Assembly: GCA_964016885.1 (NCBI GenBank)
Contig: OZ024746.1
Coordinates: 30,566,001-30,630,000 of the forward strand
Source of the DNA: Eledone cirrhosa
Taxonomy: Eukaryota
DNA: 64,000 nt
Reading direction: 5' to 3'
Below the pieces are notes generated by a model, which saw nothing but the letters and a program-made list of their open reading frames with translations, ran no database searches and was not told the origin of the DNA. Positions within the stretch are counted from its first letter, which is position 1. Each line of letters begins with the position of its first letter. Below are positions 1 to 64,000 of the stretch, piece after piece. The position numbers were made by a program, and so were the translations under genes.

Positions 1-14237: not shown

Positions 14238-14552
14238 GCCTTTCATTACCATATTTCTAAAGACAGTGTCTATATTTTTAAAATCACTTTGAAAATAATC
14301 TAGAATTTGGAGAGATTTAATAACTAGCTTTTTCATTATCATACTGATATTTTGAACATAATTTAAATGTGACTAGACTATGGTAGTATCGGTGATTCTG
14401 GCTACAATGTGGGAAGTATTGGTGTTTGTGATGATGATACTTAATGGCTCTTACATAAAATAATCATGGAAGGTTTTTAGATAAATATAAACACTGTAAA
14501 GAGTTTTGTATCAGAACCAGGGGCAGTTTCGTGTGGCTTGGTATTAAAAGGG
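14238..14552. mobile_element. Degenerate piggyBac-like MITE
   Basis: ttaa|gcctttcattacc ... ggtattaaaaggg|ttag imperfect TIRs with TTAA-like flanks. Confidence 0.4.
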
Positions 14553-15280
14553 TTAGCTTATTAAACAGCAAACTCCCCCGTTTGTATGAATGTTCATATA
14601 TCCGCTAATCCTTGTGTAACATCGACTCCAAATATTAAATACGTTCAACGCTAATGACGTCATTATTGACGGCATGGGTCCAATAGTATTGAAATAATAA
14701 TGAAGAAGCGTCACGTTGTCTAATATTTGACAATTTAGTATTACCTAATATTTCAGAACAATTTTAAAATGTCTCAGTTATGTTGTTATTGTTGTTACTC
14801 TTTTTATTTTAGTTCTTAATGTTGTTGTTATTGTTATTGTTGTTGTTTTCTATTTTAGTTATTAATTTTGTTGTTGCTGTTGTTGTTATTGTTGTTGTTA
14901 TTGCTGCTGTTTTTATTTTAGTTTTTAATTTTGTTGTTACTATTATTCTTGTTGTTATTGTTATTATTTTATTTTATTTTTTTAATTTTAGTTCTGAATT
15001 TCGTTCTGGCTGTTGCTGTTATTGATGGTGGTGCTGTTGTTGTTATTGTTGTTTTGTAATAAAATTTGTTGTTGTTGTTATTCTAATAGTTGTTGTAGAT
15101 GTCACACACATGACAAGAATAATTTTCTTACAGTCACACTCTCCCTCTCTCTCTTTCTCTTTCTCTCTCTCTCTCTCTCTTCCTCTTTCTCTCCTTCTTT
15201 CTCTTTCTCTCTCTCTCTCTCTTGCTCTTCTCTCGCTTTCTTTCTCTCGCTCTTCCTCTTTCTCCCTCTCTTTCTCTCTT

Positions 15281-15311
<31 letters not shown>

Positions 15312-15743
15312 TTCTCCCCTCACTCTTTTTCACTCTCTATTTCTCACTCTTTTTCTCTGTCTTTCTCCCAGTTGTATCCCCCTCCTCTCTTTCTCTACCC
15401 TCTCTCTCTCTCTCCCCGACCACCAATCACTACTGTCAAAATTTTACACTGTCTCCGACGTTGGTTTAATTCAGGAGTTTACAACCGTTTTTGAGTCATC
15501 ACCCTCCTGTATAGTAAATATTTAAAAGCATAAATTCGAGATTGGCAGAGTTCCTGATAGGCACTTTTCCGAACAATAAAATGTCTAAACACCATAAAAA
15601 GTCAGATTACAACCCAGTAACAAACGGTTACCAATTTTTCTAACTCTTACAAAACAATATAAATGAACAATATTTGCATTACAAGATCCAATATTGAAAG
15701 TAATGTAAACATTAGTAACATTAAATATTTGGGCACACACACA

Positions 15744-15771
<28 letters not shown>

Positions 15772-15775
<4 letters not shown>

Positions 15776-15967
15776 CGAAGGAAGTGTGTTAAGGAACTAG
15801 GTTGACCATAACGCACCAGAGTACTCGATACTTTGGATAGTAGAGTGGGTAATAGGAAAGGAGTCAGGGGGGGCCCCGACGTCTGAGCTCGGGCCGTTTC
15901 GACAGGTAGTTAAGAACTAGCTGTCGAAACGGCCGGAGCTCAGCCGTCGGGGTCCTGACTCTTTTCC

Positions 15968-15970
<3 letters not shown>
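15772..15970 (-). mobile_element. Hairpin mini-element (family B), diverged subfamily copy
   Basis: Same tail and palindrome layout, with arms ggaaaggagtcagg.../cctgactcttttcc. Confidence 0.8.
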
Positions 15971-15999
<29 letters not shown>

Positions 16000-16559
16000 A
16001 TCATCATCATCATCATCATCATCACGACCCTTATGTCTGGTGACAGCGAAGCCGACAAAAGCAGAGAACGAACAGTGGGTGCCAAGGCGAGCAGGGCAGA
16101 GCTCAATGAAGCCGAAGGAATGCAGAGAACAAACCAACGCTCGATGCCATGGCGAGCTGGGAAGAATCCAGCAAAGCTGAAAGATGCAGAGAATGAACAA
16201 ACGGTCGGCGCCAAGACAGAGCCCAGCAAAGCCGAATGACAGGATAGGGGAGTGTTTTGAAAAAATGATTATTGCATTAAACAATTCGACAAAATAGGCA
16301 ATACAGTTGCCTTTTGACAACCACTATACTTCAGTATGGTACAAAAGCTTCACTTAATTTACTTTGTGGTGTATTTACTCAGGTGTATTTGCTGTTTTTA
16401 ATTGCTGATTATATAAACACATTAAACTTTAAATCCTCTTGTTATATAATTTTTGATATCCTGACTTGTCAAACTTGTATATATATATAAATATGCGTGC
16501 GCGCATGTGCGCGCGTGTGTGTGTGTGTGCGTAAATATAGTCATCATCATTATCAAGGC

Positions 16560-17560
16560 AGAGTTGAGAGAAAATTCGTTCAAAGAATTCGATTTGAGAT
16601 TGTTCGCATGTTTTAATAACAAACCGCAGTACATTACTAAGCCTGCCATTAATACTTTTTGCCACTAAATGCTACTGGTGAGTCACACAGTGAACTGTTA
16701 AATCAGGATGCGAAAGTTTAAGATTTAAGAAAGACGAGAAACCTCTGTATCTACCTACTATATCAGATGCACAGGCAAGAATGTTGTTCAACAAGATGTT
16801 TAGCTCATTAAAACATAGCCTCAATAAATCCAAAAGAGACGTACCTTTTGAGTCAAGCAAAAATTGATCAGTCAACAGCATCTCACAAGGCTTAATATTT
16901 CCATTAAAAATATTAACGTACACCATCATCAAGCTTTGACGCCCCACAATTGTTGATTTGTCAACTTCTATGGAAAATTCGTAACTCCGGAGATTATAGA
17001 TGAGTTGATGTTTGATGTCGGTGGTCAACTCATTTATCCCTCGAGAAATTGTTATTACTAAGTGGAATTGTCTTGATCATTGTGTCAGGCTCTTTATACA
17101 TTACAGTCGAGAGAACTGCTTCAGTAACAGGTCGACGTAATGTGTTTCCTATAGTGTGGGGCTTACCGGCTTCTGTAACCATTAACGCGATGTTGTACGA
17201 CGCATTCGTTACGTTATCCTGTTGCGGTGTTGCTTTCTAAAATTCCGCTTTTTAAACGGCTGTTCTAGCGATGAGTTTCCTCGTTTTTGTATGTAATCAA
17301 ATACACTCTCGCTTCGTCTCGATCAGAGACAACGTTGTTTTCCGAGAGCAACATTTTCGCTTTTCGAATGAGGTCCTAAGTTGTAAGAAATATGACAATG
17401 GCTTTTCCTTGTGGTCAGTAAGCTTAGAACATAAATGGTTCTTTAAGCGTGAAATTTTCATGTTACGTTGCACATAAGACAGGTAGGTAATTGCCTGCTT
17501 TAAGGAGAAACGATATACCCATAAGATAAATAACCAATACTGTATTGATGACAGGTTTTC
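16560..17560 (-). pseudogene. Decayed hAT (Buster/Charlie, ZBED5/SCAND3-like) transposase
   Basis: FSIEVDKST (cf. FSLQLDEST), GRYRGF, HCVTHQ (cf. HCxxH), upstream LPTCLMC zinc-finger remnant; stops and frameshifts; possible hAT terminus aggttgggaaatcctag at ~18291-18308. Confidence 0.75.
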
Positions 17561-18469
17561 TCAAATGGAGACACTGAGGTGTTTAAAAGTTGTATAATAC
17601 ACTAAGAAAATGGAAGGAACAATCGATAATAAAATGTTCGTTCAATAAGTTATATTGATACTCGAAGTCAGTTTTCAATAATCCACAAATACGAGAACAC
17701 AAGAGCCTTACAACCAGTTGGCGATCAATACAAACCAATAAGTTAAAATGGTTGTCTGTTTGTATGTGTATGCGCATTGAGCTGTGAACAAGGATTCTCA
17801 TATTTTGTTTGGCATTGCTGTCCGCGCCTCCTTGTCTACGGCATGTCGTCAGAGTTCTTAGAGGTCATCACTTGTGTCAAGTTTATGTGTGATCTCGGTG
17901 ATGGCGGTATTGGCGAGTTTATACTGAGGTCACTTCTTAATTTTACTGGCACTGGCAAAGTTCTTCTTGGTCTTCCCTTATCTGATTTATATCCAAAAAT
18001 GTTATTTCGTCCGAAGAACTATTTGTATGTTAATGACCTTTCTCAAAACAATAGAAAATACCAAAATGTTCATTGTTTGTAGGGTTATTTATGTTATCTA
18101 GGAATGTAACCCAGTTATTCTCGCTAAGGCTCCTGTTTATTTTTATTTTTTAAACAAGTTCATTGCACATCTCTTTTGAATACTTTTTTCGGGTAGCATA
18201 AGATGAGATAATTTCTTAATCCTCAAGACCCTATATGGCACAGCATTTTCTGTTCAGTTGCACATCGCCCACTCGTGGGCGATAATTATCCAGGTTGGGA
18301 AATCCTAGTCTATTTGTTAGTACTGAGCATTCTATATTTTTTTAATGTTCCGAGAAAAATATTACGCTTCTTGAAATACGATTGTCTGTCCTTTCTTAAT
18401 AAAGACTGTTTTACTGTTGTTGTTGTTGTTGTTATTTTTATTATTGTTATTATTATTATTATTATTAAT

Positions 18470-18692
18470 GACGGTGGATTGGCAGTACCGGTGGAGGATC
18501 GGACACATGCTTTGTAGCATAGAGTTACAGTCCTTTACAGTCTGAGTTCAAATCCCGCTGAGGTTAACTTTGCATTTCATCCTTACGGGGTGGATAAAAT
18601 AAAGTACCAGTCACGCACTGGGGTCGATTTAATCGACTTTTCCCTCCCCCAAAATTGATGCCCTTTTGCCTATATAAGAAACCGTAATTATT
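18470..18692 (+). mobile_element. tRNA-derived SINE (Meta-domain type)
   Basis: A/B boxes plus TTTCATCCTTACGGGGTGGATAAAATAAAGTACCAG core; more diverged copies at ~13868-13965, 23605-23800, 27802-28130. Confidence 0.85.
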
Positions 18693-19118
18693 ACTACACA
18701 AAATAAATTTATCACCTTAATATGTTAAGCAGATGTTCTTATTCACAGCAGTCTTTCTTTCTATAAATTCTTTCATTTTGTTGTTAGCTTATTTCTAAAT
18801 ATATTGGGGAAAAAAGGAAATTTCACTAATAATATAAATACACAAGAATGCTCTGTTGTATTTCATTCTTCCTGTTCTGCATTTCAATCGATTCAGCTTG
18901 TGTTTTTTATATCGGTTCAACCAAAATATTACTATACTCATTTCTTCTTTTATTCGTTATTTGACAGTGGTGATGCTGTAGCACCGCCTTCAATGGATTT
19001 TAGTCAATTCTGTAGAGATCAGTACTTCTTTTTTATGTCTGACGCGTATTTTATCGATCTCTTTCGATCGAACCGCTAACTTGCGAGGACATAAACAAAG
19101 TATGCACACAATACATAC

Positions 19119-20300
19119 ATGATGGCTGCAAACTCTGCTAAGAGTACTGCAATCACTTGTCGGATTATAGAGTTTGGTGCTATTCCTACTCTCTGAGCAT
19201 CGAAAACGCTACCCAAAAAGGAGAACTGGTCAACATCATTGGATGCTTCCAAAGCAGCAGGGTTTTTTTTTCAGAGTTTCCCTCTCCTAGAAAGGTGTTG
19301 TGACAACAACTGGGAACCTTTCACTCACAGTTGAAAAAAAAAACATCCTATTTGGATGGCCATTGACTCTGTTAAGTTCCCCCGCTCTTCGCCGGGTTTT
19401 GTATTTCATCCCGCAGGGTGTCCAAATATACATGGTGGCTGCCAACTCGTTTTCGAGTACGGCCACTACTTTATATCCATGTAGGGGAACCCCTCCCAAT
19501 GCGCTGAACGAGTGTGACTTTTTAGTCCAGCCAGCGACTTGAAAACTCTGGTACAAACACTACACTTGTGACAATTATTGACACAGTGCTGGGCCCATGG
19601 TACCATGTGACGACAAGGGTAGAGAGATCTCCAGATATAAAGCAATGCCTGTGCCGTGAAGCTTTTATAGTGAGCAAAGGCACTGCACAAAGCCAGTCCC
19701 ACTCTCTTAACCAAGATGATATTTACCAAAAAGAAGAACAAGTCAACATCATTGGATACCATCAGAGTTGAAGGTGTTATATCAGAGTTTTCCTTCTCCT
19801 AGAATTCTGCCTTGACAAAGGCTAAGGGGTCATCTCTCCCGGTGATTTTGGATGGCCATTGACTCTTAAGAGCTCCTTTGACATGTTTTGTTTTTAGTCC
19901 TGCAGGATGTCCAAAGTCACCATCCTCACCAAGAAACCTTGGTATACATACATACATACATACATACATACATACATACATACATACATACATGATGATG
20001 GCTGCCCTCTCGTTATCGAGTATGGCCATTGCACGATATACTATTATTAATAATTATTAATTAATTCTATTGTGCAATGCCTGTGCGTGAAGATATATTT
20101 TTAAGTGAAGAAAGACCGTGCACTGAGCCAATCCCACTCTCTGGGCGACAGTAGCTATAACCCGAAAGAAGAAAAGATCAACATCATCGGTAACTACTGA
20201 GCCGCAGGTTTTATATCGGAGTTATCCCAGTTTCCTGAGTTGCCTTCTCCTAGAAGAATGCCCTGACAAAGGCTAGGGGTGCTTCACTCCCAGTGATTTA
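19119..20300 (-). mobile_element. Head-to-tail array of three related bipartite RTE elements
   Basis: Diverged variant ~19119-19425, young 5'-truncated copy 19431-19943, diverged variant ~19992-20300; CATA-type tails at their left ends. Confidence 0.75.
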
Positions 20301-20588
20301 ACCGCGCGATCGGGTATCCAGCCCGACTATTTCTACAATCAATCCAGCATCAGCATCAGCAGGAGACGACGTCAATTATAATAGGTGGTGTGCGACGGCG
20401 CCAAGTAGGCACGGAGTAATCCCCAAAGGGAAAATGCATGTTAGAACAATGCACGTAACAAAGGATGCTCAAGGAGCAGAAATACTTAAGCACACAACTG
20501 GCAGGTTCGTAAACAAGTAAAGTTCAAGGCCGAGGGGATTATAAAAACAGAACAATGAAGTCACATATTCACTCAGACAGCAGCAACC

Positions 20589-22186
20589 ATGAACAACTTA
20601 CCAGCCACACAACAGGCAAAGAACCAATTCAACCACGCAGTATTCAACGACGAAACCAACGGCAAGCATCTAATTACCTTTCACATGGGTGTACAGGTTT
20701 GAACACCTGAAACAGATAACATGGGACGAAACACCTACTATAAACACACCCGGCAACACTCTCCTCTACGTGCAAGAAGACAGGAAGAATTATTTAATGA
20801 AGGTAATAACAAACCATCCTTCTATCGTTGTCTATCAGAAAGCAGCATACAGCAAAATCAAACATTGTCATGATATTCCATACTTCCATATAATTTCGTG
20901 GCACAAAAACCACCCCAGCAACATGCACGCATTCCAAATGCTAAAAACAATAACGAGAAACAAAGTCACCAACCCTTACCAACTAACGGCGCAAAAAATA
21001 TTCAACCCATACGGGTTTTGCCAATACTTAACCAAAGACGACAACATGAGATGGGTAGTCACAGCCAACACAAAGCCAGAAACTCATATTAAGACAACTT
21101 ACAAACAAAGACTACACACCACAGGATAATGAATCCGATGACGACGACAACAAAACTATACAAACAAACAAATCAGTACGTGGAGCAAAGTACAATTTCA
21201 TCAAAAAAATAATGAAAAGAGGCAACTCCATGGACATGGGCTATATCATCAGATATTGCAAAACAACCACGAAAGAAAAATACAAAACACAGTGGAACAA
21301 TATATACCAAAACACACCAAATTTACTTAACATAATACAAGCAGCCGCCACAGAAACAAATATAGAAACTAAGGTAACACCGATCTGGGAACAAATACAG
21401 GAAAAGACAGAGTTATTCACCAACATGGCAAATACATATCACGACGTACAAACATCTTTGGACATATATAACACATTCGAAGTCTGTCATAAGCTGAATC
21501 CAAAGAAAAATGGACTACATATAACAGGACCTTGCAACAGTGGCAAAAGCTATATTCTAAGATCTATCCGAAATGGGTTGATGAACTGTGGACGAATGCG
21601 ATGTCAGGCCTCCGATAACTTCACATTTGGAAGCTGCATCGACAAAACATTAATTTACACAGACGAAATGTGGTTCACAACCAACAATGTCGAGGAGGCA
21701 AAGTGCATACTGGAGAGCACCGACACCTATATAAACATCAAACACCAAAACGAGAGGATAATGAAACGAACACCGTCTCTGTCGACCAGTAATGTGGAAC
21801 CGTGGAAAGTCGTGACTCACGAGAAAAACGCGCTAAAAAGTAGACTCTTCTACTATGAAACAAGACGAGACATGCCCAAACTAAAGGAATGGGAACACAT
21901 TGAACTAAACCTGTTAATGTGGCTAACCATATGGAAGCCATACATAGATAAATACGTAGAAAAAGCATACCACCAAACGTACCTCACATCCAAACCCAGA
22001 CCTAGCAAACGATATAGAGTTAGCGAAACAAACAACCTATCACCAAAACTAAAGATAAAAATAGTAGAAGTAAGGCGCAACTTACAAGAACAACTACAGA
22101 CACCATCAACATCGAAAATAACGACATCCACACCCATAAAAACAGCGTGCGCATACGACTTAGATCAACTAGCACAGCGTGTGTAG
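20589..22186 (+). pseudogene. Endogenous parvovirus-like NS1 (HUH endonuclease + SF3 helicase), frameshifted
   Basis: ORF 20689-21129 has a degenerate HUH motif (PYFHII) and Tyr motif (QYLTK); ORF 21212-22186 has Walker A GPCNSGKS, Walker B LIYTDE, B' NIKHQ and motif C STSN; A/C-rich composition; frame change near 21060-21110. Confidence 0.85.
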
Positions 22187-22574
22187 TGCACGATGCAGAC
22201 ATGAGTGGCTGCAACATAGAAACTAGACAACCAGGAGACGAATACGAAAATACATATATACATACATTTACAAGTACAATCCATTAATGGAACAGTAAAA
22301 ATATGTAAAACATTCCAAAACTTTTGCATCTAATAACTGCATATACACATGTACAGATACTAAGCATATACACATGCACACATACAACTCAAAACATACA
22401 CATACAATAACATTCATATCTGCACATGCATGCATGCAGACATGCATACATATCTACCTAGTTGATGATGTGTAAATTCCAATGAGTCTTGTGTCTATGT
22501 TAGAAACAGACTCTCTCTCTCTCTCTATTGGCAAAAATTTGTGAAATTATAAAACCAGAAGAACATACATACAT

Positions 22575-22737
22575 ACGGTTCCAGATAGTTCCCGACTGCC
22601 AAATTCCACATTCACAAGGTATTGGTCAACCGGAGACTATAGTAGAAAAGACTTACCCATAGTAATGCGCTGTGGAACTGAACCCAAAACCATATAGTTG
22701 CGAAACGAACTCCTTAACCACACAGCCATCCCTGTGC
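22575..22737 (-). mobile_element. tRNA-derived SINE (second family)
   Basis: Minus strand TGGCTGTGTGGTTAAG ... GGGTTCAGTTCC then ttctactatagtctccggttgacc; (TATG)n tail. Confidence 0.7.
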
Positions 22738-23219
22738 GCATAATAAAAAAAAAATTTTTTAAACTAACCAAGTCGTATGAAATTGTTTGAAATGAAAGCT
22801 TCATTAGGTGTTGAGATCGTTTATTTTAAACGAACGATTAGCTTGATGATTTTGTCAGAAATATCTAGCCGTATAAATCAGTCTTACAATTATGGATTTT
22901 GTCTAGACAGTTTTAATGAGCTGCGTTAAAACAAAATAATATCAGATGACAGAAAATACACCTACACCAACTATGGACTCCACCATACCCCAAAATATAT
23001 TACAGTGTCTTTTCATATTTACTTCTTGTTATTTAGTATTCACTCGCTATCTGTCTTGATGCTAAGTAAATAACACGCACCAAATAAGACCGGTATTATG
23101 TTATTAGTCTCAGACTTTAGGTCGGTAAAGAAATTGCATATCTTTAGATATGGCGCTCTTAAAATTACCTATGTTTCATTTTTCCCTTATATATATATTT
23201 CTTCTTCTTTTTTTTGCGA

Positions 23220-23515
23220 ACGCGTGTGGCTTAGTTGTTAGAGTGTTGGGATCAAGATCGTAAATGTATGAGTTCTAATCCCACCAGCGCGTTATGTCCT
23301 TGCACAAGACACTTTATTTGATGTTGCTATAGTTCATTCAATTGATGAAATATGGGTAGTATCTATAATTGAAAGGGTCAGCCTTGTCAGACACGGTGTC
23401 ACGCTGAATCTTCCTGAGAACTACGTTATGGGTACAGGTGTCAACCACTTACACATTAATTTCGTGAACAATCTGTACCGTGGATCGAACCACTGGAAGA
23501 CTCATCGTAGCAATC
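23220..23515 (+). mobile_element. tRNA-derived SINE (third family)
   Basis: TGGCTTAGTTGTTAGAG A-box, GAGTTCTAATCCC B-box, tgtccttgcacaagacactttat core; related fragments at ~24045-24095 and ~25370-25500 (-). Confidence 0.65.
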
Positions 23516-25538
23516 AATCGTGGTTCATTCCAATGATCCAGTAGTATAGATCCAAGTGTTCTTGGTTTGCCTCGTATTTGGTCAATAAACTTTATGACAG
23601 TAGGATTGGCAGAACTGTTAGAGCTCCATAAAAATTAACTTATCATATTTCCTTATATTTCTTTATATTCTGAGTTCAAATCCTACCGAGGTCAACTTTT
23701 ACCTTTCAACTTTTCTGGGACGATAAGATAATGTACCAGTTCTGGGGTCAAATTAAACAACTTTGAATATTGTTGGTACTGTCCCTAAATTAGAAATTAT
23801 TTATACACCAAATATTTTATGAATACACTAACATTGATCATATAACTCGCATCTAATATTAATAGACCTCCGTTGGTTATAACGACCAGAGTTCCAGTTG
23901 ATTCAGTCAACGGAAAACCTTCACTTGAAATTAACGTTTGTTGTTATTTTGTGTCTTTCCTTTGTTCTCAGAGAACAAACAAATACAAACACGAAATACA
24001 CATATATATATTTATATATATATATATATATGCATATATATGCTCGTTGTATCCTTGAACAAGGCTCTTCATTTCATGTTACACCAGTTCACTCAACTTT
24101 TTTTTATAAAAATTAGTTTCGAACTGGTGAGGAATCATGACACTTAACACCTATGAAACCAAGATACGTTCCAGCTTGGTGACACCCTAAACTTGAGACA
24201 AACCTTTAACTAAAATATTTTCTGGGCAAGTTCTTGGCTGATCGACCTAATCAGGGGACAGTTATAGACATAATTCTTTAACGCCATCACCTGACAATTG
24301 GTTACCTTTAGCAGAGTCCGCTTTGTCGTAAGTATTGGATCCAATTGTTGGAGACCCTGAAAAAGAACTTGGACACTGTATGTTTCTACTCCTTCCTGAC
24401 TAACCAGTAAACAAATCAAACTAGAAATGGGTCCTACAGCTATCAATCAATTACTATCTTCACATATGCCTGAGTATTCTATATAGATACAATTTAGGGG
24501 GAAAGGTAGAGGGTGAATACAATATTCAGCCTCTCCAACGAAGAATTAATAATACACAGTGTGTCTAGGGAACCATGTTTTATTAATTCCTACAAAACGA
24601 CTTTCTACGCCCATAACTCAACGGAATGTTAATAATTCTAAATCACTCCTTTAAGAACATACAAGCAACTTTTTCCGATAGAATTGTTGTAATCATACTT
24701 TTGACATTAATTCATTTGTCATGAAATGCGGAGAAAATCAGATTTGATATGTTTTACTTCGACTCATTGTAGGAATTCCATTCTTAAAATCAGTACTGAT
24801 TAGATATACAATGTAAAAAAATGTCAAATCCAATTTATCTGCTATGAAAAGGCGGTTGGAATCCATCATATGTTTTCGTTGATCGTTAACAGGTTGTCAG
24901 ATGAGTGGAAGAAGCCTGAGAACTACGAATAATGGAGGAAATGAAAAGCCATTTTAAGTCGTTCATTAATCTCGATTTTTCATAAGCTAAGAAGATGGAG
25001 TATTTTACTGAAAGAACTTGTCAAATCTATAGAATTGAGGACGAAACCAGTTAAAGCAGCAGACGCTTTTTTCTTTATACTTTTATGACTTTATTTATGT
25101 ATTAATTTATATCTGCTGTTTCACTCAGAGACTACATGGACGATGTTTCAACTTTGATTGATAAAAAGAATTATGGAACCAAAAACTACATTACTACACT
25201 TACTATGAAAAATATGTCTCTAGCGAGCCAACAATCATCCCTCTAATTATAGATACTAGTTGAAGACAGAATGATATATATTGTATCAAGAACTCGATAT
25301 TCTAGGTTTGGTGGAACGGACCTACATCGGCTTCGAGTATGTCGCTTCCAGGTGTTCGATCAAGGCATCTGCTTATTCATGAAATTAATATGCAAGTGAC
25401 TGAGCATTCCACAGACACATGTACCCTCAACCTCAACGTCACATTCTGGGAGATTCAATGTGACATGATTTGACAAGACTGGCCCATTAATTTAAAGGTA
25501 CAGTCCAGACAGTCTTACAGCCAATGTGTGTGTGTGTG

Positions 25539-25568
<30 letters not shown>

Positions 25569-25575
<7 letters not shown>

Positions 25576-25656
25576 GAGGGGCACCAAAGTTTCAGCTGGC
25601 TGCATCAGGTGGTGGAATCAATATATATATATATGTATTTGTATATATAGATGTGA

Positions 25657-25694
<38 letters not shown>

Positions 25695-25850
25695 TCACAT
25701 CTATATATACAAATACATATATATATTGATTCCACCACCTGATGCAGCCAGCTGAAACTTTGGTGCCCCTCCCATATTTTCTACTTAGAAATTCTTCAAT
25801 CGATTTGTTTGAATGAATACTATGGTATTTTAAACACACAATCTTATATA
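25569..25850 (+). mobile_element. Palindromic PLE-end-like element (family E): ~100-bp arms centred on (TA)n plus unique tail
   Basis: atatgggaggggcacc...gtgagtg(TA)ncactcac...ggtgcccctcccatat; contains HHR-like CTGATGCAGCCAGCTGAAAC. Confidence 0.7.
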
Positions 25851-26152
25851 AATATTTATATATATATATGAAAAAATGGGGAGAAGAATACTGCAGGTTG
25901 CACATGGATAACATGTTATAAAATGAGTCCCTCATCAGTGATTTGCCGACGATCATAGATATTTCATTGCATTAAAAATCATATATCTCACGTCGGTGCA
26001 ATAATAACTAAATTAAGTTATTAGGACAATTAAAACGCGTAAAGCGAGTGAGACAAGTAAACAACGAAGAGGAAAGCTAACCGTAGAGAGGAAGGGAACA
26101 AGCTACATAGTTATTCTGTTAGCATAAGCTAGGTGAATATATGAGCGCTTAG

Positions 26153-26205
<53 letters not shown>

Positions 26206-26457
26206 TCTTAGTTTTAATGATATTGAGTCCAAAGCTCCGATGCCAACTGTAATTATCTTCATATTATTGATCACATTCATGTAATTTCGATCTTCACTTC
26301 AGTATATGTTATTATTTGTTCAATATCTTATGAGCCCATGTTATGGTATCTTGGGATTGTTATATCAATAATCTGGTATTCACGTCAATTTCTGAGCATA
26401 ATTATAATACCAGGTCCGCTTGCTTAGTGAAGTCCCAGAATATCTTGAGTTTGTCTC

Positions 26458-26642
26458 GTGGATTGGCAGTATCGGTAGAGGGTCGGACGCCATGCTTTCC
26501 AGCACAGTTACGTCCCTTTACGATCTGAGTTCAAATCCCGCCGAGGTTGACTTTGCCTTTCATCCTTACGGGGTCGATAAAATAAAGTACCAGTAATGCA
26601 CTGGGTAATTGCTGGCCTTGTGCCTAACGTAGAAACAATTAT
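26458..26642 (+). mobile_element. tRNA-derived SINE (Meta-domain type)
   Basis: A/B boxes and GCCTTTCATCCTTACGGGGTCGATAAAATAAAGTACCAG. Confidence 0.85.
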
Positions 26643-26654
26643 ATATATATATAT

Positions 26655-27005
26655 AAACCATAACCCCTCCCCCAGGAGGGAGTCACGAATGACCATGGTT
26701 TTGTACCTAGAAAGTTCCCCCCACCCCACCCCACCGAAGTACTAGCCTGGGCAAGGTGTGTTTGTGGAAGACCTGCCGTCACCCATGCATGCCAGTCTCC
26801 CCTCTCCACGTCACGGATGTTGTCCAAGGGAAAGGTGATGGCTGATACAGCTTGGCGCCAGTGACGTCGCAACTCATATCTAAAACTGAATGAACTGGGG
26901 CAACAAGTGTTTTGCTCAACAACATACCGCACCACCCGGTCGGGGATTCGAATTGACAACCTTACGATTGTGAATTCAACGCTCTAACTACTAAGTCATG
27001 TGCAC
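26655..27005 (-). mobile_element. tRNA-headed SINE with RTE-like 3' body
   Basis: Minus strand TGACTTAGTAGTTAGAGCG ... TTCGAATCCC, ttgagcaaaacactt core, ggggaactttctaggt. Confidence 0.6.
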
Positions 27006-27137
27006 GCCGCGCGCGTGAGAGTGTGTGTCTATAGTCTTGAGTAACTTAATTGTACAATTTTATATAATATATCTGTGTTAACTAAAGTAGCAACTATTTC
27101 TTATTCATCTTCTGTGTCTTTATATTTATATACACTT

Positions 27138-27321
<184 letters not shown>

Positions 27322-27348
27322 TTATATATATATATATATATATTTATA

Positions 27349-27432
<84 letters not shown>

Positions 27433-27484
27433 CTTATAAATATATATATATATGGATATATATATGGATATATATATATATGGA

Positions 27485-27515
<31 letters not shown>

Positions 27516-27570
27516 CTTATAAATATATATATGAATATATATATATATATAGATAGATAGATAGATAGAT

Positions 27571-27633
<63 letters not shown>

Positions 27634-28904
27634 ATTACGTGCTGTAATTTCACTATGGAGAAGAAATAAAGACGTAATATGGCTTCATTCCTCTCCATTA
27701 ACGTTTCCACGATAGTAGATTGATAAAAAACTAATTATATCCAGCTTTAATATTTCTTTCTCATACAATGTCTTTTATTATAAAATCAGACAAAAGCGTT
27801 CGGATGGCTGAGTCGGTAGAGCATCGAGCAAATTCTCAGAAATATTTATTCAGTTCAAATCCCGTTGAGCTTAACTTTGCCATTCATCCTGGCGCCGCCA
27901 ATAAAATGAAATACCAATCAAGTACTGGTATCGATTTAATTAACTTTACCTTCTCCGAAAAACTGCTGGCCTTCTACCAAAATCTGAACCCATTTTCATT
28001 AACCCAGCTCATTTTACCTGTCATCATTCCTAGCTCGATAAAATAAAGTACCAGTTTAGTATTAGAGGCTATATATTCGACTTTCCCCTTCCCCTACAGT
28101 TGCTGGTCTTGTGCCTAAATTAGATGTCATTATACAACCCAATGAGATCACATCATATTCAGTTAAATTGTCTCCATTGAGATCAGATCATCAGATGATT
28201 ATGGTTCTTACATTTAAAGGCTTCTCAACATCGTAACCTATGTGTGGCACAGTGCCACAGTAGAAAATGGTGACATAAGTTGAGTGTCACCTTCGCTATG
28301 CCAGCATTGGGGGGGGGGGTTCAGCTTACGGGACTGTCTCAATTACAGGTGTTCCATGTCCTGTGACTCAGTGCCACAGTTGCACATTGTGCCAAAGAAG
28401 AAACTGTATCCCCATTTGTACCAATTCTTATTCGGGTGTTCCATATTTTGTGACTGAGACACTGTTGCACTGTGGCATTGTGCTATAGCAGAACTGTATC
28501 AACATTTATTGAGTGACGCCTTGGCTGTCATTTCTAGTTCTCAGTTTGCTTATTTTTGTATAGTTAATGTATGCATTACACAGTCACACCTTACATTGTT
28601 CTCAGTTATTTCCCTTGGATCCAGTTTACATCTCCACCAGCTGGCAGCTGTTCCCATGGCGTCCTCTCTATTATTTCTTTTCACAGTAAGAAACGTCACT
28701 TTATTTTTTTACCGCAAACAATATTACAATAAACGCATGGATTTAACAACCAAAGTATTTCAATGGAACCTTATTTGGACTTATTTAGAGTATGTTACTG
28801 TCAGAACCTTATATGTCTCCTCAATTTCTATGTTGTCGCGTTTTTCTTGTCGCGTTTTTCTTGTCGCGTTTTTCTTTACTTGTGGATTGGGGTTGTTTTG
28901 GTTT

Positions 28905-29320
28905 TCTTTCTCAAAAGAATAAGAAAGGAACACCAAAGAACGCCAAAACAACGTCAAGTGTATGTCAACAAACTCTAAAATGGTGCCAAAAGAATACCAA
29001 CAGAATATCAAAAATGCTAAAAGAATGCCAGAAGAAACTCAAAACAACGCTACCAAAATACCAAAAGAACAGCAATGCCAAATGTATGCCAAAAGAATAA
29101 CAAAGTAATGCTGAAAGAGTACCAAAAGAATGCCAAGAGAATGCCAAAATAATAACAAATGAATGACAAATGAATGGCAAAAGAATGGCAAAAGAATACC
29201 AAAAGAATGTCAAAAGAATGTCCACAAGATGCCTAACGAAGACCTAATGAATGCCAAAAAATTCAAAAAGAATGTCATTAGAATACCAAACGAATGACAA
29301 AAAAAATAGCAAAAGAAGCT
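28905..29320. repeat. Degenerate ~11-bp minisatellite (AAAAGAATGCC)n
   Basis: Repeated aaagaatgcca/aaagaatacca units. Confidence 0.75.
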
Positions 29321-30117
29321 GCACTATTTTTACAACTGTAAGTAAACACTATGTATTTCTACGTTACACACTATACCCAGGAGTTGTATCAAACAAACTT
29401 TCATTTCTCAGTTATATTCAACAATCATAGAGTAACCACGTGACAATAAAGGGTCTGATACCTGTCAACTATTTTGTTTTGTTTTTTTATTAATTTCTTT
29501 TTTCTTACCGAAGCATTCTAATATTTCTCTATATTTCCTTCTAATATTTCTCTATATTTCCTTCTTATATTTCTGTCTATTTACTTCTTTCCTCCAAATT
29601 TGTTGCCAGCCTCTTTACTCTTTCGTGTAAGTGGAGTTGTCTCTTTTGTTTTCTCTAAAACTTGTGAGAAAGCCATCTCGGATGGGGAAAATAAATCAAA
29701 TATAGACGGCAGAATGTCTACAGTAATAGAAAATATCAATCAAAGTGATGGTGGAATGAGTTGAAGGCAGACGAAGCTCCACTGAGAACAAAAGCTTCCA
29801 TCACACAGTTAGAAAAACTATTTCAACTCCATTGATTAAAGAAAATGAAATAAGCAACATCTTATTCCAAAGAAAACGCAACATATTATTTAGTCAGAAA
29901 TTCATTGTGGTTAAAAATAAAAATACATAATGTAGATGAAGAAGAAAAGAAGAAAGTGAATGGTAGGTATAAATGTATAACGGAATAAGCATATATCAGA
30001 ATAGTGGTATAACAGTATAATGGTACACAGGTATGTTAGGTTGGAGAGAAAACGTTTTACTTAATGTTATATCCACGAGGGATGAGAGAGAGGTGGGAAG
30101 AGGTAGAGAAATTCATG

Positions 30118-30158
<41 letters not shown>

Positions 30159-30312
30159 TATTATATTGTATTATATTATATTATATATATATATCATGCA
30201 TATATAAATATACATATATATATATGTATGTACGTATGTGTGTGTGTGTATATATATATATACATATACTCTTTTACCTGTTTCAGCCATATATATATAT
30301 ATATATATATAC

Positions 30313-30393
<81 letters not shown>

Positions 30394-31049
30394 CTGGTGC
30401 GATATTTTGCTTTACAAGCCATCTCACCAGATGTCGTGACTGTATATCACAAAGTACCCCTTCCGAGAACCTTTAGTTAGTCTATGTCACGACACATGTT
30501 TAGGGGAAGTTTTTGTTTTTCATTTGACTTTCAAACTCTGCAAATTTTTCCTCCTGCCGTGTAGCTTATATTACACTTCCTCACAAACTAATATCACCGA
30601 CACCGTCACCAAAGACAACAACAACAACAACAACAACAGCCATAATGACAACACCACCAACAACAACAGCAGCACGACTAACAACTATAACACAAAAACA
30701 ACTATAACACAAACAACAAACCTAACAGCAACAATAACAACATCAACACTAACACCATCACCATCGTCAACAACAACACTAACGCCACCACCATCAGCAA
30801 CACTAACACCAAACAACAGCACGACTAACAGCAACAACGCCAATAGCTACAATAATAAAACAACAACAATGATATTCGCTTCCTCCCACATTTTTGCAGG
30901 GATTTTTTTAACAAACAACTCTTTACTCAACACTTTTAAACATTAACTTCGCCATATTTTTATTTGTGGTTTGTTTTATATGCTTGAAATTTCATTCATT
31001 TATCCTTATCAAGCCCTCTTTGGATTTTAGTCTTCAAATTTATTATTAT

Positions 31050-31111
<62 letters not shown>

Positions 31112-31115
<4 letters not shown>

Positions 31116-31209
31116 CGAAGGAAATGTGGTAAGGAACCAGGTGGACCATAACGCACCAAAGTACTCAATACTTGGGGTAGTAGAGTGGGTAATAGGAACC
31201 AGTTCCTAT
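31112..31209 (-). mobile_element. Family B mini-element with the hairpin collapsed
   Basis: Intact tail followed only by ataggaaccagttcctat. Confidence 0.8.
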
Positions 31210-31215
31210 ATATAT

Positions 31216-31325
<110 letters not shown>

Positions 31326-31407
31326 CTCATTTTATAACATGTTATCCATGTGCAACCTTGCAGTATTCTTCTCCACATTTTTTCACATATATATATATAT
31401 ATATAGG

Positions 31408-31595
31408 TACGTTATTCCGGGTTGAATCGGAGGTAACCACAGTAAGTAAGGTACTCAATACATTGCAGAGTATAAAAGTTTTAATATAGATGAGATTCTA
31501 CAGGACTAGAACTGTTTCATTCTTTAGAAATCATCAGATTCCTGATGATTTCTAAAGAATGAAACAGTTCTAGTCCTGTAGAATCTCATCTATAT
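31408..31595. mobile_element. Family A PLE end: tail plus back-to-back inverted HHR copies
   Basis: Minus-strand tail+HHR at 31408-31537 fused to a complete plus-strand HHR at 31536-31586; both arms share tttctaaAgaat where the 369/3031 copies have tttctaaTgaat. Confidence 0.8.
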
Positions 31596-31770
31596 ATATA
31601 TATATATATATATATTTAATACAATAACAGAGATAGCTTTAAGCTAAACTCCGACTGGTAACCATCTCACTCAACAAAGATTAGGTTATACGTTAGTATA
31701 AACCCAATTTAAGTGTTTGGGGTGCTAACTATATGTATTTTGTGGAAAGCCAGTTGTATTATTTATATAT

Positions 31771-31960
31771 ATAACAAAGGAATTGTGGTAAGGAACCAAA
31801 TGGACCATAACGCACCAGAGTACTCAATACTTTGGGTAGTAGAGTGGGAAATATGAAAAAATATGACCCCGACGGCAGAGCGCAAGCCGTTTCGACGGCT
31901 ATTTCTGAGTCCAGAAATAGCCGTCGAAATGGCTTGAGCTCTGCCGTCGGAGTCATACGT

Positions 31961-31968
<8 letters not shown>
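31771..31968 (-). mobile_element. Hairpin mini-element (family B), subfamily copy
   Basis: Tail plus palindrome with arms gcagagc/gctctgc and ctatttctg/cagaaatag. Confidence 0.85.
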
Positions 31969-32007
<39 letters not shown>

Positions 32008-32049
32008 ATAACATAAAGTTTATTAGTTTCACGCTTGGAGAAAGTGTAA

Positions 32050-32091
32050 CATAGTCGACGTATCGGACATTTGCCCTTCATCAGGAATGAC
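32050..32091 (-). ncRNA. Degenerate hammerhead motif
   Basis: CTGATGA-agggc aaat gtcc-GATA-cgtc; GAAA changed to GATA and stem I weak. Confidence 0.4.
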
Positions 32092-32559
32092 AGAAAGGGA
32101 AAATAGTAAACAAAAGCACGTTAAAGAAAGAAAACAACAAAATAATAGAATTAAATAGGGTACAAAAAACATTAAAATTAAGAAAAATAAGGAGGGGTGA
32201 GGGGGGGGGGGTGCAGTCTCTGTGTTTATCTCTGTATATGTGTGTATGTGTATGTGTGTGTATGTGTCTATGTTTGTGTATGTTTGTGTATGTATGTGTC
32301 TATGTATGTCTGTGTCTATGTATGTTCATGTGTATGTGTATGTGTGTATGTGTATGTATGTGTCTATGTTTGTGCATATTTAAGTATGTATACGTGTATG
32401 TCTATGTATGTCGATGGCTATGCCTGTGTTTAGATCTGTGTATGTTTGTGTATGTGCCTATGTTTGTGTATGTGCCTATGTATGTGTATATGTGTTTATG
32501 TGTACGTATGTGTCTATGTTTGTGTATGTGTATATGTGTCTATGTGTATATATGTGCCT

Positions 32560-34260
32560 ATGTCTGTGTATGTGTATATGTGACTATGTGTATGTGTCTA
32601 TGCTTGTATATGTGACTATGTGTATGTATGTGACTATGTGTATGTATGTGCCTATGTATGTGTATATGTGACTATGTGTATGTATGTGTATATGTGACTA
32701 TGTGTATGTATGTGCCTATGTATGTGTATATGTGACTATGTGTATGTATGTGCCTATGTATGTGTATATGTGACTATGTGTATGTATATGCCTATGTATG
32801 TGTATATGTGACTATGTGTATGTATGTGTATATGTGACTATGTGTATGTATATACCTATGTATGTGTATATGTGACTATGTGTATGTATATACCTATGTA
32901 TGTGTATATGTGACTATGTGTATGTATATACCTATGTATGTGTATATGTGACTATGTGTATGTATGTGTATATGTGAATATGTGTATGTATGTGCCTATG
33001 TATGTGTATATGTGACTATGTGTATGTATATACCTATGTATGTGTATATGTGACTATGTGTATGTATGTGTATATGTGACTATATGTATGTATATACCTA
33101 TGTATGTGTATATGTGACTATGTGTATGTATATACCTATGTATGTGTATATGTGACTATGTGTATGTATGTGCCTATGTATGTGTATATGTGACTATGTG
33201 TATGTATGTGCCTATGTATGTGTATATGTGACTATGTGTATGTATATACCTATGTATGTGTATATGTGACTATGTGTATGTATGTGTATATGTGACTATA
33301 TGTATGTATATACCTATGTATGTGTATATGTGACTATGTGTATGTATATACCTATGTATGTGTATATGTGACTATGTGTATGTATATACCTATGTATGTG
33401 TATATGTGACTATGTGTATGTATGTGCCTATGTATGTGTATATGTGACTATGTGTATGTATGTGCCTATGTATGTGTATATGTGACTATGTGTATGTATA
33501 TACCTATGTATGTGTATATGTGACTATGTGTATGTATGTGCCTATGTATGTGTATATGTGACTATGTGTATGTATGTGTATATGTGACTATGTGTATGTA
33601 TATGTGCCTATGTGTGTGTATATGTGACTATGTGTATGTATGTCCCTATGTATGTGTATATGTGACTATGTGTATGTATATACCTATGTATGTGTATATG
33701 TGACTATGTGTATGTATGTGCCTATGTATGTGTATATGTGACTATGTGTATGTGCCTATGTTTGTGTATATGTGACTATGTGTATGTATATACCTATGTA
33801 TGTGTATATGTGACTATGTGTATGTATGTGCCTATGTATGTGTATATGTGACTATGTGTATGTATGTGCCTATGTATGTGTATATGTGACTATGTGTATG
33901 TATGTGCCTATGTATGTGTATATGTGACTATGTGTATGTATATACCTATGTATGTGTATATGTGACTATGTGTATGTATGTGCCTATGTATGTGTATATG
34001 TGACTTTGTGTATGTATATACCTATGTATGTGTATATGTGACTATGTGTATGTATGTGCCTATGTATGTGTATATGTGACTATGTGTATGCATGTGCCTA
34101 TGTATGTGAATATGTGACTATGTGTATGTATGTGCCTATGTATGTGTATATGTGACTTTGTGTATGTATATACCTATGTATGTGTATATGTGACTAGGTG
34201 TATGTATGTGCCTATGTATGTGTATATGTGACTATGTGTATGTATGTGCCTATGTATGTG
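32560..34260. repeat. ~38-bp compound minisatellite built from TATG/TG units
   Basis: Unit tatgtgactatgtgtatgtatgtgcctatgtatgtgta with tatacc/tgtgcc variants and shorter ~26-bp units. Confidence 0.95.
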
Positions 34261-34467
34261 TCTTTGACTGAGAAATCTTGAAAAAGCCACTTTGACATTT
34301 CTTTCAACTTCGACATCAGGGGCATCTTATGTGCCAAATAATGACCTATGTTCTGAAACACACACACGTGTGTATATATATATATATACATACATACACG
34401 CTCACATATACACACATACAACACACACACACATATATATGTGTATATATATATATATACATACATA

Positions 34468-35750
34468 CATGGTGGCTGCCAACTCGTTTTCGAGTACGGC
34501 CACTACTTTATATCCATGTAGGAGAACCCCTACCGATGCGCTGAACGAGTGTGACTTTTTAGTCCAGCCGGCGACTTGAAAACTCTGGTACAAACACTAC
34601 ACTTGTGACAATCATTGACACATAGTGTTGGGCCTATGGTACCACGTGATGACAAGTGCAGAGAGATCTCCAGATATAAAGCAATGCCTGCGCCGTGAAG
34701 CTTTTATAGTGAGCAAAGGCACTGCACAAAGCCAGTCCCACTCTCTTAACCAAGATGATATTTACCAAAGAGAAGAACAAGTCGACATCATTGGATACCA
34801 TCAGGGTTGCAAGTGTTATATCAGAGTTTTCCTTCTCCTAGAATTCTGCCTTGACAAAGGCTAAGGGGTCATCTCTCCCGGTGATTTTAGATGGCCATTG
34901 ACTCTTAAGAGCTCCTTTGCCCTTTTGACAGGTTTTGTTTTTAGTCCTGTAGGATGTCCAAAGTCACCCTCCTCACCAAGAAACCTTGGTGGGGTTGCCA
35001 GTTTAGTCGCCAACGACCCGACCATGAGACAGGTTGTACTGGGATACATGTTACCAGTAGCACCAACTGGTGACCTGACATACATACATACATACATACA
35101 TACATACATACATACATACATACATACATACATACATACATACATGGTGGCTGCCAACTCGTTTTCGTGTACGGCCACTACTTTATATCCTTGTAGGAGA
35201 ACCCCTACCGATGCGCTGAACGAGTGTGACTTTTTAGTCCAGCCAGCGACTTGAAAACTCTGGTACAAACACTACACTTGTGACAATTATTGACACATAG
35301 TGCTGGGCCCTTGGTACCATGTGATGACAAGTGCAGAGAGATCTCCAGATATAAAGCAATGCCTGCGCCGTGAAGCTTTTATAGTGAGCAAAGGCACTGC
35401 ACAAAGCTAGTCCCACTCTCTTAACCAAGATGATATTTACCAAAAAGAAGAACAAGTCAACATCATTGGATACCATCAGGGTTGCAGGTGTTATATCAGA
35501 GTTTTCCTTGTATTGGAATTCTGCCTTGACAAAGGCTAAGGGGTCGTCTCTCCCGGTGATTTTGGATGGCTATTGACTCTTAAGAGCTCCTTTGCCCTTT
35601 GAAAGGTTTTGTTTTTAGTCCTGCAGGATGTCCAAAGTCACCCTCCTCGCCAAGAAACCTTGGTGGGGTTGCCAGTTTAGTCGCCAACGACCCGACCATG
35701 GAACAGGTTGTACTGGGATACATGTTACCAGTAGCACCAACTGGTGACCT
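34468..35750 (-). mobile_element. Tandem pair of apparently full-length (~608 bp) bipartite RTE elements
   Basis: 34468-35076 and 35143-35750 end at the same point (5' AGGTCACCAG on minus strand) and are separated by a (CATA)n tail. Confidence 0.85.
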
Positions 35751-35976
35751 GAGATATATATATACATACATACACGCTCACGTATACACACATACAACAC
35801 ACACATATATATGTATATATATATATATATACATACATACACACTCACATATACACACATATATATGTATATATATATATACATACATACATGCTCACAT
35901 ATACACACATACAACACACACACACACACATATATATACGTACATACACGCTCACATATACACACATACTACACAT

Positions 35977-36020
<44 letters not shown>

Positions 36021-36038
36021 GCTCATATATACACACAT

Positions 36039-36084
<46 letters not shown>

Positions 36085-36277
36085 CACACATACAACACAC
36101 ATATATATACATATATATATAAATATATACATACATACATACATACACGCTCACATATACACACCCACACACGCACGCCATACATACACACGTTTGTGTG
36201 TGCTTCATTCTATGTAAAATGGCGGAGACATTTCTTGAAGAAGGAGACCTCAGCATCTTTCTACTTCAACGTCAATA

Positions 36278-36570
36278 TCGTCTTATGTGTTGGTTACTAG
36301 CATATATTGGGATGGAGAGAGAGACATACACGTCTTATGTGTCAGTTACTAACATATATTGGGGTGGAGAGTGACACACGCGTCTTATCTGTCGGTTACT
36401 AATATATATATATATATATGGGTGGAGAGCGATATACGCGTCTTATGTGCCGGTTACTAATATATATTGGGGTGGAGAGAGACACACGCGTCTTATGTGT
36501 CGGTTACTAATATATATTGGTGTGGAGAGAGAGAGACACACGTCTTATGTGCCGGTTACTGACATACACT
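36278..36570. repeat. ~50-65-bp tandem repeat
   Basis: Repeated cgtcttatgtg..ggttactaa.atatatt..ggtggagag. Confidence 0.8.
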
Positions 36571-37182
36571 GTGGTAGAGATAGAGACACATATCTCTTTT
36601 GTGTATGTCTGTATGTGTGTGTGAGTACGTGTATGTCTGTGTGTGTGTAAGTATGTATGTCTGTATGTGGGAGTGTGTATGTGTATGTCTGTATATGCAT
36701 GTATGTGTATGAGTGTGTGCGTCTATATCTGTATATGTATCTGTTTGAGTGTGTACTTGTATGTCTGTATATGTATGTGTATGTATGAGTGGGTGCGTAT
36801 ATGTATGTATATGTATGTATATGTATGTATATGTACGCGTATATACAGGGTTGGTGGAAGCATTTCTGAATTGAGGTGTGTGGGGGGGTAGCATTCCTGA
36901 AAATCGATGGATTTATTGATTAATTGGTGGATTTATTGATCGATCGATTGATTTATGTGTTTGTCTTGGCTTATTCTTTTATTATTTTATTCTTTTATTT
37001 TTTACTGGTTTCATTCATTTGACTGCAACCATGCTGGGGCATCACTTTAAATGGAGGATTTTAGACTATCAGATCGATCCCAGTAATTATTTCATCGACC
37101 TCAAAGAAATTAATTTATCCATCTCTTTTTGTCGAACCGCTAGTTGTATTTCATGTTTTATTTAATTTTAATTTTCTGTTTG

Positions 37183-37404
37183 AAAATATAGTCGTTCCAG
37201 TGCAAATGACTATGATAATAGTTGATCACTACAATAATTGTTAGAAAAAATCAGGTAAAGTACCCCTGCAGACGGAAAGTAGTGGCCGGGGGTATCTCTG
37301 CCCATATAGTTTCGTCTCTAGGGGTACATTACCAGATATTTTCAAATATCATTTGTGTGATCAACTATTATTATAGTTATCTGCATTAGGACAACTATAT
37401 TTTC
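37183..37404. mobile_element. MITE-like element with ~50-bp imperfect TIRs
   Basis: aaaatatagtcgttccagtgcaaatgactatgataatagttgatcac versus gtgatcaactattattatagttatctgcattaggacaactatatttt. Confidence 0.6.
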
Positions 37405-37774
37405 ATATTTCAAATTTCCCAAAGCTTCACACATAAACCCAATGTTTCAATTTTCTGTTTCTGTCTTCCTCTGGTGTGGAACAAGTCATGTCCTTAGTTT
37501 TGTTATGAAGATGTTAACATCGGTAGAGAATTATGCGATAACGTTTCAGTGTTTATGGAAAACCTTTCTCGGATCAAACACATACTATTTCGTACATTAT
37601 ATGCATGTGTACAACATTCTATGTCTTTCTGAAACGATATATGAATCTCTCGCTCTCTCTCTACATATATCTTTTAGATTTGAAATTATTTATTCTCTAA
37701 ACCAAGGTCCATTGAGCTTATATATGAGAAAATCATCATCATGCATATCAAATATGTATTGATACCTTCACATA

Positions 37775-37822
<48 letters not shown>

Positions 37823-37828
<6 letters not shown>

Positions 37829-38016
37829 ACGAGTAGGACCCCGACGGCTGAGCTCAAGCCGTTTCGACGGCTAATTCTGAGTCCAGAATTAGCCGTCGAA
37901 ACGGCTTGAGCTCAGCCGTCGGGGTCCTACTCGTCCCTATTACCCACTCTACTACCCTAAGTATTGAGTACTTTGGTGCGTTATGGTCCACCTGATTCCT
38001 TACCACATTTCCTTCG

Positions 38017-38020
<4 letters not shown>
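37823..38020 (+). mobile_element. Hairpin mini-element (family B), perfect copy
   Basis: Perfect ~56-bp arms around loop AGTC, then tail; embedded in long pure (TA)n. Confidence 0.9.
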
Positions 38021-38108
<88 letters not shown>

Positions 38109-38143
38109 ATGGAAAAGTTGTTGGGATACATTTATTAATATCG

Positions 38144-38183
<40 letters not shown>

Positions 38184-38225
38184 TACAAATATTAATAAAA
38201 TAGATGTTCTTTTGATCAATTAAAT

Positions 38226-38274
38226 TTTATTATACATATTTCAGAGGTACAACAGTACGTCCTCATCAGACAAA
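38226..38274 (-). ncRNA. Minimal hammerhead motif at the PLE 3' end
   Basis: tttgt-CTGATGA-ggacgtac tgtt gtacctct-GAAA-tatgta-TA-ataaa, same strand as the PLE ORFs. Confidence 0.7.
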
Positions 38275-39340
38275 GTATAATGATACATGACATACCCTGA
38301 GATGTTAAATGGTTAAGATTTAATCAAGGTAGTGATTAACCTATGAGAAAACTCAACATTTATACCCTAATAATGAGAAAATGCGAAAACGTAATAAATT
38401 CAACTTGCTTTAATGTAACAGTTATAGAGATTTTAAAATGTGGGATACTACAAATTATGATTATCGAGGAAGACGTCTCTGGAATTATAATTTTATTACA
38501 GTTTATGAAGGCAACTGATAGATGATTAAAGAGAGGGAGAGATAAAGGGGAGTAATTTATGCAGAAAAAAAATGTTTTCCCCTTAAGGACTAAGAGGTTA
38601 AGTTTCAAAATATTTAATTTATGTTATTTTAAGTTTTTAAAAGTTGATGGTTATTTATATTTATTAATTTTATAAATTTTATAAATTTTTTAAATGTGTT
38701 ACATTTCTAAAATTCTGAATTTTATGAAAACAAAATTAAAGGATTTCCTAGGCCCGCGAAAGAAAAATATACACTGTTGAATTACCCCTTAAATGTAATC
38801 TTTAACGAAAATTACCTATAACAGTGTCAACATTTTCGGTATGTAAAATTTATGAAGTACTTATTGTTAGAAATATCGAAAAATTTATTGTCAAGTAGAT
38901 ACATTGTCTAGAGTATAATGATTAACGCAGATTTTTCAGCCATATATATATATATATATATATATGTGTGCATTTATCGTAATAAATTAATATTTATTAT
39001 ATTATATTAAATCACTATATTAGTTCTACCTTCATGGGAGGAATGAAACCTAAATAATGAATATGTTATTGTACAATATATCTATATTTGACAAACTATA
39101 TATAGCGTTAAACCGAAACGGTAATTATGATTAAGTTATTATACATTATAAATATCGATGCAAAAAACCAAATGCAGAGATATACGTAACTAATAATATG
39201 ATTATGTTATTATACAATATACACATATTTGCAAAAAAATTAGGTATAGAGAGATATACTAAGTATTAATGAGACAGTATACTTTTGGTAAATGATAACG
39301 ATTATAATCTTATATAATAAGTTCAATGCAAAAGTTAAAT

Positions 39341-39640
39341 ACATGCAAAAGTTAAATACATACATACATATATATAAAAGAGTGTAAACGCATGAATGAT
39401 TCACAGTTCAAAATAAGGTCCGTAAAAATTTACAGGTTGGATATTTGAACTATATTTAAAACATAGATAGAAAAATAAAGATAGGTATACTTAAAAACAT
39501 GCAAAAGTTAAATACATACATATATATAAATAAAAGAGTGTAAACGCATGAATGATTCACAGTTCAAAATAAAGTCCGTAAAAATTTACAGGTTGTATAT
39601 TTGAACTATATTTAAAACATAGATAGAAAAATAAAGATAG
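39341..39640. repeat. ~157-bp tandem duplication in the PLE 3' UTR
   Basis: acatgcaaaagttaaatacatac...aaaataaagatag occurs twice. Confidence 0.9.
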
Positions 39641-41803
39641 AGAAATAATGGTATGGATCAAAGTTAATAATATTATGTTATGTATATCAACGTGTCAGCA
39701 TGTTATTAAACAAGTGTCATTCATTCAAACGTTATTTCTTTTATAGATAGTTATAAGATAAAGCAATATTAAAGGCCATTAAGGTTTTCAACTGTTGATT
39801 ATGTACGTCTAAAAACCAAGTTTAGTTGCTTAGTGTTTTTCCTGGTCTTATGGGAGACTTGAAATGTAGACAAAGCTTTATGAAGGCAATTAGAGAATAA
39901 TTCACTTTTTTTGTTAATTAAGGTTTCATAATTATTAATAATCAACAGGGTCTCCATTGTACAAAGCGCGCAGTTTCTTGATATACCTGAGTTGCGGTAA
40001 ACTTCACTATTCCGAAGTTTCGTCCAAAAAATGGAGTATTTTAAATTCTTCTCTTTTAATATAAGCTGTGATAAAGAAGTGGATGATTTCCTCTTGGAGT
40101 TCGAAAATGAGCATTTATGGTTCGCAAATCTGGCTTTAAATGTAGAAGTCCATCCTATGTAGTTGTATGTGTTGTAATCAGTTTTTACGGTGCATTTATA
40201 CACCAAATTACTATCTAAACAATTATTTTGCAGAGGGCAATCAATTTTATTTCTACAATTACATTTTGGTTTATTATCATTTATGGTAACGCTATTATTA
40301 AGATCATTATGCTGATTCTGCTTTAGAATTTTAGTGTTTAATTTAGCGATATTCATAGTTGTAGGGCCATATTCATAGTTGTAGAATAAGACAATTTAAT
40401 GGTGTGTCTATTAAAAATGGAATGGTATTTATGTTGAGTAGGGAAAGAGATGTCCAAAGCCTTAAAGAATAATTTTGCAATTGGTGTTCTAACTGCTACC
40501 GAAGCAGGGGGGGGGGCAAACCATATGACTGATTTAGTTCTAGTTCTTTTCCTCAATTTGTTTGGCGTATAGGTGTTTGAATTATAATTATTTGAGTTTC
40601 GTTTATATATGCCATTATTTTTATCAGGATTAAAACTTGGATTATTATTATCTACATATTCTATACTATTCTCATATCCTGCTCTTTTTAATGCAGTATG
40701 CTGCATTATCATCAAATATAGCTTTATTGGCTGATATTCTATTAATGCGTTTTTTTGACACTATTTACTATAGCTTTTTTTTACAGATTTAGGGTGATTG
40801 GAATGGTTACTAACATAGTTTAAGTTTTCATTGGCCTTATGAAAAGGGTAATAAAAGCCAGAGTTTAAGTTAAACGTAACGTCTAGGAAATTAACTATTT
40901 TGTTACCTTTTTCTACTTCTAACTTAAGGTCATACATTTTAAAGAATTCTATTATACTTTTCTTTACTCTATTTAGTTCAATATTGTTGTGTTTGACCAC
41001 CGTAAATAAAATGTCGTCCCTATATAAACCACCGGTAATCTCCGGCAGTTTTCTATTTATCGTATTTAATATGAAAATTCCCAGAAGATCTGTGATTTGC
41101 GCAGAATCAGATGCCGCCATAGTAATATCAAAGTTTCTATTTCTATCTGAGCGAGTCCAATACTTATTGTTGAAGTTAATAAGAGTTCTTCTGGCTGTTA
41201 GTATTATATCAATTTCATCCGTGGTTATATCAGTATGCTTATAAGCGTATGATAGAGCCTTATTTAGTAGGTTAGATGTTATGGAAGAATAGTAGTTTGT
41301 TATGTCCATCTGGATGAATTTATGGTTTTTCTTATCGTCTATGTTCTTCTACCATTCTATGACTTCATTTGTATCTTTCCACAAGCTCAAATTAGATCTC
41401 AATTTAAGAGCAGGTAGGATTCTATCGATGATGTTTTTACTGATTACTCCAATATCCGATTTGGATGGAGCAATTAATCTAACTGGCATATCTTCCTCGA
41501 AGTTTCTTTTGTGATCCTTTAAGTTAATCCGCGACTGCCTAGGTATAAATGGCTCGGTTCTTCCTTCTATTCCTAAATTGGTAATTAATTTATAGGCAAC
41601 CTCGTTAATTTCTGTAAGATCTTCAGCCGGGGCTTTTTTATAATTTTTCCTAAGTTCCTTTAAAATCAAGTTTTTCAAAAGAACATCTATTTTATTAATA
41701 TGTGTATTTTAATATTAATAACTCTGGAAAATATTTTACTGTAGAGTGCTTCCAATCTACTGTAAAACTTATTCTTTGATGTACTCATTGAATCTTGTTT
41801 AAC

Positions 41804-41924
<121 letters not shown>

Positions 41925-42433
41925 TATGTATATATAAATGAGAGAAAGTGTGTGTGTGTGCGTGTATGTGTTTGTGTGTTGTAGTTTGCTTAAAGCATTC
42001 TGAGATATGAAAGTTAGTTGTCTTGGAAGCCGCTACAATGCGAGTGCGGTGTAAATATTGAGGTAGGGGAATCGGAAGACAAATACGATGAGATGAGATT
42101 GAGTCCAGAAGAGATATTAAATTGTGCAGCCAAAAGTTCAGAACACTACCATAAATGTTAGAGAATATAAGCCCCTCGGTCATGTATTTCCTGTTGTTAT
42201 TTAGATGATATACATAACACTCTGATGAGGAAGCCAAACTAGATACGAAAAGCAATCAAAAATATTTATCATTTGTTATTAATTTACAAGGAAATACCTA
42301 TATTTGACATGTTTATCTGTATATATGCGAAAAGTGTGTCGACTGATTTCCACGTTTGCACAGTCTCGATTATCTATAATGTATAACACACACACAGATA
42401 TATATATGTATATATATATATATATAAATATAT

Positions 42434-42907
42434 ATAACAAAGGAATTGTGGTAAGGAACCAGATGGACCATAACGCACCAGAGTATTCAATGCTTAGGGT
42501 AGTAGAGTGGGAAATAGGAAAAAGTATGACCCCGACGGTAGAGCTCAAGCCGTTTCGGCGGCTATTTCTGGACTAAATTAGAATGTTTAGCCTGGTGAAT
42601 AAATAGCCGAACTTTTCATTCTTATAAATTCCCTTATATGGGAAGATTGTAGTTGTCAAGAGGATTGTTTAAAATTTGTTGTAAACACAAATAAGTCTAT
42701 CATGGCATTTGGTGGGAGTTAGTGGTGGATGAACTTGCCTGTAGAACAATAGAGGAGTGACAGGAGCGGTCAAGCGTTGAAAGTCATAGGTATACAGCAG
42801 ATTCTGAGGATAGAGTATGAAGTGGAGGAGGGAGGTTATAGAATAGGTAAATCGAATGAGAGTAGGAGACAATAAAAGATAATAAATAATAATTTATTGT
42901 CTCCTAC
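42434..42907 (-). mobile_element. Longer, non-palindromic family B element
   Basis: Tail and one arm followed by ~330 bp of unique sequence instead of the second arm; ends in a 15-bp inverted repeat (gtaggagacaataaa 42862-42876 / tttattgtctcctac 42893-42907). Confidence 0.65.
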
Positions 42908-42909
42908 AC

Positions 42910-43637
42910 ATAGAGCTTTCCAAAATCTCGACATCACTGATGTGGTCCCTCCAGTGAACGCCATGGATCCGTCTGAGACACATCTGATGGAAACGCTCCA
43001 ATTGCTTAAGGTGGTGTCGATATGTGACCCAGGTCTCGCAGGCATAAAGAAAACAAGAGAGCACACATTCCTTGTACACCTTTACACCTCCTGCATATGT
43101 CTCGCCGACCCCAGAGACGCCTTTCTAGCTTTCCGAAAGCATCACTTGCTTTCCTAAACCTAAGTGAGATTTCACTATCAAGGTTGCTGTATCGATTGAC
43201 AGTGCTTCCCAGGTAGACAAACTGATCAACCACTCCAAGTCGTTTACCATACACAGTGTACTGCTTACCAGGGGCAGGTTGGTACATGACGACGGTTTTC
43301 TTGAGACTGACAGTCATTCCTAGGGCAGTGCAAGCGTCAGAAAATGCATTCAAAATGTGCTGCATATCACTCTCTGTGTGCGCTACAAGATCGCAATCAT
43401 CTGCATACAAGAGGTCTCTTATGATTGATGTAAATACTTTTGTCTTTGCAGCAAAGCGCCTGATGTTAAATATGCTGCCTGAGGTTCGATATCGGATGTA
43501 AAAACCATGCTCGCAATTCCTGAATGCAATACAGAAAACCATTGCAAAGTATATGGCAAACAGGGTCGGTGCTGGAATATCCCCCTGTTTCACTCCATTT
43601 TTTACTGAGATAGGCTCCGACATTAACCCAAGCCTTC
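42910..43637 (-). mobile_element. RTE (BovB-like) LINE RT fragment
   Basis: GVKQGDIPAPTLF, LLYADD, FVYLGS, then LYACETW after a frameshift. Confidence 0.9.
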
Positions 43638-44797
43638 ATGTCGTCATGGAAAGACCTATATACATACATACATACATACATACATACATACATACATACA
43701 TACATACATACATACATACATACATACATACATACATACATACATACGTATATGCATGTGTACAAACTTTCGGTTCCATGGATACTACAGATGCAATACC
43801 AATCTGACTTCTTATAATCTATACATGATTCTTTATATATTTATTTCTGAAAATTAAAAACAAACAAAATATACAATAAAACTTTGTTTCGAAATCGCAG
43901 TGTTTTAAGAAGAATTAATTTTTTATACATTTATCTTAGTTCAAATACAAAACATAAATCAATAGATATAATACGCATAAGTGTGGGTGTGCGCGCGCGC
44001 AAGTGTGTATGTGCGTGTATAAAGTACACATATATACACACACACGTATATATATACATATATATACAAATATACATATAAACGTATAAAGTATGTATGT
44101 GTATAAAGTATGAAAAGTATGGAAAGACATTTCAACAATGCTTCAGGGCTTGGATAGATACTTGGAGTTTGAAAAAAGATTTAATATTTCGAGCAGTATG
44201 TTCCAAATCAGGTTTTCTCAGTTCTTCTTATACTTATTGTTGCTGCTTTGCTGTGTTTCTACTTGATTTTGTTGTTGCTGTTGTAGCTGCTGTTGAGGTT
44301 GCTTTATTTACTTTTTGTTTGGTTATTGTTGCTGATATTGTTGCTGTGGCTGTGGCTGTTTTTGTAGGTTTTGTTTTGTTGTTTTTATTTTTGTTGTAGC
44401 GGTTTGGTTGTTGTTATTTTCGTGTATGTTTTCTTTTTAATATTTTGTTGCCATTTCTTTTTTCTTTCAGTTTTATCTGAATACATTGCAACATAACTTC
44501 ATGCTTGAATTGGTTGTTCAGTTAAGAACGCCGGAATATGAATGTAAATGTATAGAGAGAAAGAAAGACGCATTCAACGTACGAAAGACGCAGGTGGGAA
44601 GAAGATAAAGGAGGAGGCAGGATTTGCCTTTAGTTATTCAGAGGAGAAGAGTAAAAAGAAATTGGGTTTGCAATAGAATAGTTGGCAGCAGGAATTAAGG
44701 ACAAGTTTTATGGCTCGGCAAACATTGACACAGTCAACCATACGCAACAAACGATAGCAACCTGTGCGTGGCAAAATATACATGTATGTTTATATGC

Positions 44798-44838
<41 letters not shown>

Positions 44839-44856
44839 CATACATACATATATACA

Positions 44857-44908
<52 letters not shown>

Positions 44909-45829
44909 TGTGAATATATTTATGCATATATAAATACATGTGCATGTTTATATATGTATATATGTTTATATATACATACGTGTGTATGTGTGTGTATGTG
45001 TCTGTGTGAGTGTGTGTCTGTGTGTGTGTATGTGTATGTGATTACATATACCTCGTGTAATTTTGAATTTTAAATTCTAAATAATTAAAACTTTAGTTCT
45101 ATATAGACCACAATTTACCTGGAAAAGACATTCAAAGGCCAAATGTAACGTCGGCACACGAATATATTTATATTATTTGTTTAATAATCTATTTACAAGA
45201 TAATTACTTCCCCTTTATTCTATGGACATGTGTAAAGGCTAGTGTATATTCAATCATCATCATCATCATCATCTTCATAGTAAATGGTACAGTCAACCAT
45301 TCGGGCGTTACATTAGATATTTTGAGATGTCAGCAATCATCACTGATCTATTTCCTCCATTATTCAAAGAAGGGCCGCAGTGTCGAAATCTGTTAAGTCT
45401 TTTGTGTTGCCTCTTCTTCCCCCTCCTTTAACTATCCACTGGATAATAATTTTAGACAATAAGTCCTGGTCGAATATTTTTCTGTAGCAGGCAGGCTTTC
45501 GTCTTTCCGTCTCTTATAAGACACGATTTGCCGCCGTGGATAACTAATATATTAGAGCATCTATTTGTTAGTCAGCTGCAAAATATAGAGAAAATCAATG
45601 TCACTTCAGATTTGGTAGACCTAATGGCATTGGATATCTTTAGAAGAAACAATGAAGACTAAATTCCTTTAGAATTATAATACATTCCATGTTGTATACT
45701 AATATGTAGAACTAAAGTTATATACATCTAAATTTGACAACTATATAATGAGACACTAGCGTTTCCATCCACTTTTCTCCATTTTATGTTGCACCTTAAA
45801 TATATTACTTGAGTTGATCATATATATAC

Positions 45830-45889
<60 letters not shown>

Positions 45890-45916
45890 GCACACACACA
45901 CACACACACACACACA

Positions 45917-45966
45917 AATAGCTGTCGAAACGGCCGGAGCTCAGCTGTAGGTGTCCTGACTCTTTT

Positions 45967-45971
<5 letters not shown>
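45917..45971 (+). repeat. Single arm of a family B element
   Basis: tagctgtcgaaacggccggagctcagctgtaggtgtcctgactcttttcctat, matching the 15.9-kb subfamily. Confidence 0.75.
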
Positions 45972-46020
<49 letters not shown>

Positions 46021-46544
46021 AAAGGTAAACAGAAATAACAATACAATCGGTACAGTATATGGAAGGAATATACAACCTTATAGGGCCAATTAGCAAAAAT
46101 GTTAGATAAACTATAGTACAGATAAAGCCGATGCTCCAGCATTGCCCTAATCTAATCTAATAACTAAAACCAAGGAATGAAAGAATAAAAGAATGAAAGA
46201 ATCAGATAACTAACTCTGAGCGGAATGTATTCCGTGAAGTCACTGAGGACTGCAAAGATTACAACTGCACTTATATCAACCCATGAGAATATACTTAGGA
46301 AATGCCCCCGAAATATAACAGGCATTAGTTCTTGTCAGGGTTTTGTTGTTGATGTTTTTGTTGGTTTCTTTCTTTGTTTCTGATGTTGTTTGTTATTTTT
46401 GTCGTTTCTCAGGATAACGGTGAATACATAACTAATGACGTTAACTCTGAAGTTATGTTGATGTGGGTCGAATGATATCAGAAATATTGGTGTCGAGGTT
46501 CACCTCATGATGTAACAGAAACTCGATAGAAATTGTTGAAGAAG

Positions 46545-46986
46545 TAATAATTGTTTCTACTATAGGCACAAGGCCAGTAATCTGAGGGAGGGGGAAAGTT
46601 GATTAAATCGACCCCAGTATGATACTGGTGCTTTATTTTATAGACCCCCGTAAGGATGAAAGGCAAAGTTAACCTCGGCGGGATTTGAACTCAGAATATA
46701 AAAGGCCATAACTCTATGCTGCAAAGCACGGTGTCTGATGCTCTACCGATTCTGCCAATCCACCGCCCTATGTTGAAGAAATAATAATAATAGTAATAAT
46801 AATTGTTCTACTTTAGGCACAAGGCCAGCAATTTGGGGAGGGGGAAGTCGATTAAATCGACCCAGTGCGTGACTGGTAATATTTTTTATCGACCTCGTAA
46901 GCAAACTCGGCGGGAACGCAGACAGGGCCGGCCATAATTCTATGCAGCTAAACATGTTGTCCGAAGCTCTATCGATTCTGCCAATC
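46545..46986 (-). mobile_element. Two tandem Meta-type tRNA SINEs
   Basis: ~46545-46768 and ~46800-46986 (second internally deleted), each with an (ATT)n tail; another copy at ~62480-62662 (-). Confidence 0.8.
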
Positions 46987-47138
46987 CATAATAATACCTT
47001 GTTGCGACTTGTCAGATGACTCAATACCCCGGTGCATTATACATCTGCACTGCGTAACAGAGCAAGAAGAAGAAGAAGAAGAAGAAGAAGAAGAAGAAGA
47101 AGAAGAAGAAGAAGAAGAAGAAGAAGAAGAAGAAGAAG

Positions 47139-47428
47139 AACCGATACCAGGACTTAAAGTGGGAGGTAAAAAGGATTTGGAACTGCCATGAAGTCAGAGT
47201 CGTCCCGATTGTCATAGGCGCACTAGGTACTATCTCAAAGAGTTTCCAAGGATGGTTAAAGAAAATTAGTCCAGCCCCGCTTTTTGGAACACTTCAAAAG
47301 GCATGCTTGCTGGGAACAGCAAGAACCCTCCGATACGTCCCGAATATCTGAGGCTGCAGGTAGCGGCTTGATATTAATTTCAACAAACTTTCCAGTTAAA
47401 TAACATCAATGACAGAAACTCAAAGAAC

Positions 47429-47461
<33 letters not shown>
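47139..47461 (+). mobile_element. R4/Dong LINE 3' fragment with (AAT)n tail
   Basis: Near-identical to 53518-53815; starts right after a (GAA)n run. Confidence 0.9.
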
Positions 47462-47462
<1 letters not shown>

Positions 47463-48860
47463 CTTTCTTTATTAACCACAAGGGTTTACATAAATTGTTG
47501 ACAGGTCATGTTGAAATGGAGTGGAAAAGATGGGAAAGACCACTTACCTTACTTCTCGTAGAGGAAGGATGGTTTGTTCATCCTTTTCACTGCTTGTGGC
47601 CTCCTCCGGAAGGATGTCCTTATAAATCCTCCTGGAGAGTGTTTGTCGGACGTCTCTGATGTCTTTGGGGAATTTTTGTTTTAGTGTCGTGTACGTTTTC
47701 TGTGTGATGTGAGTGATTTGTATGTGTGGAGGTGGTGTGAACTTTTGGGTTGTTGTGTAGTCTTTTTCTGTGATGCTGGTGTTGTGTTGGATGTAGTGTA
47801 ATAATTGGTTGTTGTTCAAATTTAATGCTGTGTAGTGTGTATCGTTTTGGTTGTTTTGTTTTCTTTGCATTTGTTGTGGGTTTGTTTCTGTTTCGCTTTT
47901 TGGTGACTTTAGTGGTGTTGGTGATGGTGGTGTTGGAGTTCATGATGGTGATGGCGTTGGTGTTTGTGGTGATGGGATTGGTGATGCTGATGTGGATGGT
48001 GACATATCTGTCCTAACTTTTTTGTTTGATAGTTTATTTGTTTCCCTCTGTATTTTGTTTTTGGAGGGGAAGGAAGAGAATTTTTTCTTTTTTGGTTTCT
48101 TTTTTTCTTTTTTCCTGATACCGTTTCCCACTCCTCGTCGTCACAATCTGTTTCCAGTTGCGATAGGCCGGGGAGTGGAAAATCCTCCACAGGCGTTGGT
48201 TTTGGTTGTGGCGTGGTGGATGGTGTAGGCGCTGATGCTAGTTCTGGCGCGTTGGGTGGTGGTGGTGTTAGTTTTGCTACTGTTGCTGCGGTTGTTGCTG
48301 TTACAGTTGCTGCTACAATTGTTGCTGCCATCTCTGCTGCTGGTGGTGTTGATGGTTGAGTCACTGGGGTGGGTAAGAGAGGTGGCCTCAACCTTTTAGC
48401 CTGAGGGCAGAAAGCCCTTAGGTGGGTTCCTTCACCACAAACGACACACCTAGGCCTTCTGCCCTCGACGATTACGGTGAGGTGGCTGCCGTCAGTGAGG
48501 TCTATTACCTCTGGGATCTCCTCAATGCTTTTATGGTCCGCTTGGATCAGGAGCTCCATCCCAGATCCGGACCAGTTCTCCTGCTTTTCTTTCGCTATTT
48601 CGATTATCTTGGTGTTGGCGTCGATGCCGGCGAGGACGGCAGCCATTAGCCAGGGAATTTCGATGGCCGGTGGAACGTGGGTCACCCTGATCTTCACGAG
48701 TCTCTGGCCACAATAGCTTGGGACGAGTGTGAAGTCGTCACTTCTTAATGGGGCCATGGAGTGTTCTCTGGCCTCCTGTGGTGTTTCAAAGAACACGTCC
48801 ACGGTTCCATATTTCTGCCCACGTCTGATGTGTGTTTTTTTTGCCCACACATGTCCCAAA
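47462..48860 (-). mobile_element. ORF1-only (HAL1/Tx1-like) retroelement, 5'-truncated
   Basis: ORF 47909-48859 with gag knuckle CVVCGEGTHLRAFC preceded by VIVEGRRPRC, Pro/Thr/Ala-rich linker and WETVSGKKKKR; 3' end AATAAA followed by (ATT)n; no ORF2 in between. Confidence 0.7.
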
Positions 48861-48861
48861 G

Positions 48862-51201
48862 CTTTAAATAGTTAAGGAGCCAGAAAAGATACCATCATGG
48901 CTAGTTAACGGCATTATATTCCTGCTTCCGAAGAATGATGAGACAAACAATCCCAAAAATTACAGACCGATAACTTGCTTGACCACAATGTATAAAATTT
49001 TAACATCAGTCCTAACTGAATACACATATAACCACCTGATAACAAATGACCTATTTCCCATTGAGCAGAAAGGGTTTAAACGAGGCTCATATGGCTGTAA
49101 GGATCAACTTTTGGTTAACAAAATGATACTGGAAGATTGTCATAATAGACACAAAAAGCTATCGATTGCTTGGATAGATTATAAAAAGCATTCGATAGTT
49201 TGCCACACAGTTGGATTGAAAAATGTTTAGAGATTTTCAAAATATCCCCCGTTGTCAGGGGGTTTTTGTCATTCAGTATGAAGACATGGAAAATGACACT
49301 CCTTTTGAATAGTGAAACAAAATTACTGGAAGCTGGAGAAGTTAATATTAATTGTGGAATTTTTCAGGGTGACTCTTTATCACCGCTTTTATTCTGCATC
49401 GCACTTATACCATTAAGTAAAATGCTCAATGAAACAAAACATGGATATAAAGTCTATGACAAAACCACTAATCACTTGTTCTACATGGATGACCTGAAAC
49501 TATTTGCAAAAAATGATGAACAATTGCAAGGGCTACTATCCACTGTGGAGCAGTTCAGTGATGACATTAAAATGGAGTTTGGACTAGATAAATGCGCCAA
49601 AGCAACGTTCACCAGAGGAAAGCTGCTGAAGAGTTCAGACATTAATCTTGATCGGTGGAACGTGATAGGAGAACTTGATCAAGAAAAAACTTACAAATAT
49701 CTAGGTGTTTGTGAAGGAGACGGAATCAAGCACTCGACAATGAGGGAAAGGATAAGGAAGGAATGTTACCGCAGAGTAAGAGCAATCTTAAGAACGGAAT
49801 TGAATGCAAGGAATAGGATCGATGCCATAAACTCGCTTGCCATACCAGTAGTAACCTACAGTTACAATGTCATCAACTGGTCAAGCACAGAGATCCGTAG
49901 GCTCGATACAAAAATTCGAAAATTCTTAACCATGCACAGAATGCATCACCCTAAGGCAGATATAGATAGAATATATCTCCCTAGGAAAGAAGGAGGACGT
50001 GGTTTAATCCAGTTAGACATTGCGTTGAAAACTGCAACAATTAGATTATCTACATATCTAAGGGAATCACATGATTGGATGATCAAACTCGTTTTGAAAC
50101 ATGAAAGCATCAAAAGACCATATTCCATTACAAAAGATGCACAAAGATACAGTAATGGATTACAAATTTCAGAAGTCCCATTTACTGCTGAAATGGAAAA
50201 CACAGAAAAAGCAAAGCAGGTAAAAGTAACTGCAAAGAAAGAACTGCTACAGAAACTGGCTAAGAAATGGCAAGAAAAGCCTCTGTATGGAAAATACCCA
50301 GAGCGAGCTAACAATCCTGATGTTGACAAAGCTTTAACCCATCAGTGGTTGGCATCCTCTGGACTGAAATCGGAGACTGAAGGACTGATTATATCAGCAC
50401 AAGATCAGTGTCTGCCAACAAAAAATTACCAAGCCAACATAATAAAAAATGGATGCAGCCCATTATGCCGTGTATGCAAAAAACAACCAGAGACCATTGA
50501 CCAGATAATTTCAATGTGCAGTCCTATAGCTCCAACCGAATACCTAAACAGGCATGATAGAGCTGCACAATACATACATTGGATAATGTGTAAGCATTTT
50601 AACCTGCCCCATCAAAAGAATTGGTGGGAGCATCAACCACCTCCCATACTTGAAAAAGATCACATCTCAATCTTGTGGAACTTTAGCATCCAAACAGACC
50701 GAAAAATAGATGCAAATAGACCTGATATAATATTGAAGGACTTTAAAAAGAGGGTATGCCTGCTAATTGATATGTCTGTTCCAATAGACAAGAATGTATC
50801 TATAAAAACATTTGAAAAATTGAGCAAGTATAAGGACCTGGAGATAGAAATTGGAAAAATGTGGAAATTGAGAACTAAAACAATACCAGTGGTTGTAGGC
50901 GCTCTGGGAATGATACCTAAGGGGTCTAACGATTACTTATCGCAAATCCCAGGAAACCCGCGTATAGGAGAAATACAAAAGATAGTACTAATGGGAACTG
51001 CCCATATACTAAGGAAGATTCTGTCAATATAAGTACATCACAAGTCTAAACACTAAAGATGGATGTGTGAGTATGTATGTTCTTTCTTGAACATGGCGGA
51101 CCTTGTTGTCTCTTGAGGTCACTGGTTGTGACTTGGTGATAACTCGTATGAACATAAAGCAAGATAAATGCAATTGTAATAATAATAATAATAATAATAA
51201 T
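48862..51201 (+). mobile_element. R4/Dong-clade LINE (family 1), 5'-truncated: RT + restriction-like endonuclease
   Basis: [49 protein letters not shown]; frameshift ~49190; (AAT)n tail. Confidence 0.92.
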
Positions 51202-51802
51202 TGTATCCGAGTGTAAACACCTAGCCCAGACACACTATAAAAGCTGGAGACATGATGTGATGGGCAGGGTGATCCACTGGCACCTATGCAAAGTAAACAA
51301 TTTACCACATTCTGAGAAGTGGTATGAGCATAAGCCAGAGTCGGTGATAGAAAACGATCAGGTGAAGGTGCTGTGGGATTTTAGGATACAGACGGACAAG
51401 AAACTGGAACACAATAGACCTGACCTGATGGTTGTGGACAAAGAAAAAAGATCGTGCCTGATTGTGGATGTGGCCTGCCCATTCGACACGAGAGTGCAAG
51501 AGAAGGAGAGGGAGAAAATTAACCGATACCAGGACTTAAATGTAAAAAGGATTTGGAACTGCCATGAAGTCAAAGTGATCCCGATTGTCATAGGCGCACT
51601 AGGGACTATCTCAAAAAGTTTCCAGGGATGGTTAAAGAAAATTGGCCCCTTCGCGCTTTTTGGAACGCTTCAAAAGGCATGCTTGCTGGGAACAGCAAGA
51701 ACCCTCCGATACGTCCTGAATATCTGAGGCTGCAGGTAGTGGCTTGATATTCATTTCAACAAACTTTCCAGTTAACTAACATCAATGACTGAGACTCAAA
51801 GA

Positions 51803-51857
<55 letters not shown>

Positions 51858-51862
51858 CAACA
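51202..51862 (+). mobile_element. R4/Dong-clade LINE (family 2), short 3' copy
   Basis: Endonuclease ORF (LWDF, NRPD, VDVACP), near-identical to 53197-53815; long (AAT)n tail. Confidence 0.92.
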
Positions 51863-53817
51863 ACTTGTTACCGAACGAACAGAAAGGATGCCGAAAGAAG
51901 TCCCGTGGTAGAAAGGACCAGTTACTTATTGATAAGATGGTAATGAGGAATTGCAAGAGGAGACACACTGGTCTTGCCATGGAATGGATAGACTACAAAA
52001 AGGCATTTGACATGGTGCCTCATTCTTGGATCACCAAAAGCCTAGAGATCTTCAAGGTGGCAGATAACATCAGACAGTTGTTGAGCAAAAGTATGAAGTC
52101 CTGGAAAACAGAGTTAACATCAGCTGGAGAATCCTTGGGAGGCGTGAAGATCAAGAGAGGTATCTTCCAGGGAGATAGTCTGTCCCCTCTGTTGTTTGTC
52201 CTTGCCCTGATGCCCCTGACCATTATACTGCGAAAAGTGAGAGCAGGATACAAGTTGGGAAAGGGAGAGCTTACCATCAATCACCTCCTCTTCATGGACG
52301 AGCTTAAGCTCTTCGGGAAGAGTGAGAAGGAGTTGGATGTGCTTGTTGACACTGTCCTTATTTTCAGCAATGATATATGTATGCAATTTGGTATTAGTAA
52401 GTGTGAAGTCCTTGTGATGAAGAGGGGTAAATTGAGCAGAAGCAACGGAATCCAGGTACCAACAGGTGAGATGATAAAGGAAATTGACACTGAAGAAGGA
52501 TACAAGTATTTGGGTATTCTTGAGGCTGATGACATCAAGAACAAAAGAATGAAGGAATTGATAAGATCTGAATACATTCGGAGAGTAAGGAGCGTATTAA
52601 GGTCACATCTGAACAGTAGGAATGCCATAAGTGCAGTAAATTCACGAGCTGTGTCTATTATTAGGTACAGTACGGGAATTCTGAGATGGAATGTTGCTGA
52701 ACAAAAAGAAATGGATAGGAAGACTAGGAAGCTATTGACTATCTACAACATGTTCCACAAGAGGAGTGATATCGATAGACTCTACTTAAGGAGATCTGAA
52801 GGTGGAAGAGGTCTTAATGCATAAAGGACTGTGTTCAGATGGAGAAAAACAACCTACTCAAATACGTGACCGATAGTAAGGAGCCAATGCTCAGAATTGT
52901 ACTGAAGGAGAGGACAATAGTCCAGGGGATGTCCAAGGAGGAAATAACAACAAGGAGAAAGAGCAGCCTTCATGAAAAATCCCTTCATAGTACCTTCTTT
53001 GAGAAAACAGAATTCAGAGATCCACAGACATGGAACTGGTTGAGAAGAGGAGACCTTAAAAAGGCTACAGAAGGAATGCTAATGGCTGCGCAAGAGCAGG
53101 CCCTCAAAACGAAGTGGCTGAAACACCATATTTACAAAGAGGAGACTAGCCCACTGTTCAGGATCTGTGGAAAGAGAGAGGAGACTGTGGCTCACATTGT
53201 ATCCGAGTGTCAACACCTAGCCCAGACTCACTATAAAGGATGGAGACATGATGTGATGGGCAGGGTGATCCACTGGCAGCTATGCAAAGTAAACAATTTA
53301 CCACATTCTGAGAAGTGGTATGAGCATAAGCCAGAGTCGGTGATAGAAAACGATCAGGTGAAGGTGCTATGGGATTTTAGGATACAGACGGACAAGAAAC
53401 TGAAACACAATAGACCTGACCTGGTGGTTTTGGACAAGGAAAAAAGATCGTGCCTGATTGTGGATGTGGCCTGCCCATTCGACAATAGAGTGCAAGAGAA
53501 TGAGAGGGAGAAAATTAACCGATACCAGGACTTAAAGTGGGAGGTAAAAAGGATTTGGAACTACCATGAAGTCAAAGTGGTCCCGATTGTCATAGGCGTA
53601 CTAGGTACTATCTCAAAAAGTTTCCAGGGATGGTTAAAGAAAATTGGCCCCGCCCCGCTTTTTGGAACACTTCAAAAGGCATGCTTGCTGGGAACAGTAA
53701 GAATCCTCGTCCTGAATATCTGGGCTGCAGGTAGTGGCTTGATATTCATTTCAACAAACTTTCCAGTTAACTAACATCAATGACTGAGACTCAAAGAACA
53801 ATAATAATAATAATAAT
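51863..53817 (+). mobile_element. R4/Dong-clade LINE (family 2), longer copy, inactive
   Basis: RT with FMDE in place of FMDD, frameshift ~52820, zinc knuckle and endonuclease motifs; (AAT)n tail. Confidence 0.92.
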
Positions 53818-53984
53818 TTCTTTATTAGCCACGCAGAGCTCAAATAAATAAAACATTAAGGACGACACATGACGGTACAGGATGGTACAGGGTGGTACAG
53901 GACGGTACAGGACGGCCTAGAATGATTCAGTGTGTGTTTTTGGCGTGTAAAAAGTCATATAGCAAAAATAAAGAAAACAAATTC

Positions 53985-64000: not shown

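What the first reader, a model, noticed from the sequence alone, without database searches (positions are those of the whole stretch)
37823..38020. A ~195-bp (TA)n-inserted hairpin mini-element built from half a hammerhead ribozyme, in 9 full or partial copies
Seen: copies at 9386, 10704, 15772, 31112 (hairpin collapsed), 31771, 37823, 42434 (longer, non-palindromic), and single arms at 45917 and 56797. Complete copies are a ~56-bp-arm palindrome plus an ~80-bp tail, sit in (TA)n, and lack ORF, TIR pair, tRNA head and polyA. Each arm reads GAAA-CGGC-ttgagctca-GCCG-TC-ggggtcc, the GAAA / palindromic stem III / GUC / stem I' half of a minimal type I hammerhead, while the CUGANGA strand is replaced by the inverted copy. 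Known: PLE pLTRs carry minimal HHRs and give inverted 5' ends. Inference: this is either a self-propagating non-autonomous PLE family or a very reproducible fold-back product of a PLE at a hairpin next to the ribozyme core.
Basis: partly seen in the sequence, partly recalled or inferred. Interest (0 to 1): 0.78.

Follow-up and report, generated by a model that had tools for sequence, protein, structure and literature searches.

The report
Hairpin stubs of a Penelope retroelement
The 200-base hairpins are the shortest insertions of a Penelope-like jumping gene, present over 14,000 times in this animal genome, and their centres likely mark where the element's RNA begins and where its hammerhead ribozyme likely cuts, which would expose steps of a poorly understood copying mechanism.

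Summary
All nine copies are real. They are not a free-standing family. They are the minimal form of the known Penelope-like element (PLE) insertion: an inverted arm plus a forward arm with a 'tail'. The parent lies in this genome: a Hydra-clade PLE with a 740-aa telomerase-like RT/GIY-YIG ORF and a hammerhead in its pseudo-LTR. The core is the U3-A8 variant (5,143 sites), or C3·A8 in this copy's subfamily (1,680); a G8 core is nearly absent (30). At least 14,676 two-armed stubs exist. Their centres differ (45 distinct in 49), and they share subfamily variants with long copies (32 of 36). The arms stop at a sharp wall inside hammerhead loop 2 (61 of 99 tail ends), on initiator-like sequence, with an excess untemplated G. 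Template-jump junctions restart either at that wall (9 loci) or at the predicted hammerhead cut (6-8 loci). Best reading: two cDNAs primed at two internal start sites run off a capped RNA 5' end and are joined head to head; long copies come from continuous templates. The architecture is known. The mapping of RNA ends is the new part, and it is inferred from DNA alone.

The parts
37823..37879 (-). Inverted arm: copy of positions +5..+61 of the PLE pseudo-LTR (A of AGTCC = +1), ending at the tail-less 'short' end; last G may belong to this arm or be the untemplated G of the other
37880..37940 (+). Forward arm +1..+61: 3' strand of hammerhead stem II, GAAA, palindromic stem III, GUC, 3' strand of stem I; starts at the wall (inferred RNA 5' end)
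37898..37925 (+). 3' half of the hammerhead core; predicted cut between 37920 and 37921 (+41/+42)
37941..38020 (+). 80-nt PLE 'tail' (+62..+141) between the two fixed ends (inferred RT start sites); in the parent it continues into the ORF leader
37776..37822 (.). (TA)n target, left
38021..38095 (.). (TA)n target, right
9385..9578 (+). Two-armed stub, same subfamily as 37823
10704..10899 (-). Two-armed stub, second subfamily
15772..15970 (-). Two-armed stub, older divergent subfamily (81% to 37823)
31112..31206 (-). Collapsed stub: tail plus the outer ends of both arms
31771..31964 (-). Two-armed stub, third subfamily, same centre as 37823
42434..42832 (-). 5'-truncated long copy: about 260 nt of PLE 3' region with a decayed hammerhead 5' half, then arm and tail
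45913..45971 (+). Single arm ending at the short end, older subfamily
56797..56848 (+). Single decayed arm ending at the short end

Best explanation
Each hairpin is a minimal insertion of a Hydra-clade Penelope-like retrotransposon, likely made anew when two cDNAs, primed at two fixed sites in the element's RNA, run off its likely capped 5' end and are joined head to head. SHOWN: the stub sequence is the end of the parent's pseudo-LTR; the same two ends (+61 and +141) into (TA)n bound stubs and kilobase-long inverted insertions; stub arms stop at a wall at -4..+9 with copy-specific deletions and A/T-rich filler; an extra G absent from long copies precedes +1 in many arms; same-strand template jumps restart at the wall or at +42. 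INFERRED: the GIY-YIG domain nicks both strands of (TA)n; each strand primes RT, one at +61 and one at +141 (twin priming); on transcripts from an internal promoter (initiator-like TTAGTC at +1, TCATTT at -4) both cDNAs end after 60-145 nt, gain a cap-templated C or A-tails, and are joined by end-joining; RNAs cut by the hammerhead give ends at +42; long copies are made on templates with no free end at the wall (tandem read-through or hammerhead-made circles, or efficient transfer through terminal redundancy). The stubs lack the hammerhead 5' half and are probably dead ends.
For: Parent L034: ORF 3908-6130, 740 aa, best fold matches telomerase RT (9swn, 3du5), Hydra motifs RWR, DKT, CxC-x5-C (C in L046, F in L034), CxxC, CxH (PMC8557442 section 11). 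Fixed ends: 97 of 100 tail ends run into (TA)n; 140 of 148 short-end sites either continue into the tail (76) or run into (TA)n (64). Long inverted insertions have the same ends with breakpoints spread over 1.5 kb. Wall: of 99 unbiased tail sites, 61 start at the wall, 7 extend more than 60 nt beyond, 31 start further in; 19 of 30 arms in 464 kb of contiguous DNA. Independent origin: 45 distinct centres in 49 stubs; 32 of 36 recurrent stub variants also occur in long copies. Base before +1 genome-wide: T 16,029, G 5,050, C 4,275, A 827; 0 of the first 30 G sites lie in long copies; in 27 stubs with both arms reaching +1, G is 8 of 54 against 22 of 496 in inner filler, p=0.005. Jumps: 9 loci restart at the wall, 6 by script and 8 by eye at +41..+43, p=3e-6 or 5e-8. 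28 of 28 copies with at least 1,400 nt of ORF that reach the wall pass through it. PMC11167929 shows for another PLE in vitro that both strands are nicked and extended and that two internal RT start sites bound the tail.
Against: No RNA data: the start site, the cap and the cleavage are read from DNA junctions only. 13 of the first 30 G sites could take their G from the opposite arm, and T, not G, is the commonest base before +1 even in stubs (34 of 54). The +42 pile is weak in the unbiased sample (4 of 31 inner ends, p=0.025) and lies one base from the foot of stem III, where an RT pause is expected. This copy's subfamily has a C3·A8 mismatch that should weaken cleavage, yet 4 of the 8 +42 loci carry its downstream signature. 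Covariation across subfamilies is not significant. The promoter motifs are consensus matches recalled from knowledge, not tested. Arkhipova et al. 2013 explain palindromes at PLE inversion junctions by self-priming instead.
Confidence: 0.68

Rival explanations
1. Same PLE origin, but a single cDNA folds back or self-primes (possibly on an antisense template), and the wall is a structural or U/A-rich RT stop in hammerhead loop 2, not an RNA 5' end.
For: Self-priming is the published proposal for palindromes at PLE inversion junctions (PMC3846280 passages). Many centres are tight palindromes with microhomology. The wall lies just past the 3' strand of stem II.
Against: Centres often hold filler up to 40 nt, poly-A/T runs and G/C next to +1 on both arms. 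The same sequence stops none of 28 long cDNAs that meet it again (p=5e-18 against the first-encounter rate). Same-strand jumps restart at the wall, which needs a free end or at least RT release there.
Confidence: 0.17
2. The stubs are at least partly a self-propagating non-autonomous family: right arms that keep the internal promoter are transcribed and re-inserted by the PLE protein, getting a new centre each time.
For: Stubs outnumber long arms (14,676 loci against about 6,800 hammerhead 5' halves), and only 69 sites keep the tail-to-ORF junction for the pattern used. 4 of 36 recurrent variants, and one 7-arm signature, were seen only in stubs. Centre diversity alone does not exclude this route.
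Against: 32 of 36 variants and 9 of the 10 commonest downstream signatures occur in long copies too. Stubs end at +141, while the one PLE tested in vitro needs RNA downstream of the start sites (PMC11167929). They lack the ribozyme 5' half and are not tandem like retrozymes.
Confidence: 0.12
3. A DNA-transposon MITE or Helentron-type element that resembles a hammerhead by chance.
For: Short, palindromic, high copy number, in TA.
Against: The two termini are not inverted repeats of each other, and the sequence is contiguous with the 3' region and ORF leader of an RT/GIY-YIG element in dozens of loci.
Confidence: 0.02

Closest known systems
Hydra clade of endonuclease-bearing Penelope-like elements, incl. 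Hydra-1_Obim (Craig et al. 2021, PMC8557442; passages, section 11 and supplement parts read)
   Same: Single ORF of about 740 aa with C-terminal GIY-YIG, RWK/R, DKT, CxCx5C, CxxC and CxH motifs, no CCHH; (TA)n target; type I hammerhead at the 3' end; inverted 5'-truncated copy and optional tail.
   Different: Unit about 3.6 kb (published Hydra mostly under 3 kb) with a 1.2-kb 3' region; tail 80 nt against 30-40; all Hydra hammerheads in supplement S2 have C3-G8 cores and short loop 2, this one U3-A8 or C3·A8 with about 55 nt between the core halves; three short arm/tail motifs are absent from that supplement; most insertions here are about 200-bp stubs.
PAc (Poseidon, Anolis) in vitro mechanism (Frangieh et al. 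2024, PMC11167929; parts 1-2 of 4 read)
   Same: Two internal RT start sites bound the tail; both target strands nicked and extended; AT-rich target.
   Different: There the start sites lie inside the ORF and no RNA ends were found at the hammerhead cut; here they lie upstream of the ATG, and genomic junctions pile at the predicted cut and at a likely cap site.
U3-A8 minimal hammerheads of Schistosoma PLEs (Cervera and De la Pena 2014, PMC4209133; parts 1-2 of 4 read)
   Same: U3-A8 core covariation, short helix I, long helix II, palindromic helix III, G10.1-C11.1; head-to-head pairs 100-700 bp apart were noted.
   Different: Long stem III and loop 2; the stubs hold only the 3' half; one subfamily has C3·A8.
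Animal non-LTR retrozymes (PMC7229834 passages; bioRxiv 10.64898/2026.07.22.740005 part 1 and passages)
   Same: Short non-coding PLE-derived repeats with type I hammerhead sequence.
   Different: Retrozymes are head-to-tail tandems with a whole ribozyme per unit; these are head-to-head singles with half a ribozyme.
LINE-1 twin priming and untemplated 5' G (review PMC4859970, passages)
   Same: Inverted 5' part with small indels at the junction; extra G read as reverse-transcribed cap.
   Different: In L1 the second primer anneals at variable internal sites; here both start sites are fixed and both cDNAs end at the same place.

Membership tests
EN+ Penelope-like element (parent) | Single ORF with telomerase-like RT | tested here: met
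   Model pLDDT 86.5; top PDB fold matches are TERTs. Pfam and PDB sequence profiles gave no RT hit.
EN+ Penelope-like element (parent) | C-terminal GIY-YIG endonuclease | tested here: met
   YIGLT motif at 606 with downstream R/E/N pattern; GIY-YIG Pfam hits only weak, in 2 of 39 homologues and precomputed for P0001.
EN+ Penelope-like element (parent) | Pseudo-LTRs, inverted 5'-truncated copy, optional tail on one end | tested here: met
Hydra clade | RWK, DKT, CxCx5C, CxxC, CxH motifs; (TA)n target | tested here: met
   RWR (K to R), DKT, CNCPEGSIC in L046, CNLC, CKH; read by eye against Hydra-1_Obim in the supplement.
Hydra clade | Phylogenetic placement of RT | not tested
   Published Hydra proteins were not available as tool sequences; no tree built.
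Hydra clade | Canonical C3-G8 hammerhead | tested here: not met
   U3-A8 5,143, C3·A8 1,680, G8 30. A variant core, not absence of a hammerhead.
Type I hammerhead (parent pseudo-LTR) | Core boxes and helices I-III in order, N7 free, NUH cut site | tested here: met
   N7 takes all four bases while the other core letters stay; helices I-III 81-97% paired.
Type I hammerhead (parent pseudo-LTR) | Covariation in helices | tested here: inconclusive
   15 close sequences, covariation equal to shuffles; the outer helix I pairs were typed slightly out of register.
Type I hammerhead (parent pseudo-LTR) | Self-cleavage | not testable with these tools
   Indirect only: jump junctions at +42.
Type I hammerhead (the stub itself) | Both core halves present | tested here: not met
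   5' half absent.
Non-LTR retrozyme | Head-to-tail tandem units each with a whole hammerhead | tested here: not met
   the few short tandems (L281, L344) also lack the 5' half.
MITE | Terminal inverted repeats and a DNA-transposase partner | tested here: not met
   Ends differ (short end against tail end); partner is an RT element. A TSD cannot be read inside (TA)n.

The most novel reading that the evidence does not exclude
The stubs are a genome-wide fossil record of PLE 'strong-stop' DNA: a dimeric PLE protein primes both target strands at two fixed RNA sites, and the junctions record both the capped transcription start and in vivo hammerhead cleavage. Cap-started RNAs, which lack the ribozyme's 5' half, yield only dead hairpins, while hammerhead-processed circular (or end-transferred) RNAs yield more-than-unit, viable copies. 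This would give the PLE hammerhead a concrete role in replication.
Probability: 0.35. Interest if true: 0.8.

Novelty: new variant of a known kind. Interest (0 to 1): 0.57.

Why it matters
How PLEs form inverted ends, tails and more-than-unit copies, and whether their hammerheads cut in cells, are stated as open in PMC8557442 and PMC11167929. This family gives over 14,000 natural junctions at base resolution and exact predictions: RNA 5' ends at -4/+1 (capped) and +42 (5'-OH), RT starts at +61 and +141. Each is testable by CAGE, 5'-OH sequencing or an in vitro assay with an open ORF. The stubs are also a large source of perfect 57-bp hairpins in the host genome, and repeat pipelines could mislabel them as MITEs.

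Tried and rejected
Rfam scan of the window: no hammerhead among the 150 listed matches. Pfam on the parent ORF and PDB sequence profile: no RT hit; the fold search supplied it. Sequencing runs: no RNA holder listed; contigs of three coded runs show only that the repeat is abundant and has the same ends. Fold of the 5' leader of L034: z = -1.7, uninformative. An ungapped 5'-end caller whose anchor overlapped the cut site was discarded; BLAST end peaks at +57 and +65 are artefacts of subfamily divergence. Reading the core as CUGA-GA without N7 was rejected once N7 variation and U3 were seen. A splice acceptor at the wall was rejected because no upstream exon appears at the junctions and arms keep the AG. 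A link between the 56797 arm and the GIY-YIG remnant at 55978-56568 was rejected: the spacer does not match the parent's 3' region. Paper searches listed no description of such stubs or of cap/cleavage mapping from PLE junctions; subscription journals, Repbase and Dfam were not searchable, and bioRxiv supplements were not seen, so the family may be annotated there.

Full report
Numbering: +1 is the A of AGTCC that opens the forward arm (window 37880). The predicted hammerhead cut is +41/+42, the short end +61, the tail end +141. One search counts from the A four bases upstream.

1. Observation. All nine copies are present as described. The 37823 copy has a 57-nt inverted arm, a 61-nt forward arm and an 80-nt tail between (TA)n tracts. 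The window lies in a 3.0-Gb animal genome; an octopus-like host is my guess from recalled karyotype and repeat content, not tested. A tail 28-mer occurs 29,424 times (control 0) and an exact two-armed centre 14,676 times. These are lower bounds.

2. Parent. Two of the 30 best genomic matches were not palindromic. Their upstream DNA led to a GIY-YIG C-terminus and an ORF start. Among 20 long loci, L034 holds an inverted pseudo-LTR, a pseudo-LTR with tail, an open 740-aa ORF (3908-6130), 1.2 kb of 3' sequence and a tail-less pseudo-LTR. Pfam and PDB sequence profiles missed it, but its model (pLDDT 86.5) matches telomerase RT best. It has the motifs that define the Hydra clade in PMC8557442 and resembles Hydra-1_Obim by eye. 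No tree was built.

3. Hammerhead. In long copies the arm is preceded by ACCCC, a core box, G and a stem II strand. The box is UUGANAA with N = G, U, C or A in most subfamilies (5,143 sites), CUGANAA in others including that of the 37823 copy (1,680), and has G8 at only 30 sites. U3-A8 is a published natural variant in PLEs (PMC4209133). Covariation is not significant in 15 close sequences. The stub holds only the 3' half and cannot fold a ribozyme alone.

4. The stub is the smallest ordinary insertion. Long inverted insertions have one arm ending at +61 and one at +141, with breakpoints scattered over more than 1.5 kb. 97 of 100 tail ends run into (TA)n. This is the inverted-copy-plus-tail architecture of PLEs (PMC8557442), and the two ends fit the two RT start sites shown in vitro for another PLE (PMC11167929). 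Stubs look independently made: 45 distinct centres among 49; 32 of 36 recurrent variants also in long copies, from 129 stub and 74 long arms; 9 of the 10 commonest downstream signatures in both classes. That sample was partly chosen by pattern searches, so the shares are not genome-wide.

5. The wall. Of 99 tail sites taken in order along contig C1, 56 start within 12 nt from the A at -4, 5 within 11 nt upstream (mostly chance filler matches), 31 further in, and 7 more than 60 nt upstream; none starts between. In 464 kb of contiguous DNA, 19 of 30 arms start at -5..+9. One arm in the C1 sample (L140) runs about 20 nt past the wall. The wall sits in hammerhead loop 2 on TTAGTC and TCATTT, which match initiator consensus as I recall it; Penelope has an internal Inr/DPE promoter (PMC2377424 passages). 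The base before +1 is T 16,029, G 5,050, C 4,275 and A 827 times. Long copies have T or C there; 0 of the first 30 G sites are long copies. The script assigned 13 of those G to the opposite arm as possible source, 12 to filler and 5 to other junctions; for 20 C sites, 3 were long copies, 9 opposite arm, 2 filler, 6 other. In 27 stubs with both arms reaching +1, G is 8 of 54 against 22 of 496 inner filler bases (p=0.005). An untemplated G is the accepted sign of a reverse-transcribed cap in L1 (PMC4859970 passage). T stays the commonest base; runs longer than the three templated T show A-tailing, and some arms reach -4, so two starts are likely.

6. Jumps and the cut site. 69 sites keep the tail-to-ORF junction; 68 were examined, the other being L034. 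Of the 34 with at least 1,400 nt of ORF, 28 reach the wall and all 28 pass into 3' sequence (one is interrupted by a TA run); 6 are truncated earlier. The 34 sites with short ORF pieces reduce to 30 loci (L340-343 identical, L281/282 one locus). In 9 the next unit on the same strand starts at -4..+7, often after a G. In 6 by script and 8 by eye it starts at +41..+43, the predicted cut (p=3e-6 or 5e-8 against an even spread). 6 start elsewhere and 7 have no next unit. L281 repeats a wall-started unit twice and L344 has two units both starting at +42. In the unbiased sample the +42 excess is slight (4 of 31, p=0.025). A pause at the foot of stem III would end at +41 and cannot be fully excluded.

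7. Mechanism. Shown: parent, fixed ends, wall, varied centres, G excess, two restart points. Inferred: both strands of (TA)n are nicked and primed at +61 and +141; on promoter-started RNA both cDNAs run off the capped end and are joined, giving the stub; cut RNAs give +42 ends; long copies need a template without a free end at the wall, either tandem or circular RNA, or transfer through the 41-nt redundancy between +1 and the cut. My data do not separate these last routes. PLE origin is near certain (about 0.97); the run-off mechanism about 0.68. Self-priming (PMC3846280 passages) and secondary copying of stubs remain as rivals.

8. Novelty. The clade, the insertion architecture and the U3-A8 core are known. 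Seven paper searches listed no account of such stubs or of cap and cut sites read from PLE junctions; Repbase, Dfam and subscription journals were out of reach. Unchecked notes of this scan report similar stubs and end piles in other genomes; they are leads, not support, and suggest the pattern is general to PLEs. Papers seen: PMC11167929 and PMC4209133 parts 1-2 of 4; PMC8557442 passages, section 11, supplement part 2 and supplement passages; retrozyme preprint part 1 and passages; passages only of PMC2377424, PMC4859970, PMC3846280, PMC7229834, PMC5625713. Verdict: new variant of a known kind, interest 0.57.

Noticed in passing
window 20674-22186 (+): Parvovirus NS1-like endogenous viral fragment; the 21059-22186 frame hits Pfam Parvo_NS1 at E=4e-15.
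   Followed up: partly
window 39799-41700 (-) and 55978-56568 (+): Remnants of two other Hydra-like PLE families (broken RT and GIY-YIG; CxCx5C linker), divergent from the stub's parent.
   Followed up: partly
window 48868-53774 (+), 3842-4591 (-), 43006-43635 (-): Fragments of non-LTR retrotransposon RTs; the 49185-51032 frame hits RVT_1 at E=5e-17.
   Followed up: no
window ~38190-38400 (+): Another high-copy repeat next to the stub: very high summed contig depth; similar sequence flanks L285 and window 41700-41780.
   Followed up: no
L281 1299-2025; L344: Short head-to-tail arrays of wall-started (257 nt) or cut-started (about 290 nt) units that include the ORF start: possible small circular RNAs or repeated jumps, like nascent retrozymes without a whole ribozyme.
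   Followed up: partly
L340-L343 (G000:C20:16.25-16.31 Mb): Four identical copies of one rearranged insertion, probably a segmental repeat.
   Followed up: no
L034 7195-7310: The far 5' strand of helix I can pair with the bases just before +61, so the short end falls at the foot of an extended helix I; seen by eye, not tested.
   Followed up: no
window 60556-62166, 62895-64000, 32243-34261: Long minisatellite arrays with 24-, 138- and 38-bp units.
   Followed up: no
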